Below, one piece after another: positions 1 through 64,000 of a DNA stretch of 64,000 nucleotides. Location of the stretch: the sequence record OP310984.1; one strand, written 5' to 3'. The notes under the pieces are model-generated. The model had not been told where the DNA came from and ran no database searches. It was given only the letters and a program-made list of their open reading frames with translations. Every line of letters begins with the position of its first letter. Position 1 is the stretch's first letter. A program made the position numbers and the translations under genes.

Positions 1-254
1 TGATACTTTAAACCATAGTCTAATTTATAATGGGAATTAACCTCTGGTTGAAGAAAAGCCTTTTCTTTTTTACCAGTGATGAGATACATCCGAAGACCTT
101 TGAATGAAAAGAAATTCTCATTATCAAGTGTGGTCTTCTTCTCTTTTCCATTAAACTGAAATAGATCAGGGAGCGGTGTATTACCGCTCTGATCTACAAT
201 GATGCTATCTACAGGATAATTATTTTGTACCCATGGGGTTTCTGGATTATTCAT
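1..254 (-). CDS. Hypothetical protein, 5' part (runs off window start)
   Basis: Manual translation MNNPETPWVQNNYPVDSIIVDQSGNTPLPDLFQFNGKEKK... is open to base 1; ATG overlaps the stop of the 253-aa ORF (ATGAATAA). Confidence 0.75.
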   Translation of the reverse strand, partial: MNNPETPWVQNNYPVDSIIVDQSGNTPLPDLFQFNGKEKKTTLDNENFFSFKGLRMYLITGKKEKAFLQPEVNSHYKLDYGLKY

Positions 255-1008
255 TTGAATTAGGCTCCACCCAATGAGGATCAGGTACAGGAACAATATG
301 CACACTGTCCTCTAGTTTATCTCGAAGATTAGGATCATCAGTCCATTGTAGAGAAAGAGTGTATCTCTCCTCTTTAGGCCGTAGTAGTAGGAATCCACGT
401 CTTAATGTATTCCAAGACATATTGGGCGATAGTAAACCACGCCTTTGTGTATTAGCCAATGAGGTAAGTTTCTTTTTATCCAATCCTACAAGGTTGACTG
501 GATTATTTAAAAACTCTTCCCATAGCTTATCCCACTTCTCCTGGTTAATTCCTTCTTTCCAGAGAATATGCCTATACAGATGGGCCATTGTAGTTGTAGC
601 TGGTTTTTGATTCTTAAAAATTTCACATTCTTCATAGGGGAAATCATTTGCAGAGCAAGTTACCTCATCTTCAGTTGGATCGATATTGATCGTATAAACT
701 GAATCAGGTTTTGATGTACCCCAAATCAGACGTACCTCTAATGTTGCTTTAACAGGTGATAAGAAATCAATAGCTTTCTTAAAGCCATCCCAACTCATTG
801 TATCAGCTTTAAGTGCTTTATTAAGATTACCTTTATCTGGGTTATTCTTGTTATGTGGTTTTTGAAAGTATGCATTCAAACGTTTATCCCAAGCAAACTG
901 TGTCATATTACGCCACAGTAGTACTTCCCGGAAAACATAACACAAAACCCCTTCTGCCTGCCTTAATCCTTTTTGAGGATCGCTTAATAAGTCTTTTACA
1001 GATTCCAT
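247..1008 (-). CDS. Conserved jumbo-phage hypothetical protein with an internal domain duplication
   Basis: 253-aa ORF with two similar halves (YVFREVLLW..W / HLYRHILW..W; TMSW..F / NMSW..L). Confidence 0.8.
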   Translation of the reverse strand: MESVKDLLSDPQKGLRQAEGVLCYVFREVLLWRNMTQFAWDKRLNAYFQKPHNKNNPDKGNLNKALKADTMSWDGFKKAIDFLSPVKATLEVRLIWGTSKPDSVYTINIDPTEDEVTCSANDFPYEECEIFKNQKPATTTMAHLYRHILWKEGINQEKWDKLWEEFLNNPVNLVGLDKKKLTSLANTQRRGLLSPNMSWNTLRRGFLLLRPKEERYTLSLQWTDDPNLRDKLEDSVHIVPVPDPHWVEPNSNE

Positions 1009-1078
1009 CTTTTTTACACCTACGGTGAATTGATAATAAACACACTTTATATTAATTTATACTTGTATAGTCTGCACC

Positions 1079-1603
1079 TCATAGTAACTTAATAATTGCT
1101 CTTGATAGTTCAATAATATCATAGTACATTCTATCCATCTGGCGCTGATATGCTTGATGGTTAATCTGTTCAAGATATTCAGTTTGTTGCCAAATTAAGT
1201 CACGCATAGTTTCAATAGATTTACATACATCAATAAAACTATCATTACTGTTTATAAAATATTCATCAAGGTCAATTGATTTCCTGTCGATAAACTCAGT
1301 ACGACACATTTCACTAATCTTTAGATCATCTTCATTTGCAATATGATCATTTAACCTAGTTAGAGCATCTAATAAATAACCAATACTGTAATGTCTTAGA
1401 TAGACAGGAACACCTATCATCTTCCTGATGGTCAGAGTTTTTAATTCATCCAGATTAATTAATTGCCAGAAATTATTAATAGCTTTTAATCGTTCTTCAC
1501 CTGAAATAATATCTTTATCTATCCGTTCTAATTCAGTTAGAAGTTGTTCTTTACCAACTTCCTTTTGGAAGCCCCGGAAATATTGAATAAGTTTCTTAAA
1601 CAT
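1079..1603 (-). CDS. Hypothetical protein
   Basis: 174-aa ORF with a typical start context. Confidence 0.75.
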   Translation of the reverse strand: MFKKLIQYFRGFQKEVGKEQLLTELERIDKDIISGEERLKAINNFWQLINLDELKTLTIRKMIGVPVYLRHYSIGYLLDALTRLNDHIANEDDLKISEMCRTEFIDRKSIDLDEYFINSNDSFIDVCKSIETMRDLIWQQTEYLEQINHQAYQRQMDRMYYDIIELSRAIIKLL

Positions 1604-1682
1604 GATATAGGACCTATTTTTCAGATACTTAGCATATGGTAAGTATGTTAGGTATTACTATTACTAATTAGAGGATAATAAA

Positions 1683-2198
1683 ATGTTCCATGGTGCAGAT
1701 TTATCTGATGAGCCTTTAGAAAAGAAATCATCAACTACAGAAGAAAAGGTATATGCTGATCTAGAATATGAGCAGCAGATACGGTATACACAATCAGTTA
1801 AAGAGAAAGTACTAAAAGCTGTATTAGAAAATACAACTGGTAAAGTACCTACTGATAAAGAATCAGTTGATATGATTCTTAAATTAACAGATTCAATGGA
1901 TAAGACAACAATTGCTAACCGTCGTATTCAAGTTGATTCTGAGGGTGCACGCTCTAACCGTGAACTTGCTGAAGGCTTTGCTGAATTCGTTAAGATGCAA
2001 ATGAACCGTAATCCATTAATACGTGATCCGAATGATGTCCCTGCAACACCACGTGAGATTCCAGATATTCCTGATGAGGAATTTGAGAATTACACTATTG
2101 AAGAAGGTGAAACTGAAATCGGTATCATCATGGAGGAATCCAATGCATTTATGGAGCGGATGGATGCTGCACGAGAAAAAGAATTAGAAAACGATTGA
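1683..2198 (+). CDS. Acidic hypothetical protein
   Basis: 171-aa ORF, GAGGA RBS, followed by a hairpin terminator. Confidence 0.8.
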   Translation: MFHGADLSDEPLEKKSSTTEEKVYADLEYEQQIRYTQSVKEKVLKAVLENTTGKVPTDKESVDMILKLTDSMDKTTIANRRIQVDSEGARSNRELAEGFAEFVKMQMNRNPLIRDPNDVPATPREIPDIPDEEFENYTIEEGETEIGIIMEESNAFMERMDAAREKELEND

Positions 2199-2213
2199 TA
2201 TTAACGACATATA

Positions 2214-2234
2214 GCCCTCCCGTAATGGGAGGGC
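2214..2234. terminator. Bidirectional hairpin terminator
   Basis: GCCCTCCC-GTAAT-GGGAGGGC between convergent genes; core identical to 42944-42964. Confidence 0.8.
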
Positions 2235-2243
2235 GTTATGCAC

Positions 2244-2942
2244 TTAATACAAATCGATATCTAATACATCACCAACTGTATTTACGATTACTTCAACAGG
2301 TGGTAGCTCAATATTACCAATTGATTTCTTAATAACATTCATTTGGTTAATAACTTGATTATGATCAGATGTTACTTTAAGAGCTAATAGTCCAATAGCA
2401 GTTAAACTTACGATTGCAGTTGAGTTATCTGAAATAGTTTCATATGCAGCTTTACCTACTTTCTTAATAGTTTTAAATAGAGTAGGTTTATTTTGACGAA
2501 TTAGTTTTCGTTCTTTTGCTTTAGCTAGCTCATCATCAAATTCTTTATTAAAGCTACGGCGTTTACTCCAATCATAAACACCTGGTGAAACTTCTTCAAA
2601 ATTGGAAGAGATTGCACCAAAATCACTAGCATGGCTAAACATCCATTTAAAGATAAAGTGATTAGAAAGAACCCACGCCTGTAGATTAGTTTCTGCATCG
2701 TTGATTAGTTTAATAGCATCGCTTCCAGTAGCCACTTGGCCATTAGCTTTAACAAATAAAATCAGTCTTACAGTAGTACCATTGATTACTGTGTTATTCA
2801 CATTTGCAATCCTGGTATAAATTTCTTTAATAATTCGCTTTTGTTTATCTAAATCAGCACCATTTAAACGAATATTAAATTGACGGTCTAATACGGCCAT
2901 TGCAGTTTCCTCTAGGGTTATTGTACCTAAAGTATACTGCAT
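2244..2942 (-). CDS. Hypothetical protein with a C-proximal transmembrane segment (early island)
   Basis: 232 aa; hydrophobic AIVSLTAIGLLALKV. Confidence 0.7.
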   Translation of the reverse strand: MQYTLGTITLEETAMAVLDRQFNIRLNGADLDKQKRIIKEIYTRIANVNNTVINGTTVRLILFVKANGQVATGSDAIKLINDAETNLQAWVLSNHFIFKWMFSHASDFGAISSNFEEVSPGVYDWSKRRSFNKEFDDELAKAKERKLIRQNKPTLFKTIKKVGKAAYETISDNSTAIVSLTAIGLLALKVTSDHNQVINQMNVIKKSIGNIELPPVEVIVNTVGDVLDIDLY

Positions 2943-2949
2943 GACCGTA

Positions 2950-3378
2950 TTATTTTAATTTTTTACATGCTTTATAAAACCGTGTACCAACGTACAAAAT
3001 AAACCCGCCAATAACAGCAACTGATGTGATTGTTTCCAGCGGCATGCGCTTAGCGGGTTCTTCAATTGGTACTGTAACAGCTGGTAATTCAATTCTTTTC
3101 TCAATAACTTTTTTACCAGTTAACTTATAATAAACATCTGGTTCTAATGTTATCGATTCAAGAATCTGATTACTACATGGATAGCGTGTGACGCCTCCAT
3201 GTCCATCTGCAACATAGAAGCTGAATGTATCGCCTACACGATGTAAGTCAACCACACTACCCATATATGTCATATGAGCTGGATAGAGTTCTGCCTTGAC
3301 CTTTCCATCGTTGAATAAGTCAATGACGGAACTCTTCTTTAGCTCACCCATTAAGTTTGCTAAAGTGAATGCCGCCAT
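2950..3378 (-). CDS. Hypothetical protein with a C-terminal membrane anchor (early island)
   Basis: 142 aa; ITSVAVIGGFILYVG followed by a basic tail. Confidence 0.7.
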   Translation of the reverse strand: MAAFTLANLMGELKKSSVIDLFNDGKVKAELYPAHMTYMGSVVDLHRVGDTFSFYVADGHGGVTRYPCSNQILESITLEPDVYYKLTGKKVIEKRIELPAVTVPIEEPAKRMPLETITSVAVIGGFILYVGTRFYKACKKLK

Positions 3379-3396
3379 TAGCGATAACCCTATTAT

Positions 3397-3603
3397 TTAA
3401 TCGACTTGTTGAGCACTATCATCAATATCGATTTTATCTAGCTCATCAGTTAGAATATCTACTTCACTGTCTAGTACCGTATCATCATCAGCTACGGTGT
3501 CATCAATAACGGTTGATTTAGAAACGGCCTTATATAGATTAATAGCGGCAACAGCGAGGGCACCAGTTGAGATAATTGCAGCTGCGATCTTTAGTACTTT
3601 CAT
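3397..3603 (-). CDS. Small N-anchored membrane protein with an acidic tail (early island)
   Basis: 68 aa; hydrophobic N-terminus, Asp-rich C-terminus; first gene after an early promoter. Confidence 0.7.
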   Translation of the reverse strand: MKVLKIAAAIISTGALAVAAINLYKAVSKSTVIDDTVADDDTVLDSEVDILTDELDKIDIDDSAQQVD

Positions 3604-3657
3604 TTTCTATTTTTCCTAATCATTAAGTTTTAATAAGTATCCAATATAGATACATGT

Positions 3658-3693
3658 CTGTAATATAGATCTTAAACTTTTTTTAGTGTAATA
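3658..3693 (-). promoter_or_regulatory. phiKZ-type early (virion RNAP) promoter
   Basis: Minus strand reads TATTACACTAAAAAAAGTTTAAGATCTATATTACAG and contains the phiKZ early consensus TATATTAC; 35/36 identical to 55364-55399. Confidence 0.85.
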
Positions 3694-3713
3694 AAAAAAT
3701 TAATGCGATATAA

Positions 3714-3735
3714 ACCCCCTCCCGAAGGAGAGGGT
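3714..3735 (-). terminator. Hairpin terminator with a cUUCGg loop
   Basis: Minus strand ACCCTCTCC-TTCG-GGAGGGGGT, downstream of 3746..4141. Confidence 0.8.
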
Positions 3736-3745
3736 AATATGTATA

Positions 3746-4141
3746 TCAGTATTCCATCGAAGTTAATACTCGATAATGATCTAATAGTAAATCAATAACA
3801 GAGTAAAAAGAATCACAGTTGAATTGCGTATCTATATTTGCAGATACTCCAGTAATACGATTGATAATATGGAGACACTTAATATCTCCACCACGTTGTC
3901 TGATAAAAACAACTGCCCACACTGGCCACGTACTATCTGGTGTGGTGTCTTGAATAACTAATCTGTAATACCCATCATTTACTGTTTCAATGGATGCTTG
4001 GATTGGATCATCTGTATAAGCCGATTCTACTTGAACATATTGATCATTATAATAAAACATTTCCTTAATAAGTTTAGCACAGGCATGTAATGTCTCCATT
4101 ACCTTAGCTGAACTATTTGGATTATATTGTTGATTAAACAT
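3746..4141 (-). CDS. Hypothetical protein (early)
   Basis: 131 aa, GAGG RBS, own early promoter and terminator. Confidence 0.75.
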   Translation of the reverse strand: MFNQQYNPNSSAKVMETLHACAKLIKEMFYYNDQYVQVESAYTDDPIQASIETVNDGYYRLVIQDTTPDSTWPVWAVVFIRQRGGDIKCLHIINRITGVSANIDTQFNCDSFYSVIDLLLDHYRVLTSMEY

Positions 4142-4175
4142 GTCATTAACCTCTTAAGATATTGTATGCATAGTA

Positions 4176-4207
4176 GTAATATATATCTTAATTATTTTTT
4201 AGTGTAG
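4176..4207 (-). promoter_or_regulatory. phiKZ-type early promoter
   Basis: Minus strand CTACACTAAAAAATAATTAAGATATATATTAC with the TATATTAC core. Confidence 0.8.
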
Positions 4208-4232
4208 TTGTGAAAACTTAGAGGAATATACG

Positions 4233-4409
4233 ATGCCTAGTAAAAGTAAAAAACAACATAACTTCATGGCTGCTGTAGCCAATGATAAGAAGTTTGCTAA
4301 GAAAGTTGGTGTACCACAATCAGTTGGTAAAGACTTTGTTGAGGCTGATAAAAATAAAAAGAGTTTTGAAAGTGTTTCACTTAATAGCACTTATAAAGAT
4401 AGTTACTAA
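4233..4409 (+). CDS. 58-aa small basic phage protein (absent from the ORF track)
   Basis: GAGGA RBS; MPSKSKKQHNFMAAVANDKKFAKKVGVPQSVGKDFVEADKNKKSFESVSLNSTYKDSY; ends just before a terminator. Confidence 0.8.
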   Translation: MPSKSKKQHNFMAAVANDKKFAKKVGVPQSVGKDFVEADKNKKSFESVSLNSTYKDSY

Positions 4410-4415
4410 TATAAT

Positions 4416-4436
4416 GCCCTCCCATTGCGGGAGGGC
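4416..4436. terminator. Bidirectional hairpin terminator
   Basis: GCCCTCCC-ATTGC-GGGAGGGC then TTATG, between convergent genes. Confidence 0.8.
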
Positions 4437-4451
4437 TTATGTTGCTTATAA

Positions 4452-6944
4452 TTATTTTAATACTAGATTTTTATTAAATACTTCTGGAGTACTAATATTA
4501 GCTGGATCAAGTACAATAAATTCAGCTTGGTTAAATGCACCGTGTGTTGATTCAAAGTGGCTGATGAAGAACACTTGATTAACAATGCCATTTTCAATTA
4601 ACCTGTTAATGAATGGAATAGCATTGGCTCGATGTTGTTCATCAAAAGTCCTGCTAAATTCATCTAAGAAAAGGGGCATGTCATCTAGATGTAAAAATTT
4701 CAAGATAGCCATTCTAAAAGCAAAATCAACAATCTCTAATTGTGAGTCAGACCCGTATTCAATGTCCGGTGGCTGAACGTCACCACCTGCAATATGCATT
4801 GGGAACTTATAATCCATGCCATCTTTGTCAACATTAGAAGGTAATACTTCTAACCTATAAGTCCAAATCTCATTGATGTATGCATTTACTAGTTTAACTA
4901 CTCCTTGTAAGAAACCTAATAAATAGCGACCAAGAATACCACTTTTTGGTGATAATGCTTTTTCAAGAATAGCTAAATCAGTAGCCATTTGTTGTGCATG
5001 GTTAACTTCTAATTCTAAAACTTTAATACGTTCTTCATGACGTTCCATTTCACTTAAACGACTATGCACACTAGATAGTTCTAAGTTAACAGCATCAATC
5101 TCTGCTTGGTATGCCTTATCTACAAAGTTATCAGCTGTATCCACTATCTTTTTAATAAACTGCTCCCATCGTTCAATAAAAGAATGATACTTATCTTCCC
5201 ATTCACGAATAGCATTACCAGCTTTATTGAAATGAGATGCTTTTCTTTGTAAGTCAGCTGCTACATGTGTTTTATTATTAATTTCAGTTTCTAGTGCAGT
5301 TGTACGTGCCTTAATGAACCCTAATGCATCTTGATCCATCTCAGCAATAACACGTAGTCGTTGAGCTAATAAAGTAGCTTCCGCATGAGCTTGCTTAGAG
5401 ACAATGAGTTGCTGCATTGCATCTCGCCAGTCTAATGCATCATTTATATATTTTGCTGGTGTGCGATACATTACGACATGCTCAGCTACATAGTTCCATA
5501 ACGTATCAAATTCATTATACTCTTTCGTTAATTGAACGTAGCCATGTACATAACTTACATATTCATTGAAGTCAGTCATGTACTGTTCAAGAACCTTGAT
5601 CTCATTTGAACAATTATCCATTGCTTCATCTAACTTAGCTTTGCGCTCTTCTGCTACTGTGATATCTTGTTCACTAACACCAGGTTTAAATGAATGAGTA
5701 CATGATGGACAAGTAATAGATGCACATTCCTTAAATGAATTTAGGCGTTGATTAATTTGTAAATACATGCCTTCCATGGTTGAATATTTACCTTTTAATT
5801 CTTTTAGCCTTTCTGCATTTTTAATAGCAGTTTCTTTACTTAAGTAACCATTCTCATTATTAGGGAATGTAGTGAGAAGTTTGATCCAACGATCTGAGAG
5901 ATCAGTAAGTTTACCAGATGGATCACCGTTAACAGAAATGTCAACCAAAGGAAATCTACCGGTATACTTTTTATATTTACTAATAGCTTCTTCAGCAATG
6001 CGTGTATGATGTTCATGTCTGTCCTTAAGTTCTTGTATTTCTTCTGGAGACATACGTTCAGCTGTATTCGGATTAGAGCTTTTTAATTCTTCTAATTCTT
6101 CAACTAAACGTGCAATAACTGCTTGTATAGATTTATATTCTTCAATCTTCTTATTATTTAGTTCTAAGAATGACTCATACCCATCTACTTTAACTTGAAC
6201 AGGCAACATCGGAAATGACATTAACAATGAACGAGCTTCATCTAAAATAGAATCTAATTCTTTACGTGCAGTGGCTTCATCTTTAAAATGAAGGACACCT
6301 TTCTTATCACGTGTTTTATAAAGTAAATCAATACGGCTAACTAACCGTTGTTTCACTTCTTTCAACTGTGTCATTTCTGAATCATTTAATACCCCATGGT
6401 GTTCTGTGACCAATCGCTTATTAATTGTTTTAACAGTACCTTGCTGGTTAGATAATTCTTTACGTACTTTGTTATAAACATTAAATGCATAATCAAGGTT
6501 AACTACAGACATCCTAGTTAACCATGCTTTACGTTCATTAGGTTTTAACTTTGTAAAACGCATCTTACCTGTCAACATTTCATGCAGTTCTCGGTTTAAC
6601 CCGAAATGCGCCATTACAAGTTCTTCTTGTTCTTTAAAGGTATGACCACTATTTAATTCTTCATCATTACATAAAAAGGAATGATGTCCAGTGCCACGGT
6701 TATATTTAGAAATTAATTTATAGTCTTTACCATTTGCATGACAATGGAAATGTTTCTCGCCACCTTGCTTGAAGTTTGAACTGCTAGATACAACAGGTGT
6801 CAGTTCACTAATAATAGATGATTTGCCAGAACCATTACTACCAAGTATAACCATCATCTGTTTGCTTGGAGTCCATTCAAAATAATGTGTATTATTGGCC
6901 ATCAACCTAGTATAGCCAATTAGCTTAAGTAGCTTGATCTGCAT
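4452..6944 (-). CDS. sbcC: SbcC/Rad50-like SMC ATPase (phiKZ gp165 equivalent)
   Basis: Walker A GSNGSGKS, long coiled coils, CPSC zinc hook, Walker B LFLDE, FISH H-loop. Confidence 0.9.
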   Translation of the reverse strand: MQIKLLKLIGYTRLMANNTHYFEWTPSKQMMVILGSNGSGKSSIISELTPVVSSSSNFKQGGEKHFHCHANGKDYKLISKYNRGTGHHSFLCNDEELNSGHTFKEQEELVMAHFGLNRELHEMLTGKMRFTKLKPNERKAWLTRMSVVNLDYAFNVYNKVRKELSNQQGTVKTINKRLVTEHHGVLNDSEMTQLKEVKQRLVSRIDLLYKTRDKKGVLHFKDEATARKELDSILDEARSLLMSFPMLPVQVKVDGYESFLELNNKKIEEYKSIQAVIARLVEELEELKSSNPNTAERMSPEEIQELKDRHEHHTRIAEEAISKYKKYTGRFPLVDISVNGDPSGKLTDLSDRWIKLLTTFPNNENGYLSKETAIKNAERLKELKGKYSTMEGMYLQINQRLNSFKECASITCPSCTHSFKPGVSEQDITVAEERKAKLDEAMDNCSNEIKVLEQYMTDFNEYVSYVHGYVQLTKEYNEFDTLWNYVAEHVVMYRTPAKYINDALDWRDAMQQLIVSKQAHAEATLLAQRLRVIAEMDQDALGFIKARTTALETEINNKTHVAADLQRKASHFNKAGNAIREWEDKYHSFIERWEQFIKKIVDTADNFVDKAYQAEIDAVNLELSSVHSRLSEMERHEERIKVLELEVNHAQQMATDLAILEKALSPKSGILGRYLLGFLQGVVKLVNAYINEIWTYRLEVLPSNVDKDGMDYKFPMHIAGGDVQPPDIEYGSDSQLEIVDFAFRMAILKFLHLDDMPLFLDEFSRTFDEQHRANAIPFINRLIENGIVNQVFFISHFESTHGAFNQAEFIVLDPANISTPEVFNKNLVLK

Positions 6945-6993
6945 GATTAACCCTTAATAATGTCTTACTCTATAGAGTTAATAACCCTAGTAA

Positions 6994-8166
<1,173 letters not shown>

Positions 8167-8170
8167 AGAA

Positions 8171-8202
8171 CATAATGCCCTCCCACTATGGGAGGGCTTA
8201 TG
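8171..8202. terminator. Bidirectional hairpin terminator
   Basis: CATAAT-GCCCTCCC-ACTAT-GGGAGGGC-TTATG between convergent genes. Confidence 0.8.
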
Positions 8203-8205
8203 CTG

Positions 8206-9393
8206 TTAAATACCTTCATTCTCATAATGAGTAATGCAGTGACTAACAAATGTTAACCAGACTTTAAGAGTTACTGCTAACCAATGGGTGTAGTTACCAA
8301 CAGGTTCTGCTAATTTTCGGGATATCTCAGCGAGCATATTAATTGCCTCGCCATTTGCCCTTCCCAATAACTCACTACGTTCAGCTAGCTGTCGAATTGA
8401 ATCATCTACAACTACCTTAACTGTTTTATATTCTACTTCGCCTTGTTTAGCACGTTCAGCGATCGTTAAAATATTAGCAATACCAGTTACAATATCACTT
8501 AGCGTAGTTACAGAAGGTACTTCTATATCTCGTTCAGTGCTATCAATTGCATTGATTTGTAACTCTGTAAATTCCATTGTAAATGTATTGCGAACCATTT
8601 CTAGTGCAGATTGTTTATTAGTAACTGATGTGGCTATATGGTCAGCATCAGTATAAACAAATGCACGATTAGCTGGTAAAATATAACTTCTATGGGTACC
8701 AGTAGAAGTAGTCTCACCTTTCTTTAATGGCTCATCCCCTGGCGGCGCTTTAAAATCACGACGCACTATATCGGCAAAAGATTGTAATAACTCATCAATG
8801 ATTTCTGTAGTGGTATCTTCGCCTTGATTATCTAAGATATTCAATGCTTGTCTACTAATATTTCGAGCAATATTAGAAGTCATTTTAGGATAAGTCATTA
8901 AAATATAATTAGTGACTTCTTTGATATCTAAAAGATTATCTGGTCGATCACCAATGAATTCACCGTTAATAGATAATCGCTGTAAACCAGAAACAGTCAA
9001 TCGAGTATTAGTCGTACGATTACCTAGTTTTGCAAGTCGCCTAGATAATTTTTGCTGTGTTTTACGCACATGTGAAATACTGCCAGTAAACTTGACGTAG
9101 AATGCCGTGAGTGTTTCGATTACCATCCGCACAATATCTCGTGCAGCCTTAGCAGCTCGAACTAATGCATCTTTTAAAGCACGTAGTGTAATTATACCGC
9201 CTTCTTTTATGGAGAAGGCGGGATCGATACTTTCTAAAGCAAATGACATCGCTTTAGACAGGTCTTCAGATGCTACGTCACGTCCATCTAGCAGATCTTG
9301 ATAACGAGCTAATCGATGGCGATATGCTTCAACAGAAACAATAGCCTCTTTGAGTTCATTATTGGTAATTAATAGTTCTGCATATGTGGACAT
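8206..9393 (-). CDS. gp163: Internal head protein (phiKZ_IP family)
   Basis: 395 aa; ALES processing-like motif; paralog of the adjacent gene; position matches gp163. Confidence 0.75.
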   Translation of the reverse strand: MSTYAELLITNNELKEAIVSVEAYRHRLARYQDLLDGRDVASEDLSKAMSFALESIDPAFSIKEGGIITLRALKDALVRAAKAARDIVRMVIETLTAFYVKFTGSISHVRKTQQKLSRRLAKLGNRTTNTRLTVSGLQRLSINGEFIGDRPDNLLDIKEVTNYILMTYPKMTSNIARNISRQALNILDNQGEDTTTEIIDELLQSFADIVRRDFKAPPGDEPLKKGETTSTGTHRSYILPANRAFVYTDADHIATSVTNKQSALEMVRNTFTMEFTELQINAIDSTERDIEVPSVTTLSDIVTGIANILTIAERAKQGEVEYKTVKVVVDDSIRQLAERSELLGRANGEAINMLAEISRKLAEPVGNYTHWLAVTLKVWLTFVSHCITHYENEGI

Positions 9394-9402
9394 TATGTTT
9401 AC

Positions 9403-10971
9403 CTATTCAGTTTCCTTGATTTCACTATCAACTAGTTTCTCAAGTACGGTGATCCAGATCATCACACATTTAAACAGATCATTACTAGCTTCAGTGGTGC
9501 CAGTTAGATAAGCCTTACCAACATTGGTTGCTTCTTTATCAGTCATCTGTGCAATGATTTCAGCAGTTGACTCTTTAGAGATACCGCGAATATTATTTAG
9601 ATGATTTAGGAGGTTATGAACTGCTTTTAGCTGAGCCATAACAACATTCTTATCAACTAATAGTTCAACAGTAATTCCATAGTTGGGTTTACCCGGTGCA
9701 TCAAGAATGGAGAAGTCTACCGCAGCTTTGTCTTTACCAAAGGTATAAACACGATTACCGGGCACAACCGGGCTAGCATATCGGACACCATTAGCATTAA
9801 TTTTGGTAGCTGTTCCAAACATACCTTTAGCTAAAGCCAGTGCTTTATCATCAGTTGTTTTTCCAGCTAAGGCTGCTTTAAGAGCACGCAGTCCATTCTT
9901 TTCAATGCTGTCAAATAGATTACGGATTACAGTAACCCCCTGAACAGGGTCTACACCAACCCAACTCTCACCAGTGTCACCTAGAATCAGATCGCGTGGA
10001 ATTGCGATAGTACGAACTTCATCGGGTAGTTCATTCTCTTTAACGCGTTTCATGATCTTATTAACGCGTTCTATTTGATTACTGACATTCTGGCGAATAC
10101 GTTGATAAGTTTCTACAACAATGCGAATTAGCTTCTTAATGAAATCTAATGCAACAGTAGATACTTCTTTTGCTTTAGCTTGTAGATTATCTAATACTTC
10201 AATAGAAGCTTTAGGCCGAGTTAGCGGTGATATAAAGGATTCCATTGATGGCACAGTGTTATTAAAATATTTATAGTCAAATGACTCTAGCGCGATGCTA
10301 ATAGCTTTAGCTAGATCATGATCGACATCATGCCCGCGATGATGGCGGTTACTAACTAAACCAATATAGTTTTCTAATGCAGTTTGAACAGATTCTACTT
10401 TAGTCAGTTCATTTACAATTGTAAACATTTCAACTGATAATGATTCTAGATGATCATCTAGTTCACCAGTGATGATATCTTCAGTAGTTTCCAGTAGTGC
10501 GGTGGCATCATAGCCATGGTCTAGCTGCTCAGTCTCATTGGCTTCCATAATAGAAATGTCTTCATTCGATGGGACATCTGCAATTTGGTGTGGTTTTTTG
10601 GTACTAACATTAAGATCTTTAGTATCACTTACTTTAGTGATCATTTCATCAGCTGTTTCAGTGATTTCGTTTTCAACACGATCACCTTTAGCTACTTGGA
10701 ATTCTTTTAGCCCTTGACTAACATGAATCTTCTTATCATTGATCTTATCAGCAGTTCCATCAACATCTGGACCTTTGCATACGTCAATTGGGGTATTGGT
10801 AACGACATTGGTAACTTCATCACATGGATTTACTTTACCATCTTCATCATCTTTTAATTGTTCTGGTAATTCTTTACCAACATCAAGATTGACATTCTTA
10901 TCTTCAGCATCAGAAACGCGCTCAAGACTTGCAAAGAAATCCATTGCGGGAACTGTTTTTTTCTTAGCCAT
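9403..10971 (-). CDS. gp162: Head protein with an acidic propeptide (phiKZ_IP family)
   Basis: 522 aa; acidic N-terminus with multiple S/A-x-E motifs (ASLE, SVE, ALES, SMES). Confidence 0.75.
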   Translation of the reverse strand: MAKKKTVPAMDFFASLERVSDAEDKNVNLDVGKELPEQLKDDEDGKVNPCDEVTNVVTNTPIDVCKGPDVDGTADKINDKKIHVSQGLKEFQVAKGDRVENEITETADEMITKVSDTKDLNVSTKKPHQIADVPSNEDISIMEANETEQLDHGYDATALLETTEDIITGELDDHLESLSVEMFTIVNELTKVESVQTALENYIGLVSNRHHRGHDVDHDLAKAISIALESFDYKYFNNTVPSMESFISPLTRPKASIEVLDNLQAKAKEVSTVALDFIKKLIRIVVETYQRIRQNVSNQIERVNKIMKRVKENELPDEVRTIAIPRDLILGDTGESWVGVDPVQGVTVIRNLFDSIEKNGLRALKAALAGKTTDDKALALAKGMFGTATKINANGVRYASPVVPGNRVYTFGKDKAAVDFSILDAPGKPNYGITVELLVDKNVVMAQLKAVHNLLNHLNNIRGISKESTAEIIAQMTDKEATNVGKAYLTGTTEASNDLFKCVMIWITVLEKLVDSEIKETE

Positions 10972-11006
10972 TTTAAAACTCCGGAGTATTAAAGTTCATA
11001 AGGTTG

Positions 11007-11666
<660 letters not shown>

Positions 11667-11707
11667 TCATTCAATTGAGCACTATAGTTACTTTAAGACG
11701 AAATAAT

Positions 11708-11735
11708 AGCGGATCCACTTTAAAGCAGATCCGCT
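11708..11735. terminator. Intergenic hairpin
   Basis: AGCGGATC...GATCCGCT. Confidence 0.55.
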
Positions 11736-11740
11736 TTAAA

Positions 11741-12214
11741 TTAAAATGCTTGACCAGGACAAACCCAAATATAATCACCAGTTGTTTGGCCATTAGGTCT
11801 GACTAATATAAATCGTTGTCCAACCGTACCGCGCACAGAAGCATCTTCAAATGGAAAACCTCTAGGTATAACTAATTTACCATCTTTGTCGTGTGCCCAA
11901 AAACTTAATGAGTCCCTAGTCTCTTTGCCATTAATAGGATCTTTTTCATAGAAACTCAATACGAAAGTAAATCCATTTGGCAATGATGTATTATATTTAA
12001 TAACAGTGCCAATAAATGTAGGTGTTGTTGGTGATGATACATATCCATCTTCTTCTTTAAAGATAATGTTAGTATCAAAATAATCTTTAACATCTAACAG
12101 ATTATAAATAACATCATCTCCATAAAGAGGGTGTTTCATTTTTAATGGATATTTATTTATTGTTGTGTAAAATGCACCAGGAATGAAATTATCACATTTT
12201 GATGTATCTGCCAT
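11741..12214 (-). CDS. Hypothetical protein
   Basis: 157-aa ORF with a GGAG RBS. Confidence 0.7.
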   Translation of the reverse strand: MADTSKCDNFIPGAFYTTINKYPLKMKHPLYGDDVIYNLLDVKDYFDTNIIFKEEDGYVSSPTTPTFIGTVIKYNTSLPNGFTFVLSFYEKDPINGKETRDSLSFWAHDKDGKLVIPRGFPFEDASVRGTVGQRFILVRPNGQTTGDYIWVCPGQAF

Positions 12215-12217
12215 GAT

Positions 12218-12637
12218 TTACTCCTGTACATCCGTCATTACACGTCCTTCGATAGACCAGTATAATTCATTTTCTAATGAATCATAAACCGTTCTATATT
12301 CACATGCCTCACCTTTGTTTAATTGACAGTCAACTTTGAATACACGGTTACCAACTAAACGATTACCATAAGCACGAATCACCAATAATCCATTTGTCTT
12401 ATTAGCAATAGTAAATACATATTTACCTTTTTTAGTATCATAGGCAGTAGCTGGTAAATTTACTATAAATGGACTATCTGAATTATCATTATCAGTATAA
12501 TTAGGATCTTCAACGATAATGTGCGCATTAAGATAAGTTGAGTCAATATCAAACTTACGTCCAGTTGCTTTAGACGTGTCAATTACTTTCATAGGTGGGT
12601 AGATATAACAGAATTCGCTCATGATTGCATCCACCAT
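12218..12637 (-). CDS. Hypothetical beta-sandwich protein, tail-associated candidate
   Basis: 139 aa; VNLP..G.YVFTIANKT motif shared with the C-terminal domain of the 316-aa neighbour. Confidence 0.65.
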   Translation of the reverse strand: MVDAIMSEFCYIYPPMKVIDTSKATGRKFDIDSTYLNAHIIVEDPNYTDNDNSDSPFIVNLPATAYDTKKGKYVFTIANKTNGLLVIRAYGNRLVGNRVFKVDCQLNKGEACEYRTVYDSLENELYWSIEGRVMTDVQE

Positions 12638-13569
12638 GACAGACCAAGTGTATACATCGCTTTAGTTGTTTCATTATAACAGATAAATCGAGTATAGCCA
12701 TTATTAGGTAAGAAACCAGTACTTGTATACATTGGCCTAATGATACTCTGTTGATAAGCAGTAGCTATATCAACATCTTCATTAGTTAAATTCAGTATTC
12801 GATATTCAGCACCAGCCTTAAGTTTCTCGCTATTGCCAGAAGGTAGTATAACACCTTTAGGTGACTCTGCTATTTGAGCACCATCTGGTTTAGGCATTAG
12901 TACCAATAGCCTACCTATAGCTTGATCATAAGGCGGACAAATCCAATTACCAAATTTACCTGTTTCATTATCAACTGTAATTGTAAATGGTACAAGCAAT
13001 TGCGGGAATATCTGATAGCCATCTGTTGGTTCTGGATCAGGATCTGGATCTGGGTCAGGCGGATCAGGGTCAACATCACCACCTGAATGTAACCATAGAT
13101 TTAACCATCCTCTCCACCATAGTGATGAATCAATAGCTTTAAATAAAAAGTTTGGTTGTTTCTTACCACCGGTATACGTTATATTAGATATTTCTAACCA
13201 TATGTCACTAGCAGTAAAATTTAATTTAGCTTTATTAGCAACATACGCAACTAAAGCTTCGCTATTTTTTAATCCTTGAACAACCGTTACTTCCGATGCT
13301 GTCCAATATGGATTTTTAATATAATCATTAACATTAAAACGATTATAAAGAAAGTCGTAATAAACAGCACTATTAGTTGCATCTTTTTGAATACGAACAA
13401 ATGCCCTATTAGGCTCATCGATAGTTGCACTATCCATTACCATTACGATAATGGACTTATCTTCAGATAAACCTAAATCCGGATATGCTGTTGTAACTGC
13501 TTTGAAGAAACCTATTCGTGGATCTTGTCCACGCGGGTTATCCGCCAGATTAAGAGTGAATCTACGCAT
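12619..13569 (-). CDS. Two-domain putative structural protein with an Asp-Pro linker
   Basis: 316 aa; DPDPPDPDPDPDPEP linker. Confidence 0.7.
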   Translation of the reverse strand: MRRFTLNLADNPRGQDPRIGFFKAVTTAYPDLGLSEDKSIIVMVMDSATIDEPNRAFVRIQKDATNSAVYYDFLYNRFNVNDYIKNPYWTASEVTVVQGLKNSEALVAYVANKAKLNFTASDIWLEISNITYTGGKKQPNFLFKAIDSSLWWRGWLNLWLHSGGDVDPDPPDPDPDPDPEPTDGYQIFPQLLVPFTITVDNETGKFGNWICPPYDQAIGRLLVLMPKPDGAQIAESPKGVILPSGNSEKLKAGAEYRILNLTNEDVDIATAYQQSIIRPMYTSTGFLPNNGYTRFICYNETTKAMYTLGLSWWMQS

Positions 13570-13592
13570 TGCGCCACCTTTAGATTAATATA

Positions 13593-13614
13593 AGAGAGGG
13601 CCTTTGCCCTCTCT
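13593..13614. terminator. Hairpin terminator
   Basis: AGAGAGGGC-CTTT-GCCCTCTCT. Confidence 0.7.
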
Positions 13615-13624
13615 CATTTATGCA

Positions 13625-14965
<1,341 letters not shown>

Positions 14966-15140
14966 TTAATCCTCATAATTAGAGCGCGATGGGTTTCCAT
15001 CTATAAAATCAGTCTGTTCTAGTTGTGTTAAAATAAAAAGTCTGGTATTATGAGCTTTACGTAATACCCTTGTAACAGTCTATTGATAGAAATGCCAATA
15101 CTGGCTTTTATGGGTAGGCATAGTACTAACAGAGGTCATC

Positions 15141-15431
15141 ATGCTCGGTTTGACTATTAAAGCCTTGCTCTTCGTTTGGCCATTCCTTAAGAGGGCTATC
15201 TTTGGTGATAGAACAATTAAGGAAGTGTTGCTGGAAAACAAACATGTCACGGCAATGTTAATCCTAGTTGTAATATTACTAGGTACCTTATTCATAGTGA
15301 CTAGTGAGTTGAAGTCAGTTAAAGCAAGCAACTGGGCCGTTAAAGCCGAAATGGATCGACTCAAGAAAATGACGCCTGAGAAGGCTGAAATGCTTGAGCG
15401 CCGCCGTCGTTTAAATGACTTGCTAAAGTAA
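15141..15431 (+). CDS. Small inner-membrane protein (i-spanin-like or holin-like)
   Basis: 96 aa; TM AMLILVVILLGTLFIV followed by a coiled coil; GAGG RBS. Confidence 0.7.
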   Translation: MLGLTIKALLFVWPFLKRAIFGDRTIKEVLLENKHVTAMLILVVILLGTLFIVTSELKSVKASNWAVKAEMDRLKKMTPEKAEMLERRRRLNDLLK

Positions 15432-15451
15432 GTACCAAATTGGTGGATCAC

Positions 15452-15853
15452 ATGTCAAGAAAGTTCTTTCTAATACTCCTACCACTTATCAGTGGCTGTG
15501 TTTATACGCCACATGAGTACCACACGCACAACACGACTGTGGTCCAATATGAGCACTCCTCTTCTACAGATGATCATACATCTGTTGTTACAACTAAAGA
15601 AGAGGTAATACAAAAAGTTCTGCCTACACCTAAAAAATATAGTAAGGATACTAGTAAGAAGTGTATGGTTTTCGAACTACCAAGAAAGAAACCGGTACCG
15701 CCAACACCGATTATTACAGAGTTTATAGAAACTCCGGAACAAATCGATATCTTGTTGACTGACTATATAAAAGAATTAAAGTCACATATTGTATCTGAAC
15801 GCGCTAAAATTGAGCAAGCATATGAAGAATGGCGTGCAAAGTGTGATGAGTAA
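15452..15853 (+). CDS. Outer-membrane lipoprotein (o-spanin-like)
   Basis: MSRKFFLILLPLISG-C lipobox; Pro-rich segment, C-terminal helix and Cys; ATG 15452 has a GGTGG RBS. Confidence 0.7.
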   Translation: MSRKFFLILLPLISGCVYTPHEYHTHNTTVVQYEHSSSTDDHTSVVTTKEEVIQKVLPTPKKYSKDTSKKCMVFELPRKKPVPPTPIITEFIETPEQIDILLTDYIKELKSHIVSERAKIEQAYEEWRAKCDE

Positions 15854-15908
15854 TTTACTTGCTAGAATTATTATCTAGTTTAGTAATCGATCACATGAGG
15901 AAACAATA

Positions 15909-17357
15909 ATGTCAGACGGTATGGTTTTATACACTGACGGATCATTCCGACAGGGTAAAGCTGGTTGGGGTATTCATGGTTATACCTATGAAAATGTTGC
16001 AATGAAATCTAAAGCAGCCACCAAACAGCAACCAACAGCTAAGGGATACTTAGATGTAGGTGCAGATGAGACATGCACTGTTTTAAATTATATTGATGCA
16101 TTTGGTAGTGTAACTAATAACCCTACTAATAATACAGGTGAGCTAACCGCTGCAATTGAGGCTTTCAAAATAGCCCATGAAGCAGATGCACCTAGACTAA
16201 CGATGCTCATGGATAGTGAATACGTTAGAAAAGGTATGACCGCATATTTACCCAAATGGATTAAGTCCAATTGGATTAAATCAGACGGTACACCGGTAGC
16301 AAACCAGGACCTATGGAAACAGATGGTCGAACTAAAAGCTAAATGGGAAGAAACTAATAAACCATTAAGCATCCAATGGGTCCGCGGTCATAACGGAGAC
16401 ATTGGTAATGAAAAAGCTGATGCTAATGCTAAGCTTGGTTCGGGACAGAATAATGATAAGCCAGTGATGGTTTCGGTTAAAGGCGAAGAAATTAACAAAC
16501 TTAAAAAACAAGTTGTTAATCCACTTATCCTCGAAAGTAGGTTACTCTTCGCCATTAACTCTGGAGAAGAACCAGATGGGTTCTATTACACCTATAATTT
16601 AGGTCGTATGCATAACTATGGTCATAAACCAAAAGACACTGCTAAAGATAAATTAGCTAAAGCTGATTTAATTTTAGGGCGTCGTATCTCTGAAGCAACC
16701 TTCAGTGTATATAAGGCAAATGAGCCAGATGAGTATCTCCAGTTACTAATTAATATGCATACAGAAGCACTGGGTACTGAAAATCCAGAACTGGGTATCA
16801 TCAATTTGGCAAACGCATACCGTGCAACCATTCGACAGAAAATTGAATCCATGGGACTACCTGCTCTAGTCGTATGGAAAGATATCAATGTTTTGTCGAC
16901 GCCAACAGATGAACTCATTAGTCGGACTCTTAATCCACCACGTATGGCAAATGACGCTGTAGCTACATTTAATGTTATGCGCAGTCGTCTTGAAGATTAC
17001 TTGGCTGGTAAACTTGGAGAGTCGGTTGGTATTATTGATATTACCGAGCACTTCTTCGAGGAAGTCGCAAAGGGTAAGAAAGTTGGCTATCAACTACTTA
17101 AGACGATTACATCTAATACAGGCTTTGTAGAAGTTCCGATCACATTTAAAGATCGTAAGATAAAATTAAAGCTTGTATTAAATATCGATATTCCAAGTAG
17201 AAACCAATTAGCTCGTATTGGAGCTAATAAAGTTAAAATGGAAATTCTTGTAGTAGCTGAAGGCCCATATTCTTATTCATATTCAATTGTGTTCGTGACT
17301 GATGATGGTTCAGCTATTTATCAATCACCCTATACACAATTTATTCTCCCAAAATAG
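15909..17357 (+). CDS. gp155: RNase HI with a long C-terminal extension
   Basis: YTDGS, NNTGELTA, DSEY and WVRGHNGDIGNEKAD RNase H motifs. Confidence 0.92.
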   Translation: MSDGMVLYTDGSFRQGKAGWGIHGYTYENVAMKSKAATKQQPTAKGYLDVGADETCTVLNYIDAFGSVTNNPTNNTGELTAAIEAFKIAHEADAPRLTMLMDSEYVRKGMTAYLPKWIKSNWIKSDGTPVANQDLWKQMVELKAKWEETNKPLSIQWVRGHNGDIGNEKADANAKLGSGQNNDKPVMVSVKGEEINKLKKQVVNPLILESRLLFAINSGEEPDGFYYTYNLGRMHNYGHKPKDTAKDKLAKADLILGRRISEATFSVYKANEPDEYLQLLINMHTEALGTENPELGIINLANAYRATIRQKIESMGLPALVVWKDINVLSTPTDELISRTLNPPRMANDAVATFNVMRSRLEDYLAGKLGESVGIIDITEHFFEEVAKGKKVGYQLLKTITSNTGFVEVPITFKDRKIKLKLVLNIDIPSRNQLARIGANKVKMEILVVAEGPYSYSYSIVFVTDDGSAIYQSPYTQFILPK

Positions 17358-17367
17358 TGGGTATTCC

Positions 17368-17787
17368 ATGAACCTTATTAGCAGATTCAAAAAGTCGGTT
17401 AAGAATGGTTTCAGGGCAATTTGGATTAAGCTCTGGGACTATGCTGATCCCGAACTAAAGCGGATGTGCGTCATGGCGTCACTGTACTCCGTTATAGTAC
17501 AGTGTAAGACAAATGAGTGTGAAAAGATCTCTCATTTGAATTCTAACATGAAACTAGTACGCGATGAAGCTGCCTTACGACTCCCTATTCATTATGGGCC
17601 GTACGTATGGAAAGGCGTGATAGCAATCGATAAGATTGATAAAGCAGATCTAACCACTGATCAATTTTTCATGAGGCTTATTCGTAAGACTCCGTGTTGG
17701 ATGAAATATGCTGATGATGCAACTTTTTTAAAGGATTTAAAAACCCTCTTTAAATTAAGTTTACATGAGAAGTGTATTCCAAATTGA
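17368..17787 (+). CDS. Hypothetical protein
   Basis: Start MNLISRF at 17368, just after the RNase H stop. Confidence 0.7.
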   Translation: MNLISRFKKSVKNGFRAIWIKLWDYADPELKRMCVMASLYSVIVQCKTNECEKISHLNSNMKLVRDEAALRLPIHYGPYVWKGVIAIDKIDKADLTTDQFFMRLIRKTPCWMKYADDATFLKDLKTLFKLSLHEKCIPN

Positions 17788-17796
17788 TTGGTACGA

Positions 17797-17829
17797 CATA
17801 ATGCCCTCTCCTTTGGGAGAGGGCTTATG
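17797..17829. terminator. Bidirectional hairpin terminator
   Basis: CATAAT-GCCCTCTCC-TTTG-GGAGAGGGC-TTATG between convergent genes. Confidence 0.8.
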
Positions 17830-17832
17830 CTG

Positions 17833-18747
17833 TTATCCAATGATTTCACGAAGAATATCTTCAGTGGCTTTCATTGTGTTTGCAGTCTCAACAATCTTGG
17901 TAAAGAGTGTTGAATAACGTTCAACATGGTCTGCTGCCCATGTAACCCCTTCAATTAATGTCTGTAATAGCTCTGGAGAGGTGTCAGAGTTACTATCCTT
18001 AACATCCTCCATAAAGCTATCAATTAATTGACTAAGCGCTTCTGAAGCACGTTTTACATCATTTGGACGAACCCGTGATAAAATGCTACGAATATCGTTC
18101 ATTTTCTTTGTTGCGTCAACAAATGAATTTAATGATGGGTAAAGCTTACCAAACTCAGCTGTACTTGACCGGTTGTCACTGTCATAGAAAGAAGCATCTT
18201 TAGCAAGATCATTGATCGATGCCATTGCAAATGAATTAGCAAAGCCACGCTTATCCATTCGATCAGCTCGCTGTTGTAGATAATATCCAAGTTGTGCTTT
18301 AACCGGGTCTAATACCGCTGGAATAATAGTGGCCATTTCCTTAGCTTCTGTTAATAGATAATCAACATAGTCTGGAATCTCACCATTAAAACCAACTGGT
18401 TGTGGCACGATTGTATTTGCTACTTCTAAATAATCAATGTGTGAAACTAAATGGCGCATCTGCGCTGGATGGAACTCAGGAATAATTTGATTACTCCAGT
18501 TAGTCATCGACGTAAATGTATTACGAGCAGCGATAGCAAAATTAGCACCGCGTTTATTGATAATGTTAATAGCGTTTGTTGCGAAATTAGCTTCTTGAGA
18601 AATAGTCTCAGTAATATCTACAAGCTGTTGTTTTGGATCAACTTGTACTAAACTAATATCATCATTAACAATATTGTCAGATTCAATTAGATCCTGACAA
18701 TCATTTTCTAGTGAAATACTTTTAGCGTATTTATGGATGTTAAACAT
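17833..18747 (-). CDS. Putative head-associated protein (gp153 position)
   Basis: 304 aa; N-terminal SISLE processing-like motif. Confidence 0.7.
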   Translation of the reverse strand: MFNIHKYAKSISLENDCQDLIESDNIVNDDISLVQVDPKQQLVDITETISQEANFATNAINIINKRGANFAIAARNTFTSMTNWSNQIIPEFHPAQMRHLVSHIDYLEVANTIVPQPVGFNGEIPDYVDYLLTEAKEMATIIPAVLDPVKAQLGYYLQQRADRMDKRGFANSFAMASINDLAKDASFYDSDNRSSTAEFGKLYPSLNSFVDATKKMNDIRSILSRVRPNDVKRASEALSQLIDSFMEDVKDSNSDTSPELLQTLIEGVTWAADHVERYSTLFTKIVETANTMKATEDILREIIG

Positions 18748-18788
18748 GTCTTAATTTCCTTGCGCAAGGATTGTTGAATATGTAGACA

Positions 18789-18798
18789 TAAAATTACT
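18789..18798 (+). promoter_or_regulatory. Putative middle promoter element
   Basis: TAAAATTACT upstream of uvsX, identical to 58441-58450 upstream of the helicase; resembles AAanntTAC. Confidence 0.4.
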
Positions 18799-18844
18799 CT
18801 CCAAATCAATTAATTGACTGTTTAACTTAAAAAATGGAGTCAAC

Positions 18845-20284
18845 ATGTTTGGTAAACATTTCGAACGTCCAGCTTTCCGACCGGCTCTTAACATCGGATG
18901 CCTTATGGACATTTCAACTGGTAAGTATGAACAAGGTAAGCATGGTGAAATGATTCTAAATGGTGGTATGGGATCACTAACTGGTATTGCTTCACGACCT
19001 AACAATTTTAAAACTGCATTAGGTATCTACCTCATGGCAATGATGCGCCGTGCTTTCCCCGGTGCACATGCAATGACTTACGATACAGAAGGTACATTAA
19101 ACCCAGGTGCTCGATTTACATCTTTAGCACAAGCTTATCCTGAGCTAGCTGCTATCGATTGGGAAAATGATGAGCAATACATGTTTACTGACTTATCTCG
19201 TTATACTGGGGATGAGTGGTTCAAAATCTTCCGAGATGCATTATCTGAAAAAGAGAAAGCTGAAAAAGATTATCTACGCACTACCCCATTTCTTGATGTG
19301 AATGGTAACAATAAGAAAGCACTGTACCCAACTGGTGGATTCATTGATAGTTTCTCAAAGTTCATTGTCTCAGCTGTGTCTGAAATGTATGCTAAAAATG
19401 CTATCGGTGATTCTAAAGTAAACACTGATGCGATGACTAATGGTAAAGCCAAGAATCAGTTATTTAACCAACTGCCGCAGATCTGTGCTAAAACCAGTAC
19501 ATACATGATTCTCACTGCACACGTTGGAGATATTATTCAAATTGAGATGTACCCTACTGATAAACGTAATCTATCGCATATGAAGAAGGATACGGTTCTT
19601 AAAGGGGTATCAGGTGGTTTCTACTCTCTGCCGAATAATGTGTTTTCTATTGAATCTAATAAACCGTTAGTCAATAAAGAAAAAATGCCTTTATATCCAA
19701 TTGACAATTCAACTGCTATTGAAGGCGATACAGATCTACGTATTCTAGAAGTTATTAACTTACGTGGTAAAGGTGGAATTACTGGTCTACCATTCCATCT
19801 CATTGTTTCACAGACTGAAGGTATTCTTCCATCACTATCGGAATTCCATTATTGCCGTGAAAATGATTGGGGGATTGGTGGTAATAACATTAACTACTTC
19901 GTTGAGCTATGTCCTGATATCAAACTAAGCCGAACCACTGTTCGTAAGAAATTGATGGATAACCCTGCTCTACAACGAGCTGTTGAAATCCAATCTGAAA
20001 TGCTACAATTAATTCAATTCCAACGTTGGAATCTTGGAGATTATGTAGTAACTCCAGCCGAACTATATGCTGATCTTAAAGTAATGGGTTATGATTGGAA
20101 TATTATTCTTAATAATACCCGTGGCTATTGGATGTTCGAAGAAGACGAACAATTTAGTGATAAAAAATTCCTATCCACGTATGACCTACTACGCATGCGT
20201 AAAAGTGAATATAAACCATACTGGATGACTGACGAAGAAAAAGCTAAAATTGTACCTCTTGAACTAGCTAAAGCAAAAGCTTAA
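18845..20284 (+). CDS. uvsX: UvsX/RecA-like recombinase
   Basis: 479 aa; P-loop variant SRPNNFKT, YDTEG, FIDSFS, ILTAH; phiKZ gp152 equivalent. Confidence 0.85.
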   Translation: MFGKHFERPAFRPALNIGCLMDISTGKYEQGKHGEMILNGGMGSLTGIASRPNNFKTALGIYLMAMMRRAFPGAHAMTYDTEGTLNPGARFTSLAQAYPELAAIDWENDEQYMFTDLSRYTGDEWFKIFRDALSEKEKAEKDYLRTTPFLDVNGNNKKALYPTGGFIDSFSKFIVSAVSEMYAKNAIGDSKVNTDAMTNGKAKNQLFNQLPQICAKTSTYMILTAHVGDIIQIEMYPTDKRNLSHMKKDTVLKGVSGGFYSLPNNVFSIESNKPLVNKEKMPLYPIDNSTAIEGDTDLRILEVINLRGKGGITGLPFHLIVSQTEGILPSLSEFHYCRENDWGIGGNNINYFVELCPDIKLSRTTVRKKLMDNPALQRAVEIQSEMLQLIQFQRWNLGDYVVTPAELYADLKVMGYDWNIILNNTRGYWMFEEDEQFSDKKFLSTYDLLRMRKSEYKPYWMTDEEKAKIVPLELAKAKA

Positions 20285-20315
20285 TGTTAGTATAGATGTT
20301 ATCGCCAGTTTTAAA

Positions 20316-20346
20316 ATAACTAGGGGTCAATAAGATCCCTAGTTAT
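20316..20346 (+). terminator. Hairpin downstream of uvsX
   Basis: ATAACTAGGG...CCCTAGTTAT. Confidence 0.65.
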
Positions 20347-20360
20347 GTCAGGTTTGGTAT

Positions 20361-20711
20361 ATGAATGTTTACACTTATCAGATAGCTAAATATAAGTTAG
20401 TTATAGAGAAAGGAATAAAACCGCTAGACATAACTGTTAAATCAGGTGCATATCAACTCGCACCTACGTGGTTAATGGTTATGGGACATAAGAAAGGAAT
20501 TATATCAAGTGATGAATACACTGAAGCATATCTCAGTATGTTAGAGCAATCATTGATTGATAATCCAGAATTCTTTAAATGGTTCTTCCAATTAGAGGAA
20601 GTAGCATTAGGTTGTTATTGTCGCGCTGGTAATTTCTGTCACCGGCATTTATTAGTAGAATGGCTTGAAACAAAAACAGAGGTCATTTACTGTGGTGAGA
20701 TATCAAAGTAA
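20361..20711 (+). CDS. DUF488-like protein
   Basis: LAPT...Y..ML...LGCYCRAGNFCHRHLL motif. Confidence 0.7.
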   Translation: MNVYTYQIAKYKLVIEKGIKPLDITVKSGAYQLAPTWLMVMGHKKGIISSDEYTEAYLSMLEQSLIDNPEFFKWFFQLEEVALGCYCRAGNFCHRHLLVEWLETKTEVIYCGEISK

Positions 20712-20734
20712 AATAAAGACCCTAAGGAACTATA

Positions 20735-21055
20735 ATGAAAACTACAGAAGATTATCGTTTAACACTTTGTCAACGTCTACGAATGTTTGATGTTGAACTA
20801 TCAGAAGATCTATTACGTCGATTACCAGTGTGTACAGACGTACCCACTTTATCAGCTTGCTTTCAGCAACTATTAGCTCAATACCCTAGTCAGACATTGA
20901 CAGCTAGAACCACCATTGATGATTCAGTCACCTTTGAAGTATGGTATGCTAATTTTCTAGCCAACATATTACCAATTCTTAAGAGGCACAGGTTACCTCC
21001 ATGTACTGACCAGAATTCAATACCTGTCTATCAAGGGGTATCTCGCTCAAGCTAA
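20735..21055 (+). CDS. Hypothetical protein
   Basis: 106 aa, AAGGA RBS. Confidence 0.7.
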   Translation: MKTTEDYRLTLCQRLRMFDVELSEDLLRRLPVCTDVPTLSACFQQLLAQYPSQTLTARTTIDDSVTFEVWYANFLANILPILKRHRLPPCTDQNSIPVYQGVSRSS

Positions 21056-21087
21056 TGGTATGTTAAACAACCTTAAAGGAAATTACC

Positions 21088-21762
21088 ATGACTAAACGAG
21101 AATTGGTAGAAAAAGAATGCCTATGGATTATTGACATGTTTCTACCTGGTAGTAGTAATGTTGATATATATAAAGAAATGTTTGCACGAATGAATGATGA
21201 GGAATTTGAGGAGTGGATTAATAAGTTAGATTCTGGTGAAGAGATGTTGGCATTATATGCTCCTAACTTATGCACTAAGCCTAAATTAACTATTAAGCAA
21301 AATTATAAAGTTGCTAAAGCGATTGGTCATAATTTATTCCAACACATCATTTTAACTGATCCAGGTACTGGCCAGGTATATCGAACTGCTAATAAACATT
21401 TAGTTGGTTTAATACCAATCCGTCGTCAAGTACAAATGCTTGAGAAAAAGAAAAGTATTCCAGGTTCTAGTCACGTGATTGACCAGAGGTCAGGGCAGGT
21501 AACTGGTGATTCTAAAGGATCCCGTATGTCTGCACCAGAGATTCAAGTTAACGCTTCAAAAGGTCTCCGTTATTCCATGATCGAATTCATGAAACTGCGT
21601 GGTGGCGACCAGAAGGCGTATAATGCAATGAACCGCTCTATTATCGAAACTGGTAGTGCTTCTGTTGATTCCATCATGTCCACTTATGATACTACTGTGC
21701 AATCTAATAAAACATTTGCATGTTATCTAAAAGGCATGATGCTACAAAATAACTTGGTGTAA
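21088..21762 (+). CDS. gp149: Virion RNA polymerase beta subunit, C-terminal part
   Basis: IDQRSGQVTGDSKGSRMSAPE...IEFMKLRGGD corresponds to the C-terminal RpoB motif. Confidence 0.85.
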   Translation: MTKRELVEKECLWIIDMFLPGSSNVDIYKEMFARMNDEEFEEWINKLDSGEEMLALYAPNLCTKPKLTIKQNYKVAKAIGHNLFQHIILTDPGTGQVYRTANKHLVGLIPIRRQVQMLEKKKSIPGSSHVIDQRSGQVTGDSKGSRMSAPEIQVNASKGLRYSMIEFMKLRGGDQKAYNAMNRSIIETGSASVDSIMSTYDTTVQSNKTFACYLKGMMLQNNLV

Positions 21763-21764
21763 TT

Positions 21765-22271
21765 ATGAATAATCGCCAGATTTATGAAGATATGTGCGAA
21801 GCTTTAATTGTATCTAATACTGAGTTAGTAAATGGATACAGTGCTGAAATCATTGCGGATATTTTGGATTTACTAAATAACTGGAGTACCAATACTCATT
21901 GGTATCACATTGCTGATAAAACAGTTATTAGGGATATCTGGAATTTATTCCGTAATAAAGGTAATCGTCTTCAACCTATCTTAAGTTTAGTTAGTCGATT
22001 TAAGATGGCTGTTAATGATTGGGATGGTGTGGTGAAATTACTAGCTGATTCTATTTATCCTTATCAGCCTAATTCAACTATTGTTGACCAAGAAATGTTA
22101 GCGCGATTAATTCCACGAAAAGAATTAACTGACATTTTATACCAAAATGATTGGTTAGTTTGGATTATTTGCCAATGTTTAAATATCCGTTATATTACTA
22201 ATATGGTTGAATCTATCCCAGTTCAAGCTAAGCCATCTAAAAAGAAGGCGGTAAATAATAATGTTTCGTAA
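21765..22271 (+). CDS. Hypothetical protein
   Basis: 168-aa ORF in the operon. Confidence 0.7.
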   Translation: MNNRQIYEDMCEALIVSNTELVNGYSAEIIADILDLLNNWSTNTHWYHIADKTVIRDIWNLFRNKGNRLQPILSLVSRFKMAVNDWDGVVKLLADSIYPYQPNSTIVDQEMLARLIPRKELTDILYQNDWLVWIICQCLNIRYITNMVESIPVQAKPSKKKAVNNNVS

Positions 22272-22977
22272 AATCTTAATTGATCTTGACTCACTATTAG
22301 ATACACGGTTAGGAACCATTAGGTTACTAAATAAAGATGCAGCTAATAAGCTTGTTACCAATGGTCAAATTTACTGGCATAGGGAAATGGATGATTGGAC
22401 TAAACTAACAGATGGTTTAGTAACTAATGAACAATTTGTCGAAGCTTATTCTAAACGTGGTGGTGAAAATACTGCTGACACTATCAATAGTTCTATATTC
22501 ACTGGTATCATTCCATTTATTATTCAATTAATAGCCCAATCAGATTTGAATAGATTAGATGGTATAGTTAATGCTAATTTTGAAACATGTCTTGAAGTCA
22601 ATATCTGGCCATATGAATTGACACCAGATGCTCAAGATGAATTACTATACTGCTTACATAAGTACATTGGTGATCATATTCAGATCACCCTGATTAATAC
22701 TCCATTAACAGACCTTACTTGTTCTAGATTAAACTCTATCTATTCAATGGCGATTATGTATAATTTTGGAGAATGGTGTAAAACCCATGTTCTTGAATTA
22801 GGACAAGTGTTGATGCCTGACTTTACTATTATTGGTCCAAAGCTATTTGAGAAAGATGTAAGTGAATTAGCTGTTGAAGATAAACAGTTTATTATCATGG
22901 ATTTCCAGTTAAAGCATAAACTTAATATCGACTTTGATTTCATCGATGCTGAATACTTTTCCATGTTTAAGCCATGA
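22261..22977 (+). CDS. HAD-like fold hypothetical protein
   Basis: N-terminal ILIDLDSLLDT resembles the HAD motif I (DxD). Confidence 0.6.
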   Translation: MFRKILIDLDSLLDTRLGTIRLLNKDAANKLVTNGQIYWHREMDDWTKLTDGLVTNEQFVEAYSKRGGENTADTINSSIFTGIIPFIIQLIAQSDLNRLDGIVNANFETCLEVNIWPYELTPDAQDELLYCLHKYIGDHIQITLINTPLTDLTCSRLNSIYSMAIMYNFGEWCKTHVLELGQVLMPDFTIIGPKLFEKDVSELAVEDKQFIIMDFQLKHKLNIDFDFIDAEYFSMFKP

Positions 22978-22983
22978 TACCCA

Positions 22984-23018
22984 ATAGAAAGCCCTAATAG
23001 GGCTTTCTATGCTTTTTT
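22984..23018 (+). terminator. Rho-independent terminator
   Basis: ATAGAAAGCCCT-AAT-AGGGCTTTCTAT followed by GCTTTTTTT. Confidence 0.85.
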
Positions 23019-23078
23019 TAGATATAACTGGTATGACGGCATGGTTAACAATGAATCAACCTTAAAAGACAAAATAAA

Positions 23079-23098
23079 GCCCTCCCCGAAGGGAGGGC
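23079..23098 (-). terminator. Hairpin terminator (cUUCGg on the minus strand)
   Basis: GCCCTCCC-CGAA-GGGAGGGC, identical to 55409-55428. Confidence 0.8.
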
Positions 23099-23109
23099 AA
23101 TATGTCGTT

Positions 23110-26100
23110 TTAAATAACAGCACCTTTGGAAACTATCCAGTTAGTACCATCCCATAAGAGGGTAAGAACTGTTTTAGTATCACCTAGGTCATCTACTATT
23201 ACTGGAGTACCATTGTTCCATTGTAACACTGCACTAGAAAGTGTTGGCATAGCTACCTTACCAAGCAATACAAGAACAGCTGTGATCATACGATCAACAG
23301 GTCCATTCTCTAGTGTAATGGTTTGGTTAGCAGCAGTTTGAACCCTATAGCACTGTTGGTTAGCTGGTGTTAGAGTTAAAGCTGTACCAGTGAATGTACT
23401 TGATTTTAGGCTATATGCATCGAATGATTTATCTAGCTTCTTCCAAGTAATATTAGTACCAGTACGGCTACGTAGCCAATCACCATCAGCGGTTACATCA
23501 TTATTCGGCCCTTGGAATAGAGTCCATGATTTAGCCGCAGCATTACGTAGGAATAGTTGTCCACTAGTAGCATCAGCTTGATCAACTATAATAGTTACAG
23601 GTGTCCATTTAGAACCACTAGCTGTTTTCTCACGTACATAGTTAGTGCCATTAGCACCTTCACTAGGTACTTCACCAATAACTGCGGCTGGTACAGCTAC
23701 CCATTCACCATTTTGCATACCCATTAGAGTATCATCGGTTTGCAGAGGTGCTACATCAACCCAGTTACCAGCTACACGACCTTGAGGCTTAGTAGCTTGT
23801 GCAGTATCGCGTACTACATCTGAAGGAATTTCTGGGAATGTAATGGTAGCCCATTCAGTTTCACCCCCTGCAATACCTTTACGAACGTATTGTGCATTAA
23901 CAACTGGACTAGGTACAGCATCAATGGCAGGTGTTGGTAATTCAATAGCAGTCCATTCAACAGCCCCGTCAGCGGTTGCTTTACGGCGACCATAGAAGAC
24001 ACCTACTTCAGCATCTACCACCTCATCAACAGGTAGTTCAGTCCAACCGAGTTTGTACCGAACCATTTTCTTATCGACATCTTCTGGATCGACTTCACTA
24101 ACTGGAACTGACATTAATTTGTAGAATACAACCCAGTTAGCATCTTTATACCAAACGGTACCAGTTTTGTCGATACACCAGTCACCACGATTACCATCGA
24201 TAGAAGTGGGTGCAGTTTGACCTTCAGGTAGAATTACCCAAGAGGATCCACGTTCACCTTTCTGACCGGTTTTACCAGGGATACCTGGAACACCTTGTTT
24301 GCCCTCAGGACCTTCAGGACCCTGCGGACCCATGGCTAAGACACCTAGGCTTTCCCAAGTAAATGTACCTTCAGTATCGATACTTACAAATACTTCTACT
24401 TGTCCTTCAGTATTGGTGCGAATGGCAATACCTTTACCTACGTTATCAGCAGATGCTACTGGTTTACCAGCATCATCACCAACATAGATAATTAATAGAC
24501 CACCACCTTGTTTACCTTCAGGACCTTGTGGGCCTTCGACACCCTGGATACCCTGCTCACCATTTAGATTAATTGGGCCGATATAGCCATCAATTTCCTG
24601 ACCTTGGTAAGTATAGAGCATTGTACCTTCGTTAGTTTCAACCCAGTATGAATCACCAGTTACTAAGTCAGGATCAGTGTCTTTCTTTGGTAGTTGTGAA
24701 GCATCGGTTAAAACACCTTTAATGTTTAAACCTTCACCCGGTTTACCTTGCGGACCTGCCATAATACCAATGCTAGTCCAGCGACTACCGTCCATGTTAA
24801 CAAATACTTCGCCCGTGGACTTAACAGTATATGCTTTCCATTGGTTATCGGCAAGTGCTTCTGGTGGGGTATCTTCAGGAGTGTCAATCGCTGCGATGAT
24901 CTGGATAGGTTCACCAGCGGGACCTTGTGGGCCTTCTGGTCCCTCGGGTCCTTCTGGTCCCTGATCACCGTCTTTACCAGGTGCGCCATCTTCACCTTTA
25001 GGACCTCGATGTGTACCACTATTTACCCAATTACCATCTATCTTAACAAATAAGGTAGATGTGTCTTGTGTGAAGTACGCTGCCTGATCAGGAGCATCTG
25101 CCGGCAGGGCTGCCTCATTGGCAACAGCACCAGTAATAACTACGTTCTTACCATGTAGACTGATTAACCATTCACCCTCAGTACCAGTGAAGCCATTGTC
25201 CAATGCTACTTGGAAAGCCGATTTACCTTGTGCCCCTGGTTCACCAGGTAGACCTTGTTCGCCATCTTCACCTTGCGGACCTTCAGGGCCCTGCGGGCCA
25301 CGGAATGAACCCATGGCTGTCCATGAGATATCAACAGTCGGATCTTGGCCAGTCAGTACATAAACCGTATTGGTGGAACGTACTGAAACACCTTGGTATT
25401 GTTCTACACCAGTGGTGGTTAATAGATCATCAGCAGTTTCAACTGCTTTAACTACTTCTAAGTTACGACCTTGTGGACCAGGTTCACCTTGTTTACCATC
25501 GGGACCCGGATCACCTGTATTACCTGGTTTACCTTGTGGGCCCTCAGGGCCTTGGAAAGTACCTAGGTCTGACCATGCCCCTTTTACAAAGATGAATAGA
25601 TGTTCTGGTTTACCAGCTTCCATAGTAACTAAGTATGCTTCTGATTCTTTAGCTACAGATGGATCAGGTAAATCAGCTGGTGATGGTAGTGAATCCTTAA
25701 TGGTAAACGGCATTGCTGGTTCACCCTGAGGACCTTCAGGACCAATTTCACCATCTTTACCTTGCGGACCTTCAGGGCCCTCAGGTCCACGTTCACCCTG
25801 TGGTGTAACTGGGAACCAATCATAGTCATCAATAGTTGGATTCTCTGGCGGATTATTACCTGAGATAAGCATCCACGCCCAGAGTTGATTATTCCATGAG
25901 TAAGCATCTCCAGGTTTATTACTTTCAGTCTTAGGTAATTCTAAGTTATTAGGCCAACGACCACGGATAACCAGACCAGTACCATCTGGACCACGAAGTG
26001 AACCTGTTTCAACCCAACGACCTTTTACAGGGGGATCTTCATTACCTAGCGGTGATTCCCATACCCATAGCCGATCTTCAACGAACCAAGCATCACCGAC

Positions 26101-26391
26101 ATTATGCGTATCTAATGGTTTAATATCTTGTTCGAATGTTGCTAGATCAACATTAGCGATAATGTTAATAGCCGGACCAACTGGGCCAGGGGGACCTTGA
26201 TCGCCATCTTTACCCGGCTGACCATCTTCACCCTTTAATCCAGGTATAGTAACAGGATCAACGAAAGTGGTATTAAGACCCACCCCGGTAGAAACCGGGA
26301 TGTGTCCATTAACTACAGAAGTGGGTTCATCAATTGATGATACCCGTTTGGGGAGTTCCCCGTTTACATAATCTTCAAATGCAGAAGCCAT
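23110..26391 (-). CDS. gp146: Collagen-like virion fibre protein
   Basis: 1093 aa; many G-P-x triplet tracts alternating with ~70-aa globular repeats. Confidence 0.85.
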   Translation of the reverse strand: MASAFEDYVNGELPKRVSSIDEPTSVVNGHIPVSTGVGLNTTFVDPVTIPGLKGEDGQPGKDGDQGPPGPVGPAINIIANVDLATFEQDIKPLDTHNVGDAWFVEDRLWVWESPLGNEDPPVKGRWVETGSLRGPDGTGLVIRGRWPNNLELPKTESNKPGDAYSWNNQLWAWMLISGNNPPENPTIDDYDWFPVTPQGERGPEGPEGPQGKDGEIGPEGPQGEPAMPFTIKDSLPSPADLPDPSVAKESEAYLVTMEAGKPEHLFIFVKGAWSDLGTFQGPEGPQGKPGNTGDPGPDGKQGEPGPQGRNLEVVKAVETADDLLTTTGVEQYQGVSVRSTNTVYVLTGQDPTVDISWTAMGSFRGPQGPEGPQGEDGEQGLPGEPGAQGKSAFQVALDNGFTGTEGEWLISLHGKNVVITGAVANEAALPADAPDQAAYFTQDTSTLFVKIDGNWVNSGTHRGPKGEDGAPGKDGDQGPEGPEGPEGPQGPAGEPIQIIAAIDTPEDTPPEALADNQWKAYTVKSTGEVFVNMDGSRWTSIGIMAGPQGKPGEGLNIKGVLTDASQLPKKDTDPDLVTGDSYWVETNEGTMLYTYQGQEIDGYIGPINLNGEQGIQGVEGPQGPEGKQGGGLLIIYVGDDAGKPVASADNVGKGIAIRTNTEGQVEVFVSIDTEGTFTWESLGVLAMGPQGPEGPEGKQGVPGIPGKTGQKGERGSSWVILPEGQTAPTSIDGNRGDWCIDKTGTVWYKDANWVVFYKLMSVPVSEVDPEDVDKKMVRYKLGWTELPVDEVVDAEVGVFYGRRKATADGAVEWTAIELPTPAIDAVPSPVVNAQYVRKGIAGGETEWATITFPEIPSDVVRDTAQATKPQGRVAGNWVDVAPLQTDDTLMGMQNGEWVAVPAAVIGEVPSEGANGTNYVREKTASGSKWTPVTIIVDQADATSGQLFLRNAAAKSWTLFQGPNNDVTADGDWLRSRTGTNITWKKLDKSFDAYSLKSSTFTGTALTLTPANQQCYRVQTAANQTITLENGPVDRMITAVLVLLGKVAMPTLSSAVLQWNNGTPVIVDDLGDTKTVLTLLWDGTNWIVSKGAVI

Positions 26392-28760
26392 TATACTACT
26401 TCCTCAAGTTCGATTTTCATCAGTCCAGTGGTGTTGGATACAGCATTTGCTGAGTCACAGTTATACCACTTATTGCCATCCTTGATGGTGTAGGTGTCAA
26501 CTTGATTTGCATCGTCCGCCTTATAAGTGAAGTTTAAGCTACCAGTAGAACCTTTAGATAGGTTACTGCAACGTAGTTTACCAGTATTGGTTACTTCAGT
26601 ACCAATATCAGTTTCACGGTTCGGCCAAGCAGCCACACTTAGAGTGCGGAATACAAATCCACCTAGTACGTAAGTACCACCATTTACACTATTAGTTTCA
26701 ACACCAGCTAAACCTTTTAGAACCACACTGTTAAAATCGTAGGTTCCTTTAGGATCATCGTCATGTACTAGTAACGCACGTGTCCATACCTTACCAGTGG
26801 CGTCAGATTTCCAATCCTCAGTAGCCCACTTACCGCCAGGCGCATTCATGGCCGGAGCTGCACTTAGTTTCTGAGTAGAGGTTAAAGTAATGACATGACT
26901 TTGTACTTGGGTTCCAAAGTTACCACCTGAGCGAAGGCGAGCTGCTGGATAGGTAACCGTTGCAGTAGGAGCCGCATTTGCAATAGCTACAACAGCAGTA
27001 GCCGTAGCTACACTACCATTAGCTGCACGTTTAGCAGTAATTAATAGGTTATTAGTGCTGTCGTTATAAGTACCAGACTTATAAGTAACTACCTTAGCAA
27101 TTTCTGCTTCATTTGCACTGGTTATAGTGAGCTGATCATTTGGTGAGGAATAAACCACACTATCAGCATTAGATACTGTATTGGCTACAGTAGCAGTTTC
27201 ACCTACTTTAATAGCACTTTGACCAGACGGATAAGTTACTTGACCAATATTAACAACTGGGCGAAGATCGTTTAACTGCATGGTGTTAATTTTATCTTCG
27301 GAACCAGCATCACTGGAAGTAAACCATTCTGACCATGAACCAGTGGATTTCTGAACACGTACACGGAAACCATATGCCTTAGTAGTATTACCACGGTCAG
27401 CTACGTAAAGACCAGTAACCTCTAGTTCTTTAGTAGGTGCAACAGTACCACTACTTTCTTTCAGTGCACCAAAGTCAGCAATTTCGTATGCTACTATATT
27501 TTCATCAGTAACTACTTTAATTGCAACAAGGTCATCTTCTTTAAGTTCTGTTTGACCTAACGGATAACCGCCAGTAAATACAGCACTAGTAATATTAGCG
27601 GGAGTATCGGCTAATACCTTAGTAGTGAATTTAGCGCCATCGGCGTGCTCTACAACAATATCTGCATAACCTTCGGTAGTGGGTGCACCAAGATCAATAT
27701 CGGCAGTAGCAATCCACATAGGTGGATTAACGCCAGGAGTTACAACTGCATCTATGTTATTGATTTTAACACTAGGTACATAACTAGAATGTCCAGTTAT
27801 TGCATCAACGATAACTCGAACATTACTAGTAGTTGATAGGCATGACTGTACGCTGTGCCCATCGGGGGTACGCACAATACTACCTACGTTCTGACTGGGG
27901 TCAGTTGCTTGTACATCTTTGACGAATACACCGCCACTAATACCTTCATTTTTAGGAAGGTTCTTAAGATCAACAGTTGATTCATCAGCGCCTTCAACAA
28001 TACGGATATTGCCGTCATTCTTGAATGCAATGTAATCAGTTAAACTACCAATCTGGAATTCACCATTGTCGTAAATACGAATTTCAGACTCAGGTAATTC
28101 GGGTAATGCACCTTGCGTAGTGGGTGCAGAGGCGTTCTTTAGATAAGAATAACCTTCTGCTTCCATACGGCCTTGTTCCATCATACGCTGTGGTACTTTA
28201 TCACCAGCGGTTAAGTCATCTTGATTTAGGCGCTTATCAAACAGGAAAGCAAAGTTATGGAAAGCAGCGTTGGATGATAATCCACCATTCTTACCAGTTA
28301 CACGCAGTACATCTTTAACTGTATAGCCTTGTTGATTTAAGAGTGTCTGGAGTAGTTCAGCAGTCATGGTTGCATGCAGTGATGTTAACCATTCCTGTTC
28401 AGTACCTTGGAAACCATTTTCCACAGCTACTTCATATGCACTCTTACCAGCATCACCTTTAAGGGATGCTATAAACTCTTCTTCAGTACCAACGAAGCCT
28501 AGATCGACTGCGATTTGATAAGAAGATTTACCTTTAAGCGAATCAAGCCATTCGGTTTCAGTTCCCTGGAAACCATTTTTAACGGCAATCTCGTACGCAC
28601 TAAGACCGGGTGCCCCAGTCTGTAGTTTTGACAGCAGAAACTTATAGTTATCGACTTGACCAGCTGCATCGGTATGAATTAATTCAATATACTCGCTATC
28701 GTTAAGAGTAGCTAGATCCGGCAGTTGACTGATCTTGCCTTTGTCTGTAGCATTTGCCAT
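26391..28760 (-). CDS. Virion fibre-associated protein with Ig-like C-terminal domains (gp145 position)
   Basis: 789 aa; N-terminal KISQLP motif, three SAY..GFxGTExEWL repeats; TAATG coupling to gp146. Confidence 0.75.
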   Translation of the reverse strand: MANATDKGKISQLPDLATLNDSEYIELIHTDAAGQVDNYKFLLSKLQTGAPGLSAYEIAVKNGFQGTETEWLDSLKGKSSYQIAVDLGFVGTEEEFIASLKGDAGKSAYEVAVENGFQGTEQEWLTSLHATMTAELLQTLLNQQGYTVKDVLRVTGKNGGLSSNAAFHNFAFLFDKRLNQDDLTAGDKVPQRMMEQGRMEAEGYSYLKNASAPTTQGALPELPESEIRIYDNGEFQIGSLTDYIAFKNDGNIRIVEGADESTVDLKNLPKNEGISGGVFVKDVQATDPSQNVGSIVRTPDGHSVQSCLSTTSNVRVIVDAITGHSSYVPSVKINNIDAVVTPGVNPPMWIATADIDLGAPTTEGYADIVVEHADGAKFTTKVLADTPANITSAVFTGGYPLGQTELKEDDLVAIKVVTDENIVAYEIADFGALKESSGTVAPTKELEVTGLYVADRGNTTKAYGFRVRVQKSTGSWSEWFTSSDAGSEDKINTMQLNDLRPVVNIGQVTYPSGQSAIKVGETATVANTVSNADSVVYSSPNDQLTITSANEAEIAKVVTYKSGTYNDSTNNLLITAKRAANGSVATATAVVAIANAAPTATVTYPAARLRSGGNFGTQVQSHVITLTSTQKLSAAPAMNAPGGKWATEDWKSDATGKVWTRALLVHDDDPKGTYDFNSVVLKGLAGVETNSVNGGTYVLGGFVFRTLSVAAWPNRETDIGTEVTNTGKLRCSNLSKGSTGSLNFTYKADDANQVDTYTIKDGNKWYNCDSANAVSNTTGLMKIELEEVV

Positions 28761-28862
28761 TTTTATTTCCTTGCTGTATAAGAAACACTAACATGTTAGT
28801 CTTTCGAAGAAGACTCATACAGTAATGTACTATTGCCAATGAGTAATATTTCAACAACATAA

Positions 28863-28882
28863 GAGAGTCCCGAAGGACTCTC
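28863..28882 (-). terminator. Terminator after the endolysin
   Basis: Minus strand GAGAGTCC-TTCG-GGACTCTC-TTATG. Confidence 0.8.
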
Positions 28883-28965
28883 AAAAAGTTACATTAGCAA
28901 AAGATGTGGTTTATCATGAGGGGAAGTTTCACATGATACCATAGACTCCATTCTATTGCTACATC

Positions 28966-29787
<822 letters not shown>

Positions 29788-29809
29788 TTAGGTTCATTGA
29801 GGGTATTAC

Positions 29810-30343
29810 TTAACTTTCTAGATAACGGATTTGACCATTTTCTAGATAACGTGCTGCGCCATTCTCTAATAGCCGGATAGTATCTGATGTATCATCAATA
29901 CGTTGAATTAGTATATTACATTCGCCATAGTAAGCATAACTACTCGACATAGCTACTATCGTGTATGGAACAACATCCGTAGTTGCATTGATTGGTGTTG
30001 TATCAAATGAAACATCATCTGGTCCAAGCTTCCAACCCCGTGAACGGTTGATTTCTTCAGCAATTGCTTTAGGTGTTAAAGTACCAACTATCTTAAGGAT
30101 AGATCCTTCACCAATAGCTCGTGGATCAGCAAAATCTAACCGACGGTAAGTTAACATGTACTTAATGTCAGTAGTAATGTCGATCATTTCAATAAATGTA
30201 CGTCCAGGCTCAATCGTGGTTGGACTAAAAAACATATCTTCAAATGTAACTGTTTCTGGTTTGAAGTTTATTTTTAAATCATCCCGCGCAAGTTTTACTA
30301 GCGCATTCCTCGATGCCATGTCATACGGAAAGATATCCTGCAT
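29810..30343 (-). CDS. Virion structural protein with C-terminal RxLENG repeats (gp143 position)
   Basis: 177 aa ending RLLENGAA-RYLENGQI-RYLES. Confidence 0.75.
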   Translation of the reverse strand: MQDIFPYDMASRNALVKLARDDLKINFKPETVTFEDMFFSPTTIEPGRTFIEMIDITTDIKYMLTYRRLDFADPRAIGEGSILKIVGTLTPKAIAEEINRSRGWKLGPDDVSFDTTPINATTDVVPYTIVAMSSSYAYYGECNILIQRIDDTSDTIRLLENGAARYLENGQIRYLES

Positions 30344-30390
30344 GTCAAACCTCTATAGTGGTAAAATGTTTAATCCACATAGCATTATAA

Positions 30391-30415
30391 AGCCTTCCTC
30401 TTGAAGAGGAAGGCT
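30391..30415. terminator. Hairpin terminator
   Basis: AGCCTTCCTCT-TGA-AGAGGAAGGCT. Confidence 0.7.
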
Positions 30416-30425
30416 ATTATAGTTT

Positions 30426-30821
30426 TTATTGCATAAGCATCTTTATTAATTCAAAGGTACCTTGCACAATAGTCTTTAACACATTGGCACTTTCTTCTGA
30501 CATAGGTGCACCAGATAAAACTACCATAGTAGATACTGATGCCCCAATAAGAGTAACGCCACCAGCTAATACCAATACCGCATTACGGTAAGAATCTTTA
30601 GCCTTCACTTCAGCAATTTCCCGGCTGAGAATTTTATATTGAAGATCTGAATCGGTAATAGCATAAATTAGACTAAGTACTTCCTCACCAGTTATACTTA
30701 GATTTATACGTTGTTCCTTTTCCAATACACTATTCAAATAGGTACGTATCTTCTTTCCATAGTCTTTAGAAGAAGATAAAGGATTACCATCGATCTCAAT
30801 CAGAACGTCCTCTAGGGTCAT
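30426..30821 (-). CDS. Membrane protein, holin candidate
   Basis: Start MTLEDV (GGAG RBS); C-terminal hydrophobic AVLVLAGGVTLIGASVSTMVVL; next to the spanin pair. Confidence 0.55.
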   Translation of the reverse strand: MTLEDVLIEIDGNPLSSSKDYGKKIRTYLNSVLEKEQRINLSITGEEVLSLIYAITDSDLQYKILSREIAEVKAKDSYRNAVLVLAGGVTLIGASVSTMVVLSGAPMSEESANVLKTIVQGTFELIKMLMQ

Positions 30822-31158
30822 GACTATTCTCCAAATTACGTTGACGTTCGTTCCATTCACGCAATTTGTCTACTTGGATATTACATAGTCCAAGTGCATC
30901 AGTTTGTAAAAGCCAATGTTCGGTCATAAGTAAGAAACGTGCTTCATTCTCATCAGTAACCCCAACAGCTTTATATCTATCTAATGCATTGATGATCTCA
31001 TTAGCTGTAGGTGGGGCTTCCACATCGCAAGGGAGAAGTAAACTACTTGGGATTGCAACTGGTATTTTCACGGGAGGCGGCACAGTAGTGCTCGTACATC
31101 CGTTTAGCAATAGCATTAATAGACTTATTAATGTTATCTTTTTTTGTGTCAGTTTCAT
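30796..31158 (-). CDS. o-spanin (Rz1-like) lipoprotein
   Basis: MKLTQKKITLISLLMLLLNG-C lipobox followed by TVPPPVKIPVAIPSSLLLPC; overlaps the upstream gene out of frame. Confidence 0.75.
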   Translation of the reverse strand: MKLTQKKITLISLLMLLLNGCTSTTVPPPVKIPVAIPSSLLLPCDVEAPPTANEIINALDRYKAVGVTDENEARFLLMTEHWLLQTDALGLCNIQVDKLREWNERQRNLENSHDPRGRSD

Positions 31159-31549
31159 GTTTAATCTCAGTAGTGGTGCTTTCCCCATTAGTTGTTTTAG
31201 CTTTAACCTCAGGCCATACAGGTGGAGTATATCCACGACCTGATAAACTAATGTACTCATCAATCACCTCAGTGCGTGATTGCGCCTGCTCTTTTTGTAT
31301 CTCTTTCTTTTTAGTAATTAGTTCAGCTTGAATTTTATCGGAGATACGATCTGATTCAATCCTAACCTTTTCTGCCGCTTCATAAGATTTAATTTTTCCA
31401 ATTAAATCTGTAGAGCGAACAAGTTCCGTCTCATAACTATTTTTGTAATATATGATACCAATTAAGGCACCTATCAGAATAACTAATAGTAACCATATAT
31501 GCAATGGCACGCTACCAATTATTTTTCGTATACCTGCTAATAGGAACAT
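31043..31549 (-). CDS. i-spanin (Rz-like)
   Basis: N-terminal TM (IWLLVILIGALIGIIYY), coiled coil, two C-terminal Cys. Confidence 0.75.
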   Translation of the reverse strand: MFLLAGIRKIIGSVPLHIWLLLVILIGALIGIIYYKNSYETELVRSTDLIGKIKSYEAAEKVRIESDRISDKIQAELITKKKEIQKEQAQSRTEVIDEYISLSGRGYTPPVWPEVKAKTTNGESTTTEIKHETDTKKDNINKSINAIAKRMYEHYCAASRENTSCNPK

Positions 31550-31564
31550 TGTTACCTCGAATTG

Positions 31565-32128
31565 TTAAACAATCCTAGTAAGGTAGTAGTAAGCTATCGC
31601 ACAAGCATCCATAGAGTGGTCATCTAGACTATCTATATCGATGTTCCATGTGATGTCAGTACGAGAACGCATTGCTTCTTTAACATCATCTTTAGTAGTA
31701 CCCTTTACTTTTTTCATACCCGCATTGATTTTAACTGTAGTAGGATCAATCATGTATAAAGGTATAAATCTATCATACTCGTATAATGCTCTATGTACAT
31801 AGGTCACACATTCTACAAGTACAGCGAAGCTTTGGGCAAACTTACCAAGATAGTTAGACTCTACAATAACTGCATGTGGTTTTTCAGTATGTAGTATATT
31901 TAGTACCACATCACTCATTTGCTGCATTCTAGTAAATCTACTACCATGAACCTCGGAGATGGCAGCATATGCCGGATTTGTATCTTTAAGGTGGCAGGTA
32001 AATGCATTACGTACCACCTTATTACTTCCATCCAACTTATCTTCCAGAATAGCTATGCCGAGGTTTTGTGAACCAGGGTCTAATGCTAGTACCCGAAATG
32101 GCTCATCACTCGCTGGAAGCTTAAGCAT
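31565..32128 (-). CDS. ruvC: RuvC-like Holliday junction resolvase
   Basis: LALDPGS, VIVES and MDACAIA catalytic motifs. Confidence 0.88.
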   Translation of the reverse strand: MLKLPASDEPFRVLALDPGSQNLGIAILEDKLDGSNKVVRNAFTCHLKDTNPAYAAISEVHGSRFTRMQQMSDVVLNILHTEKPHAVIVESNYLGKFAQSFAVLVECVTYVHRALYEYDRFIPLYMIDPTTVKINAGMKKVKGTTKDDVKEAMRSRTDITWNIDIDSLDDHSMDACAIAYYYLTRIV

Positions 32129-32130
32129 AT

Positions 32131-33057
<927 letters not shown>

Positions 33058-33093
33058 TTAGTACACTGTACTATTGAGTAAATTTGTAAGAGT

Positions 33094-33113
33094 TCCCCTC
33101 CATGTGGAGGGGA
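33094..33113. terminator. Hairpin terminator
   Basis: TCCCCTCC-ATGT-GGAGGGGA. Confidence 0.7.
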
Positions 33114-33122
33114 TTTATGCTG

Positions 33123-33611
33123 TTAAGCAAATTTTTCAGGAGCACCACGTACCATTACACAGATCCATGATTGTCCATTATGGGAACGTTTTACTTCATG
33201 TAATTGGGATAGATGGAATACTAATCCTTCACCTTTTCCAATTAATAGTTCCTCACCATCTAAAATGAACTTAGCATCAGGTCCAATATTCCAAGCAAGA
33301 ATAGTACCGGACTCGGGTTTATCTACCCAATAATTCATCTCATCTAGAAATCCATCTATTTTGGGGAAATCTAAAAACCATACTTGTAGTGCTTTGTTAA
33401 ATAGTTCTTCGCCTAAAATTGGTTTAATTTCTTTACGCTGTTTAGCAGTCCAATTAAACCATTTTGAAGTATTATAAACACTACATGCTTTAAGGCCATT
33501 AGTGCCAACTCGCATACGGTGGCCATATGAGTCTCTAAATGAAACTTCGCCTTTAAGCTTTGTTAATGTTTTTAGTTCTGCCTTAGATAGAGTCTTAAGT
33601 TTAATTGCCAT
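33123..33611 (-). CDS. Degenerate 2OG-Fe(II) oxygenase/cupin-like protein
   Basis: GEGLVFHLSQLHEV distal His present; no clear HxD. Confidence 0.55.
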   Translation of the reverse strand: MAIKLKTLSKAELKTLTKLKGEVSFRDSYGHRMRVGTNGLKACSVYNTSKWFNWTAKQRKEIKPILGEELFNKALQVWFLDFPKIDGFLDEMNYWVDKPESGTILAWNIGPDAKFILDGEELLIGKGEGLVFHLSQLHEVKRSHNGQSWICVMVRGAPEKFA

Positions 33612-33619
33612 GTTGTACC

Positions 33620-34102
33620 CTACTCGTAGAGATATATAAGGACGTATCTTTTATTTTTAACTGGAGGGACTTCATGTGGCTCTGAACGGATTGGAAAAAT
33701 AGTAGCCCTACCTGGTACATCCTGATAAAACTCACCATTGATCGTTATACCATCGCCATTGTCATTTAATGCAATAACCATGTTGTAACGATAAACAGCT
33801 TGGTCGATGTGTTCAGGCATACCTGTACCAATTTCATATCGGTTGATTAGAACTTCGCCTAACCAAGCACCTTCTACCTTAGGTGCAATATGAAATAGTA
33901 ATTCCCGTAATTCCACTGGCATTTGGTTATGACCTAAAAACCAATAATCACATTCAGTGATACCTTTGGTTGGGATACTATTAATTTTTTTCCGATTAAA
34001 CCACCAGGAATCTCCCAGTGTATCCAGATAAGATACAAGGTCAGCTGCAAATTCAGCTGAAAACACGTCCTTGGTCGATCTTTCGTGGGCCGATAAGCTC
34101 AT
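33620..34102 (-). CDS. 2OG-Fe(II) oxygenase
   Basis: INRYEIGTGMPEHID...PHEVPPVKNKRY gives HxD, distal H and R; start at 34102 (AGGTG RBS) or 34117. Confidence 0.8.
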   Translation of the reverse strand: MSLSAHERSTKDVFSAEFAADLVSYLDTLGDSWWFNRKKINSIPTKGITECDYWFLGHNQMPVELRELLFHIAPKVEGAWLGEVLINRYEIGTGMPEHIDQAVYRYNMVIALNDNGDGITINGEFYQDVPGRATIFPIRSEPHEVPPVKNKRYVLIYLYE

Positions 34103-34655
34103 GCAGGCCACCTGCATATCGATGTGCTTTCTCAGCGTCGAGATCTTCCCTGGATTTATAGATAACGTCTGGGCTCTCAATTAGGGCCTCCTTATGCGCG
34201 CGATTAGTTCGTTTAACAAGATCAATATAATCAAGCATTTCTTCTAGTTCATCTAACTCTTGACCATATTTTTCAGCTAGCTGTTTAATTGCACGTGCAA
34301 GGATATTAATTTGCTCAGTCACTGGATAGCGTTCAGTAATTTTGTAGGCCACTTTACTATTTAAGTGATCTTCAGTAATCACTTGTGGCGCTTCTTCTTT
34401 AGGAACAATCTTCCAATCGGAAAGTGTAGGTTGTTTACCAGGTGTATTACTTACGACTACATCATAAGTACCCATTTCGGCTTCAACAAAAATGGTGTGC
34501 TCACGTGACTTAGCATCGAATGCATCTAAAGGTAGATAGCCTACGCTTTGTAGGAATACCTCAGAAGTACGGTTAAACATTAATAGTACTTTTACTTTAT
34601 CTTCAGTAGGCGCAGTAGCTAAAGATAGTTCTTGGAGTGATAACGGATTATTCAT
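34053..34655 (-). CDS. Tail fibre assembly/chaperone-like protein
   Basis: Start MNNPLS coupled by TAATG to the fibre gene; ITERYPVTEQINIL motif. Confidence 0.55.
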   Translation of the reverse strand: MNNPLSLQELSLATAPTEDKVKVLLMFNRTSEVFLQSVGYLPLDAFDAKSREHTIFVEAEMGTYDVVVSNTPGKQPTLSDWKIVPKEEAPQVITEDHLNSKVAYKITERYPVTEQINILARAIKQLAEKYGQELDELEEMLDYIDLVKRTNRAHKEALIESPDVIYKSREDLDAEKAHRYAGGLHELIGPRKIDQGRVFS

Positions 34656-36046
34656 TATACAAGTGCTCCAGCTCGAATCATCCAACGCCATGTACCATTA
34701 TTTCTAACTGCTACATATTGCTGGTAATAATAGGCTTCAAAGGGGGTATTAGTTCTAACACCTACAACAGCGTAAGTGCCTTCAGGATATTTGGTATTAT
34801 CTGTAAACATCGTATTTAACGTGTTTAATGCTTCTGCTTCACTATTTACCTGACCTAAGGTAATGGCTTTAATCTTATCTTTGTTCCACTCTTTAAAAGC
34901 TTCAACCCAGTCTTGCCAAGTACCATCGCTTGCTAGATAATATCTCTCAGGGTCATTTAATATTGATGCATTACCTTTACCTAATGCATTCCATTTAAAT
35001 ACGCCACTAGTTACTTCTTCAGCTGGAATATCTTTTCGAACATCATTCCAGAAATTCTGATATACCTTACCTGTTCCAGTAACTGGATAACCCTGACTAT
35101 TAGTAGTAGCACCAATAGTGGTCGCATTAGCAGCTTGTTCATTGACACCTAATAATGGAGCTATTTTAGAATCCATCACTGGTTTGGTATATGATCCAAC
35201 TTGGTCAGCTGTGACAACGTGTGGGTTATTGAAGTTTTTAATATGTGCTGCAAGTTTAGCCAATGTATCAATATTAAGAATACGATAAATACCACCAATT
35301 GGCATGTATTTATTATTTACATTTCTATTAACTGACTCAGCCTCAGTAGCAAAACCCCAGTTAGATATCTTATCAAGCGGTGGAATTAACTTGAATCGAT
35401 CATCAGCATGCGGATTATTATAATCAGTTAAGTGTGCTGTAACTCGATCTCTATAATCATCCACAGCAGTTTTTGCATCGGTGAGATAAACTTTATAATA
35501 ATCATCGGCAGCATTATCCATGGCACTTCTACCGACCCGATAAGCGTGTGCTATTCGGTTTAATTCAGTTACCATTGTATCTGTGCCATAAATCTGCCAA
35601 TATTCATGGCCGTGAGGTGCAGGCGGATATGCATCGGGTTTACCAATAATATCATCCCAAGTGAAACTTAATTCATCTAATTCAAGTTTATCAAAAACAG
35701 CTTTAAGTTCTAATGCCGAAATACTAAAGAAACCACCAACTGCTCTATATGTAACTTGGACATTAGGACTAACCTTAGGATCAGTTACTACAACAATACC
35801 CATTACTTCTAAGCCAGTCATTTCAGATAACTGTGAATAAAGATAGGTTGTTTTATATTGATCTTTGTTTAAAGATAAGCCAGTCTTCTTATCACGTAGA
35901 TTAAAGTCCTTTGTATAAAAACCACCATGTGTACACATAAGTACGCGGTGTGTTTTATTAGCAACTTGAATGAGTGTGTGGTCCTCATCTACAATGTAAT
36001 TAGAAGCCAATTTAGCTTTTAGATCTAATGGTAAAAAAGTAATCAT
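34655..36046 (-). CDS. gp131-family tail fibre protein (gp135 position)
   Basis: H..N..NPH repeats; start MITFLPLD at 36046 (TAATG overlap). Confidence 0.8.
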   Translation of the reverse strand: MITFLPLDLKAKLASNYIVDEDHTLIQVANKTHRVLMCTHGGFYTKDFNLRDKKTGLSLNKDQYKTTYLYSQLSEMTGLEVMGIVVVTDPKVSPNVQVTYRAVGGFFSISALELKAVFDKLELDELSFTWDDIIGKPDAYPPAPHGHEYWQIYGTDTMVTELNRIAHAYRVGRSAMDNAADDYYKVYLTDAKTAVDDYRDRVTAHLTDYNNPHADDRFKLIPPLDKISNWGFATEAESVNRNVNNKYMPIGGIYRILNIDTLAKLAAHIKNFNNPHVVTADQVGSYTKPVMDSKIAPLLGVNEQAANATTIGATTNSQGYPVTGTGKVYQNFWNDVRKDIPAEEVTSGVFKWNALGKGNASILNDPERYYLASDGTWQDWVEAFKEWNKDKIKAITLGQVNSEAEALNTLNTMFTDNTKYPEGTYAVVGVRTNTPFEAYYYQQYVAVRNNGTWRWMIRAGALV

Positions 36047-37419
36047 TATGCCGGTTCCCCTATATTGGTCCACGTTGATCCCACTTTACGTAAGAATAAA
36101 GTATTCCTATAGGAAGTAGCTGTTGTACCGTTACCATGTCCAATCACGAATTCTTGATCGTAATGGCAAATAGCTAACGAACCAGGCCACCATTGTTCAG
36201 GATCTGAGAAGTATGTGTTATGGAAGGCAATTGCTTCTTGAATAGATTTAAAGTTGGTGTTATTCCAGTGGACCATCGTCCCTGTTTTTTGGAAGCGATT
36301 AAATATAAAACCGAAATGAGTCCATTGACCATTAGGCATCAATGTCCAATCACGGCCTGGCCAGGTAGCTGAATTACCAATCCTACCAGGTGCTAGTCGA
36401 CCAGTCGTCAATACACTTAAAGGCATTTTAGCACGTACTGTTTCACCCATGCTATAAACATCTTGACCAAATAAAAGTTTAGACGTATTGGCTGTTTTAC
36501 CTTTATCTAATTTTTGATTTAGTAAAATATTAGCTTGAGTAACAGTATACGTATTTAATTGTTCAGCCGTTACCCTGTGTGGGTTAGTGGTGACATCATT
36601 AACGTGTGCCAGATATTGAACTGTATAATTGGTATCAACTGATAACTTCATTGACCATGGCGTAGCATAGACATTCATGATAGCGCCATTTGGCTGTTTG
36701 GCTTGTGTTTCAGTTGCAATGCCAGCATTATAAACATTACCTAATGCCACTTGCCCTTTACGTGTCTGGTGTGGGTTAGTGGTGGTATCATTGATGTGTT
36801 TAGTAAGTCGTGCTTCAATTGTATTAAGATCAGCTTCTATTAGACTTAACTGATATTTAAACTCATCTAAAATGGAGTCATATGAGTCTGATGAGCTTTT
36901 CTTTAATAAGTCAGTTATTTCTTTTAACTTAACAACTCTAGGCGTAAAACCATAAAGTTCCCAATAGGCATGCATATGTCCATTAGGTTTGAATTGGTCA
37001 GGAATATCTAGGATATTAGACCAATGTGGTTTACGGGTATTATTTAAAAGAGCATTAGCATGCTCAGAAATGGAAGGCGCAAGGTTACAGTATATACCAC
37101 CGCACATCTGAGCATCAATGTAAATATCCTCGTGGACATCTTGTTTTGTAATGACAATTACTGAACAAGCTTCAAGTCCAGTCTTCTCGATTACCTCCGG
37201 ATTAATACCAGTGCACTGATAATCCATCTCTGGATTTAACTCATTTTGCCTACCATCTCTGATAACCATTCCTTTAGTATAAAAGTAACCCTTATCCATC
37301 ACGATGATGCGATAGGGGAATCCTTTCTGTTTTGCTAGTGAATGGTATTCACCCTTTGTTCGGTTACTATAACTCTCTCCAGTTTCATCAAATGGAAGAG
37401 GTAAAAGTAATGGATTCAT
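36046..37419 (-). CDS. gp131-family tail fibre protein (gp134 position)
   Basis: LPFDETG N-terminus, NPH repeats. Confidence 0.8.
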   Translation of the reverse strand: MNPLLLPLPFDETGESYSNRTKGEYHSLAKQKGFPYRIIVMDKGYFYTKGMVIRDGRQNELNPEMDYQCTGINPEVIEKTGLEACSVIVITKQDVHEDIYIDAQMCGGIYCNLAPSISEHANALLNNTRKPHWSNILDIPDQFKPNGHMHAYWELYGFTPRVVKLKEITDLLKKSSSDSYDSILDEFKYQLSLIEADLNTIEARLTKHINDTTTNPHQTRKGQVALGNVYNAGIATETQAKQPNGAIMNVYATPWSMKLSVDTNYTVQYLAHVNDVTTNPHRVTAEQLNTYTVTQANILLNQKLDKGKTANTSKLLFGQDVYSMGETVRAKMPLSVLTTGRLAPGRIGNSATWPGRDWTLMPNGQWTHFGFIFNRFQKTGTMVHWNNTNFKSIQEAIAFHNTYFSDPEQWWPGSLAICHYDQEFVIGHGNGTTATSYRNTLFLRKVGSTWTNIGEPA

Positions 37420-37430
37420 CTAAACTATCC

Positions 37431-38819
37431 TTATGGAATTACCCAGCCACCTTGTGAACGGAAACACACGTAGTTAGGAGTATAATCAACGAAAATCAAT
37501 CCGTTACCAGCTGCCTGGATTTTCTTTTCTTTAATAGTAAAGAATACAGTAGATCCAATAGGCCATGTATCTAGATTAGTAAAGTTAGTTCTACAGAAAT
37601 CTAATGCTGCCTGCACGGATGGTTGTAATCCTAGTGCATAAAACTTTAACTTAACCGGAAATGAATACTCTGTGGCTAATTGATCAAAATGTGTAAATAT
37701 ACCATTCCCACGGAGTGGTGCTTTCCATTGCCCCATTGTACCAGAACCAATCCGATTTATATTGATGACATTACTCTGACCATCACCAGCTGTAAAGTTC
37801 ACATCGGTATCAAAGTTCTTACGCATCCACCAAATAAGATCGCTATAACCCATTAAAGTAGCAGTTGGTTGCCCTTTAGGTTTATAATAAACCATATTAG
37901 TATTAGCTACTGTATCAGTCTTTAAATATTTACCAGTAATTCGTGAATCAAAATCACTTTTCAAATACGACTGTACATGCGTATTTTTTACTTTATGTGG
38001 ATTATCACGGCGAGCTATGTGGACATTAAGTGGTTTTATAGCTATTTCATCTAATACGCCATATGCTAACTGCGGTGTTAGATAATGTGCATTAGATTGA
38101 CCTAGTTGAGCAATGGCTGGAGTAGCCAATGGAAAGTTATTAACTAAACCTAGTTCAACATTAGTTGGGGTAATCTTGTGTGGATTAGCTTTATCTTGAA
38201 TATGTTTTTCTAGGCGATCATTAAATTTCTTTAAGAACTCATCATAAATCTCTTTAACTTTACTACGGTATTCATCTTCACCGCTTGTATCACCAGCCAT
38301 GAGTGCCTGTGTTATCCACTCCATCTCGTTATTATAAGGCTGATACGTATCAAGATGCCATCGTTCGCCAACTAACTCACCGTCTTTCCAATATGGTTCG
38401 TTACCAGTGTAGTCGAGATCTTTTGGCTTTGGCTTACCATTTGTTTTCCACCAGTTAATATAATCGTCGATAACTGTGAAACTAAAAGCTAGGTCACCAC
38501 CAACCATGTGAGCTGAAGTATACACTATTGGTGTACTAGGTGTTTTTAAGAAAACAATTGCTGAGCATATTTCTTGACCAACATATGCACTAGCATCTTT
38601 ATGATAATAAGTAACAATGTAATCGATATCTTTAACTAAACGATTATATTTACCATCATAAACTTCTAACCCTTTTGTATAGAATCCACCATGATATAAC
38701 TTGATGATTCTATAGTCGAATCCCTGATACTGAACTAGAGTATGAGGCTCGCTACCAATGAAACAATCTGGATTTGTACCTAATGGATCAAATGGTAATT
38801 GTAAAATAGGATTATACAT
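37431..38819 (-). CDS. gp131-family tail fibre protein (gp133 position)
   Basis: LPFDPLG N-terminus, NPH repeats. Confidence 0.8.
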   Translation of the reverse strand: MYNPILQLPFDPLGTNPDCFIGSEPHTLVQYQGFDYRIIKLYHGGFYTKGLEVYDGKYNRLVKDIDYIVTYYHKDASAYVGQEICSAIVFLKTPSTPIVYTSAHMVGGDLAFSFTVIDDYINWWKTNGKPKPKDLDYTGNEPYWKDGELVGERWHLDTYQPYNNEMEWITQALMAGDTSGEDEYRSKVKEIYDEFLKKFNDRLEKHIQDKANPHKITPTNVELGLVNNFPLATPAIAQLGQSNAHYLTPQLAYGVLDEIAIKPLNVHIARRDNPHKVKNTHVQSYLKSDFDSRITGKYLKTDTVANTNMVYYKPKGQPTATLMGYSDLIWWMRKNFDTDVNFTAGDGQSNVININRIGSGTMGQWKAPLRGNGIFTHFDQLATEYSFPVKLKFYALGLQPSVQAALDFCRTNFTNLDTWPIGSTVFFTIKEKKIQAAGNGLIFVDYTPNYVCFRSQGGWVIP

Positions 38820-38848
38820 AAGAAATACCTTTTAACTGAAACAGCAAA

Positions 38849-38877
38849 AAGAGACACAGCTTTTGGCTGTGTCTCTT
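38849..38877. terminator. Hairpin terminator
   Basis: AAGAGACACAGC-TTTTG-GCTGTGTCTCTT. Confidence 0.75.
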
Positions 38878-38893
38878 ATGCCAGGTCAGATGT

Positions 38894-39226
38894 TTATAGA
38901 CGGTCTGCTGCGTCATTAAATAATTTCGCAAGTGGACCGTATATGTGCACTCGATTATAATCATCTGTCCGTTTAGGAGTCATGTACGTAGTGTTATTGA
39001 AACCTTCTTGTGCACGCTTCTTAGTAGCTGGACGATAGTTAGCCACATTACCAAGACCAATATCCGATGGTTGCAGATTATGTGGGTTACCTCTAGCTGC
39101 AATATGCCCATTGATCCTATTAATAACGGCTATGAATTTATTAAGGACTGCCTTAGTAAATAAGCCTTGATTACTAATAGAAGCATTTATTTGAGCATCC
39201 ATCTCTTGACGTGTAACTTCTGCCAT
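38894..39226 (-). CDS. Small gp131-family protein (gp132 position)
   Basis: HIAARGNPHNLQPSDIGLGNVANY repeat unit. Confidence 0.75.
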   Translation of the reverse strand: MAEVTRQEMDAQINASISNQGLFTKAVLNKFIAVINRINGHIAARGNPHNLQPSDIGLGNVANYRPATKKRAQEGFNNTTYMTPKRTDDYNRVHIYGPLAKLFNDAADRL

Positions 39227-39238
39227 TTTTAAATCCTC

Positions 39239-41554
39239 TTATGGACCAGTGGGTGGAGTTGGTTCAATATGTTTCACACGTGTACCCCTGCCATTCCATA
39301 ATAAGGAGTTATCAGGTGAATCTCCCCAGAACATGACTTGATTCAAAGTATTTACTGTCACAGTGAAATTATGCCCTGCTGCCAATTGAATATATGGTCC
39401 AGCATGGTCATCTACGTCACATTGTCCATTATCGTTATTTCCGAAGAAAGCGATTTGGCCATCACCATACATCACTGTGTAATGTGTGTACAATCCTGAT
39501 ACACCACCAATTGGGTTACTATTTACATTAGCAGTTACATCGTTACCACGTCCATCAAACCATAATGGCGAGATAACCATAAAGGATGTATCATTACCAT
39601 TGCGGATGATTTCCATGACATGTACTTTACTAGATTCAGATGTATAATCTTCAGGAGCAACTAATGGATCTATTGAATGCATGATGATGTGGGTGCAACC
39701 AATTGACATTGAATCAATAACATGATTCAATGGTTTAATTGTGTTGTTAACAAAATCATTAAAAGCACTAATGAAGCTTGGGATACCATAAGCTGTATAT
39801 ACATAGTCAGCACTGCTAGCTGGACCTATGTTTACAACAACTGTCATTTCACCAGGATAGGTGTCTTCAGTATTGGTAAATATAGCCCATGGTTTATTAG
39901 CAGCAGGTACTAATAGTTCAGATGTACCACCTTTAACACAACGATAAAGATCTTGGTGCTCAAAGATTGCTGATTCACCTGTTGAACTAAAGATGAACTT
40001 ACCTGTTAACATATACAGAGATGTTTTATTCGCCCAGATACTTGAAGGAATATTTCCATCTATAGGTGCAGTCCATTCTACTGGAATTGGTATCATCTCA
40101 TCGACTTTAGTTTCATCGATACATGCTGACTTGGCTACACCATTCTCTACCCAATACTGACCATATCGGTGAGATACCCAGGATTCCTGAGCATATCCTA
40201 AACGCTCTGGTATAACAGCATAAGGGTTAGCTGGCGATTTAGGATGAACTACACAGTCATCTCTGACAATTGTACAATCCCACCAACTATTAAATCCAGC
40301 ATAAGCATGGAAACCTGCCGTGACACCTTGAATTAATTCCATTCGGTCATATTCACTAGTATCATCCACAATAACTGGTAATGTATCTATCTTTAATTGT
40401 ACATCATCCCAGTTAGCGTTATAACCGGCTGCCATCCTTTCAATATCACCGAATGATGGGAATTCATCTTTCCATTGCTCAGGTGTTAATCCACCAAAGG
40501 TAGAAGCATCACCACCACCTAGTCCTGCCAGTAGTTGATCAACTTGTGTTTTAGTATATGCATTAACCTGGTCGGCAGTTACAACGTGTGGGTTATTTTC
40601 ATTACTAATATGTTGATTAAGTTTCTCTTCTAGTTCATTAATTCTAGAAGCATCACCAATCTGACTATAGAGAATAGATGCAGTATAAGGTGTTAATAAT
40701 ACCGAATCATTAGTTACGTCTACCGCAGTAGTTGGTGTTGCAGCTGGGTAGTTAGGAACATTACCTAAATTAATATCAGCTGCTGTTAGACCGTGTACGT
40801 TACCCCTAGCCGCTATGTGGGCATTAAGCGGATTTACGGCAAACTTATTAACTAATGCTAATGTACCACGTGGGTTCGTAAATAGATCATTACGATTAGC
40901 ATCTAAATGCTGTTGATCACTTGCCATTGCATAGTTTGGAACTAGTGACAAGCCAACTTGTGCTTTAGTTACCCTGTGTGGGTTATTATAATCATGAATA
41001 TGTTGGTCAGTTGTACCGGCAGCCGCAGCACGGATAGCTTCTATAATCCCTTCGATACCTTCAAGAATCTCTTTACTACCTACTAATGAATCAATAGGTT
41101 GATTGTGTTCTAAAGGTGGGAAAGAAGCAGGTAATGGACCAATTGCACCCCATGACCGAATCAAGGGGTTATACTGTTTGCGTGCAAGCTCAGCCAGGAT
41201 CTGCTGATTACTAAATCCCCATTGCCCACCTATTGTACGATAATCCATACCAATCATAGCATTTATCGAACGCTTCATGATACGTATAGATCCAGCGATA
41301 GGTCTACCTATCGATTCCATAGCTTCAATAAACCAATGCCCAATAAGGTAATCAACACCTTCTACATAAGTCTGATTGGTCAGTGGGTTAAATAGTCGTA
41401 ATGAATCTACAAAGAAAGGTGCAGCAAATGGTATAATGAAATAATAATCATCACCATCTGGTACCTGGAGAGTTTGGCGCTCACCTTTAATAAAGTTCTG
41501 GGGATTTGTTCCATTGGGGTCGAATGGATATAACCCAGTTTCACCGTGGGCCAT
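39239..41554 (-). CDS. gp131: Tail fibre/baseplate protein with a C-terminal beta-propeller
   Basis: 771 aa; NPH repeats followed by an RCC1-like propeller (FGNNDNGQC, LAAGHNFT). Confidence 0.85.
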   Translation of the reverse strand: MAHGETGLYPFDPNGTNPQNFIKGERQTLQVPDGDDYYFIIPFAAPFFVDSLRLFNPLTNQTYVEGVDYLIGHWFIEAMESIGRPIAGSIRIMKRSINAMIGMDYRTIGGQWGFSNQQILAELARKQYNPLIRSWGAIGPLPASFPPLEHNQPIDSLVGSKEILEGIEGIIEAIRAAAAGTTDQHIHDYNNPHRVTKAQVGLSLVPNYAMASDQQHLDANRNDLFTNPRGTLALVNKFAVNPLNAHIAARGNVHGLTAADINLGNVPNYPAATPTTAVDVTNDSVLLTPYTASILYSQIGDASRINELEEKLNQHISNENNPHVVTADQVNAYTKTQVDQLLAGLGGGDASTFGGLTPEQWKDEFPSFGDIERMAAGYNANWDDVQLKIDTLPVIVDDTSEYDRMELIQGVTAGFHAYAGFNSWWDCTIVRDDCVVHPKSPANPYAVIPERLGYAQESWVSHRYGQYWVENGVAKSACIDETKVDEMIPIPVEWTAPIDGNIPSSIWANKTSLYMLTGKFIFSSTGESAIFEHQDLYRCVKGGTSELLVPAANKPWAIFTNTEDTYPGEMTVVVNIGPASSADYVYTAYGIPSFISAFNDFVNNTIKPLNHVIDSMSIGCTHIIMHSIDPLVAPEDYTSESSKVHVMEIIRNGNDTSFMVISPLWFDGRGNDVTANVNSNPIGGVSGLYTHYTVMYGDGQIAFFGNNDNGQCDVDDHAGPYIQLAAGHNFTVTVNTLNQVMFWGDSPDNSLLWNGRGTRVKHIEPTPPTGP

Positions 41555-41651
41555 GGTTGCCCTCCTTTAATAAAACGCTATTGCGCAATTTGTTAGCGTA
41601 ATGATGTGAAATTCACATAGGATTGTCCAATCATTCCATGGAGACTAATAG

Positions 41652-42935
<1,284 letters not shown>

Positions 42936-42938
42936 CGT

Positions 42939-42970
42939 CATAAGCCCTCCCGTAATGGGAGGGCATTATG
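42939..42970. terminator. Bidirectional hairpin terminator
   Basis: CATAA-GCCCTCCC-GTAAT-GGGAGGGC-ATTATG. Confidence 0.8.
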
Positions 42971-42984
42971 TTGTTTAGAAATTA

Positions 42985-45675
<2,691 letters not shown>

Positions 45676-45695
45676 CTAAATTTTAAAGTGAGTAA

Positions 45696-47876
<2,181 letters not shown>

Positions 47877-47883
47877 GGAGCGA

Positions 47884-48759
<876 letters not shown>

Positions 48760-48767
48760 GGTGTGTA

Positions 48768-49211
48768 ATGGCTGATACAAGAGCTGAATTAGTAGCTGCT
48801 TGGAATGTGGCTAATAAACCTAAAGATAATAATGGTAAGCCTAGGGATTTAACTGTTGATGATGTTGAATTTATAGGGACTGATACATTCTTAGCAACTG
48901 GTACAAATGCCAAAACAACAATGAGAGCGAAGACCAGTTCACTTTATTTTAAAGGTGAGACAGTTATTTACTTTAATAGACGCTCTTTACCAGAGTACTG
49001 TCTTGGTATAAAAGTACCGGGTAAACCAACTGACTATACTGATAATTTAGAAGTAGCTGAAAAATTAAGAGATGTTTACGGTATTCCATTTATTATAGAT
49101 GAGATACAACCGCAACCTATTACTGGGAATACGGTTACGATACATCCATACTTTAATAACTTGTCGTGGATACCAACAATACCAGTAACTCTTGAATTTG
49201 AAAGTAGTTAA
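48768..49211 (+). CDS. Virion structural protein (gp126 position)
   Basis: 147 aa, GAGG RBS. Confidence 0.7.
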   Translation: MADTRAELVAAWNVANKPKDNNGKPRDLTVDDVEFIGTDTFLATGTNAKTTMRAKTSSLYFKGETVIYFNRRSLPEYCLGIKVPGKPTDYTDNLEVAEKLRDVYGIPFIIDEIQPQPITGNTVTIHPYFNNLSWIPTIPVTLEFESS

Positions 49212-49233
49212 ATAAAAAAAAATAAAGACATAG

Positions 49234-49255
49234 CCCCTCTCCATGCGGAGAGGGG
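49234..49255. terminator. Bidirectional hairpin terminator
   Basis: CCCCTCTCC-ATGC-GGAGAGGGG. Confidence 0.75.
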
Positions 49256-49275
49256 TTTATGCCATTACTTAATTA

Positions 49276-49908
49276 TTACCATTCAACCTTAAATTCACCG
49301 CATTTAAATGACAGTTTATTAGATCGATGATCTCGCCCAAACCAACATCCTTCCTTGGTAACTGCATCTGCGATTTGTGGTTTAACCATATTGTTTTTGT
49401 ATGATTCACGAAGTGCAGTATATAGGGCTTTATGACATGTTTCGAAGAATACCTTATTAATAGGATTCTTATCATTAACTCGTGCTAGTGAATGTTTATC
49501 AAGAAGAGTGTGCATTCCAATTGAATACTTCTGGATAGTTTCTAGATCTTTCTTAAGCGCCCAGATACCATAAGTTACTTTTAGAGAAGTATTAGCTTTG
49601 GTTGATGGAATAAATGCTGATGGGTCATCAATCATTGGTGCTAATTGCTCAGTGGAATATGGATTATAAGAAAGATATTGTTGGCCATCCCAAATATACA
49701 TATCCATTGTATCTTGAACGACATATAGAACTAGAACTTTACCATTTGCCGGTAGATCACATTTTGTATTTACTTCTACAGTGTCATTAAAATCTGGTTT
49801 ATAGTTACTATAACTATTCATCAATACCACATCATCGAATAGTCCTGCCATATTCACCGTATTTTTGTTTAGTAATTCTTTAAAGAATTTATTCATTTTA
49901 GCTAGCAT
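49276..49908 (-). CDS. Hypothetical protein
   Basis: 210 aa, AGGAG RBS. Confidence 0.75.
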   Translation of the reverse strand: MLAKMNKFFKELLNKNTVNMAGLFDDVVLMNSYSNYKPDFNDTVEVNTKCDLPANGKVLVLYVVQDTMDMYIWDGQQYLSYNPYSTEQLAPMIDDPSAFIPSTKANTSLKVTYGIWALKKDLETIQKYSIGMHTLLDKHSLARVNDKNPINKVFFETCHKALYTALRESYKNNMVKPQIADAVTKEGCWFGRDHRSNKLSFKCGEFKVEW

Positions 49909-49960
49909 TGTATTACTCCTTTTTTACAATATTTGATTAAACTATACATTACTCATAAAT

Positions 49961-49982
49961 AAGCCCCTCCGAAGAGGGGCTT
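49961..49982 (-). terminator. Hairpin terminator (cUUCGg on the minus strand)
   Basis: AAGCCCCTC-CGAA-GAGGGGCTT. Confidence 0.8.
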
Positions 49983-49988
49983 TCATGC

Positions 49989-52154
49989 TTATTTGATAAG
50001 CTTAAGTAGAACAGCATTATCAACAAGAGCGCCACGAATAACTTGTAGATAAGATCCATCAGCAGTGATAATGTACATTTTGTGGGTACGTGCATCATCT
50101 GAATCTTTAGAGCTATTTAGACGCTTTGCCATTCCCATGATTACTTGAGTAATCTTAGGTTCAGTAAGTTTACTGATAAGCACTGCTTTCTCGGTATAAA
50201 TATTTAGGCAGGATAGTTCCTCAAGGCGCCAGCCAGTTTGGAAACGCACTGATAGATCTAGAATAGAATTACCTTCTTCTGGATCAATATTAACACACAT
50301 ACTCCGTCCAACAATAAACGGAATACTAGCGGTAAATTTATCAGCTACTGACTTACCCTTCTTACCGATCAGATATGCGATAAGGTCACCGATATCTTCA
50401 CAGAAGTCATCAATGGTTACCTTCTGACTCATTGAATCAGCCAGGAACTCATTAACTGCACTGGTGAGCCTTTCAACTAGGAACCGATAGTAGCGTTGAG
50501 CCAGCTTACCATCTAGCATTAGTTGCTTAAGGCGCTTTGCAATTAGATGCGGATCGGGTTCTTTTCGAATATCCTCGATCTCATACATGACTTCAGTTGA
50601 AGCATCAAATGGATGGGATGATGCTGCGCGATACTCATGTGCTGGAACTACATCATCTTCGCTTAGCTCAAGTGCTTCACGAACTGCATTGAGTGCACCA
50701 GCTTCTGCTTCAAGATTATTTGCACAAGCAATATAACCTTCTAGGATAACTGGATCATGTTCACGATTATCAGTTAACCCAGCATCATTTGGTGAAAACT
50801 CTTCGGCTACTTCTTTAACCGGTTTGGCATCACCCATAATGGTAGATAGCTTATAACTGGTTGCAGTACGCGCACCACCACCACGATGTGCTTGACGACG
50901 GAGATCATCTTGAAGCTCATGCTTTAGATAATCCATTTCCATGTGATTCTCCCACTTACGATATACTTCATGTACAGTGTTATCAGGCCATTTAGCAAGG
51001 AAGCGACAATATACTGCCGGATCCATTAGGATGCTGTATGGATTAGCTGAACTAGCAGTACGTACCCAATCAGGTTTATCTGCAACTAGATGAGCAGGTC
51101 GGATTTCAATGCCACCTGGATTATAGATAACATCCATCGGACGATCTTTATTAATTACAAATCCATTGGGTACATAATAGTTCGGATCGAATACGAGTTC
51201 TTTCACATCTTGAGGGATGGGTAGATCCGTATTATCATTAGTTACAGTATTTGCATTTTGTTGTAGTTCAGGTAGAATCATTACATCACCTCCACCAGGG
51301 ATTGTATCATAACTACTATTTGGAGATACTTCAACAGTGGCACCCCAAGAGTCTTTAGGTTGCATGACTGGTTTGTTTTCCAGGAAAGGAGAAGAACCAG
51401 GTACGTCATATGCAGCATTTGCAATTGATGGACCAGTGTCATGATTAGTTGTTGGTGTATATGCCCCTGGAATGTTCAGCTGCGGATTAGCCATGGTAGC
51501 CGGTTGACCATAGGTCTGTTGGATACCTGCGTTAATTGGAGGTAGTTGTGAACTCATGCCAGGACGACCCATTGCTGCACCCATCCCAGGGAAACTTCCA
51601 GGCTGTACACCAGGTTGTTGATATCCACCCTGCATCATGGTGTTACCACCCATACGCATCTTTTGGATATCTGATTCAATCTGCCCGATTACACCAAGTG
51701 CCTGTTGGATATTCGGCATTAGATGTTGAACTAGACTTTGTAGCTGCGGGAAGGTTTGAGCACATTTACCAACAAAACCAGACCATACTAGAGATGCAGC
51801 TTGCTGCATTGCCTGCTGTGGGTTATTCACCATTTGACGATGAATAAATAGAAACTCTAGAAAGTCAATAACTTTCTGAGCCCACTGCTGATAATAGTTA
51901 TTCTGAAAACCATTACTAGATAGCAGATTATACGCAAATGCATGAAGCTGGGTGGTAGTAGCAGCATTTTGAGCATTCAGCCGGAACAGCCCAATTACAC
52001 CATTGAAATATGGTTGTAGTTGAGGATGTTGTTGATGTGGTGATAACTGTAGCGGTAGGCTAAACAGATAATTCCCATTAGGTAGGTTAGGATCGAAAGT
52101 ACTGGTATCTACACTCTCAAAATCGACAGGTAGATTGTACTGTGCATAGTTCAT
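49989..52154 (-). CDS. Hypothetical protein with a Gln/Gly/Pro-rich low-complexity region (gp124 position)
   Basis: 721 aa; residues ~150-260 are Q/G/P/M-rich. Confidence 0.75.
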   Translation of the reverse strand: MNYAQYNLPVDFESVDTSTFDPNLPNGNYLFSLPLQLSPHQQHPQLQPYFNGVIGLFRLNAQNAATTTQLHAFAYNLLSSNGFQNNYYQQWAQKVIDFLEFLFIHRQMVNNPQQAMQQAASLVWSGFVGKCAQTFPQLQSLVQHLMPNIQQALGVIGQIESDIQKMRMGGNTMMQGGYQQPGVQPGSFPGMGAAMGRPGMSSQLPPINAGIQQTYGQPATMANPQLNIPGAYTPTTNHDTGPSIANAAYDVPGSSPFLENKPVMQPKDSWGATVEVSPNSSYDTIPGGGDVMILPELQQNANTVTNDNTDLPIPQDVKELVFDPNYYVPNGFVINKDRPMDVIYNPGGIEIRPAHLVADKPDWVRTASSANPYSILMDPAVYCRFLAKWPDNTVHEVYRKWENHMEMDYLKHELQDDLRRQAHRGGGARTATSYKLSTIMGDAKPVKEVAEEFSPNDAGLTDNREHDPVILEGYIACANNLEAEAGALNAVREALELSEDDVVPAHEYRAASSHPFDASTEVMYEIEDIRKEPDPHLIAKRLKQLMLDGKLAQRYYRFLVERLTSAVNEFLADSMSQKVTIDDFCEDIGDLIAYLIGKKGKSVADKFTASIPFIVGRSMCVNIDPEEGNSILDLSVRFQTGWRLEELSCLNIYTEKAVLISKLTEPKITQVIMGMAKRLNSSKDSDDARTHKMYIITADGSYLQVIRGALVDNAVLLKLIK

Positions 52155-52189
52155 GTGAATAATACCTATTAAGTAGTTAAAGATTTAAT

Positions 52190-53821
52190 TTATTTTGCAC
52201 GGAACATTAATTGAGCGTTGTCAATTATTTCACGCACTTCTTCACGACGTTCAACTAGTCCAGTTGGACCCACTTTGGTATACATATTAAGCCTACCTCG
52301 ACCATCCGGGTTGTTCTTAGGTTGGTTTTTATATTGACCTACCTCAGCAATAGATGCGTGAATAATCCTAGATGAGTCATTGATTAGAGACTTATTATGA
52401 GCCTTAGCTGTTTTAGCGCGATCCTGTGTAACTAGGATAGATGTCCCTTTAATCAACATACTGGAGTTTGGATTACTCATTGTATCGAGTTCACCATGGT
52501 CCACTGTTAATCGTTTAATAGCTGTCTGTAGTTTAAAAGAACGTTTTAAACCTTCGTTTAGCTCTTGTACAGTCCATTCACGATCACGCCTAGACTGGAA
52601 CATATAACCAAACATACTTACAGCATAGTTAAACTCTGACATCAAGTAATGCAGTACTGTTAACCTTTTACCATACATACTAGTTTCATCAATATCAGTA
52701 GCATAAAGATGATGAGCCAAACTAGTCATGATCTCGTAAAGAAGTTCCCAAATAGTACTTACATTGACACCAACTGTTTTAAGTTCTTCAATAGTCATTT
52801 CGTCTAGTGAATTACAGAAACTGTGTAGGTGTGAATCAATGTTTTCCTCTACTTTACCTTGGTGCTCAAAATCACCAAACACCATGTGACCTAGGATAAC
52901 ACGCCATAAGTTGGTACTATCTACATATTCAGGTCGAGTAAACCGCATTGGAAATGCATCGACCACATACCAGAAACCAGCGATAAGTCGTGTGGCAAAA
53001 ATAGATTCTTGATGACGAGGTATAACAAGAACCATTTCACCGGTGGGATGTTTGCCTTTTAATGTTGCACTGGAATAAATATTCCACTTTTCACGTGGAT
53101 ATTCTTCTTCAGGAAAATCAGACAGCAGTCCACACTTAACATCTACATTAGCCCATTGTTTGAAAGTTTGAGTTACTCCAAACTGACAGAAGAAATAATG
53201 AGCTAAACATGACTCAATATGTGGTCGATTATCCAGATCTCGTTTAGTACGCTTAGCCATTTCATTGTGAATCTGTGACCAGATCACATACATGATTTTA
53301 CGCTGACCATTGCACATGTAATGGTGGTCAGTTTGTTTAAAGGTTAGCTTAGTACGACGAAACGGGATGAAGATGCTATCATTAAGTACAGAGAACCCAA
53401 CATCAGTTAATACTGGTGAACCGATATATTTCGCACCATTGATAGTTACCATATTGCCTCTCTTAAAAGCTGGTAACAACATTGGACGAGGATAAAGCAT
53501 TTCCCCTTTATAACTAAACATTAGGTCAATCATGTACATGTCAGTTGGAGCAATATTGGCAATACGCTTAGCATTATATTCCCGAGTAATCTCTTCAAAA
53601 TGCTTAAGCGGTGTACATGCACGATTGCCTTCATATTTGAAGCCATCGGGAAATAGAACTGAACTGATATCAAATAAAGAATCAATATAACGCCTGGTCA
53701 TATTAACACCAGTATTTGGATCACGAGTCATGGTGTGTTCGACTGTGATACCATTTGCTAGTGTTGGATTCATGCAAGGCGTATTTTCACGAATCTTTTC
53801 AATTAGAAATGGATCCGGCAT
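52190..53821 (-). CDS. gp123: Non-virion RNA polymerase beta subunit, N-terminal part
   Basis: 543 aa; recognised phiKZ gp123 size, start and position. Confidence 0.85.
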   Translation of the reverse strand: MPDPFLIEKIRENTPCMNPTLANGITVEHTMTRDPNTGVNMTRRYIDSLFDISSVLFPDGFKYEGNRACTPLKHFEEITREYNAKRIANIAPTDMYMIDLMFSYKGEMLYPRPMLLPAFKRGNMVTINGAKYIGSPVLTDVGFSVLNDSIFIPFRRTKLTFKQTDHHYMCNGQRKIMYVIWSQIHNEMAKRTKRDLDNRPHIESCLAHYFFCQFGVTQTFKQWANVDVKCGLLSDFPEEEYPREKWNIYSSATLKGKHPTGEMVLVIPRHQESIFATRLIAGFWYVVDAFPMRFTRPEYVDSTNLWRVILGHMVFGDFEHQGKVEENIDSHLHSFCNSLDEMTIEELKTVGVNVSTIWELLYEIMTSLAHHLYATDIDETSMYGKRLTVLHYLMSEFNYAVSMFGYMFQSRRDREWTVQELNEGLKRSFKLQTAIKRLTVDHGELDTMSNPNSSMLIKGTSILVTQDRAKTAKAHNKSLINDSSRIIHASIAEVGQYKNQPKNNPDGRGRLNMYTKVGPTGLVERREEVREIIDNAQLMFRAK

Positions 53822-53830
53822 TATAAACTC

Positions 53831-54913
53831 CTAAACTTTTGGCAAAATTAAATCCATCAGTGAACCTACAATTTTAATGGATGATACTAGATCAGAGGCA
53901 ATGGAGTTTAGATCACCCCATTTTAGACCATGAATCAATACAACATCTTTTGGTTTGAATTCTTTATCAAACGTACCAGCTGCTTTTTCCTGGGCTTCCC
54001 TTTCCTTAATATCAGCCGCTGTTAAGAGCGCAGTCTTAAGACGTTCAATAACTTTCTTATCTTTAATTCCAACCATTGCAGCAGCTTCTTCATGTGTTCT
54101 AAAGAAACCATTTTCATGGAACTGTTCAGGAGGTATTACATATCTCTTTTCGCCATTATGACTAATACATCCATGCTTACCACGGATATTAACAATAAGA
54201 CCAGGATCTAATGATGGATTATAGATTGACTCAATGGCCATAATTCTGCCAGCCATTACATAAAACAATTTATCTGGTTTATTGATGTCAGTATTATACG
54301 TTAAAGAATATGTTTCATTCCATACTTGATTAGAAAGTGCTTCTTCTTCTGGACTAAGTCCGCTATAACCAGGAGGACTAATATTTCTATTTGGATAAAA
54401 TTCAAAATACTGACTATACTCAGTTTTAAATACTTGGATACCTAAACTCTGAATCCAACCGCCATGGTATTGATCCACTAGTTTTGATAAGTCAATTGAA
54501 TACCAAATATTAATCTCAGATAGCTGATTATTAAACTGATCGAATGTCTGTCGACTAAATGACTGAATATATTCTAACATTTCCTCAGGTGTAAAACCTG
54601 GAATAGATTTAGCCATAACTTCATAGTTAAAACTATCATCACCACTCCATCGGTAAATGACCTTAACTACTAGTCTATTAGACATTACATACTTACGGGA
54701 TGTCCCAATATTGATAGCGTGACCAGATGAATCGACTACAGTAATACGATGAAATGATTCATTCCGATACTCGACAAAACGTGAGACAGGGAGATTCCAA
54801 TTAGCGTATGGATCACCCTTAGTGTATGCAGTTCCCGATTTCTTATCATACGGGTGATCGATAGTGGGCTTAACTGATACTTGAGTAAGCCCCGCAATTT
54901 TTAATGTTACCAT
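53831..54913 (-). CDS. Hypothetical protein (gp122 position)
   Basis: 360-aa ORF in the early operon. Confidence 0.75.
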   Translation of the reverse strand: MVTLKIAGLTQVSVKPTIDHPYDKKSGTAYTKGDPYANWNLPVSRFVEYRNESFHRITVVDSSGHAINIGTSRKYVMSNRLVVKVIYRWSGDDSFNYEVMAKSIPGFTPEEMLEYIQSFSRQTFDQFNNQLSEINIWYSIDLSKLVDQYHGGWIQSLGIQVFKTEYSQYFEFYPNRNISPPGYSGLSPEEEALSNQVWNETYSLTYNTDINKPDKLFYVMAGRIMAIESIYNPSLDPGLIVNIRGKHGCISHNGEKRYVIPPEQFHENGFFRTHEEAAAMVGIKDKKVIERLKTALLTAADIKEREAQEKAAGTFDKEFKPKDVVLIHGLKWGDLNSIASDLVSSIKIVGSLMDLILPKV

Positions 54914-55322
54914 TGAAATCTACCTTAATCACAACGGCCTCCAAATCTACAATGTTGGGGAGCCTCTTTTTAGTTTGATGTACGGACCTTCCCTTGAAGG
55001 ATTCACTCTTTTCCTTATTACTTGATTTCTGCCATTTATGCGGGTCACTCGAACAATATAACTTTTCGGTGGCCCGCTTAAACTGTTTTTCTTGAGGGAT
55101 CTCCTCAATGTTTTTCTTGGCATAATCTGTAATAAAGTCCTCTAGCCCTTTGGGCATAAAGGCATCCTGAACAGGATGGAATTCTTCAAAGAAAGTATTA
55201 ATGTATTTATCATCATCTACGGTAGACATCTTATTATCTACCATGGTATTTTTTTCTATAAGAGATACCCTCAGGGCATCTTGCCATCTTTCGATGACTT
55301 CTGGAAATAATTGAACGTTCAT
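54870..55322 (-). CDS. Hypothetical protein (gp121 position)
   Basis: 150 aa; first gene after an early promoter; overlaps the next gene by 44 nt. Confidence 0.65.
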   Translation of the reverse strand: MNVQLFPEVIERWQDALRVSLIEKNTMVDNKMSTVDDDKYINTFFEEFHPVQDAFMPKGLEDFITDYAKKNIEEIPQEKQFKRATEKLYCSSDPHKWQKSSNKEKSESFKGRSVHQTKKRLPNIVDLEAVVIKVDFNGNIKNCGAYSSIS

Positions 55323-55363
55323 TTGGATTAACCTATTTTTAAATTAGAAGATCATGATCATTA

Positions 55364-55399
55364 CTGTAATATAGATCTTAAACTTTTTTTAATGTAATA
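55364..55399 (-). promoter_or_regulatory. phiKZ-type early promoter
   Basis: Minus strand TATTACATTAAAAAAAGTTTAAGATCTATATTACAG. Confidence 0.85.
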
Positions 55400-55408
55400 C
55401 AACATAAA

Positions 55409-55428
55409 GCCCTCCCCGAAGGGAGGGC
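55409..55428 (-). terminator. Terminator of the major capsid transcript
   Basis: Minus strand GCCCTCCC-TTCG-GGGAGGGC-TTTATG. Confidence 0.85.
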
Positions 55429-55437
55429 CTATGTCTG

Positions 55438-55518
55438 TTACTCTTCTAACTTCCGGGCATTACCGTCTTCCAAATAACGGATAGTCCCATTTTCTAGATA
55501 ACGGTAACCCTTTCCAGC
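55438..55518 (-). other. In-frame 26-codon extension after the capsid UGA (putative readthrough domain)
   Basis: AGKGYRYLENGTIRYLEDGNARKLEE then TAA, in frame with gp120 and inside the transcript. Confidence 0.7.
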
Positions 55519-57762
55519 TCACGGCTTAAGATCAGCAAGCTTACCGTTGAACTGAGTTTCGCCCATGACTTTCTGGAAGCCAGTGATCTTGAACTCTAGT
55601 GCGAACGGAATGTTGTTGACGTGTAGGTTGAACGGAATGGCCGCGATTTCGCGAGTAACCTGGTGACCACCACGGGTGATCGGTAGGTCAGCGATAACAG
55701 TAGATACGTAGAAGAACTGACCCCAGGAGAGGATGTCGTTTTCTTGTTGTACTGCGCGGGTCGGAATTACAACTAGCTTACCATCGAATAGCTGGTTGTT
55801 GGTGGAAACGATATCGTACTTGAGATAAGCACCTAGAGTACGGTCGTCACCTTTAGTCATTAGATAGTTAGCAATCTCTTTGTCGGAGCAGAAGAGATAC
55901 ATCGGAGTTTCATCCTGGTTACCGGAGATAACACGGAAGGCAGCTTCAATGTTGGAATCACGGTGAGCCGGGAATAGCTCAGCTTTAACACAGTTTAGGA
56001 TCGCAGCGCAAACGTCGTCCCAACGATCTTTAGACTTGATGGTGTCGATGACTTTCTCAAGATCTAGTTCTTTGTAACGATAGGTCGGACGCATTACAGC
56101 GGATAGTGCACCTTCGATGATACCAAACTTCGGACGGTTGTAACCATTGTGTACAACTTCACGTAGTTGAGCAAGGTAGTTAAGCATGCGCTTAACAGCG
56201 TTGTTGCTGTTACGGATGTTGGTGTTAACGGTTAGAGCTTTAACAACCTCACCCGGACCTTCATCGGTCATGGTGTCCATCGGTAGAGTTACAGGAGCGT
56301 GCATCGGGATCGGATGACGGAACTGTAGTGCACGGGTCTGTAGTAGGTGACCACGCTGACGACGGTTGGTGTTGGTGAAGCGAGTATCTAGTTCGAAACC
56401 GATAACAGCTAGGTCAGTTAGCTGATCTAGAATAGCTTTAACAGCCGGGTCAGCATTATCCATTACTTGACCATCTTCGTTTAGAACTTTATCGACGTAA
56501 GTGTCGGTAGCACCAAACTTAGAATCGCCTTTGGATAGGCTGATAGTACCGCCGAAACCAACGCTTAGACGTAGGCTTAGTTTAGCAGTCTTAAGGTCGT
56601 TAATAACGCCATCAGCTGAACCGTCGATGAAAGTGGTATCGCCACTAACAACAAGGTCATCGCTATCGAAACGGATAACTGCGTTCCGGGTATCACCAAC
56701 TAGATCGGGCTGGAACACAGCGCGAGGTAGACGGTCAACCTTGAACTTAACAACTTTACCGCCGAGTAGAACGAATAGGTTCTTTAGACGACCAGCCGGA
56801 TCAATGGTGTCAGAAACTTCAAGCATGCCACGCTGAATGAGTAGGTTAGCATTGGAGTTACCCATTAGATCAAGACGTACGTTCGCTTTTAGCGGAGCAG
56901 TAGTGATAGTTAGGTTCTGCTCGTTCTTGATGGTGTACGGAGGAACAAGAGCCGGGTCTACGAAGAAGTCAGCATTGGAACCAGCCGGATCTAGGGCAGG
57001 AATTAGTGCAATGCTTTCGTCGTCGAGGATGGAAGGATCACGATAGGCTTCTACCATGTTCACTTCTTCGTTATCCATCTTAACGCCGGATACTTCGTGG
57101 TAAACGTCTTTCATTACAGCGATGTAAGGAAGAACCTGAACAACACCACCTTCAATCGGGTTGATAACGGTGGTCGGATAGATACGCTCAGCGAATTCAT
57201 CCTGACGGCTAGCAGCTAGGTTATAACCAATAGTTACAACACGGAAATCACGCTGTGACTTCTCGTTATAGTTCTCTAGGCCAACACCATTTTCGAATAC
57301 TTGAATGCCACCAGCAGGGCCATTGAACTGATGCTGTACAACCTTAACATGATCTTCATTAGAAGCTTTAGCTTTGGTAATACCACGTAGTGCACGGATA
57401 TATTTAGTTTCATCAGCACAGGCGATAGCAGCCATGGTAGCAGCAGTGATTTGGTTCTCACGGACACGTTCTTCACGAGCACGTACTTGAGGATCACTGG
57501 AACTTACTCGTTCGAAACCATAGTCGTTAACGAGCATTTGCATTTTGTTATAAATTGCAGCAGCATCTTGAATGTCGGTAGCTTGCACGGTACCGAAGTT
57601 TTCATGTGAAATGCTGCTAATAAGGGAACGACCTTGACTAACAACGCTGTCATTTAGACCAATTTCACTTTCTAGGCGGCCAATGAAATCTTCCATTGAG
57701 AAGACTTCGTAATTCTTTTCGCCTTTGTGTTTAAACAGTTCTCTTAGGGCATGTACGCTCAT
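55519..57762 (-). CDS. gp120: Major capsid protein precursor
   Basis: 747 aa; recognised phiKZ gp120; GLE/N maturation site at 163/164; strongly biased codon use. Confidence 0.95.
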   Translation of the reverse strand: MSVHALRELFKHKGEKNYEVFSMEDFIGRLESEIGLNDSVVSQGRSLISSISHENFGTVQATDIQDAAAIYNKMQMLVNDYGFERVSSSDPQVRAREERVRENQITAATMAAIACADETKYIRALRGITKAKASNEDHVKVVQHQFNGPAGGIQVFENGVGLENYNEKSQRDFRVVTIGYNLAASRQDEFAERIYPTTVINPIEGGVVQVLPYIAVMKDVYHEVSGVKMDNEEVNMVEAYRDPSILDDESIALIPALDPAGSNADFFVDPALVPPYTIKNEQNLTITTAPLKANVRLDLMGNSNANLLIQRGMLEVSDTIDPAGRLKNLFVLLGGKVVKFKVDRLPRAVFQPDLVGDTRNAVIRFDSDDLVVSGDTTFIDGSADGVINDLKTAKLSLRLSVGFGGTISLSKGDSKFGATDTYVDKVLNEDGQVMDNADPAVKAILDQLTDLAVIGFELDTRFTNTNRRQRGHLLQTRALQFRHPIPMHAPVTLPMDTMTDEGPGEVVKALTVNTNIRNSNNAVKRMLNYLAQLREVVHNGYNRPKFGIIEGALSAVMRPTYRYKELDLEKVIDTIKSKDRWDDVCAAILNCVKAELFPAHRDSNIEAAFRVISGNQDETPMYLFCSDKEIANYLMTKGDDRTLGAYLKYDIVSTNNQLFDGKLVVIPTRAVQQENDILSWGQFFYVSTVIADLPITRGGHQVTREIAAIPFNLHVNNIPFALEFKITGFQKVMGETQFNGKLADLKP

Positions 57763-57834
57763 TTTTTATTCCTACGTAGGATGAGTTTTTGGTTTAAAAA
57801 TTTGGGTCTACTAAGCATCTTTTCCGGAATCAAC

Positions 57835-58368
57835 CTAGCAGCTCTCCAAATAATAGGTAAAAATTTGTGTTGACGCCACGGATTCACGTGGGCGGGTGTT
57901 CAACATTTCATTTATCATACTATCAAAGAAAGTATGGTTAAGTTGAATTGAGACACGTCTAGGATCGCTACTTGCAATGTGCGCACTCTGCTGCACCGCA
58001 ACCCACAGATTCTCATCTACAGGATATAGGTAATAATCGTACACTAAATTACGGTTACCTGCATCCCTAAGTTCATTAGTCGCTAGGCGGCTCTCTAAAC
58101 GATTGTGTAAATCCTTCATCTTAAATTGTTCAGGACCGTCTATTTCACCTAACTCAGCAACTTTGATTATCGGGCTTACTGCTAACTTAATATCTAGTTT
58201 TTCTGGTAATAGAAAGGGGAAAGCAGTTAAAGCCTGATGTATCTCCGCAAGATCATTTACGGAGGTTTCGGAAACTATATAGTTGGTGTCTAACAATTTG
58301 TTAAATTGTACACCTGCTGTTTTATATGATTCAAAAACAGCTTTTGGCATAACCAGAACTTGGGTCAT
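57835..58368 (-). CDS. gp119: Head protein
   Basis: 177 aa immediately upstream of the capsid gene. Confidence 0.7.
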   Translation of the reverse strand: MTQVLVMPKAVFESYKTAGVQFNKLLDTNYIVSETSVNDLAEIHQALTAFPFLLPEKLDIKLAVSPIIKVAELGEIDGPEQFKMKDLHNRLESRLATNELRDAGNRNLVYDYYLYPVDENLWVAVQQSAHIASSDPRRVSIQLNHTFFDSMINEMLNTRPRESVASTQIFTYYLESC

Positions 58369-58440
58369 TGTGAAAGTACCTATATTGTAACTTTAGGCTT
58401 TTGGGAACTGTCTACATAGCAATATAGCAAATACATTCAC

Positions 58441-58450
58441 TAAAATTACT
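58441..58450 (+). promoter_or_regulatory. Putative middle promoter element
   Basis: TAAAATTACT upstream of the helicase, the same 10-mer as upstream of uvsX. Confidence 0.4.
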
Positions 58451-58507
58451 AGCTATCTAAATGATACACTGTACATCTCTTAATTTCACAATTGGAAATC
58501 TATAAAA

Positions 58508-60055
58508 ATGTCAAGTCCAAAACAATTACTCGTTTCATGTATCACTCTATTATGTTTAGAAAATCGAGAAGATTCTCCAGTGGAACCATCCAATGAATTG
58601 GTTACTGAGATTCTTGATACTCTAAATGATAAGGGTGGTACATTAGATGTAGATCATGGTCGACAAACATTTTTAGATCTTCGTAATCTACTAGTGGATC
58701 TAAATAAGAAACAGAAAGCATATTTCCCAGCTACCCAACAGGTATTACAATCACTACAAGTATGTTGTCGTGAAGAAAGTTATCTATACGATGCTGTTAA
58801 AAATGCAGTAGAAGAAGAATTTCCAAATGGCATGGCATTAGCCATGCGTGTAACTTCATATCGTCGTGATCTAAATAGCTACTTAGCTGATGAGAAGGTA
58901 AAAGCTATTGTAAAAGAATGTTCATCAAAAATTCTTTTCAATAGAGGCTCTGCTGATATTCCGGCAATCATTAATGAAATGGCAACCAGAGCTGACCCAT
59001 ATATTCGCGCGCGTGCTGAAGAGAAACACCCAGCTGAAATGGGTGCACTTGATTTTGGTAATTTAGATTCTATTGAAGGCTTCTTTGAGGAAGCTAAAAC
59101 TATTCTTTCCCCAAATGGTGCTTTCCGTACTGGATGGAAAGGTTTTAACAGGATGCTTGGTGATCTGGGTGCATTAAAACGTGGTGAATTTATTATCGGT
59201 GGTGGCCTACAACATCAATATAAATCTGGCGTTTCTATGAGTCTATTTTGCCATGTGTGTCTATTTAATAAACCATACATGCGTGATATCAATAAGAAAC
59301 CATTAGTAATGTTTATTACTCTTGAGAATGAGATTCCGGATAACCTTATTTTCATTTATGAGTATATTTACGAAAATGAAACAGGTATCAAGGTAGATCG
59401 TAGTTCTATTAGTAAAGCTGAAGCAGCTGAATATGTATCAGCTCGTCTCCGTGAAAATGGTTTTGAACCAGTAATGTATCGTTTTGACCCAACTGAATTT
59501 ACGATTGCTGGTTTAGTTAACTACCTAGATACATATCAAGCACGTGGTTATGAACTACAATATCTCTGCGTAGATTATCTAAACATGTTGCCTAAAACTG
59601 GATTAGTGACCAGTGTAGCAGGTGATGACGTTCGTCTCCTATTTAGGCGAATGCGTAACTATACTGCACCACGTGGTATCACATTCTTTAGTCCGCATCA
59701 GTTAAGTTCTCAGGCATTAGAACTAATCAGGGATAATATCCCACCAGAAGACTTTGTTAAACAAGTTGCTAACAAAGGTTACTATGACGGTTGTCGCCGA
59801 CTTGGACAAGAACCTGATCTGGAATTCTTCTTCCACATTGTTAAAGTAAGTGGTAAGTATTATCTAACCGTACAACGTGGTAAACACCGTAACGTTGTAA
59901 GTGATAGTAAGCATCACTATTTTGTTATGCCGTTTGATCCAGACCGTATTGGTGGTATTAGATGGGATATCGATAAAGAAGAAAACAATTACATGGATTT
60001 CGTACCAAGTCTTAGTAATATGCAAGCAACTGGTGGAGATGACTGGGGATATTAA
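58508..60055 (+). CDS. dnaB: DnaB-like replicative helicase (gp118)
   Basis: FITLEN, CVDYLNML, SPHQLS and QRGKHR SF4 helicase motifs; P-loop variant GGLQHQYKS. Confidence 0.88.
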   Translation: MSSPKQLLVSCITLLCLENREDSPVEPSNELVTEILDTLNDKGGTLDVDHGRQTFLDLRNLLVDLNKKQKAYFPATQQVLQSLQVCCREESYLYDAVKNAVEEEFPNGMALAMRVTSYRRDLNSYLADEKVKAIVKECSSKILFNRGSADIPAIINEMATRADPYIRARAEEKHPAEMGALDFGNLDSIEGFFEEAKTILSPNGAFRTGWKGFNRMLGDLGALKRGEFIIGGGLQHQYKSGVSMSLFCHVCLFNKPYMRDINKKPLVMFITLENEIPDNLIFIYEYIYENETGIKVDRSSISKAEAAEYVSARLRENGFEPVMYRFDPTEFTIAGLVNYLDTYQARGYELQYLCVDYLNMLPKTGLVTSVAGDDVRLLFRRMRNYTAPRGITFFSPHQLSSQALELIRDNIPPEDFVKQVANKGYYDGCRRLGQEPDLEFFFHIVKVSGKYYLTVQRGKHRNVVSDSKHHYFVMPFDPDRIGGIRWDIDKEENNYMDFVPSLSNMQATGGDDWGY

Positions 60056-60064
60056 CAACATAAA

Positions 60065-60084
60065 GCTCTCCCTTCGGGGAGAGC
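60065..60084 (+). terminator. Hairpin terminator (cUUCGg)
   Basis: GCTCTCCC-TTCG-GGGAGAGC. Confidence 0.8.
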
Positions 60085-60109
60085 ACTATAATTTTAATAG
60101 GTAATCTAA

Positions 60110-60478
60110 ATGAGTGCAATTGATAATTTAGTAAATACTTTAAGAAAGAATATTAGTGAATGTAGAAAGTTTAATCGACCCCTATTTGCACGTGTATATG
60201 CCGCATCACAAAATTACGATAAAATCCGTTATGCTGTGGCAGAAGAAGCCCATTATTTTAAATATGGTAAATATGCAGAAGGTAATAACCTCAATATCGA
60301 TGAACTTATCAGTGATCTATATCTGTACTACACTATCTATGTCGATGTGATCCGTAAACCTTTACCTGATCCTAATGGGGATTTCATCAGTATTGTAAAT
60401 CAAGATCATTACACGCATATATACTGGGATTTAGATCGGTGTGAATCTATTCCAGATGATGTAAAGGAGTTAATGTAA
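60110..60478 (+). CDS. Hypothetical protein
   Basis: 122 aa, AGGT RBS. Confidence 0.7.
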   Translation: MSAIDNLVNTLRKNISECRKFNRPLFARVYAASQNYDKIRYAVAEEAHYFKYGKYAEGNNLNIDELISDLYLYYTIYVDVIRKPLPDPNGDFISIVNQDHYTHIYWDLDRCESIPDDVKELM

Positions 60479-60479
60479 T

Positions 60480-60716
60480 ATGTACTATGGTAATGTTTAT
60501 ATTATCTTTATTGGTGGTTTATTAATATTTATCCTAGGATTGGTATTTGGAGGAATACTGGGAGAAGAGAACAATAACGTATATAAACTCAAATCCCAAC
60601 AATTTGAATACTGCGTTAAAAATAAACAATCAAAAAATAATGACAGTGAAAATATCCAAGTTATTAAAGTATGCGCAGAGTCTATTGTACTCCTATATCC
60701 GACTAATGAAAAATAA
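60480..60716 (+). CDS. Small membrane protein
   Basis: 78 aa; N-terminal TM; two Cys. Confidence 0.7.
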   Translation: MYYGNVYIIFIGGLLIFILGLVFGGILGEENNNVYKLKSQQFEYCVKNKQSKNNDSENIQVIKVCAESIVLLYPTNEK

Positions 60717-60723
60717 AGCATTT

Positions 60724-60743
60724 AAGCCCTCATAGGAGGGCTT
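60724..60743 (+). terminator. Hairpin terminator
   Basis: AAGCCCTC-ATAG-GAGGGCTT-TTATGTCGT. Confidence 0.75.
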
Positions 60744-60749
60744 TTATGT

Positions 60750-61310
60750 CGTATGGCTAATATGCTAGTGAATAACGAATAAAATCGATTATAGAGCAAA
60801 TTAGAAGGTATTAAAGGCATAAAGAAAGTCTATCTCTAGACTTATTATTTTTAATTAAAAAAAATATAATCTATACTGTGTCTCCTTTTAGGGAGACAGT
60901 ATGTATTAGCTAACGCTATTAGAATAATGCTAATATTGTTTATTATTAGAATAAGGATATACCTTCGGTATAGTTTATTATGAAATAAAAGCCCCTACGG
61001 GGCGATCCGATTCCTCAGTTCCACATTAGGTAATATTCATGAGTAATATTTAATTACCAGTATCATTGAGTAATACTGGTAATAATATACTAGATTATTA
61101 ACAATATGTATTGATCATTCTGATTAAGTCAAATTAGCTAATAAACAAATCAATTATCAACGAGTGATAACTGGTATTGATTACTAGCTAAAGAGATTAA
61201 TTAGGATATCTACATGAGGAGTCGCTACCCCATGTATTCTGGAGTTTCTCTTTAGCGGGAGACTTAACTCCACTTGGGAGCCGCTTTAGCGGGCGGCTCT
61301 CACTTAAACA
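60750..61310. other. Hairpin-rich non-coding region (candidate origin or structured RNA)
   Basis: No ORF; at least nine inverted repeats; bounded by inward-facing terminators. Confidence 0.55.
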
Positions 61311-61331
61311 AAAAAAAGAATTCAGATAAGT

Positions 61332-61351
61332 CCCTCTCCTAAAGGAGAGGG
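61332..61351 (-). terminator. Hairpin terminator
   Basis: CCCTCTCC-TAAA-GGAGAGGG, with a U-run shortly downstream on the minus strand. Confidence 0.75.
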
Positions 61352-61359
61352 GTTGTTTA

Positions 61360-61665
61360 TCATAGGCTTCTCCTTTCGGTTACATAGAACTTCTTCTGAT
61401 CCATGTCAGTGTATGTTACTATGAAATTGTCGAAGGGGTTGATGGATACGGCTAAACCTGCGTTGTTGACGTATCCTATTGTAGGGCCAGCCCAATAACC
61501 AATGAAGTTACCTCTACGATCTCGACATTGGATAACATTATCGGCTTGCGTTTTCGCAACCGACATGCTATGGGTTGATCCATCGGGTCTCTTGAAAAAG
61601 AAACCTACTTCCTGCATTCTGTGCAGGTCAGGGCTAACATTGTTAGCGGTAACTGGAATTAACAT
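61360..61665 (-). CDS. Hypothetical protein
   Basis: 101 aa, GAGGA RBS, flanked by hairpins. Confidence 0.7.
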   Translation of the reverse strand: MLIPVTANNVSPDLHRMQEVGFFFKRPDGSTHSMSVAKTQADNVIQCRDRRGNFIGYWAGPTIGYVNNAGLAVSINPFDNFIVTYTDMDQKKFYVTERRSL

Positions 61666-61733
61666 GATTGTTCCTCTTGTTAATCCAAGCCCACTTGGGC
61701 GAAAATGTTGAGTATTTTTTACTCAACGGCATA

Positions 61734-61761
61734 TAGCCCTACTGTTACAGCAGTAGGGCTA
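61734..61761. terminator. Hairpin
   Basis: TAGCCCTACTG-TTACAG-CAGTAGGGCTA. Confidence 0.65.
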
Positions 61762-61795
61762 ATTCTTTTATTCTTAAAAGTTTAACTGAATAAAT

Positions 61796-61817
61796 GCCCT
61801 CTCCCGAAGGAGAGGGC
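61796..61817 (-). terminator. Hairpin terminator (cUUCGg on the minus strand)
   Basis: GCCCTCTCC-CGAA-GGAGAGGGC. Confidence 0.8.
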
Positions 61818-61830
61818 TTATGTCGTTAAT

Positions 61831-62106
61831 TTATTTAACCAGCGATGTTTCCCTAACACGAGAGATGCATAAATAATTACTGTAATCGCTGGGGTCGTAC
61901 TCATCATACCCTAGACAACTTGTATGAATATATTCAGTACTGATATTAATCATATCAAGAGTAATACCATCACCCCATTTCTTAGTTGCCATCTCGATAA
62001 TATCGGCGATAGTATTGGCTACATAACAATCACCCAAGATATAAAAGGTATCTTCGGTATCATCCGGACGAAAATGACGAATACCATTCTGTGTATATTC
62101 ACCCAT
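61831..62106 (-). CDS. Conserved small phage protein
   Basis: 91 aa; PDDT..T.Y...I...EYIHT.CLGYD.YDPSDY motif; GAGGA RBS. Confidence 0.75.
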   Translation of the reverse strand: MGEYTQNGIRHFRPDDTEDTFYILGDCYVANTIADIIEMATKKWGDGITLDMINISTEYIHTSCLGYDEYDPSDYSNYLCISRVRETSLVK

Positions 62107-62107
62107 G

Positions 62108-62251
62108 TTAATTATCCTCTTTTCCTTCTTGAGTATGATGAGTGGGCTCTACCCAGTAAAAATCAATAAACAGATCAACTGGTTTACAGCCAACCATCTC
62201 GCTGTCATCGGCCCATTTACTTTCATCTACGATAATTTCTTCATTAGTCAT
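62108..62251 (-). CDS. 47-aa acidic hypothetical protein (not in the ORF track)
   Basis: AAGGAG RBS; MTNEEIIVDESKWADDSEMVGCKPVDLFIDFYWVEPTHHTQEGKEDN. Confidence 0.65.
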   Translation of the reverse strand: MTNEEIIVDESKWADDSEMVGCKPVDLFIDFYWVEPTHHTQEGKEDN

Positions 62252-62290
62252 TTGTATTTCTCCTTATTTACTATAGTAAATATTGTTTAG

Positions 62291-62503
62291 TTACATAGTC
62301 CAATTAGTGGCTTCATCAACCATATCAGCTGCTTCTTTATCAGAAGCATTCCAGAGTTTATCAGCCCATTCTTTATCCATTTCATTTTGGATATTTTCAA
62401 GACGCATGTAATTATGCCATGCCTGACCCAGTCGAAGATTCTTATTATTTTTGTAATAAATTCCAAACTCACCACGAACTGATGCAGGAATTGAAATAGT
62501 CAC
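62291..62503 (-). CDS. Hypothetical protein
   Basis: 70 aa, GTG start, AAGGAG RBS; LRLGQAWHN motif. Confidence 0.7.
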   Translation of the reverse strand: MTISIPASVRGEFGIYYKNNKNLRLGQAWHNYMRLENIQNEMDKEWADKLWNASDKEAADMVDEATNWTM

Positions 62504-62655
62504 TTTATAATCTCCTTAGTTACTATCTGACGTGCTTCTTTATAAGAAATATTCGGATTATCATTGATGTATTTAAGAACTTTCTGATGTATAATGTTCT
62601 CTCGCTCAGTTAGTTCTTTTACTACTCTTTTAAAATAACCTGGTGATCGTTTCAT
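62500..62655 (-). CDS. 51-aa basic hypothetical protein (not in the ORF track)
   Basis: MKRSPGYFKRVVKELTERENIIHQKVLKYINDNPNISYKEARQIVTKEIIK; GTGA overlap with the next gene. Confidence 0.65.
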   Translation of the reverse strand: MKRSPGYFKRVVKELTERENIIHQKVLKYINDNPNISYKEARQIVTKEIIK

Positions 62656-62657
62656 AG

Positions 62658-62885
62658 TCATGGTTCTTCGATTAACAAGTTATTTGCCTCGAAAAAGAAT
62701 GGGGCTGACCAGCTATAATCTGGTTCATTTACCAGTTTTACACTGTTCTTGGTTTTGATAATCTTGCGATCATACCGCCAGTTTTGTGGTCCATGTTTAG
62801 GAATAGTGTAGTATTCACCATCGGGTAGATTAGTGGCTTTTTCCCATCCGAGTTCTTTAATACTAAACTTTTTATCAGTTGTCAT
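62658..62885 (-). CDS. Small hypothetical protein, paralog of 63241..63504
   Basis: Start MTTDKK after AAGGA; NLPDGEYYTIPKHGP motif. Confidence 0.7.
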   Translation of the reverse strand: MTTDKKFSIKELGWEKATNLPDGEYYTIPKHGPQNWRYDRKIIKTKNSVKLVNEPDYSWSAPFFFEANNLLIEEP

Positions 62886-62948
62886 TTTCTTTATTTCCTT
62901 GCTGTCATGAAACCACCCGGTGGCCGTATCAAGCTGCGTCCCCATGGT

Positions 62949-63233
62949 TTATACTGCACGTGGGATCACTGATATCTCAAGAGTCAGATCAGCCGCGTCC
63001 AGTAGGTTTACCAGGGCGTCCAGAGAGAACTTGTCAATCTTGCCTTTGAGAAGATCATTCAATCTCGGTTGCGTAACATGTAGGCGAGCAGCAGCGTCTT
63101 TTTGCGGAAGATCCCAGCCCTTTATAGTACGGGTGAGAGCCCGCATGAGTTGGGAACGGATACGTAGGTTTTCAGTTTCTTTTGTCGAGTCAACTAGTGT
63201 ATCCCAGACACCGGGAGTGCATTCGTTTGCCAT
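62949..63233 (-). CDS. XRE-family HTH regulator (HigA-like antitoxin type)
   Basis: VWD..D...EN..IRS.LM...Q..AA..L.VTQPR..DL.KGKI..FSLD.L; ~48% GC by hand count. Confidence 0.85.
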   Translation of the reverse strand: MANECTPGVWDTLVDSTKETENLRIRSQLMRALTRTIKGWDLPQKDAAARLHVTQPRLNDLLKGKIDKFSLDALVNLLDAADLTLEISVIPRAV

Positions 63234-63240
63234 TTATTTA

Positions 63241-63504
63241 TTACCTCTTGAGGTAAATGCTCGGATAATAAACTACATTATATTTAAAGAAATCACTTAC
63301 CTTGAATTTTATGTTCGGTGCAGTGATTAGATAACAATAATCACCATCAACCATAACGCGTCGATCATGGCTATATACCCTAGGACCATGTAACGGAGAA
63401 GTTACATAAATCCCATTGGGAAGATTCCGTAAATCGTCTTTATTCAGAAACTTACCATTAGGATTTATAGTTAATGGATAACAACCAGGATTAAGTTTAT
63501 GCAT
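63241..63504 (-). CDS. Small hypothetical protein
   Basis: 87 aa; NLPNGIYVTSPLHGP motif; GAGG RBS. Confidence 0.7.
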   Translation of the reverse strand: MHKLNPGCYPLTINPNGKFLNKDDLRNLPNGIYVTSPLHGPRVYSHDRRVMVDGDYCYLITAPNIKFKVSDFFKYNVVYYPSIYLKR

Positions 63505-63520
63505 ATTTCACCTCTTTTAT

Positions 63521-63545
63521 AAACCACCCTTATATAGGGTGGTTT
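63521..63545. terminator. Hairpin terminator
   Basis: AAACCACCCT-TATAT-AGGGTGGTTT. Confidence 0.7.
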
Positions 63546-63549
63546 TTTT

Positions 63550-63825
63550 CTATTGACCAATATACGTGCTGGTGTATAATTCAATGGTTGGTTTATGAAT
63601 GGTCAGATTATATTTCTTAGCTAAATCATCAATATCCCTGGAACAATCAATGAATTTTCCAGTCTCTCGGTAGCGCATCACCCATGAACCCCGAAATGGT
63701 GCATCATCTAATGGATTAATACCATATTCACGACATACCACAATTGCTTCATGTCGTGGAGTAGCACCAGTAGTGACAAAGTGATTTTCATAAACTGGGA
63801 TCATTGATACATCTTTATTGCTCAT
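63550..63825 (-). CDS. Hypothetical protein
   Basis: Start MSNKDV (GAGG RBS) preferred over the ORF-track start at 63927. Confidence 0.65.
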   Translation of the reverse strand: MSNKDVSMIPVYENHFVTTGATPRHEAIVVCREYGINPLDDAPFRGSWVMRYRETGKFIDCSRDIDDLAKKYNLTIHKPTIELYTSTYIGQ

Positions 63826-63866
63826 AATAACCTCTCTAAAATTACCTGAAGGGATATGCATGATAT

Positions 63867-64000
63867 TTATTTTTGTTTTTGACTGATCATGGAGGCATTG
63901 GTGAAGTAATATAACGCATGTTTCCAATCTTGAGGGTCATATGTGCACTTATGAGCAACCACATAATCACCATCAATTTTTTTGAACAAGTTTACCATGA
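63867..64000 (-). CDS. 3' end of a hypothetical gene (may extend beyond the window)
   Basis: Frame reads MVNLFKKIDGDYVVAHKCTYDPQDWKHALYYFTNASMISQKQK then TAA. Confidence 0.5.
   Translation of the reverse strand, partial: MVNLFKKIDGDYVVAHKCTYDPQDWKHALYYFTNASMISQKQK

Follow-up and report, generated by a model that had tools for sequence, protein, structure and literature searches.

A conserved candidate readthrough extension of the phiKZ major capsid gene and an overlapping hairpin that may stimulate it

Recoding at the end of a major capsid gene has been described in phages. In Q-beta (Allolevivirus), the UGA of the major capsid gene is followed by an in-frame extension, and decoding of this UGA, presumably by near-cognate tRNA-Trp, yields the extended minor capsid species A1, an established product. 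To our knowledge, no dedicated 3' hairpin has been established for Q-beta. Likewise, in phages T7 and T3 (10A/10B), recoding where the major capsid gene ends gives a minor product with a C-terminal extension. Structures 3' of a recoding site are known from eukaryotic viruses, such as the MuLV gag-pol pseudoknot after UAG and the stem-loops that follow UGA in alphaviruses and coltiviruses, and from bacterial -1 frameshifting in dnaX, in IS elements and in phage tail chaperone genes. The spacer between recoding site and structure is 8 nt for MuLV readthrough and 6 nt for dnaX frameshifting. We know of no structure-stimulated near-cognate readthrough that has been established in bacteria.

We analysed a 64-kb stretch of DNA (the window), which is assigned by its sequence to a phiKZ-type Pseudomonas jumbo phage. 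PhiKZ serves as the model of jumbo phages that form a nucleus, and although a near-atomic structure of its capsid is available, the extension described below has stayed unannotated. Our main result is a conserved, unannotated candidate readthrough extension of the phiKZ capsid gene, together with loss variants in which the gene ends in TAA. The locus resembles the Q-beta arrangement in that the UGA of a phage major capsid gene precedes an in-frame extension, and it resembles the eukaryotic viral signals in that a stable structure, kept among relatives, begins about 8 nt past the candidate leaky stop codon and overlaps the extension.

The capsid stop codon and the reading frame beyond it

The plus strand of phiKZ corresponds to the minus strand of the window. 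Over the 571 bases around the hairpin, the window matches KTN4 and several further isolates at 100% identity and phiKZ at 99.3%, and the capsid ORF shows 99-100% identity to phiKZ-type phages, where it is annotated as the major head protein PHIKZ120. The features of the gene end, and a related module elsewhere in the window, are the following.

55519-57762, minus strand: major capsid protein gene, orthologue of phiKZ gp120, 747 aa, ending in TGA (ORF list and protein identity)
55519-55521, minus strand: leaky-stop candidate UGA, next base G (TGA in 22 of 22 sequences with the extension, TAA in 2 of 2 without it)
55511-55518, minus strand: purine-rich 8-nt spacer GCUGGAAA between the UGA and the stem (from the sequence; length constant in 10 aligned clade-A relatives)
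55441-55518, minus strand: candidate readthrough extension of 26 in-frame codons with three octapeptide repeats, R-x-L-E-D/N-G-x-x (translation)
55438-55440, minus strand: second stop, TAA, closing the extension 7 nt before the terminator stem (translation and terminator scan)
29810-29893, minus strand: paralogous three-repeat module of gp143, the ordinary C terminus of a virion protein, used as a control (sequence match to the extension)

Relatives were gathered from GenBank phages (Phabio, 201phi2-1, PhiPA3, phiHQ, PA1C, RVTF4 and Viktualia), 18 IMG/VR contigs and 7 metagenome contigs. A second, profile-based scan of IMG/VR returned the same 18 loci, the metagenome scan added only four informative loci, and the capsid stop of Noxifer stands outside the tallies, its capsid gene lying beyond the 35 kb examined. 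Twenty-two distinct sequences keep the extension. They fall into clade A, with phiKZ, PhiPA3, phiHQ/PA1C, Phabio, 201phi2-1, Viktualia and five uncultured contigs, and clade B, with RVTF4, Psa21 and nine uncultured contigs.

In every one of the 22 sequences, the capsid gene ends in TGA and is followed by a homologous in-frame three-repeat peptide of 26-30 codons, whose second stop sits just ahead of the terminator. No in-frame stop occurs inside the extension in any of them, and the other two frames are interrupted in 22 and 18 of the 22. Extension lengths are 78, 81, 84 or 90 nt, so that all indels are multiples of three. Pairwise differences within the extension are concentrated at the third codon position, both in the phiKZ clade (0.47 versus 0.34 and 0.26 at the other two positions) and in the second clade (0.33 versus 0.20 and 0.21). 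The capsid stop is TAA in the two close relatives that lack the extension (protein identity 75% and 70%); in these, the structure has gone along with the extension and the TGA, and the terminators are retained. They are metagenome contigs, RCUK01000188.1 (L050) and WPCG01019508.1 (L052), and can be used as controls in the form of natural loss variants. A short remnant of the 3' end of the extension persists before the terminator in L050.

TGA is not the default stop codon here, because the long ORFs of the window end in TAA 30 times, in TGA 10 times and in TAG 6 times. The base after the capsid UGA is A in 15 and G in 7 of the 22 sequences and a pyrimidine in none; UGA followed by A is a leaky context in E. 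coli. Within the 64-kb window, the other TGA-ending ORFs have no conserved-looking extension and ARAGORN found no tRNA gene, so that a genome-wide stop-codon reassignment or a phage suppressor tRNA is unsupported there.

Immediately past the UGA stand rare, purine-rich codons. Of the 10 aligned clade-A relatives, 8 retain the rare Gly codon GGA in the spacer, and clade B usually has AGG or AAG-GG; neither GGA nor AGG occurs in the capsid gene itself. The motif after the UGA also has a Shine-Dalgarno-like appearance (GGAAAGGG, AGGAAU).

The repeat module of the extension recurs as the C-terminal end of small virion proteins of the gp143 family, encoded at 29810-30343 (minus strand) in the window and including Phabio_216 and Noxifer_141, both annotated as virion structural proteins. 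The gp143 gene and the capsid extension have a 17-nt exact stretch in common (CGTTATCTAGAAAATGG). In an AlphaFold2 model of gp143, pLDDT is 86 overall and 66-71 in the tail, and the core of the model resembles chain 9xqd_0 from the outer peripheral region of the phiKZ baseplate (E 8.8e-7, TM 0.59-0.69, 19% identity). A Pfam search with gp143 gave only a weak match to DUF7941 and a PDB sequence search gave none; searches of Pfam and PDB with the extension itself returned no match. The tail common to gp143 and the capsid extension may be a shared docking motif. Together, the conserved coding extension linked to TGA, the loss variants with TAA, the stop-codon usage and the gp143 module indicate that the extension is very likely translated by UGA readthrough.

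The cryo-EM model of the phiKZ capsid includes gp120 up to residue 747, and neither an extension nor extra density is reported (PMC11297242). Because the C-terminal arm of gp120 lies on the outside of the capsid, where it contacts gp244 at the vertices (PMC11297242), a tail appended to it would be exposed on the surface, and the extended capsid protein would be a minority species. We also considered the 330 unidentified capsid chains of the cryo-EM structure as the outer C-terminal tail and rejected them, since they are located on the inner capsid surface.

The extension peptide is present in 62 GenBank records, none of which annotates it as part of the capsid gene, and we found no report of it in the published literature on phiKZ, be it on readthrough, ribosome profiling, proteomics or a gp120 3' element. 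In Viktualia (L028:1478-1576) and HPP-Temi (L072:254-397), small hypothetical ORFs are annotated in other frames across the capsid stop and the extension; these are probably false gene calls, made because the extension went unrecognised. The capsid genes of RAY and RTH11 end in TAA and have no extension. The distantly related capsid gene of the Escherichia phage Goslar (NC_048170.1, L055:986-1120) also has TGA as its stop, with A as the next base, and the frame stays open for 28 codons, as far as the terminator; the peptide encoded there bears no relation to the phiKZ extension and lacks the octapeptide repeat, and an open stretch of that length has a random chance of about one in four. Elsewhere in the window, at 24282-26244, numerous diverged direct repeats have a plus-strand sequence rich in GGACC/ACCTT, which fits minus-strand coding of collagen-like Gly-X-Y repeats.

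Fold, conservation and codon choice of the hairpin

The structural elements downstream of the capsid UGA are the following.

55455-55510, minus strand: 56-nt hairpin, 8 nt past the capsid UGA (MFE -24.7 kcal/mol, z -5.39)
55500-55510, minus strand: 5' arm of the outer stem, GGG plus UUACCGUU (clade-A consensus structure, covariation)
55455-55467, minus strand: 3' arm of the outer stem, GACGGUAA..GCCC (clade-A consensus structure, covariation)
55468-55499, minus strand: apical part with two inner helices and a loop, specific to the phiKZ type (pairs between copies of a repeat with a 24-nt period)
55407-55430, minus strand: intrinsic terminator of the capsid transcript, G+C-rich stem and U-rich tail (terminator scan)

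A first-pass annotation had proposed a 56-nt hairpin after an 8-nt spacer, and its coordinates, strand, spacer and length all agree with the sequence. The fold that it had drawn by hand, a stack of three helices in one irregular stem, was reproduced as the minimum free energy structure at -24.7 kcal/mol, except that the loop is the 6-nt GACUAU instead of CUA and that the outer stem has an extra U-G pair. The hairpin is also more stable than chance would give, with a z-score of -5.39 against dinucleotide shuffles, none of 200 of which reached its stability. In a 161-nt context, the fold is unchanged and stands beside a separate intrinsic terminator. The hairpin itself was ruled out as an intrinsic (Rho-independent) terminator, because the sequence 3' of it, GGAAGUUAGAAG, contains no U tract; the scan puts the terminator at 55407-55430. 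In Rfam, no family matched the hairpin, and only sub-threshold matches driven by the terminator were obtained. The capsid terminator is a member of a family of elements of about 30 nt each, located at 2204, 3705, 8167, 17793, 23069, 42935, 55399 and 60055 of the window, with the lead-in ACAUAA or ACAUAG, the stem CCCUCCC...GGGAGGG and the tail UUAUG. Positions 3653, 4169 and 55359 carry a promoter-like repeat that includes TATATTAC.

In all 11 clade-A sequences, GGG at +9 to +11 closes a hairpin that measures 56-62 nt and is either the MFE structure or within 0.8 kcal/mol of it, with energies from -18.3 to -26.4 kcal/mol. RNAalifold retained only the outer stem, GGG/CCC plus 7-8 more pairs, in which 91.7% of cells are paired, compared with 43-60% when the partners are slid against each other. 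Four pairs of this stem show compensatory change, and its covariation score of 0.287 (0.146 in shuffles) was reached in none of 500 shuffles, a statistic that ignores shared ancestry and thus overstates the significance because the sequences are phylogenetically related. For example, the third base of a Gly codon, which can be U, A, G or C, covaries with the middle base of the opposite Tyr, Phe, Leu or Ser codon. At this Gly position, 8 of 10 sequences use GGA or GGG, both of which are absent from the capsid gene. The closing CCC is constant, and the encoded residue varies among Ala, Pro and Ser. The apical part is not conserved, since pairing across clade A reaches only about 50% of cells in the two inner helices seen in phiKZ.

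Clade B folds differently, with CCGG/CCGG from +7 around CCGUC/GACGG, followed by a GGUACY/RGGUACC hairpin. As many as 98% of its cells are paired, and the sequences hardly vary, hence almost no covariation is seen. Where an invariant residue of clade B has a paired third codon position, the codon is invariant in 5 of 6 cases, including Pro CCG and Arg CGG (CGG makes up 1% of the Arg codons of the capsid gene); where the third position is unpaired, this holds for 1 of 4, and the capsid-gene baseline is about 20% of comparable columns. The stem thus begins 8 nt past the UGA in the phiKZ clade and 6 nt past it in the second clade, with different topologies. The covariation named as a check in the first-pass proposal is seen in the outer stem of clade A; the inner helices are unconserved, and clade B is nearly invariant. 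These data provide moderate evidence for selection at the RNA level on the hairpin region, and the conserved feature appears to be a stable stem with its base 6-8 nt past the UGA, not a particular loop.

The hairpin had also been put forward as evidence independent of the peptide repeat. Both inner helices, however, arise between two copies of the direct repeat CGUUAUYURGAARAYGG, through the self-complementary UCUAGA and through pairing of AAUGG with CCGUU. The R codons and the D-G codons of the repeat are mutually complementary, and in the outer stem Tyr-Arg codons are paired with Asp-Gly-Asn codons. The hairpin is therefore not a priori independent of the peptide repeat. The claim fails for the inner helices, which are repeat-derived and unconserved, and is tenable for the outer stem, which is conserved with compensatory changes.

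Synonymous recoding was used to estimate how much structure the peptide alone would entail. For the phiKZ stretch from UGA to TAA, recoding with window-wide codon usage gave -15.0 +/- 3.8 against -28.3 for the native sequence (z -3.47), and 1 of 1000 recodings was as stable. Across all relatives, recoding with the usage of neighbouring genes gave a mean z of -2.30, negative in 22 of 22, and recoding with uniform usage gave a mean z of -2.02. As a control, we took 11 tails of the gp143 family, in which the same module lies in an ordinary coding context; here the mean z was -0.30 under synonymous recoding and -0.18 under dinucleotide shuffling, and the energy per nucleotide was -0.232 kcal/mol, compared with -0.311 for the capsid extension. 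This control is the most informative one, since the gp143 tails show no such excess, and it places the additional structure with the capsid extension and not with the peptide.

With the codon usage of the capsid gene as the null, the native MFE is unremarkable (z from -1.5 to +0.9 over 19 relatives), a result that would make the hairpin a pure by-product. We set this aside as the main null because capsid usage is extreme, with CGT at 79% of Arg, GGT plus GGC at 100% of Gly and CGG, AGR, GGA and GGG at about zero, and because the codons of the extension are closer to genome usage. The extension freely employs GGA, GGG, CGG, AGG, CGA and CTA, and its codons in phiKZ fit window-wide usage over capsid usage with a ln likelihood ratio of +9.0.

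Alternative readings and the proposed mechanism

The hairpin could be an unselected consequence of the complementary codons of the peptide repeat and of the palindrome UCUAGA, which is formed here by its Leu-Glu codons, with any readthrough set by the UGA and its context alone. The direct-repeat origin of both inner helices fits such an origin, as do the comparable MFE obtained by recoding with capsid usage, the unlike fold topologies of the two clades and the tail of phiKZ gp143, which makes the same inner hairpin. Yet excess structure is missing from the gp143 tails as a group (mean z -0.30, compared with -2.02 in the extension), the outer stem covaries, an xCC-C triplet is kept as the residue shifts among Ala, Pro and Ser, and several of the codons GGA, GGG, CGG and AGG, near-absent from the capsid gene, stand at paired positions of the extension. 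The gp143 control and the covariation weaken this explanation, which we regard as improbable, though it is the strongest of the alternatives. Slightly less probable is a role at the 3' end of the transcript, in which the hairpin and the terminator would shield the abundant capsid mRNA from exonucleases or give rise to a small RNA derived from the 3'UTR, with no bearing on how the UGA is decoded. The two stems do stand right before the 3' end, and phiKZ offers a precedent in the two-stem RNA of about 100 nt from the 3'UTR of PHIKZ298 (PMC8545117). Against this role, the region is protein-coding by its signature and its peptide is common to gp143, Rfam gave no match, and L050 and L052 have lost the structure with the extension and the TGA but keep their terminators.

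The structure might instead act after readthrough, by slowing ribosomes within the extension or limiting their arrival at the second stop, or it might even lower readthrough. The rare codons GGA and AGG right after the UGA and the position of the second stop, merely 7 nt from the terminator stem, are in line with such tuning; nothing specific speaks against it, and sequence analysis alone does not separate it from stimulation. We hold it to be an outside chance, below either of the preceding two explanations. Far less credible than any of these is selenocysteine insertion at the UGA through recruitment of SelB by a SECIS element, a possibility that had been raised with the original hairpin. 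In its favour, a hairpin does come after the in-frame UGA, and the G that opens its apical loop lies 32 nt past that codon. Loose prediction of bacterial SECIS elements allows 16-37 nt, a range that includes this distance. The apical stem-loop, on which SelB would act, is the non-conserved part, with only about half of the clade-A cells paired and hence no conserved apical structure at a fixed distance from the UGA, whereas the base of the stem is the conserved part; since, in addition, clade B folds differently and Rfam gave no match, a SECIS element is very unlikely.

The reading that we prefer is a selected hairpin that overlaps a real coding extension and acts as a stimulator of UGA readthrough, and we give this full mechanism a probability of about 45%. 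It is favoured because the 6-8 nt spacing matches that of known recoding structures and because the UGA is followed by A or G. Both a candidate leaky stop with a conserved extension (22/22) and a stable structure 5-9 nt past that stop, as would be looked for in a readthrough stimulator, were found. According to this mechanism, most ribosomes would terminate at the capsid UGA through RF2, and a minority would decode it, most simply with near-cognate tRNA-Trp. Readthrough would append a tail of 26 residues with the three R-x-L-E-D/N-G-x-x repeats, and the product would be a minor capsid species that carries the tail on the outer capsid surface. Because the base of the hairpin begins 8 nt past the UGA, it would sit at the mRNA entrance when the UGA occupies the ribosomal A site, and there the hairpin would most likely stimulate recoding by biasing the competition between RF2 and tRNA. 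Production of the extension, its level, the identity of the decoding tRNA and a positive effect of the stem on readthrough are all inferences. A slightly more tentative generalisation is that phiKZ-like jumbo phages use programmed readthrough of the capsid UGA, promoted by a hairpin without SelB, to place a few octapeptide-repeat tails on the capsid, as on gp143.

If the extension is made, a minor subunit of the phiKZ capsid has gone unrecognised, one whose surface tail also occurs on gp143, and the presence of this tail on both proteins would suggest that they bind the same partner. A hairpin that drives readthrough would make the locus a tractable bacterial model of a recoding mechanism whose characterisation has so far come from eukaryotic viruses. 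Should the whole reading hold, bacterial systems would gain their first described case of near-cognate readthrough stimulated by a structure, and a hidden component would come to light in the capsid of an intensively studied model phage.

Comparison with described recoding systems

In outcome, the proposed mechanism would come closest to Q-beta A1, with T7 10A/10B also close. Q-beta is nevertheless a 4-kb ssRNA phage whose extension is a domain of about 200 aa, in contrast to a tail of 26-30 aa in a 280-kb dsDNA jumbo phage, and A1 is an established product, whereas the extended phiKZ protein is a predicted one. Decoding of the UGA by tRNA-Trp would be a feature in common. The T7 and T3 proteins share with the proposed product a minor, C-terminal extension of the major capsid protein, but they arise by -1 frameshifting and not by stop-codon readthrough.

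In mechanism, the closest counterparts would be the 3' structures of eukaryotic viruses and the bacterial frameshift hairpins. The targets of the viral structures are eukaryotic ribosomes and eRF1, and in MuLV a pseudoknot is required; at the phiKZ locus, a bacterial ribosome and RF2 would face a simple irregular hairpin of which only the base is conserved. Bacterial -1 frameshift hairpins likewise lie 5-9 nt downstream, at the mRNA entrance of a bacterial ribosome, but work together with a slippery heptamer, unlike the phiKZ extension, which is in the zero frame and needs no slippery site. Bacterial SECIS elements are also hairpins immediately 3' of an in-frame UGA; they present SelB with a conserved apical loop or bulge at a fixed distance, in contrast to the phiKZ structure, whose apex varies and whose stem base is conserved. 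The phiKZ case would thus differ from all of these systems as a near-cognate readthrough signal that acts on a bacterial ribosome, in a dsDNA jumbo phage, and overlaps the coding sequence of a repeat-peptide tail.

Follow-up and report, generated by a model that had tools for sequence, protein, structure and literature searches.

An in-frame extension conserved behind the UGA stop of the phiKZ major capsid gene and its probable expression by stop-codon readthrough

The window analysed here is a stretch of 64,000 nucleotides from sequence record OP310984.1. It shows 99.5 to 100% identity to phiKZ-type genomes and corresponds to phiKZ 112031-176035 in reversed orientation; its source phage is phiKZ-type. 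A 747-codon ORF encodes the phiKZ major capsid protein gp120 (Pfam PhiKZ_MCP, E 5e-228; also phrog_3231), and the 3' end of this gene reads AAG CCG TGA. Past the TGA, frame 0 continues with AGKGYRYLENGTIRYLEDGNARKLEE (55518-55441) and reaches a TAA at 55440-55438 that lies seven bases ahead of a predicted terminator. The features are listed in Table 1. This layout (CCG TGA, 26 sense codons and a TAA ahead of the terminator) had been described in an initial annotation, which also claimed that no ATG is available for a separate gene. Both statements agree with the window sequence; the extension frame contains no GTG either, and its single in-frame TTG is not kept among relatives. An open run of 26 codons is by itself unremarkable (about 1 in 5 by chance). 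Judged from the relatives described below, it is the conservation of the open run, not its length, that is remarkable.

Table 1. Features at the 3' end of the capsid gene and in gp143 (positions of the window, OP310984.1)
Feature	Position	Strand	Basis
gp120 major capsid protein gene	55519..57762	minus	747 codons + TGA stop; annotated PHIKZ120 in NC_004629
Putative leaky stop codon TGA, followed by G	55519..55521	minus	Window sequence; TGA in 25/25 distinct extension-bearing relatives
Candidate in-frame readthrough extension, 26 codons	55441..55518	minus	Open frame; coding-like conservation among relatives
Linker, extension codons 1-5 (AGKGY)	55504..55518	minus	Codon alignment; Gly/Pro-rich among relatives
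Predicted 56-nt mRNA hairpin, candidate readthrough stimulator	55455..55510	minus	MFE fold; starts 8 nt past UGA
Repeat unit 1 RYLENGTI	55480..55503	minus	Codon alignment; Arg, Glu and Gly columns invariant in 20/20 sequences
Repeat unit 2 RYLEDGNA	55456..55479	minus	Arg 19/20 (CGN and AGR codons), Gly 20/20
Truncated repeat unit 3 RKLEE	55441..55455	minus	Codon alignment
Second stop TAA, end of extension	55438..55440	minus	Window sequence
Intrinsic terminator of capsid transcript (predicted)	55407..55430	minus	10-bp GC-rich hairpin + T tract
gp143 (177 aa), other carrier of the tail module	29810..30343	minus	phrog_2935; RefSeq 'virion structural protein'
gp143 C-terminal tail, residues 157-177	29813..29875	minus	Homologous to capsid extension

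The extension is present in 63 GenBank records and is annotated in its own frame in none of them; two records carry a wrong-frame CDS over it. A sequencing artefact was ruled out as the sequence is identical across 47 independent phiKZ-type genomes. A Pfam search with the 26-residue peptide gave no family, a literature search found no mention of gp120 readthrough, and a search of paper texts for the tail's tryptic peptides gave no match; tryptic cleavage of the window's tail would release YLENGTIR and YLEDGNAR. The tail is without annotation in the genome records and no paper describing it was found.

The 3' ends of the capsid genes were compared among relatives that include Phikzvirus, PhiPA3, PA1C/HPP-Temi, 201phi2-1, Phabio, Psa21, Noxifer and uncultured contigs. 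The capsid stop is TGA in all 25 distinct sequences that carry the extension (at least seven genus-level lineages) and TAA in all 11 distinct relatives without it. The TGA behind the capsid gene, whose conservation the initial annotation had singled out as a point to check, is invariant, and the capsid codon before it is variable (eight different codons among the extension-bearing sequences). One relative within an extension-bearing clade, L048, has lost most of the extension and its capsid gene ends in TAA. Since the extension was lost in several lineages, it is not indispensable. The base after the TGA is A in 16, G in six, C in one and T in none of the 23 extension-bearing sequences counted; L045 (next base G) and L049 (next base A) were added later and lie outside this count. 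Among the long ORFs of the window only 10 of 53 (19%) end in TGA, and T follows five of the nine other TGA stops. A metagenome scan found no relative with a sense codon in place of the capsid TGA. On the 3' side of the second stop, 22 of 23 relatives have a hairpin with the T-rich motif TTTATG behind it.

The second carrier of the tail module is gp143, a virion-associated regulator of lysis/holin (PMC12894885). In the window's own translation the last 21 residues of gp143 follow the same R-x-x-E-x-G-x-x period as the extension. A profile of the gp143 tail, built from 42 other homologues, was run against the full set of 10,153 six-frame fragments from the phiKZ-type genome; it hit only gp143 (E 4e-9) and the capsid extension (E 1.9e-8), with the next match at E 0.31. 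The reverse profile search, from the extension to gp143, gave E 2.9e-9. The phrog_2935 hit runs from position 157 to position 179 of the 180 in the profile. At the nucleotide level, 26 of 30 nt of the gp143 tail are identical to 55503-55474 in phiKZ. The tail module ends all 46 full-length gp143 homologues found, and the R, E, R, E and R columns are invariant in 43 gp143 sequences. On these profile scores the extension and the C-terminal module of the gp143 family are homologous, beyond chance. The reciprocal hits at E of about 1e-8 also uphold the earlier claim of a three-unit repeat resembling the gp143 C-terminus. In gp143 and in the extension alike, three R-x-x-E units with a period of 8 and Gly at position 6 form the very C-terminus. 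The module is constitutive in gp143, where it stands behind a two-domain body resembling the baseplate protein gp127, whereas the capsid protein would acquire it only after readthrough. Tails of the gp143 type were also seen in distant phages found only in metagenomes. The ungapped identity between the last residues of the capsid protein and the extension was discarded: with C-terminal arms of unequal length it is not reliable.

The reading frame of the extension is conserved. None of the 20 sequences has a stop in frame 0; of the two remaining sense frames, one is interrupted by stops in 18 sequences and the other in 17. A frameshift product of the T7 10B type was rejected on these counts since the extension lies in frame 0, and an antisense ORF was rejected as well, the three antisense frames having stops in 19, 11 and 10 of the 20 sequences. 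The distance from the TGA to the repeat differs in length among relatives, yet the repeat is in the capsid frame every time. The spacer past the second stop has 15 distinct lengths, and each residue class modulo 3 contains five of them. The invariant Arg, Glu and Gly columns are encoded by two to five different codons; in four invariant amino-acid columns the number is two to four each, and in one Arg column both CGN and AGR occur. Among codon pairs that differ, the synonymous share is 0.32 in frame 0 vs 0.15 and 0.09 in the shifted frames. The median dN/dS of the extension is 0.45; between PA1C and HPP-Temi dN is 0 and dS is 0.21. An open frame past the TGA and a bias to synonymous changes had both been proposed as points to check in relatives: frame 0 alone is open, the bias was found, and length changes keep the repeat in the capsid frame. 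As judged from the codon alignments, the extension has changed in the manner of a protein-coding sequence in all the relatives that carry it.

The codon usage changes at the stop. Across 20 lineages, none of the 499 Gly codons within the final 350 codons of the capsid gene is GGA or GGG and AGR is never used there for Arg, whereas in the extension 40 of 76 Gly codons are GGA or GGG and 53 of 91 Arg codons are CGA, CGG or AGR. The comparison with a highly expressed gene body drawn in the initial annotation was thereby sharpened: the extreme codon bias of the capsid gene ends exactly at the TGA. Such a collapse is expected for a rarely translated tail and fits a minor product. The rare codons would also be compatible with an untranslated region.

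It is conceivable that readthrough of this stop is accidental and that selection only keeps the product harmless or quickly degraded, as a fail-safe tail with no function gained. The viability of lineages without the extension and its unoptimised codon usage would agree with such a view. Protection of this kind would be obtained more simply by TAA, which every extension-less relative uses, yet the extension-bearing relatives all keep TGA and never follow it with T. Moreover, what is conserved is a specific module common to gp143 and not just any benign sequence. We consider a fail-safe tail improbable.

A hairpin is predicted in the mRNA within the extension. Its start lies 0 to 8 nt past the UGA among relatives, and for each lineage the prediction gives a stable hairpin, with a geometry that differs between clades. 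The native sequences fold more stably than their synonymous recodings (mean z -1.3, negative in 20 of 20). Pairing is present in 72% of cells vs 39 to 49% when the partners are slid, and the covariation is 0.236 vs 0.184 in shuffles, a value matched by none of 500 shuffles. The RNAalifold consensus over all clades is weak; the clade-specific hairpin was tested separately. An Rfam search gave sub-threshold chance matches only. A hairpin 0 to 8 nt past the UGA is moderately supported by these predictions, and part of the conservation of the extension could be in the service of the RNA hairpin rather than of the peptide.

The same structure may be read as an untranslated 3' UTR element that stabilises the abundant capsid mRNA or aids termination, its coding appearance being a by-product of structural constraint. 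The predicted hairpin in every lineage, the better folding of the native sequences, the moderate covariation and the rare codons are all in keeping with this. It leaves unexplained, however, why only frame 0 is stop-free in 20 of 20 sequences and why the repeat holds the capsid frame despite length changes. Nor does structural constraint predict that Arg columns swap CGN and AGR, which alters the first base, that the TGA is invariant, or that the stretch has its homologue at the C-terminus of an actual protein family. A purely untranslated element is similarly improbable.

Alternatively, the UGA could encode selenocysteine, with the downstream hairpin acting as a bacterial SECIS read by host SelB. 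As in bacterial SECIS elements, a UGA is followed by an mRNA hairpin nearby within coding sequence, with its top about 30 nt downstream, and many Pseudomonas carry the Sec machinery. The phiKZ-type hairpin differs from SECIS in its apical loop, which falls on variable codons (the 'x-x' positions) and shows no conservation; its geometry varies between clades and it has no match to an Rfam family. The hosts are several Pseudomonas species, which also weighs against this reading. Selenocysteine is not indicated, and we regard this reading as very unlikely. Re-initiation after termination at the UGA, which would make the extension a separate small gene, could draw on a purine-rich, Shine-Dalgarno-like run present behind the TGA in many lineages. 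It is barely credible given that no in-frame ATG, GTG or TTG is conserved, that the first codons vary by lineage and that the extension is always in the capsid frame, for which a separate gene would have no need. Efficient recoding of the UGA, by reassignment or a phage suppressor tRNA, is known for stops in late genes of other phage groups and would leave all subunits tailed; it is already contradicted and practically without credence as codon bias collapses past the TGA, nine further long ORFs of the window have TGA as their stop, the capsid model stops at residue 747 and the phiKZ-type genome has no suppressor tRNA. ARAGORN, run over the complete phiKZ-type genome, found seven tRNAs (Thr, Asn x2, Asp, Met, Pro and Leu), none with the anticodon UCA, and a phage suppressor tRNA was ruled out on this basis.

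The leaky TGA and the coding-like in-frame stretch behind it suggest that a small share of capsid subunits probably carries an extra tail of 26 residues. Based on these comparisons, the probable explanation is in our judgment a programmed, low-frequency readthrough of the UGA that yields a minor form of the capsid protein ending in a gp143-type tail. The late capsid mRNA, as read from the sequence, would extend through the extension to the terminator at 55430-55407. Most ribosomes would stop at the UGA and release the normal 747-residue precursor. A minority would read the UGA by means of a near-cognate tRNA of the host (by analogy with E. coli, most likely tRNA-Trp), translate a further 26 codons and end at the UAA. 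The frequency of readthrough is probably set by the weak stop, the lack of T as the next base and the hairpin just downstream. Extended subunits would then co-assemble with normal ones.

The arms at the capsid protein's C-terminus converge at the capsomer centre, and in pentamers they contact the external protein gp244 (PMC11297242). Because the arms meet there, a flexible Gly-rich linker would present the tail at the capsomer centres, probably on the outside. The capsid has about 1,615 subunits (structural context and copy number from PMC11297242 and PMC11512511); readthrough at 1 to 5% would give, by arithmetic only, roughly 16 to 80 tails per capsid. In the published capsid model residue 747 is the last one, and no extra density was reported (PMC11297242). 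A minor capsid species would vanish through icosahedral averaging. The tail would most likely make the same protein-protein contact as it does in gp143, and we speculate that it might, for example, anchor gp143 itself or a shared partner at a few sites per capsid. It is a rather doubtful possibility that the hairpin actively stimulates readthrough and that the tails also dock gp143, the holin regulator, on a few capsomers per capsid.

The closest parallel in kind is the Qbeta A1 protein (Leviviricetes), a precedent that the initial annotation had named as well. There, a host tRNA reads through the UGA that closes the coat gene at low frequency, and the product is a minor, C-terminally extended capsid subunit that enters the virion. 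In phiKZ a UGA likewise ends the capsid gene, and the proposed low-level readthrough would give a minor C-terminally extended subunit. Qbeta is a small ssRNA phage whose extension is a large domain, whereas phiKZ is a dsDNA jumbo phage of 280 kb whose capsid protein has the HK97 fold. The phiKZ-type extension has 24 to 30 residues, is a homologue of the gp143 tail and is dispensable in some lineages; it has no sequence relationship to A1. In T7 (10A/10B), Listeria PSA and A118 and Lactobacillus A2, capsid or tail proteins are extended by -1 or +1 frameshifts at slippery sites. The T7 10B-type proteins resemble the proposed phiKZ case in that a dsDNA tailed phage makes a minor, C-terminally extended major capsid protein by recoding, with a surface-exposed extension. 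They differ in that a frameshift is used there, while the phiKZ extension lies in frame 0 behind a stop with the other frames closed. The crAss-like and other gut phages also have in-frame stops within late structural genes of dsDNA genomes, but they have suppressor tRNAs and many such stops, in contrast to phiKZ, which has no such tRNA, a single site and a codon usage of rare decoding.

Among nucleus-forming jumbo phages phiKZ serves as the reference. The structure of its capsid is known at near-atomic resolution, and maps of its proteome, transcriptome and essential genes exist; even so, the in-frame stretch is unannotated. If true, this would to our knowledge be the first case among tailed dsDNA phages in which the major capsid gene undergoes programmed stop-codon readthrough, and it would offer a clean bacterial case for effects of context and structure on UGA termination. 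Should stimulation by the hairpin prove true, it would be the first structure-stimulated stop-codon readthrough in bacteria apart from SECIS. If the tail is made, each capsid would display tens of copies of an unseen, probably surface-exposed module common to gp143, and the C-terminus would be a natural site at which the capsid tolerates an added peptide. The tail would also be a new virion component and a lead to the position of gp143 in the particle. If the docking of gp143 holds as well, capsid production would be physically linked to lysis timing or to the function of gp143 in the virion.

The window shares 99.5-100% identity with 47 genomes in GenBank and maps to phiKZ 112031-176035 in reverse orientation; by sequence, its source is a phiKZ-type Pseudomonas phage. 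The initial annotation had described a 747-codon capsid ORF ending in CCG TGA, followed by 26 in-frame sense codons, a TAA and a terminator, and translation of the window bore out every detail (the gp120 ORF ends AAG CCG TGA). The encoded tail consists of a Gly/Pro-rich linker and three R-x-x-E-x-G-x-x units, the third of which is truncated. Twenty-six open codons in a row are unremarkable by themselves, so the whole case hangs on the comparison with relatives. We consider it probable that programmed low-level UGA readthrough adds a gp143-type tail to a minor isoform of the capsid protein. A small fraction of ribosomes would pass the capsid UGA, decoded by a putative tRNA and perhaps helped by an RNA hairpin, and the tail would bind a putative partner. 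About 30 nt past the capsid terminator, after an A-rich run and ahead of the gp121 ORF, lies an 11-mer that is also found at the matching place in PA1C, HHBS36_1, PhiPA3, Psa21, RVTF4 and two other fetched relatives (L023 and L048). This 11-mer probably serves as a phage promoter of the gene that follows.

Features of the capsid gene 3' end and of gp143 (window coordinates)
Feature	Position	Strand	Remarks
Major capsid protein gp120	55519..57762	-	747 codons; Pfam PhiKZ_MCP E 5e-228; annotated PHIKZ120
Extension	55518-55441	-	26 sense codons in capsid frame, AGKGYRYLENGTIRYLEDGNARKLEE; translation of the window
Predicted hairpin in extension	55510-55455		56 nt
Second stop	55440-55438	-	TAA, closes the extension
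Capsid terminator	55430-55407	-	10-bp hairpin and T tract, 3' of the extension
11-mer	55366-55376	-	ATCTATATTAC
gp121 ORF	54870..55322	-	
gp143	29810..30343	-	ends in tail-type module

Capsid 3' ends were compared among GenBank phages, IMG/VR contigs and metagenome contigs. The extension was found in 25 distinct sequences with capsid identity as low as 66%. The carriers are Phikzvirus, Miltoncavirus PhiPA3, the PA1C/HHBS36_1/HPP-Temi group (Pawinskivirus), 201phi2-1 and Viktualia, Phabio, Tepukevirus Psa21 and RVTF4, Noxifervirus and about 12 uncultured contigs. All 25 have TGA as the capsid stop, preceded by eight different forms of the last sense codon. The next base is A in 16, G in 6, C in 1 and T in none of the 23 sequences counted; among the window's 9 other TGA stops, 5 have T as the next base, and TGA ends only 10 of its 53 long ORFs. 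The capsid stop is TAA in 11/11 distinct relatives without the extension (25/0 vs 0/11; Fisher probability ~2e-9, uncorrected for phylogeny). TGA is therefore coupled to the extension, and TAA takes over whenever the extension is gone. Three relatives are natural losses as judged from their sequences. L048 (metagenome contig RCUK01000188.1, capsid TAA) lies inside the Psa21-like clade, and a single internal deletion removed most of its extension with the last bases and terminator retained. The capsid C-terminus of L026 resembles that of Noxifer and of the extension-bearing locus L025. L028 keeps eight open codons past its TAA, which may be a remnant of the extension. The capsid gene of the distant, nucleus-forming Escherichia phage Goslar (L036, end at 1088) also stops with TGA-A, and the 28 open in-frame codons behind it are unrelated in sequence to the extension. 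Erwinia phage RAY and Xanthomonas phage RTH11 have a capsid TAA without an open extension.

Twenty distinct extensions were aligned by codon, and in all 20 the capsid frame is free of stops. The two other sense frames are interrupted in 18/20 and 17/20, and the three antisense frames in 19/20, 11/20 and 10/20. The distance from TGA to the first repeat and the internal lengths differ among lineages, and the repeat is in the capsid frame every time; the untranslated spacer past the second stop comes in 15 different lengths, which fall evenly (5/5/5) into the three residue classes modulo 3. Amino-acid-invariant columns (one Arg, one Glu, two Gly) use two to four codons each across the 20 extensions, and a further Arg column (Arg in 19/20) mixes CGN with AGR codons. 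Of the codon pairs that differ, a share of 0.32 is synonymous in the capsid frame, vs 0.15 and 0.09 when the frame is shifted. Pairwise dN/dS has a median of 0.45, and PA1C and HPP-Temi encode an identical tail peptide at a dS of 0.21. The conserved TGA, open frame and synonymous-biased changes for which the initial annotation had proposed an alignment were thus all recovered, and by this signature the capsid frame of the extension evolves like protein-coding sequence. That it is a fail-safe tail without function appears unlikely to us.

The phiKZ extension RNA is predicted to form a hairpin starting 8 nt past the UGA; in the fold without the UGA, the outermost pairing begins 1 nt past the stop. 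Hairpins of -23 to -36 kcal/mol are predicted for relatives too: the start is again 8 nt past the UGA in PA1C/HPP-Temi, PhiPA3 and the majority of the 201phi2-1 group, and 0-6 nt past it for the Psa21-like and Noxifer lineages. Native extensions are more stable than synonymous recodings (mean z -1.3; 20/20 negative under one null model). On a 15-sequence alignment, 72% of the cells of the phiKZ hairpin were paired vs 39-49% with partners slid, and its covariation score was matched by 0/500 shuffles, with the structure taken from one sequence of the set and the complementarity partly built into the peptide repeat (Arg CGU vs Asp-Gly GAC-GG). The hairpin is probably real and is an unproven candidate stimulator of readthrough. 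An element acting only as RNA is an unlikely reading of the region. The apical loop of the hairpin lacks conservation, and the extension RNA had no match in Rfam, which argues against a SECIS element. Selenocysteine at the UGA is very unlikely.

The extension in its own frame is annotated in no GenBank record. The HPP-Temi (L015 2239-2382) and Viktualia (L032 2478-2576) records each carry a small "hypothetical protein" gene over it in a frame that differs from that of the capsid. These are probably spurious calls provoked by the open region. We regard a separate small gene as highly improbable.

Codon usage in the last 350 capsid codons of 20 lineages (window 55522-56571, minus strand, and the same region of 19 relatives) served as a yardstick of codon bias. 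Capsid Gly codons are GGT (312) and GGC (187), with no GGA or GGG (n=499), and Arg codons are CGT 329, CGC 100, CGA 4, CGG 3 and AGR 0 (n=436). The extensions use GGA 30 and GGG 10 times among 76 Gly codons, and CGG 26, CGA 14 and AGR 13 times among 91 Arg codons. The capsid bias vanishes right behind the TGA, as expected if the extension is translated rarely, by a small fraction of ribosomes. This loss argues against efficient recoding of the UGA, as do the published capsid model, which ends at residue 747 (PMC11297242), and an ARAGORN search of the complete phiKZ-type genome (phiKZ alone), which returned the seven known tRNAs and none with anticodon UCA; efficient recoding can hardly be credited.

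The likeness of the extension to the gp143 C-terminus, noticed at the outset, held up in reciprocal profile searches. A tail-type module ends 46/46 full-length gp143 homologues in a large protein collection, among them distant homologues of uncultured phages. A profile of 42 homologue tails, run against all 10,153 six-frame genome fragments, had just two matches, gp143 at E 4e-9 and the capsid extension at E 1.9e-8 (next E 0.31). The reverse profile, from the 19 other extensions, picked out the extension of the window at E 2e-13 and gp143 at E 2.9e-9 (next E 1.1). Across all six frames, the genome has no further copy of the tandem pattern. Homology of the two tails is statistically firm at the sequence level. 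In phiKZ, the extension (55474-55503, minus strand) and the gp143 tail (29822-29851, minus strand) are identical at 26/30 nt and share the same rare CTA Leu codon, which suggests duplication of the gp143 tail into the capsid gene or gene conversion (exchange) between the copies. RefSeq labels gp143 a virion structural protein. It has been reported as a regulator of the holin gp142 (PMC12894885, 2026), is non-essential by transposon sequencing, and is absent from the text of the phiKZ virion structural atlas. Its AF2 model (pLDDT 90.9) resembles gp127/PHIKZ127, a baseplate protein that sits at the outer periphery (Foldseek E 6e-7 to 9xqd_0); the tail is modeled at pLDDT 75-86 with beta bridges in a period-8 pattern.

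In the hexamer, the six C-terminal arms are bundled as helices at the centre, where they surround a 9 Å pore, and in the pentamer the arms touch the external protein gp244 (PMC11297242). Since the arms meet centrally, a tail on its flexible linker would be expected to emerge at capsomer centres, probably facing the outside of the capsid. With ~1,615 subunits per capsid (PMC11512511), an assumed readthrough of 1-5% would amount to some 16-80 tails, a number too small and a placement too irregular for them to show up in icosahedrally averaged maps.

No description of capsid readthrough or of the extension was found in the literature searched. The proposed capsid extension shares mechanism and logic with Qbeta A1, from an unrelated virus and with unrelated sequence, and its outcome with T7 10B, which arises by frameshifting instead. 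UGA readthrough of the capsid gene would be recoding of a known kind, in a phage that has been studied very thoroughly, and the capsid codon bias of these phages is a useful gauge of expression level.

Follow-up and report, generated by a model that had tools for sequence, protein, structure and literature searches.

What occupies the longest gene-free stretch of a phiKZ-type jumbo phage genome, and what are its many inverted repeats? The stretch was examined in a window of 64,000 nucleotides, which is the whole of the DNA analysed here (sequence record OP310984.1; positions are those of the window unless a phage is named). A sequence-only reading of it had left two possibilities side by side, a replication origin or DNA-organising site with an AT-rich unwinding element and cruciforms, or a structured non-coding RNA. 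We argue that the gap is probably a non-coding RNA island built around two back-to-back phage middle promoters 84 bp apart. The rightward RNA of this island is already in the literature; the leftward one is predicted from promoter, terminator, fold and conservation, and its first part is the most conserved element of the locus.

The gene-free stretch and its setting

The whole stretch belongs to a phiKZ-type jumbo phage of the host genus Pseudomonas. Positions 60400-61700 are 100% identical to a Phikzvirus isolate, and 60401-61700 match phiKZ 114331-115629, on the minus strand of the phiKZ record, at 98.7% identity; coordinates convert approximately as phiKZ position = 176030 - window position. 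Upstream of the gap lie the gene of the DnaB-like helicase gp118, whose end at 60055 agrees with the distance of about 700 bp given for dnaB before, and then the small genes 117.4 and 117.3. Downstream are the small ORFs p40 (117.2) and p39 (117.1), both overlapping an opposite-strand ORF of 101 amino acids.

61403-61498, plus strand: p40 (PHIKZ117.2), by match to phiKZ
61360-61665, minus strand: ORF101 (101 aa), an ORF call

Between the flanking annotated genes, which end at 60716 and 61360, the interval 60717-61359 is without an ORF, and no ORF of at least 40 aa was found to overlap 60736-61359. The resulting 624 ORF-free nucleotides are the longest such stretch in the window, the runner-up having 196 nt (ORFs of at least 40 aa). 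The claim of a longest non-coding gap extends to phiKZ as a whole, where the counterpart (114672-115294, 623 nt) is the longest ORF-free stretch of the 280-kb genome, with a runner-up of 530 nt at a 60-aa cut-off.

All the inverted repeats listed by the sequence-only reading were recovered in place or within a few bases, and the description of a hairpin-packed region holds against shuffled sequence. On the plus strand, 61108-61362 folds at -87.9 kcal/mol (z = -7.3; 0 of 200 shuffles equally good), while 60745-61107 gives z = -2.7 on the plus strand and z = -5.3 on the minus strand, with no shuffle equally good on either. The description 'very AT-rich' is right relative to the genome mean (GC 26-31% vs 36.8%) and overstated in rank, the gap lying outside the 25 lowest-GC 300-nt windows of phiKZ. 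Direct repeats in the region occur as two-copy pairs only, of 8-24 nt. An Rfam search gave best E values of 0.09-9, all far under the family gathering scores, and ARAGORN found no tRNA within the window; one of the Rfam hits, to 'sar' at 61707-61764, is weak (E 0.09) and looks like chance. A sigma-70 promoter scan was rejected as uninformative, because the phage has its own polymerases and the scan returned fewer sites than in shuffles.

Terminators at the edges

RNA evidence was taken from the Logan contigs of X1, X5, X9 and X14, four RNA runs that belong to four studies; such contigs carry no strand, their ends are approximate and DNA carry-over is possible. The phiKZ terminator motif is a hairpin followed by YTTATKYYGT (Putzeys 2024, PMC10914365), and hairpins of this kind stand at both edges of the gap.

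60724-60752, plus strand: intrinsic terminator of the helicase-117.4-117.3 operon, stem GCCCTC/GAGGGC, loop ATAG, tail TTTTATGTCGT
61309-61354, minus strand: terminator-form hairpin, AACCCCTCTCC TTTA GGAGAGGGAC, then TTATCTGAATTC and T8, just past the ORF101 stop

The left hairpin (60724-60743) together with TTTTATGTCGT is a full match to the motif, and RNA from the upstream genes runs, in the contigs, to 60729 (X9), to 60750 followed by adapter (X5) and to 60761 (X14). It is a working plus-strand terminator of the helicase operon. The right hairpin carries on its minus strand, at 61329-61354, the phiKZ terminator tail TTAT and then T8, and the same arrangement of terminator plus T-run is seen in PA1C and phiPA3; plus-strand RNA crosses it with a small drop in depth, from 4.8 to 3.6 thousand. 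Of the pair of inward-facing terminators proposed to bound the gap, the left one is thus established by RNA ends and the right one in form only. Three minus-strand candidates (61354-61329, 61003-60981 and 60843-60816) were assessed by motif match alone, at 8-10 of 10 positions.

The gap had also been described as a point of strand convergence. This is correct for the ORF calls, with ORF101 on the minus strand, and incorrect for RNA: plus-strand transcription from 61108 was mapped rightwards to ~61823, and convergence at the RNA level therefore falls at ~61790-61823. A two-way terminator, GCCCTCTCCCGAAGGAGAGGGC (61796-61823), is the real RNA-level convergence point and corresponds to phiKZ T051/T052; an additional 12-bp hairpin lies just upstream of it, at 61734-61761.

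The rightward RNA

The right-hand part of the gap contains a mapped promoter and its transcript.

61073-61108, plus strand: phiKZ middle promoter P060, start G at 61108 (Putzeys 2024, supplement; also Wicke 2021)
61108-61305, plus strand: non-coding RNA or 5' leader, 5'UTR_p40 (TU089), with a long hairpin at 61113-61210 and hairpins at 61211-61236, 61240-61272 and 61275-61302

In phiKZ, P060, which Wicke 2021 found as well, starts transcription at 114922(-), and the RNA ends at T053 (114725) as the gene-less 197-nt unit TU089, or reads through to T051 as the 715-nt unit TU088 (Putzeys 2024, PMC10914365). Grad-seq of phiKZ described the same RNA under the names '5'UTR of p40' and '5'UTR_p40', as a species of ~180 nt on Northern blots that sediments with RNA-polymerase and 30S fractions (Gerovac 2021, PMC8545117). 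Position 114922 of phiKZ converts to 61108, the G of AATATG, and the sequence 61108-61305 is 98% identical to phiKZ 5'UTR_p40 and sits right upstream of p40 on the same strand. RNA depth sets in sharply at 61106-61113 in all four runs, in each of which this RNA is very abundant, and the X5 contig begins exactly at 61108. In the Nanopore run X14, 61106-61269 is covered 27-40 thousand deep, the part up to 61310 14 thousand and the sequence beyond ~3.6 thousand; depth falls 8-10-fold past ~61305, to the level of the downstream mRNA. In X1 adapter sequence follows directly after 61306. Two natural variants, 61138 C>T (giving G.U) and 61246 T>G (giving a new G-C), preserve helices of the 198-nt RNA.

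The segment 61108-61305 is the already published phiKZ non-coding RNA, with start, length (197-198 nt), fold and abundance agreeing, and it shows no difference from 5'UTR_p40/TU089 (Gerovac 2021; Putzeys 2024). The suggestion of a structured non-coding RNA is therefore correct for the right-hand third of the region, where the RNA is published and Northern-verified; to the left, a minus-strand RNA at 61024-60822 is likely. P060 thus initiates at 61108, and its product is a very abundant and tightly folded RNA of ~198 nt, most of which stops near 61305; about one in ten P060 transcripts runs on as the 715-nt RNA. In X1 the first 80 nt (61108-61187) are covered ~10 times as deeply as the rest of the 198-nt RNA (60-84 thousand vs 7-9 thousand), an excess that suggests a stable processed 5' fragment. 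The 5'UTR_p40 papers (PMC8545117, PMC10914365) leave aside the 390 bp upstream, a promoter-pair reading of the palindrome and any minus-strand unit, and it is to these that we now turn.

The palindrome as a promoter pair

Two features adjoin P060 on its upstream side.

61044-61092, no strand: palindrome with 20-nt arms, 85% complementary; the arms read as the upstream elements of two divergent promoters
61024-61059, minus strand: predicted middle-type promoter with an A-rich stretch, TACT at 61045-61042 and start G at 61024 in ACCTAATG

It is the non-virion RNA polymerase of the phage itself that reads middle promoters of this type. Their features, an A-rich stretch, TACT ~20 nt upstream and a start G of (A/T)ATG, are found both at P060 and at the minus-strand site. 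The right arm of the palindrome is the upstream element of P060, CTGGTAATAATATACT; the left arm in reverse complement reads CTGGTAATTAAATATTACT, so that a second copy of the upstream element faces left. We scored the window with a weight matrix made from eight published middle promoters from elsewhere in phiKZ, and the minus-strand site (TACT at 61045), TTAAATATTACT-N17-G, obtained 14.5 and ranked first among 127,924 positions. Its phiKZ version scored 9.6 (rank 75 of 559,924 positions), which is above what eight of the nine known middle promoters obtain on leave-one-out scoring under a nine-promoter matrix. Spacing and start context (TACT-N17-G, ACCTAATG) agree with P023 and P029. The TACT box lies 37-38 nt ahead of the hairpin P2 (see below) in phiKZ, PA1C and phiPA3, and the minus-strand promoter is kept in the latter two, which are lineages without P060 and without the palindrome. 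Judged by its sequence, the big palindrome is best taken as a divergent promoter pair, two upstream-element copies placed back to back, a reading that is new here. BLAST reported a 'second place' for the element in many records; this was discarded as a self-match of the palindrome, and the element is single-copy.

The 9-nt centre of the palindrome (61064-61072) exists in two orientations among 15 Phikzvirus genomes, CATTGAGTA in four (this window, PA7, SL2 and FBPa36) and TACTCAATG in eleven (phiKZ and 10 others). The inverted centre sits 36-44 nt upstream of the P060 start and is a natural inversion between inverted repeats, which points to template switching through hairpins formed in the DNA.

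A probable small RNA on the opposite strand

The promoter with TACT at 61045 would fire leftward from 61024 and give a non-coding RNA of ~200 nt, of which the first 80 nt would form a four-helix junction and which would end at the hairpin 60843-60826.

60822-61024, minus strand: predicted non-coding RNA of ~200 nt, seen as a discrete X5 contig, the strand being a prediction
60816-60843, minus strand: predicted terminator of this RNA, hairpin AAGTCTA GAGA TAGACTT, then TCTTTATGCC

Run X5 contains a separate contig of 203 nt at 60822-61024, with a depth of 9.4 vs 11.8 over the upstream genes; around it, coverage is nil at 60778-60818 and close to nil at 61024-61105. One end of this contig, which is unstranded and has approximate ends, coincides with the predicted +1 of the minus-strand promoter at 61024, and the other, 60822, lies 4 nt beyond the stem of the hairpin 60843-60826, whose tail TCTTTATGCC fits YTTATKYY of the phiKZ terminator motif. 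Because the contigs are unstranded, the orientation assigned here relies on the promoter and terminator signals at the two ends and on the stronger fold of the minus strand. At least eight runs, from two studies, have RNA contigs that contain words of the segment, and three other studies lack them; X9 and X14 are silent over 60762-61105, and the published ONT-cappable-seq tables hold no start near phiKZ 115006 (window 61024). The hairpin P2 followed by UUUUAUUU is terminator-like and lies 20 nt past the predicted start; it might abort most or many minus-strand transcripts at ~45 nt, a length invisible to most libraries.

The minus-strand RNA (60822-61024) has no ORF of at least 30 aa and no AUG, and a small ORF considered within it was dropped on that account. 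Hfq/Crc 'AAnAAnAA' motifs, RsmA GGA motifs and a 6S-like RNA were likewise dropped, conserved support being lacking. We infer from these signals the strand, ends and fold of what is probably a second, undescribed small RNA, encoded opposite to the first in the left part of the gap.

A core kept across phage lineages

The beginning of the leftward RNA is also its conserved core.

60945-61024, minus strand: conserved 80-nt core, a predicted four-helix junction (BLASTN, RNAalifold, single folds)
61023-61012 with 60957-60947, minus strand: P1, 5' leader UGGAAC-UGAGGA with UCCUUA-UUCUA
61003-60991, minus strand: P2, GCCCC GUA GGGGC
60989-60974, minus strand: P3, UUUAUU with AAUAAA
60972-60958, minus strand: P4, UAUACC / GGUAUA

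The RNAalifold consensus on the minus strand is a four-helix junction, and single-sequence folds agree. A 58-nt island within the region (60938-60996) is found by BLASTN at ~90% identity in eight Pawinskivirus records (the PA1C group), with 52 of 58 bases kept, in the syntenic gap that follows the genes of the helicase and the 117.4 homologue. At the protein level the helicase is 63% identical between phiKZ-type phages and Pawinskivirus, below the island's ~90%. In the whole-genome comparison of phiKZ with PA1C (153 HSPs, median identity 71%), the island is, tRNA genes apart, the only single-copy syntenic non-coding match of at least 88% identity. The core architecture also occurs in phiPA3, Viktualia and 201phi2-1, each time in a non-coding stretch downstream of the helicase cluster, so that the core, single-copy in the genome, is recognisable in five lineages. 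Psa21 has a gap of 54 bp at this site, and BLASTN finds no copy elsewhere in the Psa21 genome. Within Phikzvirus, two of 137 sites are variable in 60877-61013, and 35-38 of ~210 in the 3' part of 117.4, nearly all of the latter synonymous.

The helices are kept in place as their sequences change. P4 is constant in position and has unrelated stems in phiPA3 (GAGUUAC/GUAACUC), Viktualia (GGUUAC/GUAACC) and 201phi2-1 (AUUGC/GCAAU), P2 is CCUCC/GGAGG in PA1C and phiPA3, and P1 of Viktualia is a different complementary pair, CUGUGUA/UGCAUAG. Three P1 pairs switch between G.U and A-U, a pairing possible only on the minus strand. The covariation term of RNAalifold is slightly unfavourable (+1.24), on a basis of five or six lineages in an imperfect alignment in which MAFFT sets the variable P4 stems out of register across six lineages; the compensatory stems were read directly from the sequences. 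When a covariance model was built from three lineages, it missed the copies of Viktualia and 201phi2-1 and found none in Psa21; it is too narrow, and its silence in Psa21 therefore means little. IMG/VR scans with the core pattern, the helicase protein and a gapped box pattern returned nothing, or phiPA3 only, and a metagenome scan found nothing. The boxes GAATAAGGA, GTTTATTAT and AAATAAAA would be conserved because they are helices of the RNA model, and since five phage lineages retain the leftward core, it is the likeliest part to matter.

Two further observations concern the same genomes. A second phiKZ-PA1C non-coding island, of 120 nt, is 81% identical (E 1e-21) and lies outside the window, at L031 11131-11248 (phiKZ 31131-31248). 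The gap of phiPA3 (L005 2885-3160) holds a rightward unit of its own of ~260 nt, which begins at an A-rich TATACT box, closes with a perfect terminator (…CCGCTTCTCCC TATCCTTTATGTCGT) and shares no sequence relation with the phiKZ 198-nt RNA. Within this unit lies an unannotated ORF of 21 codons that has a good ribosome-binding site.

The same hairpins could instead be a terminator or insulator array without RNA function, in which the minus-strand terminators of the left half stop stray leftward transcription, so that transcripts from the mirror image of P060 are halted before running antisense into the essential helicase operon. P2 with TTTTATTTCAT fits the terminator motif at 9 of 10 positions, TTAT recurs in P4 with CCTTATTC and in the hairpin 60843-60826 with TCTTTATGCC, and the region is silent in two of the four RNA runs. 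Another hairpin of the left half points the same way.

60873-60902, no strand: hairpin H1, inverted repeat ATACTG..TCTCC / GGAGA CAGTAT

phiPA3, PA1C and HPP-Temi each have a hairpin at the H1 position too, its stem unrelated in sequence (stems compared: GTGTCTCC, GGCGATG, GGCGAGG, CGCCTCCC; loops TTTTA/TTTGG/TTTGA), and in phiPA3 its minus-strand form followed by TTTATGTTGT is a perfect match to the full terminator motif. We nevertheless consider an array of this kind unlikely. Ordinary phiKZ terminators keep their motif and not their surroundings between genera, the 117.3/117.4 stems being different, whereas the island retains 52 of its 58 bases; lineages that lack P060 and the palindrome, PA1C and phiPA3, still conserve the minus-strand promoter; and the closing helix P1 co-varies.

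Replication or protein binding

The proposal of a replication origin with cruciforms gained no support. For an origin of the iteron/DnaA type, an array of at least three initiator repeats was not found, the repeats being two-copy pairs, and there is no strand-composition switch at the site. The cumulative GC skew of phiKZ, a check suggested together with the proposal, climbs steadily from 1 to 264 kb without an extreme at 115 kb; it shows no more than a small plateau at 110-120 kb, the place of a change in gene strand.

A transcription-primed origin resembling T4 oriF/oriG would have a middle promoter sending its transcript into an AT-rich stretch, where an R-loop primes DNA synthesis and the helicase of the adjacent gene is loaded, and divergent transcription would under-wind the 84-bp palindrome between the promoters. 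The locus resembles this in outline, with one mapped and one predicted middle promoter back to back and the leftward one aimed into sequence of 26-29% GC. The element is moreover single-copy in the genome and conserved across lineages, always downstream of an essential helicase gene (gp118, 0 Tn-seq insertions), a 2025 review describes no origin for these phages, and the inverted palindrome centre shows that the arms pair as DNA hairpins at least occasionally. Against it stand the skew and repeat results above, a GC content that is not the lowest of the genome, and Psa21, where the large gap is missing at this site and BLASTN finds no copy elsewhere. The left downstream sequence, moreover, is AT-rich yet folds as RNA helices with compensatory change, and conservation of this sort fits an RNA rather than an unwinding element. 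We therefore think a transcription-primed origin decidedly improbable, and we are a shade more sceptical of the further proposition that the minus-strand promoter, its folded AT-rich transcript and the divergent P060 unit together are the replication start of nucleus-forming jumbo phages; if that were true, the phage's own RNA polymerase would make the primer or R-loop beside the helicase gene.

The least credible reading is a DNA site for a phage protein, for instance to start packaging or to bind a regulator, with the two copies each of boxes GAATAAGGA and GTTTATTAT as contacts: the boxes are conserved in sequence beyond pairing and similarly spaced in phiKZ, PA1C and phiPA3, the element is single-copy, and the packaging and replication starts of these phages are both unmapped according to a 2025 review, but the RNA model accounts for the boxes (GAGGAA/UCCUUA is P1 and UUUAUU/AAUAAA is P3), those of Viktualia and 201phi2-1 change with pairing kept, and no binding protein is known.

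The non-coding RNA island built on two middle promoters remains our preferred reading. Given two RNAs and a promoter pair, the hairpins first noticed in the sequence would therefore be RNA helices, phiKZ-type terminators (hairpin plus TTAT) and a palindrome of promoter copies. Terminators of this hairpin-plus-TTAT form would also close the neighbouring operons.

Neighbouring genes

The phiKZ Tn-seq tables, which resolve genes and not the gap, class gp118 as essential (0 insertions) and show that 117.1-117.4 tolerate insertions; a further Tn-seq preprint and an ASO paper hold nothing on the locus. Gene 117.3 is largely deleted in SL2, OMKO1 and U5 (196 nt, window 60495-60690), where its loss effectively lengthens the non-coding gap. 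Among phages otherwise 97-99% identical, the 3' part of 117.4 (60267-60478) falls into two deeply diverged haplotypes, with ~35 variable sites, nearly all at third codon positions, which suggests mosaic exchange right beside the much less variable gap.

On the other side, the plus-strand ORF p39 (117.1) has internal stops in four of 15 genomes, and the minus-strand ORF101 (61360-61665) is open in all 15, with 10 amino-acid changes per 18 base changes; the control gene 117.4 has two per 35. The abundant plus-strand P060 RNA passes antisense through ORF101. Annotations conflict over 61360-61711, which may not be protein-coding as annotated.

Significance and relation to known systems

The abundant 198-nt RNA and its promoter were already in the literature. 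New are the divergent-promoter reading of the palindrome and the adjoining single-copy element, conserved across at least five Pseudomonas jumbo phage lineages, better conserved than the neighbouring essential helicase and probably an undescribed small RNA. To our knowledge, very few phage small RNAs are conserved beyond the genus, and none with a known role has been described in nucleus-forming phages. Deletion or knock-down would have a concrete target in this element, and it is the most obvious place to test for a replication start.

Several known systems offer comparison. T4 oriF (uvsY) and oriG (gene 34) consist of a middle-mode promoter plus a downstream unwinding element and are R-loop-primed; as far as we know, they are not conserved sequence elements. 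The phiKZ locus shares with them middle-class promoters that face AT-rich non-coding DNA beside a replication gene, the replication role here being hypothetical. It differs in that its transcripts are strongly folded, one of them very abundant and stable, and in a conservation of the RNA-helix type. RNA II and RNA I of ColE1 are opposed, highly folded non-coding RNAs adjoining a replication function. The likeness lies in oppositely oriented, folded non-coding RNAs beside a replication gene, a priming link being hypothetical in the phage; the two phiKZ RNAs diverge without overlap and so, unlike RNA II and RNA I, are not antisense partners.

Other phage small RNAs have come from transcript mapping, namely ncRNA1/2 of PAK_P3, 3'UTR_PHIKZ298 and 17 phiKZ 5'UTR-derived candidates (PMC10914365, PMC8545117). 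Like these, the published RNA and the predicted one of the present locus are short, structured, non-coding, laid out from promoter to hairpin and conserved within the genus. The predicted minus-strand RNA is unlike them in having its own promoter, in lying outside any UTR and in being conserved across genera.
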